Source: Paraspadella gotoi (taxonomy: Eukaryota; Animalia; Chaetognatha). Taken from it: DNA of 64,000 nucleotides. The position numbers and the translations under genes are program-made. The stretch lies in the NCBI GenBank assembly GCA_051294375.1, contig CM119271.1:15692770-15756769 (forward strand). The letters are read 5' to 3'. Shown here piece after piece: positions 1 through 64,000 of the stretch (position 1 is its first letter; every line of letters starts with the position of its first letter). The notes below the pieces were generated by a model. The model was given only the letters and a program-made list of their open reading frames with translations. It was not told the DNA's origin and made no database searches.

Positions 1-87
1 AATAAACAACCGCCTGGATAATTTTAAACAAACAAAAACGGCGCTAAAAGTTTGTATCCGGCGCTGAATGGAAAAAAGAAGAGGCGC

Positions 88-1576
88 TCAATCGAAGAGA
101 GAGAATCCCATGTCTTCGTCGGATTCTTCCTCGCTCTCCTCCTTCTTCTCCTCCTTCGCTTCCTCTTTCTCTTCGGGGGCAGCGCCGCCGCCGCCGCCGG
201 CCGACGCGGCGCCGCTCGAGGTGGCGACTCCTGCGCGATGAGGCGTGAGTTATGATTAAGAAAGATCTTTGAATTCACAACAGGTCATTTTTAATTTTTA
301 ATTTATTAATAGATTCATTCATTCATACATCCATTCATCCCTCCCAACCTGCGCCGACGGAGGCCGCGGCCGAGCCGAGGGACCCGAGCAAAGCCCCGAC
401 GTCGACGCCGTCCAAGGCTTTGGCGAAGAGGGTCGGCCAGTAGGGCTCGACGCTCACCCCGGCCGCCTTCAAGAGGGTGTTGATCTTGTCCGCGGTGATG
501 GAGATTCCTGAAGAAAATAGAAGATGAACTGAAGCAGATTAATTTGTGGTTCGTTTCAAATGAGATTGAGTTCTTCAATCTCATTTACATATTGTAGCAG
601 TTTAGATCATTTCTCATATCTTTTGATACGGTTTTCATAGTAGTCTTATTTTACGGTTTTAATAGGTTTTAATAATGATTTAGTTTTCCAATTATTATTC
701 AAATATTTTATTGGAGAATTTACAAATGGATCTAAAAGTCTCGATGATAGTCCGTTATTAATTCCTGCTATTTGTTATGTTATATCATTTTCGGTGCTGT
801 CACTCTACCAATAATACTATACTCTCTGGATGGTACTGATTTGGTAATAAATAAAACATATTACTGAAAAAAAAAGGATTTCAGGGTCGGTCTGAACCAT
901 TATGCTTTTTTCTTAGCTTACCAATTATAATATGTTAATCATTATGCATCTCGTTTAAAACTATTAATGTTAAGTTAACAATACAATAAATAATGAAATT
1001 AACCACTACTGTATTACTTCTCTCGCTCAGTTAAGCTTATCAGATATTAATTCATAGACGTTATTAAGTATAAGAGCAAGAAGAACAATGCGAGTGTTCT
1101 ACTACTAACCATAAGGTCAACAATAATAATAATAATATAATCTATCTAATACTTAAGGGAGTGGTCTTTTCATATAATTGAAACATTCTTTAAAATATTT
1201 TCCACTTCATTGATAGGGAAGCCAGGTACTCTGGGAGTGAATAAACGGGACTGTGAGAGAGTCTTGATTAAAAGCTTGCAGGGACCTTCTTATGTAATTA
1301 TCTTGTAAGAGTGATGGAGGCCTTAAACCACCAAAGCCTGTCCAAAGTCAGGGGCAAGATAGCTTATTTATTAAATAAATGGATAATTTTTATATTGGTT
1401 GTACCAATTTCATAAGATACCCCCCCCCCGTTAGAGTGGTGCATCGTCCGGGAAAGAGTCGCTCTCATTAACAATAACCAATCATGCACAATTGCAATAT
1501 GCAAAATGCTAATCTCACCATCGTCGTGAAGGATGAGGGCGGCGTAGATGCAGGCCAGTTCGTCGTTGGACGCCAT
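88..1576 (-). CDS. RPLP1: 60S acidic ribosomal protein P1 (3 exons: 1576-1519, 507-349, 230-88)
   Basis: Spliced at GT-AG sites gives [51 protein letters not shown]...EESDEDMGFSLFD*, with the P1 N-terminus and the conserved P-protein C-terminal motif. Confidence 0.97.
1150..1413 (+). mobile_element. Dispersed repeat family B (retroposon-like 3' end), copy in RPLP1 intron 1
   Basis: Shares gccaggtactctggga...aaagtcaggggcaagatagcttatttatt...ccaatttcataa with at least five other copies in the window; common 3' end with variable 5' truncation. Confidence 0.75.
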
Positions 1577-2399
1577 CTTTATTTAGACGATCGAGTTGTT
1601 TTATTTACTTTCAAAATTTTGTTTATTTAGTACAATTATGTTGTGCGAATCTCAGTGCAAGTCGGCAAGAACGCCCTTAGCTCCAGGGGGAGAACAAACA
1701 CCTTGAATACTAACAAGAGAGGAGAAAGAGTTAGTACTAAATTATGTAAAATTATTATTAATGTCATATATTATGTCAATCAAATAGTCAATGGGAAACT
1801 AAACTAGAATTTTTTAAAGGCCGATCGAATGATTTTTCAAACAGGAACTGGGGATTTACTTATAAAATACAATATAAAACAAAATTTATATAACAACGTA
1901 TCCAGTATTTTTGAGACCAAGCACTTGAGGTTTATTAAATTCGCAATATCAGAAGCCTCTACCCAGAACTGGCCTTATTGTGATGTTGTAAAAAATTTGG
2001 CACCAAGATTACGGATTAACATTAACAAAAAGGAGCAGCGGAATCGAAACATAAATAACAGCTAAACGAACTTATCGTCAATCCTTAAGCTAAACAGACG
2101 AACATTTAACAATTTTCTCACTATATCCAAGTATAAAAAAATAGTATCAAGCTAAAGAATTAAAAATCCAACAATAAAAATAGATTTTCCAAAAAAATAT
2201 GGTATGAGAGTTTTGAGCAAAAACAACAGAAATTGTTACCGCGTTTTTGGCAAGGGTGAATTATTAAACAGGCATTATATTTCCAACATGGAATAGTCAC
2301 CGATTAATTAATGCAGCATCAAGTTTAGAATCAAGTATAAAAAATATAGAGAATAAAAACTTTTAATAAACTTGCGATAAACTAAAATTGTTGTCAATC

Positions 2400-4540
2400 T
2401 TAAAGCCTCTCAAATTGGTTGCAGTTTGCTTCTTTTTCTTCCTCCTCCTCTTCCTCCTCCGTTTCTCCGCGAAAGATCTCCCGATACAATTCTGGCAGTC
2501 TGACTCTTGGAGTCTCGGCTTCGGCCAACTCTCTCGTCAGCGCCTTCAAGACTCTGGAATGGCTGAGACTGATTTGTCTCAATGCGGCCATTCGAGTCAA
2601 GAGTTTTCCCAGAGTTTCGTCCACTTCCGACGAATGCGACCGTCTCAACTCGCTCCTCAAGGAGGCGACAATGGCCTCGCGCGCGACGACGACGCCTTCC
2701 GCGTCGCGGAGACTTCCCGCGCTACCGCCGCAGCCTCCGAGATCCGGGGTCATCAGCACGGCGGCGCAGTATAGCGCCAACGCTCGCTCCGTGAGTCCCA
2801 TGATACGCAAATTGCGACAAAATTCGAATACGTTGAGGACGAGGTGGCGCTCTTCGCTCTCTGCAGCGCCGGCTGCGGCTGCGTTGCGAAAAGCGGCGAC
2901 GGGGAATCGGGCGCCGCCGAAGACGACGGTGTCGGCGTCGAGGAGACGGGAGAGGCGGACGACGCCGATCTCGAAGGCGGCGCCTTTGAGGAGGAGGATT
3001 TGGTCATCTTGGGTGAGACGGAGGAAACCGGGGATCTGAGATATGAAGTGATGAAGTGAGGATTTAGAAGGGATAAAGTGGGGGATGGAGTGGGTCATGG
3101 TTTAAAAGATAAAATCTTTAGAAATATATTTATAGTTTTATTTCAATTTCTAATCCAATTTTTACTAAAAAAAAAATCTTTTTGAAGTTTAAATTGTCAT
3201 AAGCTATTATCAATTGATCAAAACTGACCATCTTGGCGAATTCGATGATTCTCTGAAGGGAAAGGCTGAATTGATCGACGGCCTCTTGCCACAAAAAGAA
3301 TCGACGCTCGAGTCGATCGCGTCGCGACTTGACGGCCAAATAGATCGGGGACGACTTCCCCGACGAATCGTCGGCGTCGATCGCTAGGAGGCGCCCTAGC
3401 TCCGCCTCCGAGTAAAGGCAGGTGCGGCGGTGCGCCTCTAACACCGCGTCCGCCAGGGACGAGTCCGCCTCCGGCGTCGGGGAAGAGCGACGAGGAATAT
3501 CCTTCGCAGCGTCGGAAGGAAGTTCGGAAAAGTTGAAAGAGGACGAGGAGTCGGAGGAAGAGGCGACCGAGGAGCTAGACAAAGGAGAAGAGGAAGAGGG
3601 AAAAAAGGTCGAGTTGGACGAAGGAGAAGAAGCGAAAGTCGAGCTGGATGAAGCTGAATCGGAAGAAGCTAAAATCAATCTCGATTGGGTTAAATCTAAA
3701 CCGTTTCCTTTTAATTCCTGGATGGAGCTAATCGGGCCTAAGTAACATGGGCGACGATGATGACTAGAGGACTTGTTGAAAAATTGTCCCGACTCTGCGT
3801 CCAACTTGACGCTTCCGCGGATGAAGAGGGGCGTCCTACTCGACGATATCTCACTTCCTCCTCCACCGCCGACCATGGACGCCTCGTCGGCCACTTTTTG
3901 TCGTTGTCTCTTCGACATCCTTCCGTATTTGACGGCGTCTTTCGACATTCCAAGAGCCAAGCACTTTTGGAGGCGACAGTATTGGCAACGGTTCCGGCTC
4001 GAACGGTCCACGTCGCAGGAGCGGGACATGGCGCAGTGGTAGTTGGCGACGGCGCCAGGGGCCAAACTGCGACGGAAGAAGCCCTTGCAGGGGAAAACAA
4101 TTTTAAAGGAGGAATAATATGATTAACACTGATTGCATGTTGCAGTATTTCAGTTTCTTTTTTGTCTAAATGTTATGACTCCGACTAATAAAGTGATTGA
4201 ACATTAAAACTACGAGTCTCACCTTACAGCCTTCACAAGTGAAGACTCCGTAGTGAACGCCGCTCGATCGATCCCCGCAGACTTTGCAAGGGATGCTCTC
4301 GATCTGCGCGCGGACGAGCGACGCAGCAGCTTTTTTAGGATCGCGGCTCTGGCGCTGCTGAGGCCGCTGGGGCTGTTGTAGAGTGGAAAGCCCCGGCTGC
4401 TCGGGTTGGGATAGAGAAGAGGTGGCGGTGGCGTCCGGCCGGAAGTCGTCAGCGGCGAATCGAAACAAGTCGACGACTGATTCGTCTTCCATTCGTCGCG
4501 ACGCTTCCGTCGTCGTCGTCGTCTCCATCATCGCCGCCAT
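2400..4540 (-). CDS. HR3: Nuclear receptor of the HR3/ROR (NR1F) group (exons 4540-4223, 4083-3229, 3035-2400)
   Basis: [29 protein letters not shown]|[38 protein letters not shown] (ROR-type C-terminal extension), LBD signature IIEFAKM|[19 protein letters not shown]-2-like PELYREIF. Confidence 0.9.
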
Positions 4541-5671
4541 TTTGTCTTTGTTTTGGCTTTTGTTTTTATTTCAAAACTCCGCTTTCAGTTTTGGTTAGAC
4601 CGATTTGTTCTTTCGTATCTTAGGCTTTTTTTTTTAATTTTTAATTTCTCCGTCGCTTTAATCTCGCCGTTGCCACAAAAATCCAAACGAAAGAAAAGTC
4701 CATCTGACGGCGAAAGAAACGACACAAGACCGAATTCAGTGAAAAAAAAAACCAAATGAACAAATCATGAAAGCGAAGGAAATAAAAAAGAGCATCGAAT
4801 ATCTAGTCAATTATCACAGAAAAAACAAAAAACCGAGATAATTTTAAATTTTTGGGAAAAAACGTAAACAAAACAAAAAAAAAACCGATTCACTTTTCGA
4901 ATTCTGAATTTTTTAAATTTTTTTTTGTTTTCGCTTCTAATTTCGCCGTCAGTCGAATTAGTAAATAATTCACGTCACCGTATAGATATAAAGTTGCTAA
5001 TGACACAATTCTGACTAGAAAATATAAGAGAGACTCGATGACGATATTTATAAACGAATATCACTAAAAAATAAAGAGAATAAAGAGGATCGAGTTTGGG
5101 TGCGAATCTCGGATAAAAGGGATTTTTTTTGGGGATGAGGCGGCTTATTATCTTGCGCGCGGCGAAAAATAAATTCACGCTTTTATAATTATAATAATTA
5201 CATTCTTACAAATCAAATATCAATTTAGCATAAAACAAAAGTGAATATAAATGACTACTTTCATCCTAAACATTTTGGTCCGATCGTCGAAAGCAAGATT
5301 TAGCCCCTGCAAGAATTAATAAGGTAGTGATAATTTTTTTAAAAAATATTAATAGAAAGGAGGAGTTAAAAGAGTATAATAGTCTGCGTCCATTTGCTCA
5401 ATTCTTCTTTTTTATTTTAAACCGAAGCGTCCAGATTGTCTGCATTAGATTCGGCGACGAATAAAGCGAAGAGGAATCTTTACAGTAAATTCTTTTTATT
5501 TTTCTAATTTCAGCTTTAAAAGGGTTTTTCATCGCTATAGCAACCGTTTTCTCAAAAGTAAAAAAAAAAAATTAAACTGGAATGATTTTTAAAACGTCCC
5601 TCTACACTCGGAAATAAAGTTTCTTTTCCCCCACCCCTTCTACTTCCCCCCCCCCACAACCCCGGGGTGTT

Positions 5672-8958
<3,287 letters not shown>

Positions 8959-9757
8959 GGTCGACGATGGGTCAAGTGGATCGAAACAAAAGAGAATTAA
9001 AGACGAGAAGGAAACTGACAATCTCCTTGGTTGTTGTTGTTGTTGTTGTTATTGTTGTCGGTACGGCGGAGTTTCTCGGCGCGAGTCAATCACTTCTTTA
9101 TATTGAGGTTTTACTCAAGATTCAAAAACGAGCCGGAGTTTTGTCAAACAACGTTTTGAGGGAGGGGGGTATGTCTTTCGTGAGGGTGGGTTATTTGTAG
9201 TATTGAGACGATGTATGTACATATATAAAGTACGTAAAAACTAAAAAAACGATAACAGTTTTAGAATATATAAAATACTGCAGTTTATGTCTCGCTATTG
9301 TGATTTGGCAGGGTCTTTGGTGATTTCGTGTAAGATCGGGGAAGTGAAGTGAGGTGGGATATAAACTCGATATATTTTTTAAGGTCGTATTTTTTATTTG
9401 TTTGTTTGTTTGGTTTTTTTGTTTTGTTTATTTGTTTAGCGTAATAAATCGGTTATGAAGGGAGTTATTTGCCTACTTAAGTTTTTTTCCGATGGTTTTT
9501 TTTTTAATACACACGACGTTACGAACAAATTTGTAATGCATTTATAAATCTATAAAACATTATAAAATCGCGAAGGTCACGAATAAATAAACGTAAATGC
9601 TAATCGAGAGCATAAAAAAAGAACTGGTGGAAGAATGAGGATGTAGAAAATGTGATGCAACAAATAGTAATGATGGAACGCTAAAACATAACTAAATATA
9701 TAAACTAAAAGAGTACGTGTAAACTAAAAAAGTTAAATTGTCTACGTCCTCCCTTTC

Positions 9758-12700
9758 CTATCTAAACTTCTCCAACTGTCTGACGATCCCTTCCCGAGCA
9801 GCGACGGCCTTCAACGCCGCTTCTTTCTCTTTCTTCGTCGGCGTCCTCTTCTTGGAGTGGCACTCCAGCATCCTTCTATAGCACTCCATCACTTCGTTGT
9901 CGGCGTGACCCAGTTTCTTACGCAACTCCTGCTTGGCCGTCTCGTCCTTGGCCCGTTTTAGGAGAGCGGAGAGAGTGGTGCGGTTCTTCTCCGACAACTG
10001 GCGCGATAATGAAAACAATATTTATAATATATAATAATCTAATAATATAATATGACAACGGAGAGACATGTGTGATGCCCGGGGTGTGAGGAATCTCCCA
10101 ACAACTGGCGCTAGGGTGACCAAGTCCAGGGAGACTGTCTTGAGAGTAGACGGACTCTTTGCCACAGAGAGAGAGCGAGCGAGTGAACGACAAGCAGGAA
10201 ATAGGCGTGGGATTCATACCCTTTAGAGACGACGTGAGCGACGGTACGCAGCAGTTGCGTGTTCGATAGTAGGGTTCACCACTTATGGCATATGTGATGC
10301 CTGGGGTGTGAAGCATCTCCCAACAGCTGGAGCCCAGGGCTTTGGACCTGCAGTGACCACCCTATGTCACTTGCGCGCTTACGCCAACACCATCACATTT
10401 AACCAGCATGACCATCAGGGGATTGAACCCGTAACACATGGTTGGTGAACGAGTACTTGGCTATCCAAGCCAATGGGACGAGTCGAGTTTCATCAAGCTA
10501 TACGGGAGGCGAATTTAGGATTCACCACAATAAAACTAAATTAATAGCATTAATATAGTTTTATTGTGGTGAATCCTAAATTCGCCTTCCTTATAGCTTG
10601 GTGAAACTCAGCATTAATAATATCTACTCAGCATTAATAATACCTAATAATTATTCCTTTTACCTAATACAACTTTATTGATAAGGAAGCCAAGCACTCT
10701 GGGACTTAATAAAGAGAAAGAAAATTGAAAGTAAAAAGTTTGCAGGGTTATTATTGAGTAACAGGATGGAGGAATTCATTCTGCATAGCCTCTCTGAAGT
10801 CAAGGTACAAGATAGCTTTGTTTTGTTAGTTCTACCAATTTTATAAATATTCAACCACTTTCAAATAGTACAGTATAATAAATGCTATATTAAGTACTCG
10901 CCTCGGCCAGTTCCGCCCCAATTCTCTTCATCTCAGCGAGGGTGGCTTCGTCTGAAGATTCAATGGTCAAGTGGCTCGTCGAGGTCTTCTTCTCGGAGAC
11001 GAGTTCATCGTCAGCGTCTCTGCCGTCGTCCTCGACGTCATCGTCTTCCAGAATTCCGAGATCGAAGAGTTCCCGTTGAATCCTTCGCTCGAGCGCCGCC
11101 ATGCTGCCGAGGCCGAGATTCCGCGCCAGGGCGGTCGGCGAGATGCTGGAGTCACCGTTGCACAAGCCCGTCTGGTCGGCACCGCTATTGAGGAGGGCCT
11201 CGGGCAAGGAATCGGCGGCGCCGTCGACGAGGGCGCTGACGAGGCGCTGAGCAAGCGGTCCCAGCCCGGACTCTGAGTTCTCCAAATCGATGTCGGCGCG
11301 GCGTGAGTAAATCAGCGCCGAAGGATTTTTGTTCACGGCGGACTTGGCGGCGCCCACGTCGTCCCTCGGCGTCGTAGGCGTCGCCCACTCGAGCAATTCT
11401 TCGTCCAGCTCGCTCCCTTTGATGAGATCCTCCAAAAACTTCAAATCGCCGGCGCCGATCTCCGCGCAAAACGGTTCCACAAGACTCCAAAACTTGTTGG
11501 GCGTCTCGTTTTGCGGCGCGCCGGGCGGAGCTGTCGTCGCGGACGCCGGCGTGGGCGGCGCGACGGGAATGACGGGCGGAGGAGGGGCAGGGGGCGGGCA
11601 GGGGCTGCCCTTGCTCTTTTTAAAGGGTCGTTCGTCGATGGAGGCGGAGAGTTTTCCACCGGCGCCGCGTTTCCCCGGAGAGGAGGAGGAAGAGGAAGAG
11701 GAGACGGCGACAAGACGCGGGTCGACGTCGCCGGAGGATTTGGAGGAGGAGGAGGATTTGGAGGAGGAGGAGGAGGATTTTGAGGAGGAGGAGGATGAGG
11801 AGACGAAAGGGCGGATGTCGCTGTTTTCGGGCCAAGAATTGATGTTTTGGGCTTCGCCTGTTTACGGGAAGCGAGTGAAAAAAAAAAGTTGCATAAACCG
11901 AGTAATTTCTTTATTCAGATTTACGTAAAAGTGTCGCAATGAAAGTTGATTTACTAATTTACAATTTAATTTTTAATTAAAATTTTTGTTCAGTACTTAA
12001 TCCTAATTGAAACATTGTCCCACTTACGTTAAAAATGCTCTTATTGTATTGTATTGTATTGTATTTATTCATACAGCGGGTCTGAGGACCATGGGCCACA
12101 GTGGTTTTATAAAAACACAAAGCAGATAACAGAGATACAAGCAGTAATACAATAAGTATGACATTAGAAAATTAGATTTCCAGAAACTGAGTAAATTTAA
12201 GCAATGAATAAATTTTTCCTAATAGAAAAAAGGCCAATTCTACATAAAAACAAAAAACTACACAGTTTCATATATTAACGGAACATTACTTAAAAAGGCA
12301 ATCGGACTAATGTGATTTCCCAAATACGGGTATTTATTAATATCTTTGATATACTCCGGAAGGAGCGGAGACGAGTTCATTAAACTAACAAATTGGGAAT
12401 GTGCTCGTCTGAATATTCTAAATCGTAAGTCTCGTAAGCCTAATGAATCTAAAACTATTTTATTAGACATTTTTCTTAACTTGCAAATAGATCGGTTGCT
12501 CATTTGTCAAGACAGAAAAAAACCTCAAATCTAAGGGACTGCTAGCGCCGCCATCAGGAAATAACAGACAAAAGACAAAATTCCGATGCAGTGCTTGTCA
12601 TAAATACAAGGGCGAAGAAAGTTATGGTAGTCATGTAGTCATGTAATGTCACAAGAAACGCATGTGATAAGGCAGTCACTGCGGCGGAACACATTTGAAT

Positions 12701-13550
12701 TACCGTTCTTGTTTAATTCATTTTGAAAAACAATAACAGAAAAATTTGTTTTAATTGAAATTTTGTGACTCAAAGGATTGAATTAGGAGTTGGCCACGAA
12801 TACTGGTTACAGTGACATTCTTAACATGTTTAAATTTATTTCTAAGATCTACTGTTCGAAAAATTTAGTTCTCAAAAGAATAGTCGCATTCTTTAATGAT
12901 TGAAATATTGTCCTCAATAACTTTTACCTTGTTTTGTCGATAGTGGTAGATTTCATTGATCTTTAATCTTAATTTTGTTTGATGCTCATGTATGGACTGA
13001 ATCAACCTCGTCGAATTCGAAATAAAACGCATATAATATGAGGAATTCTACCAAAAACAGAACTACCACAAACAGTTAAGTGGGTCTGGTAACTTGACTC
13101 GCGCAACCAAATTAAACCTCTTACTGATTTTATTTTTTGCACTAAATTGTCTAAATTGTCCTGACATTTGACTAGCAATTTCTCCGACGTGAACTTTTAA
13201 AAACTCGCCCAATAACGAAATCAGTCGGGACTCACTTTCTAAGAGGCGCATTCGCTTGGAGACGTCACTGAGGAGATTCTCAAGTTCGAGTTGCAGGGAA
13301 TCGAGTTCGTCTTCCCCGACGCCGTCGTCTTCCCCTCGCTGCAGCACCCCCGTGAATCGGGGGCAAAACTAAAAGACGGGGAACATTTTAAAGTATAGAA
13401 AAACGTTTTTTAGTAATATTATTAATTAATTAAAAGTAATTAGAGTCGACTTACCCGCGAGTGGTCGAAGACTTTAAACTCGGGAAACATTTGTGTCTCG
13501 TCTTCCGCTTTTTTTCCGTCGCTTTTCATTCCTTTTCCTTTAGACTTCAT
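9758..13550 (-). CDS. TADA3: Transcriptional adapter 3, SAGA/ATAC HAT module (exons 13550-13455, 13368-13209, 11857-10902, 9997-9758)
   Basis: FPEFKVFDHSR|FCPRFTGVLQRGEDDGVGEDELDSLQLELENLLS, PNKFWSLVEPFCAEI, GPLAQRLVSALV, ADNEVMECYRRM...PTKKEKE match TADA3; two junctions require GC-AG introns. Confidence 0.9.
10070..10485 (-). mobile_element. tRNA-derived SINE family A, diverged copy with internal partial repeat in TADA3 intron 3
   Basis: Reverse complement has gggttcaatccc (B-box-like), ttaaatgtga, gtgac...gtcact and gccataagtggtgaaccctact..cgaacacgca shared with 23333-24059. Confidence 0.7.
10485..10609. repeat. Inverted repeat, arms about 54 bp
   Basis: gagtttcatcaagctata..ggaggcgaatttaggattcaccacaataaaacta is the near-perfect reverse complement of tagttttattgtggtgaatcctaaattcgccttcc..tatagcttggtgaaactc. 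Confidence 0.9.
10678..10845 (+). mobile_element. Repeat family B, diverged copy
   Basis: gataaggaagccaagcactctgggac...aagtcaaggtacaagatagc...ccaattttataa. Confidence 0.65.
12043..12530 (-). mobile_element. Probable 3' fragment of a non-LTR retrotransposon in TADA3 intron 2
   Basis: On the minus strand a short ORF remnant (12503-12258) is followed by AATAAA and a (TACAA)n tail, as at LINE 3' ends; no RT motif visible. Confidence 0.4.
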
Positions 13551-13819
13551 TTTTTCTTTGTTTATTTTTATCTTTTGAGTTTCTTAAAAGTTTTTTTTAA
13601 TTGTGTCTCTCAAGATTTGAGTCTCGATTTTGTAAACGAACCATTTGAAAGAAAAATCAAACATATAACAAACGAAATTATAATAAGTGAACAAGAAAAA
13701 GTATAAAAAAACTCGAAAAAACCAAATCTCGAAAGGACGAAAATCCTTCTCCAACGATGAAAAACGAAAACGAAAGAAAAAAAACAACAAAAAAAACATT
13801 AGATTCTATCGTATTGCAT

Positions 13820-16800
13820 TCAGAATCTGGCGTGGACGGATTCTAAGAGCCTGACCCCACCGAGGACGGGCCTGACGGTGGCTCCTTCGCCCGCCATCGT
13901 CTTGAGCACCACCAGGCGGTAGAAAAGGAAGGGAAGTCGATTGTCGAAGGCGAAGACGAGATCTCGACCGCGAGAGTTGGCGGCGTCGTCGACGCGAATG
14001 AGGGAAGTCCAATCGTCGTCGGCACGAGACTTGGCCTGTCGGACCCAAAAGTCGGATTTCTACATTCCTTTATTATTTTAGTAAAGAGTTAAGAATTGGC
14101 TAATTCACTCAATCTTTCCTCTCATTCGACTCCATTTCTAAATATCTTCGCCTTTCGTATCTCGTTTAGTCTCACTCTTTGTCTCTGTCTCTGTCTGCAT
14201 CTTCCGATTTATGTCTCTCTTTCTTTCTATCACTCACTTCACTTCACTCGCTCACACTCTTTTTATCAGTCTTTTATCAGCTCTTTTTACATCTTCCTCA
14301 TCCCATTTACTACAAAGAGAAATCCGACTCTCGATAGACAACAGGCCTCGAATATAAAGGAAGAGGGATCCGCGAATTCGCCACCTCCTTTCCCTCCTTC
14401 AACGATTTGAAAGACGAGAGTGGCGACGGCGGCGGGGCGTGAGAGACGACACGACCACGATTGCGGGAGACGCGTCTCGGCCGAGCGCCAGTGGCCGCCC
14501 GTCTGTCCGTTGGCGCCGATCGGGCGGAGGTGGGCGATGGCGCGTTCGGGCCCGAATTCCTCCGAGACGGAGACGGCATCGGCGGAGAAGGCGGCGCCGG
14601 GATCCGCGGCCAGGTTGGGGTTGTGCTCCGGATTAACGGGGCGGATGGAGAGAGGGAGAACGGAGGGCGGAGCACGGGTGGGAGGGAAGTAACGGACGGA
14701 TTCGGCTTTGAAGCCTTTTTTTTATGAACAAATGAGAAATAAAAAGACAACTCAATAAATTAAAGACACAACGTCAAAGACTTCATTTTAATACCCGCCC
14801 TTCCGGTAGAATTGCTTAGACAGCTCTTCCGTTTTCTACTCTCGGTGACGCCCGCAGCCGCCGCCGCCCCAGCCGCGACGGCACGCGACTTTCTGCTGCG
14901 AGACTTGACTCGTTTCGGTTTGGAGGAATCGTCGCTCGCTTCTTCGTCTTCGCTCTTGCGAGAGGGAAATCGCGAATTATCTTGTTAATATATATTATGG
15001 TGGACTAAAATCCACCAACCGTTCATCAGCGGCCATTGGTGCCGGAGGCAAGTCATTCGCCTCCCAACCCAAAGGTCCGGGGTTCTAGCCCGGTGGTCGT
15101 CTGGCAGTTAAGAGAGACGGGGCGCTTAACCCGCCTGTAACATGGTGTTACAGCCTGATCCGAAGCTCAGGGACTGCTTACATTGAACGGTTCTGTCATT
15201 AACACTTATCAATTATTACTGTCTCTTCAATATATATATTAATAAATTTATCTAACCATAAAATATATGTATAAACGTTTTAAATAAATAAGACGAGTTT
15301 TAAATATTAAATTAAGCATTTTTAAAATCGTTTTAATCCGCGATTTCCTTCCCCCTTCCTCCCCTTAAAGTTGGGATCATTCCCCTCGTTATCCTCGACG
15401 CCCGATCGTTCCCGCTCTTCCTCTTCCTGCTGCAGCTCATCTTCTTCCTCTTCTTCCACGTCCGATGTCTCCACGTATTTGGCGGCCTTCTTGGCGCGCC
15501 TCTGCCGCACCGGGCGTTCTCTTCGCTCAACCTGCGCCGCCGCCGCCGCACAATTGTCAGGAGCGCCGTTCCTTTCTCGCCCATCCTCGATCCGGTCCAG
15601 GTTGTACTTTTTCTTGTAGCTAAAGTAAAACTTGCGAATCTGGGCGACGGTTTTGGTCGGGACTTTGGCGGCGATGAGGAAGAAGTTTGGTCCGTGGTCG
15701 CCGACGGCTTGGAGGAGACCGAGGATCTCTTCCCGACTCCAGTTGGCCTGTTGGAGTCGTGAGAGGAAACAAAAATAGACAAAAAGATTAAAGAGAAATT
15801 CGTTGACGAAAGTGAAAAATTTATTCTCAACAATTTCGTTCACTGATCTGAGATCTGCCCCCATGACAAGCCTGAGGAGAGGAGAAAGAGTTAGCGCCTT
15901 CGCTCGGAGCCGACGTCTCCGAAGTCTTCGCAGGATTGGCCGGCGACGGTGCGGCCACCGCCGAAGCAGCAGCCGCCGCCTCCGCCACTTCGGCGGCGTC
16001 GATATCGGGAAAGTCGAATTTCATGGAATGCTCGTTCCGGTTGTGATCATATTTGTGGCGCATGTTGGGAAAGGGAAGAGAGCACTCGTTGCAGCGAAGG
16101 TGGTTGTGGCTGGTGTGGGCGGGGGCCAGGTCGAAGGGGAGCCTGTCGTAGAAGCATTCCACGGCCAGGGACTTGGGAAGTTGTTGGGAATCAATAATTT
16201 ATTTCATTAATGTTTCACCGAAAAGCGATAAGTCCAGCACGACTTCCTTTTTATATTTATTATAAATTTAGGATCTTTTTAATTGGGTCATTAAAGTTTG
16301 TGACTTATTCAACTAAATAACTAAATTGTCTCAACTCGGCTCAATTAAGTAAACAGATCCTCCGCTATCGTAGTTCATAACTATTAGTTACTAACTAGTT
16401 AGTTATTAACTAACTTTGCCAAACTTGGACTTGTGAAACTTGTCGGCGTGTTTGGTCTTGAGCAAAGGGTCGAGAAAAAAGAGCCGACAAGGCACGCACG
16501 CGCATTGTTGCAGCAAGTGGTCCGCGCCCTCGGCCGGGGCGAGGGTTGAAAAGTCGAAAGAACTGGAAGGCGAACGGGAGATGGTTTGAAATAGTATTAT
16601 ATATATTATATATATATATTATATTATATATAATTAAATAGCCTTGCACTCGGTTGAATCTTGCGAGAAAATACTGAAAATTGACCCTCAGCGTCTCGCT
16701 TACGTGGAGATTTTCGTCTCGATTTATATCTTTCAACTCTTTTAATCAAATTTCATCCGGTATCCGGAACTTCAATTCCGCGGGCAAACTCGGTCGACCA

Positions 16801-18356
16801 TAAAAAAAAAAAAAAAAAAAAAGAATGATGGGAACTGACTCGGAGTCGTGATGATTCTCTTCCTCCGGATGCCTCGTCTCCATGTGGGCGCGTTGACTGC
16901 GCGAGGTGCCGAAGTAAAGGGAGCAGCGGGCGCAGCCGAGCAGCTGCAAAAAAGTCAGCGGCGGAAGGACGGAGACGCGTTTCCGTTCGTCGTCGGCGGA
17001 GCGACGCTCGGGAGAAAGATGGGGAAGAGCGGCGGGGAGGGAAGGGGGACTACATTTTGAGGGAGGCGGAGAGGGGAGGGCGGAATCGTGGGTGGGAGTG
17101 CTCCAAAAAGGCTTTTGAAAATAAGGGGGAGTGGGGGTAGGCGGAAGGGGTGGGGGGAAAGATTGGGCATTTTCGTTTGCGCGATTGGAGGGAAAAATTA
17201 GTAAGAAAAAGGCGTCTAAAATTCAAGCCTTCAGTATCGATTAATGTAGGAACGAAAACACTGATCAAATAATTAACTAGAACCAAGAGAGATTTCTTTT
17301 TTTTTAAAACTAAATAACTACCTCCTCGTACTGGACCATTACTGCACCTTCGCTCCCTACTCCCTCTCCTCCTTCGGCGGGGGCGGCGGCTGCGGCTGCG
17401 GCGGCGGCGCGATCGTTGGTCGAGAGAAACTTACGACTTTTTCTTTTGTGAGAGTAATAGAAACGAATGATGGATCCCATGGATTTGTAAGGCAATTTAC
17501 ATGCGAACTTTTCAAAGTCTTTTCCGTGAAAATCGTAGGCCTCGCGAAAGAGAACCTTTTTTTTTTTCCAGGGGAGCGGGGGACGGAAGGGGGGAAACGT
17601 GGGTTTATTTTTAAGTTCCAATAAATAATTATTATTATTATTATTATTATTATTATAACTTTATTCAATGTTCACGTTCCAATTAAAGAATTCTGAAGGA
17701 GCTTAAATTTACGTCGCCCACTTTTATAAATTACCTTCAATATTTTTTTGAAAAAAGACCAATTTAATAAACATTTATCCTCTAATGACCCCCCCCCCTC
17801 CATCCCATCCTCCGCCACCTTTTCCTCCTCCGTCCACTCGTCGGCCTCGGGAACGAAATTGGGCAAATCTCCCATCGCCCGACCCAAATCATAATCGTGA
17901 AAGAAGAGCATGCCGAGGGCCTAAGCGTTGGATAATCTTTTACAATTTACATATTAATGTAAATGTATTTGCATTGTACCATGAGAAAAGATATATACTC
18001 TCTCTCTCTACTTCCCCGGCCACCTGATCCTCCTCGTAACCGTGAGCGAGTCTGGCCGACTCGAGGTACGTCTCAAGATCCTCGTCCGACAGCGACGGGT
18101 TGGGGACCCACTGCACGAGATCCCGAGCGTCGAGGGAGCGAGTCCCGCACGGCGGCGGAGGCGTCTCGGGGATGACCGCTTGGAACTCGGGACCCACTCG
18201 GATGCAGTCCGAATTTATGGATGGACGAATCGGACCGGACTGGTCGAGCGTACGGTTTGAGTAAGAGCGATCGTTGTTGTTATCCACTGAATTTTTTGGT
18301 TCGACATCGGATTTTAAGTTTTTTATGAAAAGTGAACGATGAGACTCTTCTTCCAT
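13820..18356 (-). CDS. CoREST/RCOR-like protein: ELM2-SANT1, three C2H2 zinc fingers, SANT2, then a predicted C-terminal F5/8C (discoidin-like) domain; about 10 exons, some boundaries uncertain
   Basis: ELM2 IRVGPEFQAVIP...GYEEDQ|ALGMLFFHDYDL; SANT1 EWTEEEK|VLFREAYDFHGKDF..LPYKSMGSIIRFYYSHK; SANT2 WSREEILGLLQAVGDHGPNF..IAAKVPTKTVAQIRKFYFSYKKKYNLD. Attachment of the last three exons (14955-13820) is inferred from phase. Confidence 0.75.
15030..15190 (+). mobile_element. tRNA-derived SINE-like family C, copy 1
   Basis: cctcccaacccaaagg..ggggttc, gacggggcg..aaccc.cctgt and cagcc.gatccgaag.tc shared with the reverse complement of 37400-37545; tRNA-like head with B-box-like ggttctagccc. Confidence 0.6.
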
Positions 18357-18788
18357 TTTTTTAAAAAAGGGAGGGACGGGGTTTGAAGTGTTCCTGTTTT
18401 TTTTTTATTAAAATATTAAACGTAAAACATAATATTTAACTTAACAAATATATATTATTTTGGTCGTACACACTAAACAAATCAATGAAATTAGGTAAAA
18501 CAAAACGTCAGCAATACACATCGAGAAAAACTGGCGAAAAATCACAGTTGGTGTTCAAGAAAAAAAAAATTTGTACGCTAGAGTCAAGGATGATTTCCGA
18601 TCAAAAAATTAAACTAGGAAAATTTTAATACTTTGGACATATTAACACGATAGTGTTGATTTACTTTGGAGGTCTTTATTTGATTTCATAAATACAATTG
18701 TCAAAACCAGTGATATCGGAATGCAGGAATAGCTAGTAAGGATGCATTCCGACGCATCCGTATTTTTCGTAATGAATGCACTAACGCA

Positions 18789-19628
18789 CTAAGAATCCTT
18801 ATAGTTATACGTCTGATTCTTCCAATGATAAACCATTTCGTATCGAAATTTGGCGAAGTAACTCGAGGCGACCTGAATTGCGGGCAGCAGCGCCGAAACC
18901 CCGTCGCTTTCCATGAGATCAGTTGATAGTCGGGTCTCGGGTTGTCCGAGGCTTCGATGGAAACTCTCAATGTGGTCATCCGCGTTGAGTCTCTCTGACC
19001 TTTTGATCCAATTCGAAGCGAGAGAGACGCGGGCCGCTCTTCCAAGGTCGACATCGGCGGCATGAACGATGGAGACGAAACGAAAGGGCGCCGGGTCGGA
19101 CGCCGCCGGTTTTTCCAATTCGTTCAAACGCCTTTGCTCCGCCTGACGAAAAGAAAACTGAAATTTTAATTTTAATTCGATTCAAATGTAACAAATTCCG
19201 ACGAGAGTTTATGTCCAACACAGATTCATTCGATATGAACTGACCCGCTATTTTATATGAACTCACCCGCCATTCGATCTTAATTGATCTTCCTTTAGAT
19301 CTGTACTGACCTGCCATTCGATCTTAATTGATCTTCCTTTAGATCTGTACTGACCTGCCATTCGATCTTAATTGATCTTCCTTTAGATCTGTACTGACCT
19401 GCCATTCGATCTTAATTGATCTTCCTTTAGATCTATACTGACCTGCCATTCATCGAAGGGGTGGGGAAAGTCGTCATGAAACTCGTAATCATCCTCATCT
19501 TCTCTTCTTTCTTCTTCTTCTTCAGTCGACGACCCAGAAATTCTTTGATGATTGTAAAAGGAATACACAGACCAACCTCCGCAGGCGCCGAGGGTCGCGG
19601 TTAACAGTTTGGCAAGAATAAGTCGCAT
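18789..19628 (-). CDS. Unassigned two-exon protein of about 180 aa with a hydrophobic N-terminus (exons 19628-19443, 19142-18789)
   Basis: MRLILAKLLTATLGACGGWSVYSFY...PFDEWQ|AEQRRLNELEKP...NYKDS*; CAG|gtcagt donor and ttttcgtcag acceptor in phase 0; exon-like GC content. Family not recognised. Confidence 0.65.
19269..19451. repeat. 44-bp tandem repeat x4 containing the exon end and splice donor
   Basis: gccattcgatcttaattgatcttcctttagatctgtactgacct units start at 19269, 19313, 19357 and 19401. Confidence 0.95.
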
Positions 19629-20293
19629 AATGCCCGTTGATTTAAGAGCGTAAATATTCAAATTGTAAAATTATATAAAAAACGTTTTAAAATCGGTCTC
19701 TGAAGATTAGTTTACTGCAATAAGCTTCCATGAAATATCTAACTAAAAGGATAAAATATGTAAAAGGTAAAAAATGTAAAAAATATCCAAAAAAGTTAAA
19801 TTGTCAAAAGAAAAAAGTAGACAGGAAAAATTTTAATAAGTTCTTTTAAGGAGGGTCATCTGGCAACGAGAGAGCAACGAGTGCTGGACTCGTGGTTGGC
19901 GGATCGGAAGGGACACTCATTGGCTGCAGCTTTAGAGGAAAGAGGCAACTAAAACAAAATTAACAATTAAATACAAAAATCATTTTTAGATAAAAATTGA
20001 AATAACAACATAAAAATTATAACAAATTTAAAAAAATAAAGAACCAATTAGGTGCTTTATAAAGAATCGTGGATACGCTGTGAGGGATCGAAAAAAATAA
20101 TCGGGACTGGCCGCAAGGGGCGCTGCTAAGTATGTTCACAAGCCTGAATGAAAATCAATACGTGGCAACACGATTGCGAGGCGTCTTGATCGTTATGATT
20201 ATGACTAGTAATTAGGACTGTCTTAGCTGGAAGGGAGACTAGTTATTGTCACTCAACCTCTTAGATCACGTGACGAGCCAAGCAATTCATAAT

Positions 20294-21130
20294 TCAATCT
20301 TCACTCTTTCTCGTCAAGATTCGAACTGTGGCTTTGATCATCAAGCAAAACCAATAAATTTGCATCGTTACCAACAGCAAGCAACTGGCGTTGCACTTGA
20401 TGGGAATGGCGGCCGGCACCCGCCAGAATGGAATCGAAGCGTAACGAGCGTAAGAGAAGTAAAGAAAAGGGAAAACGGCGACGCGACAGAGAAAGAAAGC
20501 GATGATCATGAAGACGCCGTTGACGACGTAGACGCGAGTCTTGTGCAGCTCGAAGAGGCGCAGCACGGCGCGAATGTTTACGAAGGGCGTGGAGGCTTCG
20601 AGAAAGTAAAAGGCGCCGACGAAAAAGTCGCCGACGCCGCGGCGCAGTATCACGCAGGGACCGAAGATCAGCGGCAGCGCCAAATGATGAAAAGTCATGA
20701 GTTTGTTGAGGCTAAAGAATTCTTTGAAACTCTCCGTCGTCCAAGGTTTCGTCGACGAAAACGGTTTCTTATCGAAGGTTCCGGCGGCGCGGAGTTCCAA
20801 GAAGGAGATGTACATCATCGCCAGATCGGCGAAGAAGTAAAAAGTGCAGAATTTGGCGAAGGAGTTGGCCAAACAGCAACGAGCCTTCATGATGTCGTCG
20901 CCGCAGAGATGAACGATGACGACTCCAGAGGCGCAGGCGGCCAGGGCTTGGAGGGAACCCACCAGGCGCATGGAGAGGGTGAGAGAGAAAGAGGAGAAGA
21001 CGCGAGGAGAGAGGAAGAGACGGAGGAGGCGACGGGCGATGAAATAGGAAAAGGGAAAAGTCAAGAGACCCAAAGGATAGAGGAGATTTGACTCTGTCTC
21101 GAACAGAGTTTTCAACTCGTGCCAAATCAT
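20294..21130 (-). CDS. TLCD3: TLC-domain protein, FAM57/TLCD3 family, single exon, 278 aa
   Basis: RLVGSLQALAACASG, YFFADLAMMY, HH motif, GDFFVGAFYFLEASTPFV, QIYWF; multi-pass hydrophobic pattern. Confidence 0.8.
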   Translation of the reverse strand: MIWHELKTLFETESNLLYPLGLLTFPFSYFIARRLLRLFLSPRVFSSFSLTLSMRLVGSLQALAACASGVVIVHLCGDDIMKARCCLANSFAKFCTFYFFADLAMMYISFLELRAAGTFDKKPFSSTKPWTTESFKEFFSLNKLMTFHHLALPLIFGPCVILRRGVGDFFVGAFYFLEASTPFVNIRAVLRLFELHKTRVYVVNGVFMIIAFFLCRVAVFPFLYFSYARYASIPFWRVPAAIPIKCNASCLLLVTMQIYWFCLMIKATVRILTRKSED

Positions 21131-21457
21131 TTTGATAATGACAATGTTATCAACTTATTATTTGGTAATTCTGTTGTCAATTTTAACGAAAACTAACCGA
21201 GAGTCGCAAATAACTAAAAAAAGTTAATAATGACTTTAATCCGCCACCAAAAAAAAGGGTCCATCATAAAAGACAATGTTATAAAACAATCACAGCGCTG
21301 ACAATCAAGCCGAAATACTCGAAGCTCGTTCCGAGTTAAGACACAACATGCCGTCAACAGAATCGAATCAGGAACAAGATTTCTCCCATGTAAATTGTAC
21401 AATATATATTATGAGAACTAACAATAATATTTAAAATAAATGCCCATAGCACCGAAC

Positions 21458-26140
<4,683 letters not shown>

Positions 26141-26676
26141 TGGCGCCGCGTTTTTTATTTATCTTTTAAAAAGTAAAGTAACCAATAAACGACGGAAGGA
26201 AAAAAAATATCAGATCCAATTTATAGCTCTTGATATACAGAGAGGCCGAATTTAAAAAAAAAAAGACAAAATTCCATCACCAAAACTGTTTTTCTATTGA
26301 GGACTAGAAACAGGAAATTCCGCTGAGGGGGTAAAAAAATAACCGGTGACCCGAATCTCGGGAATTTTTATAAAGAAAGAAAAATCGAACAATGAAAAAT
26401 CATAAGACGCTAATTAAAAATAATAATAAAAAAAAAAAATATTGCAGAAAACTGAAACGCGTAATACAATTTGAAGATTCTTAGCCGCAAAAAGAAGAAA
26501 AAAAACTGTAAACGAAACTTGACCCACGAAAATAATTAAAAGGAATCGTATTGTTCTTTTTCTTCGCCTCATTCGTTACGAGTCGAGAAACGAGGAATCA
26601 GTGGGAGGGGGAGGGGGGGAGGGGATCGAAACAGGTGGTCGGGTCCGCGAGGGCGCAAAGGTCATTCGTCGTTGAT

Positions 26677-28642
26677 CTAGGCTGGGTTGGGATGGGGGTC
26701 ACCGGTTCCGAGGGCGCAGACGGCGGCGCAAAGGATGCACGTGATGATGACGCAGAAGACGATGTAAATCGTCGTCGTCAACCAAAAGGCGTATTGATAA
26801 AGGGCGACATCGCATTCCTCCGGACTGGGCGAGTAAATTCTGGAAAAAGAGGGAGAGAGGAGTTTTATATGTCTCTTTCTATCCATCTTCTTGTCTTTCT
26901 TTCTATCTTCTTGTCTTTCTTCCTCTTCTCCCTTCCTCTTTTCTTCCTCTTCTCTCGCTTTCCATTTTCCTTCGCCATCGTCGCTTCACCTTCACGTTTG
27001 CTTTTTCCTCAGAAAATTAAATTGCTTTTCTCCGAGCATTTTCGTAGGATCCAAAGTTAATTATTACTTTTTTGTTATATGTATACATTTCTATAAAAAA
27101 ATTATATGTTTCCACCCACAAGACTTAGAACCACTCATCCTCCATTCTTTCCCTTTCAATTTGTACTCAAGTTTGTTCACGATAGTTGAGTCTCCACTTT
27201 GGAACAACCTCGCCCAAACCCTCCTCCTAAAACCTACTCACCCCCCCCCCAAATCCCGCCCAACCTGTAGATCCACACATTGCCGGCGATGAACCAAGCC
27301 AAGAGAAAGCAGTTGACGAGATTGTCGAACTTGGTCTCCCTGGGCGAGGCGGTGGCGGCGTCGTCGTCGTCCTTGTCGTATCTCGCCTTGATTCTCCTCG
27401 CGAGGCTGATGAGATTCTTGAGGACGCCGACGACGCCGAAGACGATGAGGTAGACGGGGATCATGTTCTGGACGGGACACTTGTGGAAGTTCATCGCGCC
27501 CATCACTTGGGAGAAAGAAGATTACAAAGTCAATGATAAAACTATCACAATATGTACGTATAAATCGTACATATAGCCAGTCCAAAGTCAGGGGCAAGAT
27601 AGCTTATTCATTAAATGAGTGGATAATTTTTTATATTGGATATACCAATTTCATAAAACATGATCCAAATAAAAAGTAAGGACCAGGTTGAACTCACCTA
27701 TCATTGAAACGGGTATCGCCAGTACAAGACCCACGAAAAATGTGCACCCGATGGTTCCTGCAAAAGGAAGAGGTAAGTTACTGCAGTTAAGCTTCGTTGA
27801 CGAGGCCATTGTGCTGCAAGAAATTGGAAGAGAAAATCTACTTACCAAGTAAAAGAACCATCATGTTTTTGACAAAAGCCGACACGGTCTCAGATCTCTG
27901 CCTCGCTGCCTGAATTTCCCCGAACAAGGACGCGTACGAAGGCGGCCGTTCTGCAATGGAAATAATACTTAATTTATAAGTATATGCAATAATGAAATAA
28001 AATCACGAATCGACTGAATCGCTTAATGTATGTCTTAGTATGAATTGATAATTTTGTAACTAATTTAGTAGTGTCCAACAACAAACTAATATGACGTCTC
28101 ACCCGTGGGATCGAGTGCCATTTCCGAGGAGACGTCCTCGTCCGGAATGGCGCCGTAAAGATTAAGCGGTGGAGACGGGGTTCCTTCGCCGTGGGACGAA
28201 TCTGGTCGGGAAAAGAGGACAGGAAGGGTTGTCGTTTTTGTTGTTGTTTGTAAGGGTGTTGTTGCTGTTGTTTTTGTTTTTCGTTGGTGTTGTTTTGTTG
28301 TCGTTTCTGTTCTTGTTGTTAATGTTTTATGTTTATTGTTCCTGTTTTATGTTTGTAGCTATTTGACATTTGTTGTAGTTTCAAGTTATATGTTGCTTCA
28401 TGTTACAGGTTGTTTCATAGTAGTTGTTGTTTGTGTTGATGTTATCCTCGTCATTCATCCATCATCTAGTACCAACTTCCATCCCCCTTCCCCTAACCAG
28501 CGTTGACGGCGTCCCAATAAGTAGGCGGGTTTTCAGAATAGACGGGCGGTCGATCGGCGGGGCGATCGATCGGGGGTTGTTGCTGGATCGCATGGGTGAC
28601 GGTGTGGGCCGTCGGGCGGATCGTCTTCTCGGTTCCGGCCAT
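26677..28642 (-). CDS. TMEM272: TMEM272-like multi-pass membrane protein, 6 exons
   Basis: LAIPVSMI|VMGAMNFHKCPVQNMIPVYLIVFG, FLLAWFIAGNVWIYR|IY..ECDVALYQYAFWLTT; upstream exons splice in phase from MAGTEKTIR. Confidence 0.8.
27572..27657 (+). mobile_element. Repeat family B, short 5'-truncated copy
   Basis: atagccagtccaaagtcaggggcaagatagcttatt...ccaatttcataaaa. Confidence 0.75.
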
Positions 28643-29306
28643 GACGGAGTGGTGGGGAAGATGAAGAGGAAAAGGGGGTTGGGGAATTGAAGGCGCGAGT
28701 CCGGCGTTTGGCGATTTAAAGTTTTAAACGTTCATTGATTTCGTCATTGATCAAAACGAATCCGCTTCTGGGCCGAAATACTAAGTACATCGTTGGTTTC
28801 CCGATCCCGAAGGGCGGGACGGAAAAAAGGCTAAGATTGACCCGAGCCGCTTAAAGTTAAAGCTGAAATAAAGAAATAAAGCGATTATGTATAAAAGTAT
28901 AAGGGGGGGGGGTGAATGGCGGATGAGGTAAAAGCCCAAATGGTGGGATCACGAACGCAGTGTGAAAAAGAGTTAAAAGGTCAATATACTAAAAATCCCG
29001 GCTCAAGCAATCGACTTGTCAATTGATTTTAGTAAACGTCGATAAAAGTCAACGGATGTTATGAATGACAGATTTATTGCAGAGACTCGGGTATCAAGCA
29101 ATAAAGTTGATGGAATTGTTACTGGCAGCAAAAAAAAACAAACCGTCAACAGGTGACAAAAAGATGTCTTCTGCTTCTGCTTTAACAAAACGAAGAGGAG
29201 GATAAGGCGAGACGCGGCGGAAAAAATGTGTGAAGAAAAGTTGAGTCGCAAAATATCTAGAGTCGACGTCGATATGAATTAAAGAAGGCGATGTTATAAA
29301 GAATCG

Positions 29307-30548
29307 TCAACAAGGAGCGAGGCGAGTGAGCCCTCCGCCTCGAATTTCCCTGAGCCTCTTGTGGTGACGAAGAACCGTGAGTTGGGCAGCGAACTGCCTG
29401 GCGTTGTGGCCTTCGAGGGCGGCCACGCCCAGGGTTTTCAGGTCTTCGGAGAGGATGAAGCGAGAACCTTGAGATTCCGCGTTTTCTTGCTTCTTGAAGG
29501 TCTGCACCGTGCGGATCTGATAGGAGGGGACAGATGGGAAAATAAAGAGAGGGAACTTCATCTCTGAACTGCTATCAAATACACCTAAACCAGAAATATT
29601 CATAATAATATACAAAACGCAAAACTTTCAATCGAGATCCTGACGGTCTAATCTAATATTATATTAAATTCAAAATCATTTTCTTCAATATTTCATCCTC
29701 TAAACGACTCAACTGTCTCTCTCTCTCTGTCTCACCTTCCTGCGCGTCATCTCTAAACGTCATCTCTAAACGACTCAACTGTCTCTCTCTCTCTGTCTCA
29801 CCTCCTGCGGCGTCATCTCTAAACGTCATCTCTAAACGAATCAACTGTCTCTCTCTCTCTGTCTCACCTCCTGCGGCGTCATCTCTTTCCTCTTCTTCCT
29901 CATGAGTCGATACTTTTCCGCGACTGTGAGATTAATGTCCCTCACGGTTTTGTTGAGATTGGCCAGAGTGATCCGACCCAGCATGTATTTCGGCGTGGCG
30001 TTGTACTCGTCCATACTAAGCGGCGCCACGGCAGGCGCCGGTTCCTTGGACGGCGCCGTCGGGGGCGGTGCGTTCTCCTTGGCATCGGCGGCGCCGGGCA
30101 CGATCGGTGGGGGGACGTGGTGGGCGTGGCTCGAGAGATGGCGCACGGCGACGGCGAGGGAACGAATCTCTTCGGTTCGACTCAGAGTTTCATCGAGATC
30201 TCGATGACCAGAGGCAATGATCTATTTAAATAGATATTACATTATATTATATATATTACATTATTTTACAATATATAATACAATGTAATATCTATTTAAA
30301 TAAATTATAGTAAATTAAGTTCCCGCCTTACCCGCCGTCATCTTCTTATTCCCCCCGGATGTTCTAAATCTCACCTTTTTGAGTTCGTCCATCGCTTTCG
30401 ACATCCGGGTGACGGCTCGGTCGGCGGATCGAAGAGCGGTCACGTCGGCCTCGTCGCTCACCTTCCTCAGATCCAATGCGAGGAGGAGGCGGTCGACGAG
30501 GCGCTCGAAGTGCGCCCCCAACTCTTCAACGCTCCGTGCAGTCTCCAT
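29307..30548 (-). CDS. SKA1: Spindle and kinetochore-associated protein 1, 3 exons
   Basis: LSMDEYNATPKYMLGRITLANLN, FILSEDLK and LTVLRHHKRLREIRGGGLTR match the SKA1 microtubule-binding domain. Confidence 0.9.
29695..29888. repeat. About 66-bp tandem repeat x3 duplicating the SKA1 exon 2 end and donor
   Basis: ctctaaacgactcaactgtctctctctctctgtctcacctcctgcggcgtcat repeated. Confidence 0.9.
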
Positions 30549-30575
30549 CCTTCAATCACTAATGTTCACTTTTGA

Positions 30576-30860
30576 TTTTTTTTATGAAATTGGTTCAACT
30601 AATATAAACATTATCCATACATTTAATAAATAAGCTATCTTGCAGTTGACTTTGGCTATGGAGGGTTAAGGCCTCTATCCCTCAATCAAGATAATAACAA
30701 AGCAGGACCCAGCAAGCTTTTAATCAAAACTAACGGTCTAATCAAGTTTATTGATTACCAGTGTACCTGGCTTATCTATCAATGAAGTCGTATAAAATTT
30801 CAAAAATGTTCTAGTTGTTTAAACGGACCACTCCCTTAAGTATTAGATCGGGGAATACTA
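30576..30860 (-). mobile_element. Repeat family B copy ending about 30 bp upstream of the SKA1 ATG
   Basis: Reverse complement ...caagatagcttatttattaaatgtatggataatg...ccaatttcataaaaaaa. Confidence 0.75.
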
Positions 30861-30864
30861 TATT

Positions 30865-31600
30865 NNNNNNNNNNNNNNNNNNNNNNNNNNNNNNNNNNNN
30901 NNNNNNNNNNNNNNNNNNNNNNNNNNNNNNNNNNNNNNNNNNNNNNNNNNNNNNNNNNNNNNNNNNNNNNNNNNNNNNNNNNNNNNNNNNNNNNNNNNNN
31001 NNNNNNNNNNNNNNNNNNNNNNNNNNNNNNNNNNNNNNNNNNNNNNNNNNNNNNNNNNNNNNNNNNNNNNNNNNNNNNNNNNNNNNNNNNNNNNNNNNNN
31101 NNNNNNNNNNNNNNNNNNNNNNNNNNNNNNNNNNNNNNNNNNNNNNNNNNNNNNNNNNNNNNNNNNNNNNNNNNNNNNNNNNNNNNNNNNNNNNNNNNNN
31201 NNNNNNNNNNNNNNNNNNNNNNNNNNNNNNNNNNNNNNNNNNNNNNNNNNNNNNNNNNNNNNNNNNNNNNNNNNNNNNNNNNNNNNNNNNNNNNNNNNNN
31301 NNNNNNNNNNNNNNNNNNNNNNNNNNNNNNNNNNNNNNNNNNNNNNNNNNNNNNNNNNNNNNNNNNNNNNNNNNNNNNNNNNNNNNNNNNNNNNNNNNNN
31401 NNNNNNNNNNNNNNNNNNNNNNNNNNNNNNNNNNNNNNNNNNNNNNNNNNNNNNNNNNNNNNNNNNNNNNNNNNNNNNNNNNNNNNNNNNNNNNNNNNNN
31501 NNNNNNNNNNNNNNNNNNNNNNNNNNNNNNNNNNNNNNNNNNNNNNNNNNNNNNNNNNNNNNNNNNNNNNNNNNNNNNNNNNNNNNNNNNNNNNNNNNNN
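30865..31600. other. Assembly gap (736 N)
   Basis: Run of n characters. Confidence 1.
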
Positions 31601-31671
31601 AGAGAGGGAGGGATGAGAGAGAGGGAGAAGAAGAGAGAGAAAACAAAAGACTCGCTGCAATTCATTACTTT

Positions 31672-31820
31672 AATAAATAAGCTATCTTGGACAGGCTATG
31701 GTGGGTGAGGGCTTCCATCTCTCTTACAAGATAATAACACGCTCTCACAGTCTAGTTTATTCACTCCCAGAGTATCTAGCTTCTCTATCAATGAAAGAGT
31801 ATAATATTTCAAAGAATGTT
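31672..31820 (-). mobile_element. Repeat family B copy
   Basis: aataaataagctatcttg...tttattcactcccagagta...aaagaatgttt. Confidence 0.7.
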
Positions 31821-32132
31821 TTTATTGTAATAGAATAAGAAGTTTTTGATGATTTCGAGTTGGTCTTCCGAGTCACCAATGGAACCCATTGGGTGAAGAA
31901 GTTGAGATTAAAGAGGAGGAGAAAAAGGAGGAGGAGGAGGAAGCGGAGGAGGAAGCGAAGGACTGACGCCGATTCTTTCCATATTAAACGTCGACTTCGC
32001 CCGTCGCTATATTGGAGACGAATTTGTACGGACGCCGATATATTCGATGGATTGCAAAGACTCGATTTATTTTGCTGCCTCTTTAATTATCATTTATTAA
32101 TCCGTTTTCCTTTCTGTTAAATCGATCCCGAT

Positions 32133-32292
32133 TCATCTCCGCTCCAGCTGACGTGAGCCACTTTCGACCTTCGATCACGATGCATCTCCGCTCCAACTGA
32201 CGTGAGCCATCTTCGATCCTGATGTATCTCCGCTCCAGCTGAAGTGAGCCACCTTCGACCTTTTATCCCGATGCATCTTCGCTCAAGCTGAT
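32133..32292. repeat. Degenerate 40-50 bp tandem repeat, 3-4 copies
   Basis: atctccgctcca(g/a)ctga(c/a)gtgagcca recurs at about 32135, 32184 and 32225. Confidence 0.85.
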
Positions 32293-33243
32293 AACATCAG
32301 CTTGCGAATAACATAATTCCGCCTCCAACAGCTACTTCTACTAGGAAGCCTTGTACAAAAACAAATCCATGCCGTCTTGTCCCTAGCATCCATGCGAATC
32401 CGCTCAGCCTTGAGCGCTGCTGACTTGTTGGAGCCCTTGAGATCCAAGATTGATGAGGTTTTGTGGGGCGCGGGCCACAGGCAGCATTTTTAGAAATGCG
32501 ATAAGGTCACTATTTTCCCCCCGTTTTTAGGCATCCCCTATTTAATAATAAAAAGGTTTAACCAAACCGGGTGATAATAAAAAAACGGTCGCAAAAAATA
32601 TAACTACAATTTGTTATTATACATGATTTTTTATATATTAGAGCCTTACTTTTTTAAATAAAATGCTGAGAAATCAATTTTTCAATATGAATAGTTGCGT
32701 TAATAAAAAATGTTCAAAAAAGAAAAAAAAACTATTTAGAAGAATAAAAAACAGCATAAATACTGTCAATTCGTTTTCAATGGGATTTATATCCATTTTT
32801 GCTTGAACATAATGAAACACTTTTTCTCGAAATAAAGCAGTAAATTCAACAGGATCACCCGTCAATAAAAAATAATACAATTTTAAAACACAACAAGATA
32901 GTATAAAATCTAAAAATTTAAAAAGTACAAAAAATTATTGAGATGAAAATTCCCATCACCCTCCCCTCCCCTACATCTCGAACAGATTGATAAGGCCTTC
33001 ATATCAAATACAATCGACTTTTGAAAAACCAATTTGATTAAATTTAAAACAATGAGTATTGCCTTTGACTAGAAATTTCTGCATTTATGTCGATACAGAT
33101 TACATTTCAACAATGTAACGTTAAAAATGCTAACCCCTAATAATATTAAAGAAGAATATGGAAAAATATAAAAATTTCATTCGAGGTAATAAGTACCTGG
33201 AATAAAGTTTTTTTTTGGTTTTTGGTTTTTTTCTGTCAGATCA

Positions 33244-34035
33244 TCACAAATAATGGAGCTTGTCCTCCAATTTTAAATGGGTACGTCGTCCCTTCATTTT
33301 TTCCCCGACCAAGTAGGCCAGCTTGTGGGCGTACTGAGTTGGGGCAGGCACCTTTATGGTGCCCTGCCAGTTATAATACATGTGCGTCAACTTGTGCGCC
33401 AGGATTTGATGGCGATAAACGGAGATGTCGGCATTGTTCCAAATGATATTATAATGCGTGGGCGTGACGGTGCCCCTATTCACCGACTGGGAAACGACGA
33501 AGAAATCCTGATACTCTGGCTTCGTTACGGTATCGTTGATCACCGTCCCAGCGGAGACGTTTTTAAATTGGCCATTCTCCTTGAGAAAAAACCTGAAAAA
33601 AGGAAGAGAGAGAGATTTTCATTTCATCTCAAATGAGATTAAGATAATTAATAAATGGATGAATGGATGAAGAGAAAAAATTCATGAAAAAAATTCATTA
33701 ACAAAAATATAGGCCTATAAAATATATTCCTACCTCTGTGGAATTCGCTTCGTGACTACAGTGTAAGCCAATCTCAGCTTTTCAAAGGTCAGGTCTTTCC
33801 ACGCACGTTCCAAAGGCGCAACCTCTTGGTCTTTAATGATCTGCGAGGTGTTTAAAGATATTTTTAGTTAAATACTTATTTTCACTATGGAGAGACAGTG
33901 CATAAGAAACAAAATTTTTTTATAAATTTTTTGCCATATATTTCGACTTAATTTCTAAGTCATCATCAGTGGCTGAAAGAGACAAAACAAGAAAAGGTAA
34001 TAAATATCAAAAAATAAAAGAAAGGTTTACCATTA

Positions 34036-34071
<36 letters not shown>

Positions 34072-37000
34072 TGTGTGTGTAAGTCAAAAGTCAAATTGAC
34101 CAAATGACCAAAAACCCAAAAACCCTTTCTTGGGTTTTTGGTCATCTGGTCAATTTGACTTTTGACTTACACACACACTCTCTCTCTTTCTCTTTCTCTC
34201 TCTCTCTTAATGGTTAACCTTTCTTTTATTTTTTGATATTTATTACCTTTTCTTGTTTTGTCTCTTTCAGCCACTGATGATGACTTTGAAATTAAGTCGA
34301 AATATATGGCAAAAATTTATAAAAAAATTTTGTTTCTTATGCACTGTCTCTCCATAGTGAAAATAAGTATTTAACTAAGCATTCTACTAGTGCATGTGAT
34401 GACATTAAAGCAATGTTTAAAAATATATTTTCACCAAATTTTATATTATATATTTTAATTGTTTTATTAAGTTTAACAAGGTTTTATACCAAATATTTTT
34501 TATTATCTTATAAATAAATACGTACCCTAAGCTGTCCTTCGCCAACTCCGTCTCGGTAAACCAAAGTCCTGTTTGGAAGGGCGCCGTTGATTTCCTTATA
34601 ACGCTTCCAAGCTTCCGTCATCAGCGACTCGGCGCTCGGGAGGAGCTCGTCGCTTAGAAAGTTTTGTTCACGCGTCGTTGACCAGTATCTGTGTGAAAAA
34701 TATGAGGGTTAAAGGATTCTGGCCGACCGGGATAATCGGATATTCTAATGCGTAAGGTCTTTGAACTGGCTAATGGGTATGGTTGGTTGAAGCATCCATC
34801 GAACTTTCATTTCCATTCGCACGATTAACTTAATTTCCAGATCAATAACACACTTACCCACCACCCTCCACTTTATATTCCCCAAAAAGTTCATCCGGCC
34901 TCATTAGCACAGTCACAGTTTCTAAAACGCCTTCGACTGTTTGTCATGATGGAAGGCAAGCAATAATTTTCTCCAAACTTATTCACCCATTTAAAAGTTG
35001 CCTTTTAAGTTTTCACCAAGGAAAAGACGTTTTGTTTCCCCTCACCTGCCCCAGTTATTGTCCATTGTGGCGACGAAACCGAGGACGGACTTTTCCTTCC
35101 GCTTTGGGTCGTGATAGACGTCGATTCCGACGACCATTGTCCCCTTCAAAGGGACCTTGATCGTCCATGGGATCCCGCCGAGTTTCGCCTGCATCTGGAT
35201 GACGATCTTCCTCGCGATGGAGGGGAGGTTCCGGTCGGCCTTTGATGAAGACAATTTCGTCAAGAAGATAGTCTAAAGACTTAATGTTTACCGATGCATA
35301 ATATTTAGTTATTATTTGATTATTTGATTTATATAATTGTATTCTAACACCTGGCGAGACAAAAAAGAGAATAATTGGAAACGGGGATGAGTTTCGTTGA
35401 GTTCAAAGACCCAAAGACCACCCAATGGGTGATAATCAAGAGTTTTTTAGTTGGTACGGGTCATTGGGAAAACTATCATGACCAACAAACAGGAGAAATA
35501 ATTAAATAAACAAATCCTTTTCTCGTAATTGAGAAAGGAAAAAGAAATGGGACCTGTCTAATCTTCGGCGTGATCACGATCATCTGCGAGGGAATCCCGA
35601 ATTCGCAGGAAAGAACGTTTTTGCAGGCGGTGTAAGCTTCGTGATTTTTGCTCGGCAAGAAAACCACCACCATGCTTATGGACTCGTTTCTGGATTCAAA
35701 AAAATATCAATTTACGAAATTTTATCAACGTCAGAAATTGTTTAATTGGCGATTCTTTTAAATACCTACCTGGGGTCTCGACACAGAGCTCTGACAGCCT
35801 GAACATAATCGTTCCCTTTCACCGACGGCAATCTCGTCTCCATAACTGCTTCGGGCAAACTGAGGGGGTGAGGAGGTGAAATCGGAGTAAACAAAAAGCC
35901 ACAAAATGCTACGACACATCGTTCGATAAGACAGACTACACAATGAAATTAAAAGGAAATCCTAAAATAAGTAAAATTTAATTATTTTATTTTAAAAAAA
36001 ATTTAAAAAAAATTATTTTCATTAAAAAAAATTATATATTTTTTAAACAACCATACTGAAAAATTAATTTACTCGAGTTTCATGTCTCTAGCGAATCTCG
36101 TCATGAGGGCGACGAAATTGTGCAAGGGTTGCTGATCCCTGGCGGGAAGGACGAGCGCCCACCGGCCGAACAACCGAGGATCGAACAGAGATTTTGAATT
36201 CATATCCCTGGACCAGTCGGCGACGTCGCGAGGATAGGAAGGATTGGGGCTAATGGAAAGATCGATCGGTTTTTCCGCGCAACTACGGTTGAAATGAAAA
36301 GACAATCAATTAATTAGCTAATGCTTAATTAATTAGCATTGTACCTGGCCAAGGATAAAACAAGAAAGGGCGTTATCAACATGTTGCGCTGGATTTACAT
36401 ACATCATTAATTATTTATGTTAATTATTTTTAAGTGATCCCATAACTGCTGAAGTTTTTTTAAAACCCGAGTACAAAAGGGGTATTTTGCAACATGACCA
36501 GACTATCAAATATCTGTCAAATACAATGTAAATGGGAGAGACAGACTAAAAGAACTTGTCAACAACTACTACTTCACCCGATATAGATTGTCTCCGCTTT
36601 AAGTTGCCGAGGGTTTTCGACTCTAACCAACTCTTTGTCAACGCGAACGCCCCAAGGTTCCAGTTCTGCTTTCGCTTTGGGATTTTCCAACCCATGAACG
36701 ATTTGGCGATACTTGGCGACGCGATCGTTGACCTCCGGTCGCGTCGTGCTCTGTCGATTCGTATTATCAATTTAAATGAAGACGAATTATAATTATAATT
36801 ATAATCATAAACGCCCGTTTTATAAACAGCCCTAACGTTGCGTTGCGAGACCGACCTGTGTAACCTCACCAGTGGCTGGCCCCAAGATTGGCGGGGCCGG
36901 TGATGAGTTAGGAAAATTCAAAGGGCCTTTGTGTCTCAATTAATTGGGTATAAGTGTATAAGTGTATAAGTATATATGTATAAAACATGCATGAGAAGCG

Positions 37001-40000
37001 TCTCTTGGTACATGACTATTGACTAATCTGTTCCATCTGCCAAGTCCCATGAGTTAATGTCTCCGATTTATAATTTTATACTTATTATATAAATGAGACG
37101 GCCAGATTAACAGGGATAGCAACGCTGAATGAACAGTAAAGACAATAAAAGGACAACTTGCCATCAGCGCGTTCTGCAGTGAATAATCCTCTCGCATCTG
37201 CTGAGATTGTCCAGTGAGAAAGGAGAGCTCGGGCATGAGGTCCAATTGCGGTTTCCGTCCGCGTCGCTCGGCTTCCCTCTTCTCCGATCCTTTAAGCCGA
37301 TGTACGATGAGGGGCTGTTGCGGGTGTACGTTTATATTGTAACGTTGTCTGCCGAATAAAGCGGTTAGAGGGCGTTAGATGTTTTGGTCAATTTGTGGAA
37401 GACGATGCACACAGGCTCCCGAACTTCGGATCGGGCTGTTTTCCTCACTACAGGTGGGTTAGACGCCCCGTCGCGCTTTTAATTGTGCGAATCAGCATAA
37501 ACGAACCCGAGTCCTTTGGGTTGGGAGGAGCTCTTACTACCCTGATTCTCGAACGAGTAGCAGGGTAGGAATTACTACCAGCTACAACTTCCCAAAAAAC
37601 TATTGTTTAACGATATAATACTGACTTGTAATATTCGATGTAGGTGATTGGTTCGCCGTCTTTATCAAACTTGTTTCCCGGATTCTTGTCAAAGTCGAAA
37701 TCGTCGATTTTGTATGTTTTATTGTTGTAACGACACAAAACTGACATCCCGACAAGCTCCAGCCTGATTCTCCGGTAAGCTTCGTCTCTTCCCATTCTTT
37801 GAACCAATTCTCTGATATAATCTAAAACCGTCTCTTGGCGCAGAACCTGAAAGAGATCGAAACGTAAGAGATAATCAAAGTTCCACGTGGGCAAAGTTAT
37901 GTTAAGACATACGAGCCACCGCGCCCCTCGGTTCCACCTTCGACTCGTAGTCCAGCACGCACAACAATCCTCCCGTGTAGTTGTCGATCCTGGTCGAGCA
38001 GCCGGGCGCCACGTGGAGACGATACTGGCGGAAGTTGACTTCGGATCGTAGATCGAGCAAATAAAAGTTGCGGCCGATTTGGGTCTGACCCAACCGAGAC
38101 TGGGCCTGGCGCAGCAACACGTTGAGCATCTGCTTAGTCGTGGGCGAGTTGATGGGAAGCATGGCTCTGCGGCGCACGAGCATGGAGACCCTCTGACCCT
38201 CGAAATTCCCGACGATGGTCGTCTCTTCTTGCGGCGTCTGGTGACGAGACCATCCGTTCATCCCGTCGAAGGAAATAGGAAAGGGAAACTGAGGAGCGAC
38301 GAAATCGCGGACGAGTTGTCGTCGCTGACGAGTCGAGTCCTGGCGTCGAGAAAAACATTTAAGAAAGAGATGTTTAACTCAAGAAAACTATGGAGTTGAT
38401 TGTGAAGATATGACCCCCTTTCCCCCTTATTTATTTTGTTTGCCTTTTTGTTTTACCATTTCTGCCGAAAGTTGGCTTTTCTTTTCTTTATGAGATTTCA
38501 CTCCTCTTTCTTTTCTTACCAGATATTCTAGGCCACATAGATAATTTAGGCGCCCGTCACTAAACTGCCTTTTACGAGGCTTAGGAACCCTTCACGTCGC
38601 CATCTCGTCACCTTTGTTACAGTTTCTCAACACAGTTGTGACAAGCCGATAGAACGCCTAGAGAGACCCACACTTCGATAGCACTTGCACGGTTCTTTTA
38701 CATCGATTTACTCAGGCATGGAGTTGCACAGATGAGATGTCCGGGATACGTTTCCGGACCTTTGGGCTACACAAAAAAAGGGAATCAAATTTTTCCTTAA
38801 ATGACAGTTTTTTTAAAATTATATTAAAATTAGCTATATAAAATCAATAAAGTAGAATTAAAAAATTTAAAAATGGGTTTAAATTTGTTTTAAAAATAAA
38901 AAATATCATGCATCATCCATAATTCTATAAAATTTAACTTTCTTTGAGTCCATAACCATTATTCTATCTTTAAAAAATTAGTTTATTTGTAATTAATTTT
39001 TTATTATTTTTAATTATATTTTTTAATTTCCAAATAATTAAATTAAAAATTATGAACTAGCCAAATGATAGAAGAATTTTATATATATACAGGAGACTTA
39101 CCTACTAATAAGGCCTCAAATACATATAGTAGTAACAGTTTATTTATGATGATTTGAACATAGAATAAATAATCTTAAATAAAATTAAATATATGAAAAA
39201 AATTTTAACTTTGAATTTTTTTTTAGCAATAAACATAATTATTAATTAATTGTCAACGATGCTTAATAGCTACTGGTCAGTTTGTATTATTCTCAATTAT
39301 AATATTTATAACTTTTTTTATTTTTAGTAATACTGACTGCTATATTTACTTACTGTTTGACAAAATCACCAAAAATTACTGGTATTACAAATTAATGTAT
39401 GAAACAGACGAAACTTTTTTAAAATCACATGCTATTTAATTGTTTGAAGCTGATATAATATTATCCTTGACGAACAATTTAAAAGTTTTAAACAATCCCA
39501 ACTAAGAATTTTTAGCGCCAAAAGTGTAGGTTGTTTAAAAAAACTGCAAGATGCCAAAAGTGAATAAAAAAAAAGTTATTTTCTTGAATATTCTTTGAAA
39601 AAAAAAGAGGTAGCAGGTTGGGTGATGGTATCAATTAAAAGCCTAAATCATAGGAATATTTCTAGAAACAGTTTATGTTAAATTTTATCATAATCTCTTA
39701 CACAGTTTTTATTAAAAGAGTTAAAGTATAACAGTTTTTGCATTACACAATTTCAATGAAGGCAATATAAAATTTTTGTGTTTCTTATTGAAATTAAAGA
39801 GGAAATCTGGAATTACATTTTAATTCCATTAAAATTTTATCTCTAATACTTAATAAATTTTGGCTTGTATTTATGTTAGTTAAAAGTAAAAACAAGCAAA
39901 AATTTGGTAGTAGGCTTGATAACAAATGTTTCTTTTAAATAAAAAATGATAAATAATAAAATGTTTTCCAGCTTGATAATACAGTCTGGACGTCTACCTT

Positions 40001-43000
40001 TCTTGTCTGCTGAAAAAAATAATCATTTTCATATCTTTAACTGCAAAGAAAAAGCCTTGATTAATACTGCCTTGTTGATCATCAATAAAATTTTTTAAAA
40101 ATTACTTAACTGCTGACATATTTGACAAAGCAGACAATCATTGTGTTGAATTGTATTGATATATTTCTTTTAAATATAACAACCTTTAAAGGGAATTTAA
40201 ATTCTATTATTTATCAATTCCATTTTAATTAAGAAAAAAAAATTCGCGGAAAAGGGTTTCATTGAACGACTTAATGATTTGCATGTGTGTTAAGTTTCTT
40301 TACAGCCCCATTACGCAACAGACATAAAAGTCATATTATATGTCACTAATGTACAGATTTCTCTGACCCTTTATGCCACCCTGAATTCTGAATTTTCTTT
40401 TTTCGCCTTTTCTAAATGTAATTAAATTAAAAAAATTATAGGAGAGACGATCAGCATGGGAATACCTGTACAGCTTAGTTACCCCACTATGCCCGAACAA
40501 TTTTTAACAAGTTGTTTTTTTTCATCATTCTAGGCTAAATCTAATCTATTGGTACTATTTTATTTTTAAATTTTTACATCTCTTTCGCGGTATCAAAAAA
40601 AACGTTTTGCGTGTCAACAAAAGATTATAAGAAAAAAAAGTAAAACGTTTTCAAAATATAAAAAATCTATAGAGGAATGCTACTATAAACTTAACAAATA
40701 TACTGATGTTATATGTGTTAGAACTTGATGCCACACTCCAAATAAAAAACCTGTTAAATATACTGCGTTTCTGATCATTTAAAAGAGGCTACTGAATAAG
40801 TTAACTACAAAGCAGGTCGAATACATAATATTTATAACATTTGACAACCTAATACATGTTTAGTGGGATTGTTTTAAAAACTTTTTTAAATTTTGTCCAA
40901 AGATAATATTTATATCAGTTTTAAAACAAAAATAGCATGTGATTTAAAAAATTTCGTCTGTTTCATTACATAATTTTTCTAATACCAGTAATTTTTGGAT
41001 TTTGTCAAAAGTAAGCTAAAGTATACATCAGATCAGTATTCTAAAATAAAAAGTTATAAATATTATTATAATTGAGAATGAATACAACTGACCAGTAGGC
41101 TATTAAAAGCATCAATGAACAATTAATTGAATAGTATGTTTATTATGCTAAAGAAAATTCACAAGTTTAAAATTTTTTCATATATTTAATTTTATATTAT
41201 TTATTACTAGTCAAACATCCATTATAATTAAACTGTACTATTATAGTGTATTTGAGAGCCTATATTAGGTAGGTAAGTCCCATTATAATAGTAAAAATTT
41301 TTCTGTCTAATTCATTTGGCATAGTTATAATTTTTTTAATTTAAATTATTTGAAAAAAATTAAAATACTATTTAATAAGAAAATGAATACAAATAAACTA
41401 TTAAAGATAGAATAATGGTTATGACTCAAACGAGAGAAAATTGTTATAGATTATGGATGATGCATGATATTTCATTTTTAAAAAATTTAAACCATTTTTA
41501 AATTTTTTTATTCACTTTATTGATTTTATATAGTAATTTTAATATTAATCTATAATAAAAAACCTGTCATTCAGGAATAAATTGATTACTCTTTTTTGTG
41601 GCCAAAGTCTCCGGAAAACTATCCCGGGACATCTCATTCTTGTGCACTTCCATCGCCGATAAATCGATGTAAAAAGAGGAACCGTGCTGGTGGATGCGGT
41701 TTGTGGTCAGACTATAGTCTCCGTCATAGACTTGTGGACGGACTCGAGTGACGACACCCTCGTCGACCACACTCGATGACGACATCCTCGGCGACCAGCG
41801 GTCCACGGCGCCAATTCGCGGCGTTCTTGGGCCTACGAGGGACGTGGAGGACAACTCTCCTCCGTCGCGGCACGACGGCGGCGAAGCAGAGGCGACTTCA
41901 CGTGCACGCCACCAAGACTGTACTTACATATGATACATTGATATTAAAAAAAGTTTTTATTTAATGAGACTTCTATGCATCATAAGCTAATTATTTATTT
42001 TCAAAAGATTAGAAAGTTTTTTTTTAATATAATCAGTGGCTGAGAAAAATATTTTTATAGATTTAAATAAGCCTTAATTGCCTGTTATGAAACTTTTTTA
42101 TAGTTAAATTACTAAGCAGGCCTTGACATCGATAAAACTACCAAGCACTTCTTTGAGAGACTGTTTGCCTTCAGCGCGAGAATGGCGACTTGCATCTCAA
42201 AAGTCACGTGATCGACCTGCCACCTCATATAGACAAAATCGCTTGAGTGATTGACATTTTTTTGCCATTTTAATTACTTTTTTTCTATATTTTTTGGGGG
42301 TTAACTTCTTATCAGTTTTTGAAACCTTTCTTGGACTTTTTAGTTTTCCACCTGATTGGGAGAAAATTCGACGACGTAAGAGTAAAGGGTGAAGTCGCCG
42401 GCGGAAGAGGTGACTCGGTAGGCGTTGGTGTAAACTTCCGAGAGAGACTTGCTCGAGTCACGTGCTTCACTGTCTGTCACAGTTTTACGTTCATCAACCT
42501 GGAAACAAAAACAAATTAATGCATAAACGATTAAAATATTTTAATAACTTACGCGATTTTCGAGTTTATTAACTATATTAACTGTAATTGCATTGATAAG
42601 TAACAGGCACTTTCGCTTTTTTTTTTTAAATTATGATTTTAACAAATATTGCCAAGTCGCTCCTCAGTCCTCACCATTTTTATAGTGGCGAAAGAGGCGC
42701 ACTCTTTAAGTTGGTCGATCGATTTTCCTATGGACATCGGCCTCTGAGCATCCTTTCCCGCGAATAACGAGAGTCGCTCCAGGGCTTCCGCGAGTTTGCC
42801 CGTCGGCTTTCGATCGCCCTGGGAATGCGCAGCGCCACGATGCGCGCCACGTGACGCGGCTTCTGTGCCAGATGGAACGGCTTCGTCACCGCGAGGAGCA
42901 GCTTCAGCGCCGCGAGGAGCACCTGCGGCACTGCTTGGAGGTTCGCCACGGTGTCCGTTGCCATTCTCTTCTCTTCGTACGTTGCTATTTGGGGTCACCG

Positions 43001-43632
43001 CCGGAGAGGGACGCTGCGACGAATCAAATCCAGGTGGAGCCCCTCCTCCTTGGGGGCGGCCGTTCCCATTTGGGTTACCATTGGGGTTTCCGCCCCAAGG
43101 GAAACGAGGGGCCTCCGTTTCTGGCCTATAAATTATCATTATTATTATTATTATTATTATAGTATAATAACGTTGTCAAAATGATTAAAGCTTACCATAA
43201 ATATATCTAAGCCTATACTAGTTATTAATACAAGCGGTTAATAACTATGATCATATGTCGCTTTTAACTTACCTGAGCAGGTCTAACGCCATTTGACCCA
43301 TATCCCGGCGGCGGACGAGTCGTTTGTCCGAGAGTAGGAAATCCTTGGGATCCCTGGGAGCCAAATCCAGGCGGTCTCTGTCCCGGGGATCCGGGCGGAC
43401 CGAATCCGGGCGGTCTTTGACCCTGGGATCCCTGCGGCGCGGGTCCGGGCGGCGCAGATCCCGGCGTAGCAAATCCAGGGGGGGCAGATCCAGGCGGTCG
43501 AGCCCAACCCTGGCCCGGCGGGCGCGGTTCCTGGCCCGAAGCGCCGCCGACTTGTTGGGGCACGGGATTAGTGGGATCTTGTCTAGCGCGGCCTCGCGCT
43601 CTTCCTCGGCCTCTGGGCGGGTTATCCGACAT
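33244..43632 (-). CDS. PIWI: Piwi-clade Argonaute, about 14 exons; one apparent 1-nt phase conflict at exon 2
   Basis: N-terminal RGRGRARGRAR; PAZ RYNNKTYKIDD..ITYIEYYK; MID YTACK..IPSQ; PIWI VVGIDVYHD, SDELL, VYRDGVGEGQ, DFFVVSQSVNRGTVTPTHY, HKLTHMYYNWQGTIKVPAPTQYAHKLA..LHYL*. Catalytic D-E-D-H residues appear intact. Confidence 0.95.
33933..33973 (-). ncRNA. Minimal type I hammerhead-ribozyme motif, sense to the Piwi pre-mRNA
   Basis: gcca CTGATGA t gactta gaaat taagtc GAAA ta TA tggc: both core boxes, stem II, 4-bp stem I, palindromic ATAT in place of stem III. Confidence 0.6.
34270..34310 (+). ncRNA. Minimal type I hammerhead-ribozyme motif, mirror copy
   Basis: gcca CTGATGA t gactt tgaaatt aagtc GAAA ta TA tggc. 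Confidence 0.6.
37400..37545 (-). mobile_element. SINE-like family C, copy 2 (Piwi intron)
   Basis: Reverse complement cctcccaacccaaaggactcgggttcg...gacggggcgtctaacccacctgt...cagcccgatccgaagttcggg matches 15030-15190. Confidence 0.6.
38685..41690. repeat. Long imperfect inverted repeat (arms about 38685-39540 and 40840-41690) in the 4-kb Piwi intron
   Basis: For example atatcatgcatcatccataat (about 38902) versus attatggatgatgcatgatat (about 41450); many small indels between the arms. Confidence 0.85.
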
Positions 43633-43828
43633 CGCGAATTGAGAAATCAATTCGCGATGAAAAGCGAAAACAAGGTGGTTTTTTTTTCGTTTTAATCCTC
43701 TGTTTACTAAAAAAAACAAAAAAACAATAGTATAAAATTGGAAAAAATACGTAAAACCATCGGAAGGAATAACAAAAACATTAAACAATAGAGAAGGCGA
43801 AAAGAAAAAGAAAAAGACGCAATTTGTC

Positions 43829-45913
<2,085 letters not shown>

Positions 45914-46478
45914 CTTCAACTGAGTCTCTTGTATAAACTAAAGTATATATATACGTATGAAAGGTTTTTAAAACTTCGTCTTTTCCTTATAAAAAAACGT
46001 AATCGAACGAAGAAAATTTTAGTGAGAGAAAAAAACGTTAAAAATAGAAAAAAATGGTGATTGTAATTCAAGCTTAAGATGAAACGACATGACGTGACTC
46101 GAAAGTGACATAATGTAACATGAAAACGGGATAAACCGCTAAATCTAGGGCAGACCCGACGCGATAGGCGTATATCGCGTTCGTATATAAAACAACATAA
46201 TAGTAATAATAATGATCGCACGAAAGAGTCGAAGTAATAACGTAACGAAGTGAATGACATTAAACTTTGCTTCCGTCGATTGATCGATAACAATTAATAA
46301 AAAAAGACCAATGTCAATGAATCTCGAATACGAAATTTAATATTGCCGCGTGTGTAAAAAAAGACTAAGAAATAATCTACGTTTATAAACGCGAGAGACT
46401 AAAACTAAAACAAAGTTTTTTTGGTGATAGCTGTCACAGGCTTTTCAAAGGATTGTCACAAGTTTGAAAGGATTGAGG

Positions 46479-49400
46479 TCAAGCGAATATCTTGACGTTC
46501 ATGACGAGAGTAAGCGTCTCGTCGGCGATGGTGACTTTGCACTTGGAGAGCTCGGCGTGGTCGCGCTTCAGATGCGACAAGACTTTGGGGATGTCGAGAA
46601 AGAACTCTTCGGTTGCGCAGTGGCCGCACTTGGGATGAAGGGCGCGGACGTGGGCGTTGACGGCGGCGGCGTCGGGGAAGGCGGCGCGGCAGAGCGGGCA
46701 GGCGGATGTGGAGGGCGTGGCGGAGAGGATCGAGGCGGCCGCCATCGCCGCCGCCACTTCGGGATCGTCCCCGCGGATGGAACAGTTTACCACTTCAGGT
46801 TCCTCGACTCTCGGTTTCTTGAAGGCCACGCCCACGTGGACCACGGAGACGGTCCCCGTTTGGGCGCTGAACATCGTCAACTCTCTCTTCGTCACGATCC
46901 TCTCTCTCTCGCTCTCGTCCTCTCCCTCTCTATCAGCGAAGACTCCCCGACGCAGCCACGTCTTTCGCGTCAATCCACGAGCCGCGAGGCAGGAGGGACA
47001 TTCCCAAAATCTCGGATCCAAACAATCGCGAATTCCTGGCAGAGTGACACGCCCACCGCGTTGGCGCGAGTAGACGCAGACCTTGAACCGGAGGAGAAGG
47101 TTTTAATTTATAAGAAATGAATATTATTTATGGTGTATTATTTGTGTTTTGTTCCTTTGCAACATGATAAAGCTAATAAGATGTGATTTAAGCTACTTTG
47201 TTAATATAAGGTTGTGTAAATAATAAGCTATTCCAGCTGGCAATGTCAGACTTTCTTTTCAAAATTGGAGATTCGGCGAGGAAATGCAGGGACGTCGATG
47301 AGGGGGTAAGGACTAAGGAGTTTCGTGGGGGAGAAACAGAAGGTGGATGGGGAGAAAGGGAGTGAGGAGGGAGGGGGGGTTGGCGATGGAGGTTCTGTTG
47401 GAGGTGATTTTATGAGGATCGCCAGGCAACAGTTCGAGTCCATCTTCAGTAACGAAAACTTTTCTAAAACGACGTTGATTCAAGAAAGAGTTTGTTCCTG
47501 ACATCGAAACTAATAAACCAGAGAGAAAACGAGTGAGAACGAGAGAAAGAGAGAGAACGAGAGAGCGAAAGAAAGCCAGAGAGCGGGCGAGGGAAGGCGA
47601 GAAAAAAATGCTAATCCAACATTTGGCAAAAGTTTATGTCTAACAAGGCAACAAAGACCGACGTGGATTCTGAGAGGAAGAGAGTGGGGCGATCGCATCC
47701 GTCGACGACGTCCTCGCATTCTTCGGTAACTCGTCGACTTTTAGTCATTTTTCGACGCCTTGAGTCCAAAGAGGTAATAAATTCAAGTCAGAAAAGGGAG
47801 AGAAAAATCAACTTTTTCTTTTTCGATTACAAGAAAGGAAGGGGAGAATAGGGTTAGAAGAGACGATAACTAGTGATGTTGACTTTAATAAAGGGATAAA
47901 GGGATAATCGGGATAAAAATGATAAAATCGGGGGAAAAAAAAAGGGTGAAAGTGAACTCGGCCCCGATTTTCGAGAAGGAGAAAGAGGAAATGAATGAGA
48001 AAGAGAAGCAGACCCTCTTCTCCGCAAAGTCTCGTAATCTCCCGGAAGATATTTTGAAGATGTCATTATATCCAAATAAGGAGCTTAGCCCATTTATTCC
48101 ACACTAGAAATTTTACGAATACCTTCATGCCTTTACTCAATATCATTCCTGAAGCTGGCTAAGGGCTCGTAGGCCGACTCGCTGAGAGGAAACAAAAAAA
48201 AACAAAAAAATATATGACGGAAACAAAAAATATTCTCGAGAAAGGGAACTCTTCTTTCCCCCCAAGTGACTCAAGACTCGAGTGAATCTCTCTCTCACTC
48301 TCTCTGCCAAAGCGACGACTGAGGCTCGATGAAGAGGAGGAGAAAGGGGATGAAAAGGAGGGGGAAGATGAAGAGGAGGAGAAAGGCGATGAAAAGGAGG
48401 GGGAAGATGAAGAGGAGGGGAAAGGGGATGAAAAGGAGGCGGAAGAGGAGGAGGATCTGTCACTCGGGCGCGAATGGGGAAAGAGAATGGAAACTGTATA
48501 ATAATAACTACTCTTCCCTCTCTGCATTCATTGAATACAATGAATTAGTTAATAACCAACGAACCTCGTGATCCAGACGGGCGCAGCGATGACAGGTCAT
48601 CAGATCGGTGCCAGTTTCCCCGCAGAGGGAGCAGCGGGGGGAGGAGGAGGAGGAGGAGGAGGAGGGAAGAGAAGAAGGGAGGTTGGGAAAGGAAGAGGAA
48701 CTCATGGAGGAAAGGGAAGGAGAGATTCGCGGAGGGCGACCTCTCTTTCTCTTCGGGGAAGAAGGTGGTGGAGGTCGATGATGATGATGATGATTATGAT
48801 GATTATGATGATGATAATGATGATCGTCTTCTTTATTTTGGTTTTGATTATGATTTTTGTTGTTGTTGTTGTTGTTATTGTTGTTTTCGCTTGGCCGAAT
48901 CGACGGCGGCGTCGTTTTTGATGAGATTCGTGAACTCTCGGCGTTTTTTCCGGCGTCGACCGCTTTACCCGGCGAAGTAGCCACAGCCGGCCCCGCAGCC
49001 GCCAAAGCGCATCGTAGACAATCCCAGGCGTTTGGAATCTTGTAGAATTTGCAACTAACATCGAAATCGAGATCGAGCGCGAGAATCTGACAAACTGGAT
49101 GAACGACTTCGCAGCAAAATCCGCATTCCATCAGTTTGAGCTTTTGACGCTGCGTCGGCGCGCGGACGGGAACGCGGCAGCGCCGCCTTCCGCACTCGTT
49201 GCAAGCGGCGTGACGCGGCAGCAGCGGCTCAAGGCACTTTCTCTTGACGCAGCGAAGTTTGCGGGCGTGGCCGCGTTCCTCTCGCTCGCGACAGGAGTGA
49301 CAGACGCGGCAGTCGTGAAGGGTGCAGCCAAGGCAGGACCGGCAATTCCGGCGACGGTATTTCCGGTGGGCGGGGCGGATTTTTTGAGGAGAGTTCGGAC

Positions 49401-49578
49401 GGGGGTCGGAATCGTAGTTGAGCGAAGCGGAAATCCGGGATATTTTGAGCGGAGGGTCGTTGAGGGAGTCGTCGGATCGGCGGAGGCGAACCCGGAGCGA
49501 GCGGGTGCAGCCGAAGAATCGGCGCCAATCGGCGTCGCTCGCGATCGATCGAGGCGATTGAATTGAAGAGTCCGACAT
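46479..49578 (-). CDS. KDM2/FBXL19-type CXXC + PHD protein with a second PHD and two C2H2 fingers; no JmjC, F-box or LRR seen (exons about 49578-48565 and 47081-46479)
   Basis: RRRNCRSCLGCTLHDCRVCHSC..RCVKRKCLEPLLPRHAACNEC..LMECGFCCEVVHPVC..IPNAWDCLRC follows KDM2 spacing; CSLC..CHRC..HE|VC..WECPSC completes PHD2 across a phase-0 intron. Confidence 0.75.
48328..48445. repeat. 39-bp purine-rich tandem repeat x3
   Basis: gatgaagaggaggagaaaggggatgaaaaggaggggaa repeated. Confidence 0.85.
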
Positions 49579-51177
49579 TGTCGTCGTCGACGTCGTCTTT
49601 TAAAAAAGTTTAAAAGTCATTTCTCTCTTCTTTCTCTTTGGTTCGACTTCGAGGCTGTCAAAAAAAAAAAATTTGAACTATCACCATGAAATCATGAAAC
49701 AGAGGGGGAGGGGGAAAAAAAGGAAATAAATTTTTGGCCTCCGTTCGAATGTATGTATATAGTTTTTTTTTTGTTTAATTAATAAAAAAAAAAATGCGGA
49801 GAGGAAAGAACGACGTCCTCCTCCCAAATCCGGTCGAGGTACGGAAGCATTTTTTTCTTCTTTCAACAAATCGATTTAAATAAATTTGTAACATAATTAA
49901 TAATTTTGTTTGTTTGTTTCTGCAGAAACATATATAGCTATATAATGAGAAAGCCCTTTAACATCACTCGAGGAGAAACAGCGCGAATGTTAGTATAAAG
50001 TTTAGCAGGTTTTTTTTTTAAGACGCGAACGAAAAAGATATAAAAACGCATGTAATGTATTATATAAAGAATTTAACAATAAATGGTAAACTCACAAAAT
50101 ACTGCGTTGTAGCCTTTTGACTGCGCGAAAACCAAATTTCATGCTATTAACTTTTTTTTTAAATTTTTATTATTTGACATAATTAATCAACTTATAAACT
50201 AAAGGGTTCGGGAGTAAGTCTCACCGACCTTAGTTCATTCATAATCAGGGGGAAAAAAAGTATTTGGAAAGGGGAGGTGGAAGGGGGGGAGGCAGAAATG
50301 AAGGACTACAACAGTAAATCTTAAAATGGCAACTTTAGGCTGAGCAAGCGAGGGATTATCGCGATTAACGCACAGTCCGAGCACACTGTGTACGAGGTTC
50401 ACTAGCAGTTGAGTCTTGGCACACTTATTTATAGTGCCCGAAAGGGTCATTAACAGTTCAGCAAAATTGGAAAAGGATACCGTAATTTTAGAAAAGAAAA
50501 ACATAATTAAATTCATATTCGACGTTACATAATTTCTTTTAAATACAGTAGCTTACTGAAAAAAAAACCCAACAAAAAACAGTCCTATAAACAAGATAGT
50601 TGGAATGATAATTTTCTTTGAAATGACGAAACAATGACGAATAATTAAGTTACCTCTTGAGACTTTTTGCTGAGCTCACCGACTCATATCGATGACAAAT
50701 CGAACTCGATAAATTCGTTTCCGCTCATTAAGTTTAATGCTGAAGTATTAACGAGCGGAAATTTGCTTAAACTATTATGAAATAATAAATTATTCAAATT
50801 ATAATTTTTTTTACTTTTAAAGTTGTTCGCAAAACATCAGTATTTTATTAAAATAGAAAAAAACAATTAGCTGAGATGGCGGGAAGCCCTCCCATTGGTC
50901 GAACAGACTTTTCTCTTTATCGACCCTTAAGCCCAAGCTTCCCCTCAGGAGACGAGACGTCAAAGTAAATAAGGTTGTATTAAAGGTTCGTCCTCCCTTC
51001 CCGAGGAATTCTCTAAACCAAATGCTGTAATTTTTGTAGCTTCCCCTCAATCGATCACTTCACAAGCCAACCTCTTTTTCTCACGCAACAACAACAACAA
51101 CAAATAATCACAGGTGAACGAGTTTTCACGCAATCGGCTCGAGTCGTCGAAACAAAGACGACGGGGGCAGGAATGAG

Positions 51178-51178
51178 A

Positions 51179-51238
<60 letters not shown>

Positions 51239-51262
51239 AAGAGAAGAGAGAGAGAGAGAGAA
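51178..51262. repeat. (GA)n microsatellite (others at 51594-51642 and 60024-60089)
   Basis: Visible dinucleotide runs. Confidence 0.95.
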
Positions 51263-51588
51263 ACTAAGGAATCGCGATGTACGAAAAAAAAAAACTGGGT
51301 TGGTCCGCGATTATTCAAATTCATTAATTAATTATTCGATAAAAAATAGTGAAAAAAAATATTATATGGAGCTTAGCAGAAAAAAAAATAAAAATGGAAA
51401 TAAATGGTAGAGTTTTTTATTTTTTTTTCGTTAATTCGAGTCTCAACCGAAGAGAAAAAAAATATCACGAGTCGTCGTCGTTGTCGTCGTCAGAATCAAC
51501 TTTCTATTTTTGCGCTTTTTTTTTCACGTCGTTAAAATTTCTTGGCAAAGTCTGGGACACAATTCGCAAGCGCGATTTCGAGGGAGGG

Positions 51589-51646
<58 letters not shown>

Positions 51647-51701
51647 ACTTTTTAACTCCACCCCAACTCCCCCAAATAAGGTGCCACGCCCACTTGATAT
51701 T

Positions 51702-54700
51702 TCACCGTCCCGCCCCCGCGTCCTGATACAAGTAAAGGTTGTTGGTGGCGGCGACGGCGAGGACGTTGTCCCTCGGATGCCAGGCCGCGTGGAGGATCTT
51801 CTTGTTGAAGTCGAGGCAGTCGACGGAGATCTCGTCCTTCTTCCGTTTGTTCGTCGTGCACACTTTGCGGGGCTTGAGGGCGCTGCCGGGTCGAAGGGCG
51901 GCGTCGCGGGAGGCCTCGAAGGTGGCGTCCCAATCGCAGGAGCGGTCGAAGGCGCGGAAGAAGTTGTTGTAGCTGCCGGTGAGTACGGCGCCGTCGTCGC
52001 CGCTCCAGGCGCACTCGAACTTGTCGAAGATGCAGTCGTTCTCGTAGAGGGAGCAGAGTTTGGCGCGGAGGTGCTCGTGCACTTGGTAGATCTCCACCGG
52101 CTTCGACTCCATGTTCACGTCCCAGATCTTGAGGGAGAGGTAATCGCGAGACATGAGGTAGCGCCCGCTGTGGGAGAACCGCACGTCCGAGATGGAGGAG
52201 ATGATCTCGGAGAAGAAGGAACGGTTCGTCGGATCCTCGGGCTCCTCGAAGAGCTTGGTGTGTTGGTCGCAGAGGGCCGAGGAGCGCATGTCGCAGAAAC
52301 GGATCGTTCCCTTGGAGCTGGAGTAGACGAAGGTGGAGCAGTTCTGGAGTTTGGAAGGGGTCGGGTGGGAAATGATTGGTTCAACCAAAAATCAATGAAA
52401 ACTTGTTATGATAATAGTAATGAAATTAATAATCACATGCGCATTAATAATTTTTTTTTCTTATTACGAATGAATAACGGACAAATTAAAACTTTCACTG
52501 TTTTCCCCTCAGTTTAATAAATAATTTTTATCCAGTTTGATTATATTCCGTCGAGTTTAAAGTTCGTTTCTAAAGAAATAACAAACATAAAATTTGTTTA
52601 TTTTTTTTTCTTTCGATTTTTTTAAAATCTCCAGAAAAAAAGAGTAGAGCAAATCTCAGCCAAAAGTGGGACAATTCTCACGTCGTAATTTGTTTACTTT
52701 AAATCGCATGAAAAAGAAAAAACGGATTTTAATTATTAAAAATAAAAAGTCTTGAAAAATCGAAACCTAACGACCCACGGACCTGCGGATGAAACTCTGC
52801 GGCGGTGATGACCTCGGTGAGATCCTCCATGTTCGCCGGTTTGATGTCAACGATGTTGAACGACTGATTCGTGATTTCCAAATTCCACAAATTTATTCTC
52901 AGGTCGTCGGCGCTCATGTAGGTCTCGTCGTCACTGGCGACGGAATCCAAACAAGAGTTTAATCAAAACAAAAAGAAAGAAAGAAGAAAAGAAAAAAAAA
53001 GGGAAACCTGTTGACGGAGATGGAGTTGATGTGATAAGTGTGAGCGTTGGCGAAGATCTTCCTCGGACTCGCCTCCACCATCAACTCCATGGGTTTGAAT
53101 ACTGGAACCAAAAGCGTCGTGATTGTCTGCGGATCGCGGGTCATACCGTCCTCTTTGATGTTGGCGCCTGGCAAGGGACAAAAAGTGGATTCAATTCAAG
53201 AAATACCATGATTTCGTTTAAACATTAAATATATGTAATCGATAAATCTAAATGCTGCAGTATGCAAACGAAATTCGTTATCATTTGAGACAATCTAAAA
53301 ATCACTCGACGGACATAGTCTAGTTATAATGTGAAATATTAATACTCCAATATGCAAAGGAAATTGAGCGAATCCGATTATCACTTAAAACTAAACTCAC
53401 TCTGCTAAACATTCACAAAAATCAGTCGAACTCCCTTTCCAAAAAAAGCATCGAATCCTCTCGATGACCTGATCCCCTCGATCCCCTCGATCCCCTCACC
53501 TTCGACCCTTTTGTCGCGCTCTTGGATCTTCCACAGTTTGATGGTCTTATCGTTGGTCGAGAGAAGGAAGTGAGCCTGGTTCTTCCTGGAGAGCCACTTG
53601 ATCTGGTTGATCTTTTCCTCGATCTCCAGCGACTTGAGATAATCGAATTCTGGCTCGTGGCTTTGGAAAGTGCTGTACACTGTGTATTCGCCCTTTTTAG
53701 AGCGGTTGCGTCTTGACTCAGCCTCCTGGGAGGATAAAAGGGGGGGGAGTAAAGTTTGAATGTACATTATCGCGTTTTCAAGGAACATTAAGAAGCAAAC
53801 TCCAACGAACTAACAACAGTCCAACACAAACGATTGAGGAAAGTAAACGACAGCTAGTCTATAAAGAAATAAATAAGTTCGTTTCCATTCCCAACGTTTG
53901 GCACAAGTTTATGTCCAACGGAAAAAGCGATGACTATTATATCGTTATTAATTATCATAAATATTTTATTATCATCATCAAACATCTAACGAAAAAAGGA
54001 AGAGAGAGACGAACCTGTTGAAAAATGACGACCCTTCCTCCTTTGTCTCCCGTAGCGAGGAGACTCCCGTCGGAGTTGAACTCGACGCAGGAGATGATGT
54101 CGGCTTCAGTGATGTCGTCGTCGTCGACGGCGCCCTTCACTTGAGAGAAGCACCACTGGTAATCCGCCGCTGGAAACGGGAAGAGTGGGGAGTGGGGAGT
54201 GAGGTGGGGAAGATAAGGTCGAGGAAAGAGAAGAATTAAATATGGAAAAGGATAGATGCGAAAATTTTATTTTTAACTAGATTCATTCATTTTTTCATTC
54301 ATTCTTTCTTTCTCTCTTTCTCCTTATTTGTTTTCTTCCTCTTTATTTGATTATCTCTTTGATTTAAAATGAAAAAGAGGAAAATAACTTTTAACCATAA
54401 ATCTCTCCCTCGCATTCAAAACAGATAGAGGGATGAGTATATTTCACTGTATTCCCCCATTTCTCTTCCCCATTCTCGCTCGAGACACCTTTTCTTCTTC
54501 CTCTTCCGCCTCTTTTCCTCCCTTTCCCTTCCTCCTCATCGAGCGACGACAGAAGGAGCAAAGAGAGAGATTTTAGTTCTGTCTTGGGTTCTACTTCAGC
54601 TCAAAAGCTCCCTCTCAGAGAATATGTTGGAGACAAATTCGTGCGGACATCGAAGGACTCGAGATGAAGAACAATTTGCTACGAACAATTAAGGAACTGT

Positions 54701-55056
54701 TCCTCAATAAAAATATAAATAATGATTGCTTTTATTTGCCTTATTTGTTATCGTTCACATTTCAGATAAATGAGTATCGTGCTTAATATGTATAAATGAT
54801 AAGTGTCAGAATACACAGTTCTTGGTATCCCCATAAATCCGCCTCCAACAAATATACCTTTTTTGCCTATTTTTTGGACTTTTCCTTTGACGTTACTCAG
54901 AGAGATAGAGATGATGGACCTACCCATCAGTTAGCAAAACATACTTCTCTGCTCCATCAACCCACCCGAACTCCCGTTCCGCGCGACGCTCCCCACGAAG
55001 CCCGTGTCCATGGGCACGACGGCGGGCGACGCCGCCGTCCCGTTGCCCCCCACCAT
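51702..55056 (-). CDS. PPP2R2A: PP2A regulatory subunit B55 (twins/PPP2R2), 6 exons; start Met could be 55056 or 55011
   Basis: [105 protein letters not shown]. Confidence 0.97.
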
Positions 55057-55785
55057 TCTCTGAACCGGCGCCGTGGCGACGAATCGGCGGGGCACGGCGG
55101 GAAGAGTCGAACGTCCGCGGGAGGAGAAAGGGGCGTCGATGGGAAGGTGGGGGTGGTCGATGGGAAAGTGGGCGGGGTTTATGGGAAAGTGGTGAAGGGC
55201 GAAAAGGAGTTGGAGGGAAGGATATGGGCGGAGGCTGAGTGGAGTGGCGATCGGTGGACCGCGTGAGAATAGAAGGATTCGAGGTTTTTATGTCATTTGA
55301 AGCTGCCGATAAAATACAGGAACTTTAACGTCGAAATATAAAAAAAAAAAACCTGTAGAAAAACAATAAGAACAATGTAAGAAAAAATAAAAAAAGGGAC
55401 TAGTCTCAGAAGACAAATTCAATTAATATTGTATACACTCATTAGTCATTACCTTATTCATTCAATCAATATAATTAGCGAAAAAAACAAATTGAAAGTA
55501 CGAAGGCGGTCGAGGTCGAATCATCATCATCATCATCATTATCATTATCATCATCACCACCATCCAAGAATCTAAATGTAAAACAAGAACGGTAATTCCA
55601 ATGTGTTGCGCCCCAGTGACTTTCTTATTACATTTCCGGGTGATCACGTGATTACTGTGACACACATTGCATTGGATTTCCGTCTTTTATCTTTTATTTA
55701 TACTTAAGATTAGCGGTTCTTTCCGAGTGAGAAAAAATAACAAAAGAGCAATCAAAAAAAAAAAGTTAAAGACTAGAGAGCTAAA

Positions 55786-58700
55786 TCATTGAAGTGCGAA
55801 TCCTTCAGATCCTTCCTTGATGGCGATCAGCAAGAGTCTGTGAAACGTGGCGCAATCCTCGTAGTCGGGCAAGCACAGTTGGTTGAAACACGTGTGCGCC
55901 GTGGGCAGAGCGTTGATCGAAAAGGGACCGTGGGTGATTTGAAACTCGGGGCGGAGTTGAGCGAAGCCCCCGACGGGAAGCTGCGAGGACCCGGTGACGA
56001 ATTGAAGGAGCAGGGCGAGTTCCTCTTGTCCAAAGGAGGAAACGATCGTCCAGAACCAATCGACGACGCGAGGGAACATCGGCGACGTCGACGAGCAGAT
56101 TGTGGTGTGCTTTTTTAAATCAGCCACGTCGATCTTGCCAGTGCCGCAGAGCAGCAACTCCAATTCCCGCTCATCGAAGATACAGAGGAGGCGGTCGGGG
56201 ATTAGCTCGTTGAATCCCTTGAGAAAAGCGGCCACCTCTTCCTCGACGGCCGTGACTAGACGATATCGGGCCAACGCATCCAAGTATGCCACCTTGTTAT
56301 CTTCAGTGACGGGGATGTTGCGACCGTTGGATATAAGATCAACTACATCGATCAAGTGACCTTGTGGGTCGTAGACTTCCTCGGAAAAGTTGAGATCTTC
56401 AAGGCCGAGAGCGGATGAAGAGTCAGCATCGCTGAGGTCGTTTTCCAAAATATACTTCACTTTAGAGACGTAAAAGTCGGGGTCATCTTGTTCGAAATAC
56501 TTGTGGTTAATTCTCAGGCCAATAAGTTGAGCCAAAAAAGATCTCGACAACCGGGCTTTAACGCATTGAGCATAGGATGGTCCCTGGGCCGTCTCGAACA
56601 AACACTTGCCAACTACCTTGCCAACAAACTCAAAATGTTTGGCTCTCACGCTGGCCGGACGTCTGGTCGCAAAACAAGGATGGACAGGGCCGAGTCGATC
56701 TTCGGAGAACCTGGCAAAGTATCCCGATCCGCTCTTGAAGATGGCGCCAGTGAGCAGCGTGAACCATTCGCGTCTGAGTCCTCCCCAGTCTAGACCCTCC
56801 TCTCTCGCGAAAGTCACTTCGAAGAGCTTGCACCAATCCGCGGTGGAGGCGTTCTTCAAGGCTTTTAAAGACGATTCCACGAGATCGAAACGATCGACGT
56901 TGATCGAGAGTTTTCCTCGTCCGTGACGCGCGTGGTGCTTCGTGAGCTCCGCATTGAAAAACGCTCGTTTCTCTTGGAAGGTCTGAGATCCGCCGATGTT
57001 CTTCCGCAAGAAATCGGCGAAGGCGGCGACGAGGATGTCGCGGTGCGGCGAGGAAAGACGGATTTTCTCGGCGCCATCGTCGATGCTGAAGACTTTGTCA
57101 TCGCCGGATCGAGACGAAGGAGAAAAGGAAAAACGCGTCGATGGACAAACGCGAAATGCGAAGAGACTTTTAGGGAAAATCTTGAGGTAAAATTCTTTGA
57201 CGGTGATTTGACGAGGGGAGACGTAGACGTAGACCTTTCGAGGCTTGGACGCCGTCGGGACGTCGAGTAGTCGAGCCTCGTACCACAGGTTGTGCTTTTT
57301 CTTGTCAACGTTAGTCGCCAACGTCGAAGCCTCGCTCTGGGTCAGGACGACCAGATCGAAGGAACACTTGTTGATTTTCTCGTGGATGAAGGCGACGGTG
57401 ACGCGGAAAATACCCAATTTATGCGGATAAGACTTGAGAATGAGTCGACGGGAAGATCGTTCGAAAACCGAGTTGACGGGAAAGACTTCGGCGCGGACGA
57501 GCGAGGAATTTAAAGGCATCTCGTAGGACAACGGTTCCGCCAATAAAGAAAAGAGGGAACCGTCGATGTCTTTGGAATCGCATTTGTTGTTGTATTCGTC
57601 GCGAGGTTGGAGATCCAGCGATAGCACCTGACCCTGAGTACAGGTGACCAGCGAGGTCCGCTGGATCAAGGCCGTCTTCGTTAGATCCATGGGACCGGGG
57701 AGAAATTCCCTCACAAACGGGGAACCCTCGACCGGGGATCCGGCGACCCGAACGGTGATTTTATAGACGCCGGATTTGTGAACCGTAAAAGTGACGCGGG
57801 CGACGTTAGGCGCGAGGGATGCCGGCGTCGAGTCGGCCGACGACGGCGACGGGGAAGAAGCGAAGGAAGCGGAGTGAAGGACGAGAGAATTCTCGGAAAT
57901 GATTTCGACGAAGAACCAATGTCTCGCGGACTCTTCGTCGAGTGGAAACCGAATCCCGCCGATCTTGAAGAGGGCGACTTGAAAAGAAACGGTGGAACCG
58001 ACGCGGGATCTGTCGTCGAATTCCCATCGGATTCGAGTCAATCGAGTCATGGGATAATTGAGAGTCAAAGCGTCGATGATTCCCTCTCGGGACGAGGGAC
58101 GGATCCCGGGAAGGGTCACGGGGCGAGGACGACGATGCGAAGCGATGAAAGGAAGGAAGTAGAATAAAAAGACGACGACGATTGTATAGATGAACGCTCG
58201 AAAGTTTAATCCCCATTTTTTAGACTTGATCGTCAAGGATTTCCATCTTTCTTCGAGCGTCGGTTTATCTGGGCGAAGTTTCGACGCCGCGGAACGAAAT
58301 GACGCCGCGAGGTCGGAGTCGGCGTCGAAGGCGCGGAAAATGGAAGGATACGGATGTATAAAGTCGATTTCTTCTTCTCTTAAAACATCGAGAATCCACG
58401 GAACGTCGGACAAAAAGGCTTCGTCGCTGACGAAACTTGGCGCTAAATCGGACAAGCGATGTTCGCGCAACCAGTCTTCGAGCAAGAGCTCTTCCTTCAT
58501 CCCTTCCGCCGCCTCCTTCAACGCCTTCAAAGTGGCGGGATTTCGCTTCGCCTCCGACAACAAAGAAAAAGGTTTCTCGGAGACGCTGGTCACGAAGTCG
58601 GCGGCGTTGTCGAACCCTCCCGATCGGATCACCTCGTCGATCAACTCTTGATCAAAGCCTCGAGTCCGGAGTTTCGTCTCCAGCGACTTGGCGCCTTCGC

Positions 58701-58872
58701 TCTTTTCCGGAACCATCCACAGGGCGAAAGCGAGAGCGAGAATCACGACGAAAGCGACAAAGTATTTCGCGAATCGATCGAACAAACGACCCAAAATTAA
58801 AAGAAAGAAAAAAGTCCAGAATAAATGTCGGAGACGAATCGCCATGGTTACGGAAGACGCACGAAAGGTCAT
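55786..58872 (-). CDS. AREL1: Apoptosis-resistant HECT E3 ligase 1, intronless, 1028 aa
   Basis: N-terminal TM segments, filamin-like repeat (SGVYKITV..GSPF), KPRKVYVYVSPRQITVKEFYLKIFP, GGSQTFQEK, EEGLDWGGLRREWF, catalytic PTAHTCFNQLCLP. Confidence 0.93.
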   Translation of the reverse strand: MTFRASSVTMAIRLRHLFWTFFFLLILGRLFDRFAKYFVAFVVILALAFALWMVPEKSEGAKSLETKLRTRGFDQELIDEVIRSGGFDNAADFVTSVSEKPFSLLSEAKRNPATLKALKEAAEGMKEELLLEDWLREHRLSDLAPSFVSDEAFLSDVPWILDVLREEEIDFIHPYPSIFRAFDADSDLAASFRSAASKLRPDKPTLEERWKSLTIKSKKWGLNFRAFIYTIVVVFLFYFLPFIASHRRPRPVTLPGIRPSSREGIIDALTLNYPMTRLTRIRWEFDDRSRVGSTVSFQVALFKIGGIRFPLDEESARHWFFVEIISENSLVLHSASFASSPSPSSADSTPASLAPNVARVTFTVHKSGVYKITVRVAGSPVEGSPFVREFLPGPMDLTKTALIQRTSLVTCTQGQVLSLDLQPRDEYNNKCDSKDIDGSLFSLLAEPLSYEMPLNSSLVRAEVFPVNSVFERSSRRLILKSYPHKLGIFRVTVAFIHEKINKCSFDLVVLTQSEASTLATNVDKKKHNLWYEARLLDVPTASKPRKVYVYVSPRQITVKEFYLKIFPKSLFAFRVCPSTRFSFSPSSRSGDDKVFSIDDGAEKIRLSSPHRDILVAAFADFLRKNIGGSQTFQEKRAFFNAELTKHHARHGRGKLSINVDRFDLVESSLKALKNASTADWCKLFEVTFAREEGLDWGGLRREWFTLLTGAIFKSGSGYFARFSEDRLGPVHPCFATRRPASVRAKHFEFVGKVVGKCLFETAQGPSYAQCVKARLSRSFLAQLIGLRINHKYFEQDDPDFYVSKVKYILENDLSDADSSSALGLEDLNFSEEVYDPQGHLIDVVDLISNGRNIPVTEDNKVAYLDALARYRLVTAVEEEVAAFLKGFNELIPDRLLCIFDERELELLLCGTGKIDVADLKKHTTICSSTSPMFPRVVDWFWTIVSSFGQEELALLLQFVTGSSQLPVGGFAQLRPEFQITHGPFSINALPTAHTCFNQLCLPDYEDCATFHRLLLIAIKEGSEGFALQ

Positions 58873-59585
58873 TTAGTTAAAACGTGGATGTCGAAAATGG
58901 CGGGGAGAGGGTCCGTCCGTCCGTCCATCGTGAACCCATTCGAGTTGACCTTCTGTTGTGACTCACCGGAAAGTGGAAGAATTTTCAAGCTTGGATTTGG
59001 CTTTTGATTCAAACTCGCTTTAGGAAAAAAATTAGTAAATGAAAAGATACTTATGCACAAAACAGCTTTTTAGGCTATAAATTGGAAAACGAAAACGCGT
59101 ACATATAAATTAAAGGATAAAAAATTTGAATTATCATCACAATTTTTTGCAATAAACAAAAAAAACCGATTCGTCCAATTTTTCGTCTGCTGCTCGAAAA
59201 CTCAATTTTTCCTTTTCCTTTTTTTGACCAAGTTTTTTCTTTTGTTCGGCCCCAGTTTTGTCCCGTGAAACGACGATACAGTGAAAGACTCAAAAACGTG
59301 AACCGTGAGTCACGTCGATTCGAGTTTCATTCAGTTTTGTTTTCGATTCAATTCAAACAAAAGGTAATCCGCGTGGAATTCAAATTAACCAATAACTAAA
59401 ATACAAAGACAAAGTTTTTTTTTAAATATCACATTAGAATTTGATAGATACGAAATGAAAAAAAAGTGACTTAGACGAGTCGGCGGAATTGGTAGAGGAA
59501 TTGAAAGGGCGGGGGGGAAACCGGAAACTCAGGGGGGGGGGAGGAAAATCAAGGGGGAGCTAAAGGGGAGATGCAACATCGATCG

Positions 59586-60018
59586 TCACTGGACGCGAAA
59601 GTGATAAAAGTCTATGATGGCTCGAGTGAAATTCCACTGCATGAGGAGGGAGACCGTGTAGACGAGGACCAATCCAGTCATCGGGTACAGGATCGTCTGC
59701 GTAGAATGGGAAAAATTGGGGAAGAATCGAAATTTCATCTCGCTTTCTCTTTCCTCTCACACCTGCGTACTGCGGAAAAAGACTCTCTCTCTCTCTTTCT
59801 CTCTCTCTTCTCCTCTCTCTCTCCCACCTGCGTGCTGCGAAGAAAAGGCAAAGACTTGTATCCCAAGAAGGTGATGTAAACGTAGTAGCAAAGAGCGAAA
59901 AGCCAGAGCGTGTTACCGATAAAACACCCCACGAAGGTGCTGTGACCGATGACTACTGAGGAAAAACAAAATAAAATATATGAGAGAGAGAGAAAAGAAT
60001 CAGTCGTCGTCGTCCTCT

Positions 60019-60093
<75 letters not shown>

Positions 60094-61432
60094 TTACCCG
60101 ACACGAGCGGCAGCTGCAGAACATGAAGGATGAGGATGACGGGGAAGAGGGCGTTGAGGTGAATGTCGAACGAGTAGCCCCATTCAACGTCGAACCCGCG
60201 TCCCGCCGTCGGAGCGATCAAGTATTTGTTCGCCACGAACCTTTTTAAAAAGTTGAGGAAAACATATTTAATAAGTTTGATATGAGATGAGATGATATAA
60301 AAATATCACAAAATAATCTGAAAGGACTGGTTATTATAAAACCATTAATGGTCCATTATTTTTTTAAAGGTAACTCGGTTCTCATATTTATTTGCTATGT
60401 CTCATTCGCTACATTTCTCTTTCATGTTTGTTTTATCGTTTATTGATTTTCATCGCAGAGCGTGTTTGTTTAATACTTAATTAATAATTAATTAATTAAA
60501 ACAAAAATCACCAAAAGACGGATGCGACGACGGCGCCGACGGCGATCGTGTCCACGAAGAACACCCACAGGAGAAACTTGAAAAAGGCGGCGACGCCCAT
60601 TCGCGTCACCAGCGCGAACATCACCGACGACAACTGGGAAAGGGGAGGGTGGTGAGATTGATTGATTGATTGAAAAGAAGAGTTAGGCCTAACATATGGG
60701 GCTAAAACTTTAGTAAACTTTAGTAAGCTTTAGTAAAAGCAAAAAGATTGAATTAATTAAATCTATTCTGGACGACTCGAGTTCGAAGTCCGAACTCCTA
60801 AATCCTCGACAAAATCCATTCGATGATATTGACTCAGATCAGCCTTTCGAGGTCGCATCGATCCAACTGAGCTTTAAATAACCGAGACCGGATACGCTGA
60901 AACAACTTGGCCGAGCAAACCAAAACAATCAATTAGTTTGTTATCACGAATCAATGATGGCGAGACTCACCAAGAGAAAAAGGCCGAGGAGAATGAGAAA
61001 GGACGGATCGTCCCTCGCCCACTGATCCTTTGTTCGTTTTCGATGCTGGAAATTCAGGTAGACTTTTTGCGGCGCGATGCAAAGATGGATTAGCTGGAGT
61101 GAAAGGGGAAGTTACAGATAAATTATCGATTTTAACTTCAAAAACGGCGGAGGAAGTTCACTTTAGAACATTAAATGTTATTCTTGAAAATAAAATGTTG
61201 ATTGACTCGCCAGTGCCCCGCCGCCTTTTCCACCGACCTGCCAAACGGCGAACTCGAAATCCATTTGACGAAACATGAAGATCCTCCTCAAATATTTGTA
61301 TCCCTTTTCCGTCGCCGTTCTCTTCTTAGGGGAACCGGCGCCGCCTTCGACGCCGCTGCCGCCGCGATGGAAGACGGGGAGTTCGCTCATCGAGGAGGCG
61401 CTCATCAGCGACGCCGAAGATGTCGAGTACAT
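59586..61432 (-). CDS. UNC50: UNC-50 Golgi membrane protein, about 6 exons
   Basis: KYLRRIFMFRQMDFEFAVWQ|LIHLCIAPQKVY..KRTKDQWARDDPSFL, DVEWGYSFDIHLNALFP, YYVYITFLGYKSLPFL. Confidence 0.96.
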
Positions 61433-62527
61433 GGCTTCTCTCTGTCTCAGTCTATACAGTTTTTATCTTCTTCTTATCGTCTAAATATCTCTGTCTCTAA
61501 TTCTCCCGCTTCGTGGGTGAAAATCGTCTTTCCTGTCATTAAGGGTAAAGCGTCAACGAATGTTTGAAAATTATAAACTAACAGATCCTAAACAACGACG
61601 GAAAATAATTCCGCCAATTTGGTGTGGTTTTTTTGTGTGTGATTCGAAATGTCCGGACAATGTACATATTTTCGCTGGGTGTGAATATATCGGTTGGGTG
61701 ATGTACATTAATGTAAAATTAAGTAAAAGACGTAACCATTAATGCGTTTGCAACATGCAACTCGCATCATCACCTACAATTATATTATTTTCTTATTCAT
61801 AAAACTCGAAATGTTAAGTCTTTTTTAGCAAAATAAAAATACCGATAGGAAAAGAATATTACAATGTTCATAAAACGAACACACACCGACGTCAAACACA
61901 CAGAGCGAAAGAGATCAAAAGGCCGGATAAGTAAAGAGAATTAACTTCCTTCGTAAACTTAAAAACAACTAGGAGCGTCACTCCAAAAAACTTTTTACTC
62001 GACCCAGTTTCTGTTAACCGATTCCGTGCGCATTGCGTAATCATTTGTCATTATTCAAACCAACTAACAATATTAAACTCCATGCGGCTATTTTTCAGTC
62101 GCTAATAAATACATAAATTCATAGAGAAACAAACGAGATAGAAGAATAAACTCAAGTATGAGACGCAGGCAAGTGGGGGGGGAAAAAGATCAAAGTATTT
62201 TGTAGATTGGGTTTACTATTAAAACTTGGTCATGTTGGGAAATGAGATAAAATTATAAATATACAGATAAGATGATTATTGGATGTAGATAAAAAGATAT
62301 GTAGTACGTAGTTACCTAAAAGCGGATGAGTGAGCGAATAACATCAAATTAAATTCCTACATAATTCGTGTAATTTCCAACGTTTTAATTCCACAAAAAA
62401 AAGGAAACATTTCTAACAACAAAATTTGAAAACTATCTGTATCGAAATCTAAAAATAGATTTTTTTTGAGCGAAGGTCGAAATAAAAGTAAGTCTCTAGG
62501 AAAATGTTAAAGATCTCTCTCAGTTTC

Positions 62528-63372
62528 TCAGGCTTCGTAGTGCGTCTGAATCTTCTGCAGCAACGCGTCGCAGGTCTTCTTGGCGTCGCCTAGCAACATG
62601 CTGTTGTTGTTCTTGAAGAAGACGGGGTTGTCGACGGCCGCGTAGCCGACGCCGAGGGATCGCTTCATGACGATCGTCTGCGCCGCCTGCCAGACGCGGA
62701 GCACGGGCATTCCTTGATGGGGGAAGGGAGAGAAAAAGCTTAAATATGAAAAATACGTTCGAGATGTATCCTAATTACAATATTAATATACCGCAAATTA
62801 CGTATTTGTTACAACTGTTCTTCTCGTTGTTAAATTGTTATGTTTGTCAACGTTGGTTGAAACAGGGTTAATTCAAAATTAGATCCGATTTTCTTAATCT
62901 CCTTTGCATAAAGTAGCAGTACAGAAAATTATAATATTTTTAGATTGGGTAGGTTTAAATATGGTGATCTTAGGTTATGTCTCATTTAATGTAGTGTAAA
63001 GTATTGAGGTCTCGTTGCCAATTGGTTCATGTCGTTTAAGTAGATTATGTAATCATTTTCATCATAATCATTCCCTCCACTCACTAACCAGCAATGATGG
63101 AGTTGGGATCGTCCTCGGCCGCGGAGTTGACGGTGTCGTTGGCGCCGATAACGAGCACCAAGTCCGTCTTGGGGAAATCGTCGTTGATCTCGTCCATCTC
63201 CAGCACGTAGTCGTAAGGGACGCCCGCCTCCGCCAGCAAGACGTTCAATTGGCCTGGCATCCGTCCGGCGACCGGGTGGATCCCGAATCGCACGTTCTTC
63301 TTTCCTTTTTTGATGAGGAGGTCAACCATCTGGGCGATGGGATATTGGGCTTGGGCCACGCAGAGGCCATAC
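62528..63372 (-). CDS. NNT: NAD(P) transhydrogenase, last two exons (NADP-binding domain III); gene continues beyond the window
   Basis: [62 protein letters not shown]|[37 protein letters not shown]. Confidence 0.97.
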
Positions 63373-64000
63373 CTTAAAAAAAATGAACGGGAGGGAAATG
63401 GGGAAACGATGAATCAAATTTAGTGTGAAACCCGAAAACATGTCAATTTCAGCCAACTTTGACTAAAATTAGTTTAAGAAAGGACGAGCAAAAGTTACGG
63501 GTTGAAACCTAATAATAAATGAAAAGGCAACTCCCTTCCCGAGTTTCCTAGAAGTAGCAAGCAGTTTATATCTCTAAAGTTTTGCTCTGAAAAAGGTGAG
63601 TAATTTTAAATTCAAGATGAAACCGTGAGATAAACTAATCAAATTCAACCGCAATATGTGTAGAGATATTGTCGTTGCTCTTTTGCTTTTTATAGTTTCT
63701 TCATAGCTCTGATAGAGTTCGCTTTTTGCTTACTTTCCCTCTACTTTTCTCTTCCAGTTCAAATACTAGTAGGCCAAATATGTAGACCATAGGCTTCCTA
63801 CCCGTCCACAAACGGCCTTTTTACGACGGTAGTCAGCAAGTAGCCACGTCACCAGTCACGTCACCTACGTCACCATTTTCCAGATACTTTAGTCAGAGGG
63901 ATAAGAGCCCACAACGAAGCCACAAGACTGGACTTGCGGTGGCTATGAACTGGGCCACAGGCCTTTCGGACTTGCGGTCTTACGAAGTGGACGACGCTGT

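What the first reader, a model, noticed from the sequence alone, without database searches (positions are those of the whole stretch)
33864..34378. Hammerhead-bearing 515-bp palindrome inside the Piwi gene
Seen: a near-perfect fold-back fills three quarters of the 685-nt intron (34525-33841) and ends about 23 nt from the 3' splice site. Each arm contains CTGATGA-stem II-GAAA-TA-TA closed by gcca/tggc; the 33973-33933 copy is in the transcribed orientation. Known: such minimal hammerheads with a palindrome replacing stem III typify Penelope-like elements, act as dimers, and PLE ends are often inverted. Inference: a PLE-derived fold-back could make the Piwi pre-mRNA a source of about 250 bp dsRNA and small RNAs, or allow cleavage when paired with element transcripts, giving a potential transposon-sensing feedback on Piwi. 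It may also be a neutral insertion.
Basis: partly seen in the sequence, partly recalled or inferred. Interest (0 to 1): 0.7.

Follow-up and report, generated by a model that had tools for sequence, protein, structure and literature searches.

The report
Fold-back Penelope stub in Piwi intron
This is a real 550-base back-to-back double copy of the end of a repeated, likely Penelope-type jumping gene, lying in an intron of an animal Piwi gene; the layout is already described for that class, an RNA-type assembly shows the intron removed correctly, and the small ribozyme motif is predicted to be locked shut by its mirror copy, so it is likely a tolerated passenger rather than a transposon sensor.

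Summary
Confirmed: a 515-nt fold-back (247 of 259 columns match) with a minimal hammerhead in each arm, in a Piwi intron. Inverted ends, tail, duplication and minimal hammerhead are the published signature of endonuclease-bearing Penelope-like insertions; no RT or GIY-YIG gene could be tied to it. It belongs to a multi-copy family. Its junctions recur in 3 of 4 samples of another study, so an amplification artefact is unlikely, though the centre could not be checked. An RNA-type contig skips exactly the 685-nt intron. The mirror arm is transcribed first, and folding the hammerhead costs over 50 kcal/mol, so cleavage of Piwi pre-mRNA is unlikely; modelled invasion by diverged element RNA freed it in 0 of 9 trials. 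The hairpin also buries the element's own splice acceptor, which would truncate Piwi. RNA-only A-to-G changes hint that family transcripts are edited; not shown for this copy. The scan found this kind of insertion in other genomes before. Ordinary; low interest.

The parts
33849..33863 (.). Target-site duplication, left copy (15 nt)
   Evidence: 13/15 identical to 34414-34428 in exact register; 108 of about 200000 random AT-rich junction pairs score as well
33864..34122 (-). Left arm: tail-less pseudo-LTR copy, sense on the Piwi (minus) strand; 3' arm of the pre-mRNA hairpin
   Evidence: other family copies also start at 33864 (contigs 3, 18, 19, 26; contig 10)
33933..33973 (-). Minimal type I hammerhead motif in transcribed orientation (helix I 4 bp, CUGAUGA, bulged U, stem II 7 bp, GAAA, AUAU palindrome, UA cleavage site)
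   Evidence: cleavage untested, predicted sequestered
33973..33995 (-). Element-borne acceptor-like signal (pyrimidine tract, TTTCAG; the G is the first base of helix I); use would add PLMMT then a stop
   Evidence: 18 of 20 pyrimidines against 11 of 20 at the real acceptor; mean unpaired probability 0.001; no such joint listed in the RNA-type run
34123..34126 (.). 4-nt loop at the head-to-head junction
   Evidence: window assembly only, centre not covered by the read tool
34127..34378 (+). Right arm: pseudo-LTR copy, antisense to Piwi; 5' arm of the pre-mRNA hairpin, transcribed first
34270..34310 (+). Minimal hammerhead motif, mirror copy; ATG at 34280 spans A9, the bulged U and G10.1
34379..34413 (+). 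One-sided 35-nt tail
   Evidence: loose ends at 34413 with differing flanks: X1 6 contigs, X5 2, X2 5, X7 3
34414..34428 (.). Target-site duplication, right copy
33841..34525 (-). Host Piwi intron, 685 nt (120 nt without the insertion)
   Evidence: joint 33840 to 34526 in a 3804-nt contig of run X9, depth 44.6
33241..43631 (-). PIWI-clade Argonaute gene (start codon inferred from an RG-rich N-terminus; last four exons fixed by the RNA-type contig)

Best explanation
The 550-nt insertion is a head-to-head double copy of the end of a multi-copy element, likely left by a Penelope-like retrotransposon, and it is likely a tolerated passenger whose hammerhead is predicted to be shut off by its mirror arm. 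Steps: (1, inferred from published mechanism) a Penelope-type RT/GIY-YIG enzyme nicked AT-rich intron DNA and copied a short element RNA from two start sites 35 nt apart, leaving two 5'-truncated ends back to back, one with the tail, inside a 15-nt duplication. (2, shown) The arms, tail, duplication and multi-copy family are in the sequence and the contigs. (3, predicted) When Piwi is transcribed, the antisense arm comes first and zips up the sense arm as it emerges, giving about 250 bp of double-stranded RNA that buries both the hammerhead and the element's own splice acceptor while leaving the real splice sites outside. (4, shown in one RNA-type run whose genotype at this site is unknown) The intron is removed at the normal sites. 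(5, inferred) The excised hairpin may be edited by ADAR or diced into some small RNAs against the family, as for other inverted Penelope copies, with no special effect on Piwi.
For: Arms and motif. Tail end shared by other copies in 4 of 6 DNA runs at 34413, and copies starting at 33864. Duplication 13/15, empirical p about 5e-4. Summed contig depth over the element 75-120 times the flank in X1 and X2, 9-23 times in X5, X6, X7 (the tool warns that this is no copy number, but 200 and 155 contigs were laid in X1 and X2, many with foreign flanks). ATG at the start of stem II, 27 nt before the cut site, as in the anole element (26 bp, PMC11167929); acceptor ending at helix I as in D. virilis Penelope (PMC4209133). 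Hammerhead fold costs 54 kcal/mol in the full intron and 51 in the nascent RNA; P(G10.1-C11.1) 3e-15. Normal splice joint at depth 44.6, no cryptic joint listed. Fold-backs are common here: 4 in 64 kb, 2 in Piwi, P about 0.13.
Against: No RT or GIY-YIG coding sequence was linked to the family (no genome held; 0 hits in two metagenome scans). The duplication differs at 2 of 15 sites while the arms differ at 5 of 252 (P about 0.035), which could mean arm homogenisation or selection to keep the hairpin. No empty site was seen in 6 DNA runs (5 of them with a junction contig), so the insertion may be common or fixed, which drift or selection could both give. Whether the RNA-type sample X9 carries the insertion is not shown, so correct splicing with the insertion present is not proven. 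Neutrality was not tested.
Confidence: 0.78

Rival explanations
1. Co-opted small-RNA source: the hairpin in the Piwi intron is kept because it yields siRNAs against its own element family wherever Piwi is expressed.
For: Perfect duplex blocks of 63, 28, 71, 19, 41 and 16 bp; arms more alike than the duplication; inverted Penelope copies give siRNAs in Drosophila (PMC3681739, passages); junctions in several samples.
Against: Other family copies also show fold-back joints (33914 to 34362, 33914 to 34371, 34269/34357 opposite strands), so this copy is not a unique source; no small-RNA data; no related species to show conservation.
Confidence: 0.12
2. Element-responsive switch: element RNA binds the single-stranded antisense tail, displaces the 3' arm and frees the hammerhead and the cryptic acceptor, lowering Piwi.
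For: The antisense tail is about half unpaired; an identical tailed RNA binds with -55.5 kcal/mol and restores stem II, a tail-less one does not (-6.1); the cryptic acceptor gives a stop after 5 codons, removing 151 residues.
Against: With 5, 10 or 15% random divergence the hammerhead and acceptor stayed paired in 9 of 9 models, and even the identical invader left 19 of 23 acceptor bases paired; family contigs mostly differ from this copy; the geometry arises in any tailed fold-back; minimal hammerheads cut weakly (PMC4209133) or only with element protein (PMC11167929); it would lower Piwi, favouring the element.
Confidence: 0.04
3. Amplification or assembly artefact: the fold-back, or its centre, is a chimera.
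For: Whole-genome amplification is known to make palindromes (PMC6218980, PMC13265396; search listing only); no contig spans the insertion and the centre was skipped by the tool; library method not on record.
Against: Arms differ at 5 substitutions and 2 indels; unique flanks continue colinearly on both sides with a target duplication; left junction present in X1, X2, X5, X7 and right junction in X2, X6, from two studies (30 and 28 nt inside the element, just under the tool's 31-nt bridging rule); the RNA skip of 685 nt is counted on the window and does not test the length.
Confidence: 0.03
4. DNA fold-back element or MITE that happens to carry a hammerhead.
For: Long inverted arms and no coding sequence.
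Against: The duplication lies outside a one-sided tail, not next to both arms; family copies end at two sites 35 nt apart; inner arm sequence differs among copies beyond 34248.
Confidence: 0.03

Closest known systems
Insertion units of endonuclease-bearing Penelope-like elements: inverted 5'-truncated pseudo-LTR, one-sided 30-40-bp tail, target duplication (Pen2a_Av, PMC3846280 passages; scheme in PMC8557442 passages)
   Same: Head-to-head inverted ends, 35-nt tail on one side only, duplication outside the tail, palindromic junction, AT-rich target
   Different: No ORF between the ends; duplication 15 nt with 2 mismatches (8-10 bp in the rotifer examples read); arms contain a microsatellite; clade not determined
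Minimal type I hammerheads of metazoan PLE pseudo-LTRs (Cervera and de la Pena 2014, PMC4209133, parts 1-2 of 4 read)
   Same: Helix I 4 bp, helix II 7 bp, extra base between positions 9 and 10.1, G10.1-C11.1, palindrome at 15.2-16.2; acceptor ending at helix I as in D. virilis; paired motifs on opposite strands 100-700 bp apart are reported there for Schistosoma
   Different: No cleavage assay here; sits in a host pre-mRNA behind its own antisense copy
Poseidon element of Anolis (Frangieh et al. 2024, PMC11167929, parts 1-2 of 4 read)
   Same: ATG at the start of stem II, cut site 27 nt (26 there) downstream, tail defined by two ends
   Different: Frame is broken here (stop after 24 codons in the right arm, after 2 in the left); ends lie 99 and 134 nt from the ATG, first start site 111-118 there
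Transposon-bearing intron 4 of Drosophila piwi (Malone et al. 2014, PMC4197963 passages)
   Same: A piwi intron with element fragments and a weak pyrimidine tract
   Different: There the fragments (Cr1A, DINE) were not needed for the splicing defect and no hairpin or ribozyme is involved; no sign here of retention
Metazoan non-LTR retrozymes (bioRxiv 10.64898/2026.07.22.740005, part 1 and passages)
   Same: Non-coding, type I hammerhead, PLE-derived
   Different: Defined by head-to-tail tandems; this one is head-to-head, so no unit-length RNA can be cut out

Membership tests
EN+ Penelope-like element insertion | Inverted 5'-truncated terminal copy adjoining the element (head-to-head) | tested here: met
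   both hammerheads read outward from the centre
EN+ Penelope-like element insertion | One-sided 30-40-bp tail that is a shared family end | tested here: met
   35 nt; loose ends at 34413 in X1, X2, X5, X7
EN+ Penelope-like element insertion | Target-site duplication in AT-rich DNA | tested here: met
   15 nt, 13/15, p about 5e-4
EN+ Penelope-like element insertion | Dispersed multi-copy family | tested here: met
   many contigs with foreign flanks, summed depth far above flanks
EN+ Penelope-like element insertion | Telomerase-like RT plus GIY-YIG ORF in this copy or in an autonomous partner | tested here: inconclusive
   absent from this copy; no genome held; 0 hits in metagenome scans
Minimal type I hammerhead | CUGANGA and GAAA cores, UH site, helix I, helix II with G10.1-C11.1, palindrome for helix III | tested here: met
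Minimal type I hammerhead | Match to a curated Rfam hammerhead model | tested here: not met
   searches list no hammerhead family; that the models expect a full helix III is my recall
Minimal type I hammerhead | Self-cleavage as a dimer | not testable with these tools
   the AUAU duplex alone is +1.6 kcal/mol and the two-copy minimum-energy fold pairs through stem II instead
Non-LTR retrozyme | Head-to-tail tandem of two or more hammerhead units | tested here: not met
   only 2 motifs in the window, on opposite strands
MITE / DNA fold-back element | Duplication abutting both terminal inverted repeats | tested here: not met
   35-nt tail separates the right arm from the duplication
PIWI-clade Argonaute (host) | PAZ and Piwi domains, closest named relatives piwi/aubergine | tested here: met
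   motifs GIDV, RDGVG, AHKLA intact

The most novel reading that the evidence does not exclude
The insertion has become a structural splice guard or switch in Piwi: the hairpin hides a strong element-borne acceptor that would truncate the protein, and the antisense tail is a toehold through which fresh, near-identical element RNA (or ADAR unwinding) opens it, so that Piwi output tracks the activity of the element family.
Probability: 0.04. Interest if true: 0.75.

Novelty: new member of a known kind. Interest (0 to 1): 0.2.

Why it matters
As it stands it is one more fold-back Penelope-type stub, useful only as a clean example with tail, duplication, acceptor and start codon all readable, and as a case of an insertion that likely survives in a key gene because it masks its own splice signal. 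It would matter if germline RNA showed that the hairpin changes Piwi splicing in step with element activity: that would be a direct link from a retroelement RNA to the amount of its silencer. No paper in the held library has all of hammerhead, intron, piwi and Penelope (0 papers), but that one search does not show the idea is absent from print.

Tried and rejected
Whole-genome copy search: no genome held. Rfam: only below-threshold miRNA-hairpin matches to the palindrome centre, no hammerhead; 0 gathering-level hits in the window. Autonomous partner: 0 hits in two metagenome pattern scans; no other copy of tail or hammerhead in the window. No listed holder is on record as RNA; X9 is RNA by guess and by its spliced contig. 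Expression of the family: element-to-intron depth in X9 is 88, like the DNA ratio, so it may be DNA carry-over; not used as evidence. Empty allele: no joint seen in 6 DNA runs; X8 does not cover the site and contigs show presence only. Tables of both read calls were cut (98 and 66 loose ends, 301 and 210 pieces not shown). Enrichment of fold-backs in Piwi: 2 of 4, P about 0.13, rejected. Relation of the other fold-backs and repeats of the window to this element: no convincing alignment in 14 comparisons, two marginally above 30 shuffles, no hammerhead core. Errors corrected: the cryptic acceptor was off by one base (redone); the Fisher table used 51 for 50 (redone). The frame next to the upstream fold-back gave no Pfam match. 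No supplementary files were read; the alignments in the supplements of PMC4209133 and PMC8557442 could place the motif in a clade.

Full report
1. Observation. The fold-back is there. The arms 33864-34122 and 34127-34378 align over 259 columns with 247 matches, 5 substitutions and two indels of 1 and 6 nt. The minus-strand intron folds at -415 kcal/mol against -128 +/- 6 for 20 shuffles. Each arm carries gcca, CUGAUGA, a bulged U, a stem II opened by G-C, GAAA, UA, UA, uggc. A descriptor for this form gave 2 hits in the window, one per arm, and 0 in 150 resampled windows. Rfam lists no hammerhead here. The host gene has PAZ and Piwi domains and its named relatives are piwi or aubergine-like proteins of animals; the catalytic motifs in the last four exons are intact.

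2. The true edges. Thirty-five bases right of the palindrome begins a copy of the 15 bases that lie directly left of it (33849-33863 and 34414-34428, 13/15 identical; 108 of about 200000 random AT-rich junction pairs score as well). The register was fixed independently: contigs of other copies leave the window sequence after 34413 with differing flanks (X1 6 contigs, X5 2; X2 5, X7 3), and others begin at 33864. So the insertion is 33864-34413: two inverted ends, one with a 35-nt tail, inside a target duplication. Without it the intron would be 120 nt.

3. A family, and real. In X1 and X2, 200 and 155 contigs were laid, and summed depth over the element was 75-120 times the flank; in X5, X6 and X7 it was 9-23 times. 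The tool warns that this is no copy number, but the foreign flanks show many loci. Copies share about 34248-34413 and many differ inward of it; some contigs share only the hammerhead (34271-34309) between unrelated flanks (X6, X8), so other families carry the same motif; some show short fold-back joints of their own. The left junction is present with no differences in X1, X2, X5 and X7, the right junction in X2 and X6. X1 and X2 are one sample and may be the window's source; X5, X6 and X7 are three samples of another study, each showing one junction; X8 does not cover the site. The contigs reach 30 and 28 nt into the element, just under the tool's bridging rule. No empty-site joint was listed in the 6 DNA runs. 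The centre 34026-34214 was skipped as repeat, so the loop rests on the window assembly alone. With diverged arms and colinear flanks, an amplification chimera is unlikely.

4. What it is. Published Penelope-like insertions have an inverted 5'-truncated copy next to the element, a 30-40-bp tail at one end and a target duplication (PMC8557442 and PMC3846280, passages). Their minimal hammerheads have a 4-5-bp helix I, a 7-8-bp helix II, an extra base before G10.1 and a palindrome at 15.2-16.2, and pairs on opposite strands 100-700 bp apart were already reported (PMC4209133, parts 1-2 of 4). Two finer points match too. In D. virilis Penelope an intron ends at the 5' end of helix I; here a pyrimidine tract and TTTCAG end on the first base of helix I. 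In the anole element the ORF starts at stem II, 26 bp before the cut (PMC11167929, parts 1-2 of 4); here an ATG sits at the same place, 27 nt before the cut, in a broken frame. The RT and GIY-YIG gene, the defining feature of the class, could not be tied to this family: no genome is held and two metagenome scans found nothing. I therefore call it a likely non-autonomous Penelope-like insertion, clade unknown.

5. What it does to Piwi. Run X9, RNA by guess, has a 3804-nt contig that skips 33841-34525 exactly, and two neighbouring introns, at depth 44.6 against 2.6 for an intron contig; no cryptic joint is listed. Whether that sample carries the insertion is not shown, and contigs drop rare forms. 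In the pre-mRNA the antisense arm is made first. Forcing the hammerhead fold costs 54 kcal/mol in the full intron and 51 in RNA ending just after the motif. The same hairpin buries the element's acceptor (mean unpaired probability 0.001), which has 18 of 20 pyrimidines against 11 of 20 at the real site and would add five codons and a stop, removing 151 residues. The real splice sites lie outside the hairpin, with 170 nt of intron left over. So the fold-back likely neutralises its own two hazards. This masking is a prediction.

6. The sensing idea tested. The antisense tail is about half unpaired and could act as a toehold. In co-folding, an identical tailed element RNA bound at -55.5 kcal/mol and restored stem II but freed only 4 of 23 acceptor bases; a tail-less one did nothing; with 5, 10 or 15% random divergence the motif and acceptor stayed shut in 9 of 9 cases. 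These are equilibrium models only. Minimal hammerheads showed no activity as monomers and low activity as dimers, or needed the element protein. An opening would lower Piwi, which helps the element, not the host. Drosophila piwi also has element fragments in a weakly spliced intron, and they were not needed for its splicing behaviour (PMC4197963, passages). Fold-backs are not rare here: 4 in 64 kb, 2 in the 16% that is Piwi, P about 0.13.

7. A hint of double-stranded RNA from the family. In X9, A-to-G changes at 33897, 33908 and 33909 (the last in 5 contigs, 31.5 of 63.6 depth) appear in none of the DNA runs where listed (33908 and 33909 in 0 of 6; 33897 in 0 of 3, not listed). T-to-G at 33916 and 33917 is also X9-only and would be A-to-G on the common family variant that has A there. 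Against this, A-to-G at 33905 is in four DNA runs and at 33904 in one. A-to-G plus T-to-C make 7 of 20 changed places in X9 and 4 of 50 in DNA runs (Fisher p 0.009; 6 of 18 against 6 of 62, p 0.02; the same run, places not independent). X9 is another individual and its contigs look like other copies, so alleles are not excluded and nothing is shown for the Piwi copy. Editing of Penelope and of palindromic repeats is known (PMC5625713, passages), as are siRNAs from inverted Penelope copies (PMC3681739, passages).

8. Earlier notes and verdict. I had formed this reading before looking. The scan holds 37 findings in at least 18 genomes with all my search words, and the 8 shown describe fold-back Penelope-type ends; none matched this sequence, and notes on this genome concern twister elements. 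These are unchecked notes, not support. One literature search for hammerhead, intron, piwi and Penelope together found 0 papers. PMC6218980 and PMC13265396 were seen as search listings only; the retrozyme preprint as part 1 and passages. Verdict: a real, well-preserved insertion of a known kind; passenger 0.78, co-opted small-RNA source 0.12, switch 0.04, artefact 0.03, DNA element 0.03. Interest 0.2.

Noticed in passing
window 38687-39505 and 40860-41687: A second, older inverted repeat (about 820-nt arms, 80% alike, 1.35-kb spacer) lies in a large upstream intron of the same Piwi gene; no hammerhead core, no Pfam match for the adjoining frame.
   Followed up: partly
window 10485-10609: 125-nt palindrome (91%) next to a repeat at 10189-10445, followed by a short AT-rich direct repeat; unrelated to the Piwi element.
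   Followed up: partly
window 7197-7607: AT-rich 411-nt element with about 20-nt near-perfect inverted termini, MITE-like.
   Followed up: partly
window 1144-1415, 25488-25733, 27574-27658, 30574-30848, 31660-31829: Dispersed repeat family with five copies in the window, 69-91% alike.
   Followed up: no
window 8605-8730, 10189-10445, 23333-23681, 23803-24064, 24656-24760: Second dispersed repeat family, G+C-richer, with a near-tandem pair 95% alike; earlier notes report twister-bearing repeats in this genome, not tested on these.
   Followed up: no
window 33867-33871, minus strand: A branch-point-like TTAAC (consensus recalled) 26-30 nt before the real acceptor lies in the outermost base pairs of the hairpin, so the element end may supply or hide the branch point.
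   Followed up: partly
window 34778-34925 and 35242-35313: Short multi-copy segments in two other Piwi introns, seen as raised contig depth and foreign flanks.
   Followed up: no
window 33241-33300: The Piwi frame ends about 25 residues after AHKLA in ...EDKLHYL followed by two stops; N-terminus at 43631 has RG/RA repeats typical (recalled) of arginine-methylated Piwi proteins.
   Followed up: no
window about 30860-31596: Assembly gap of 736 N, 1.6 kb beyond the Piwi stop codon.
   Followed up: no
window 32122-32291: Two 79-nt direct copies, 86% alike, 91 nt apart, downstream of Piwi.
   Followed up: no
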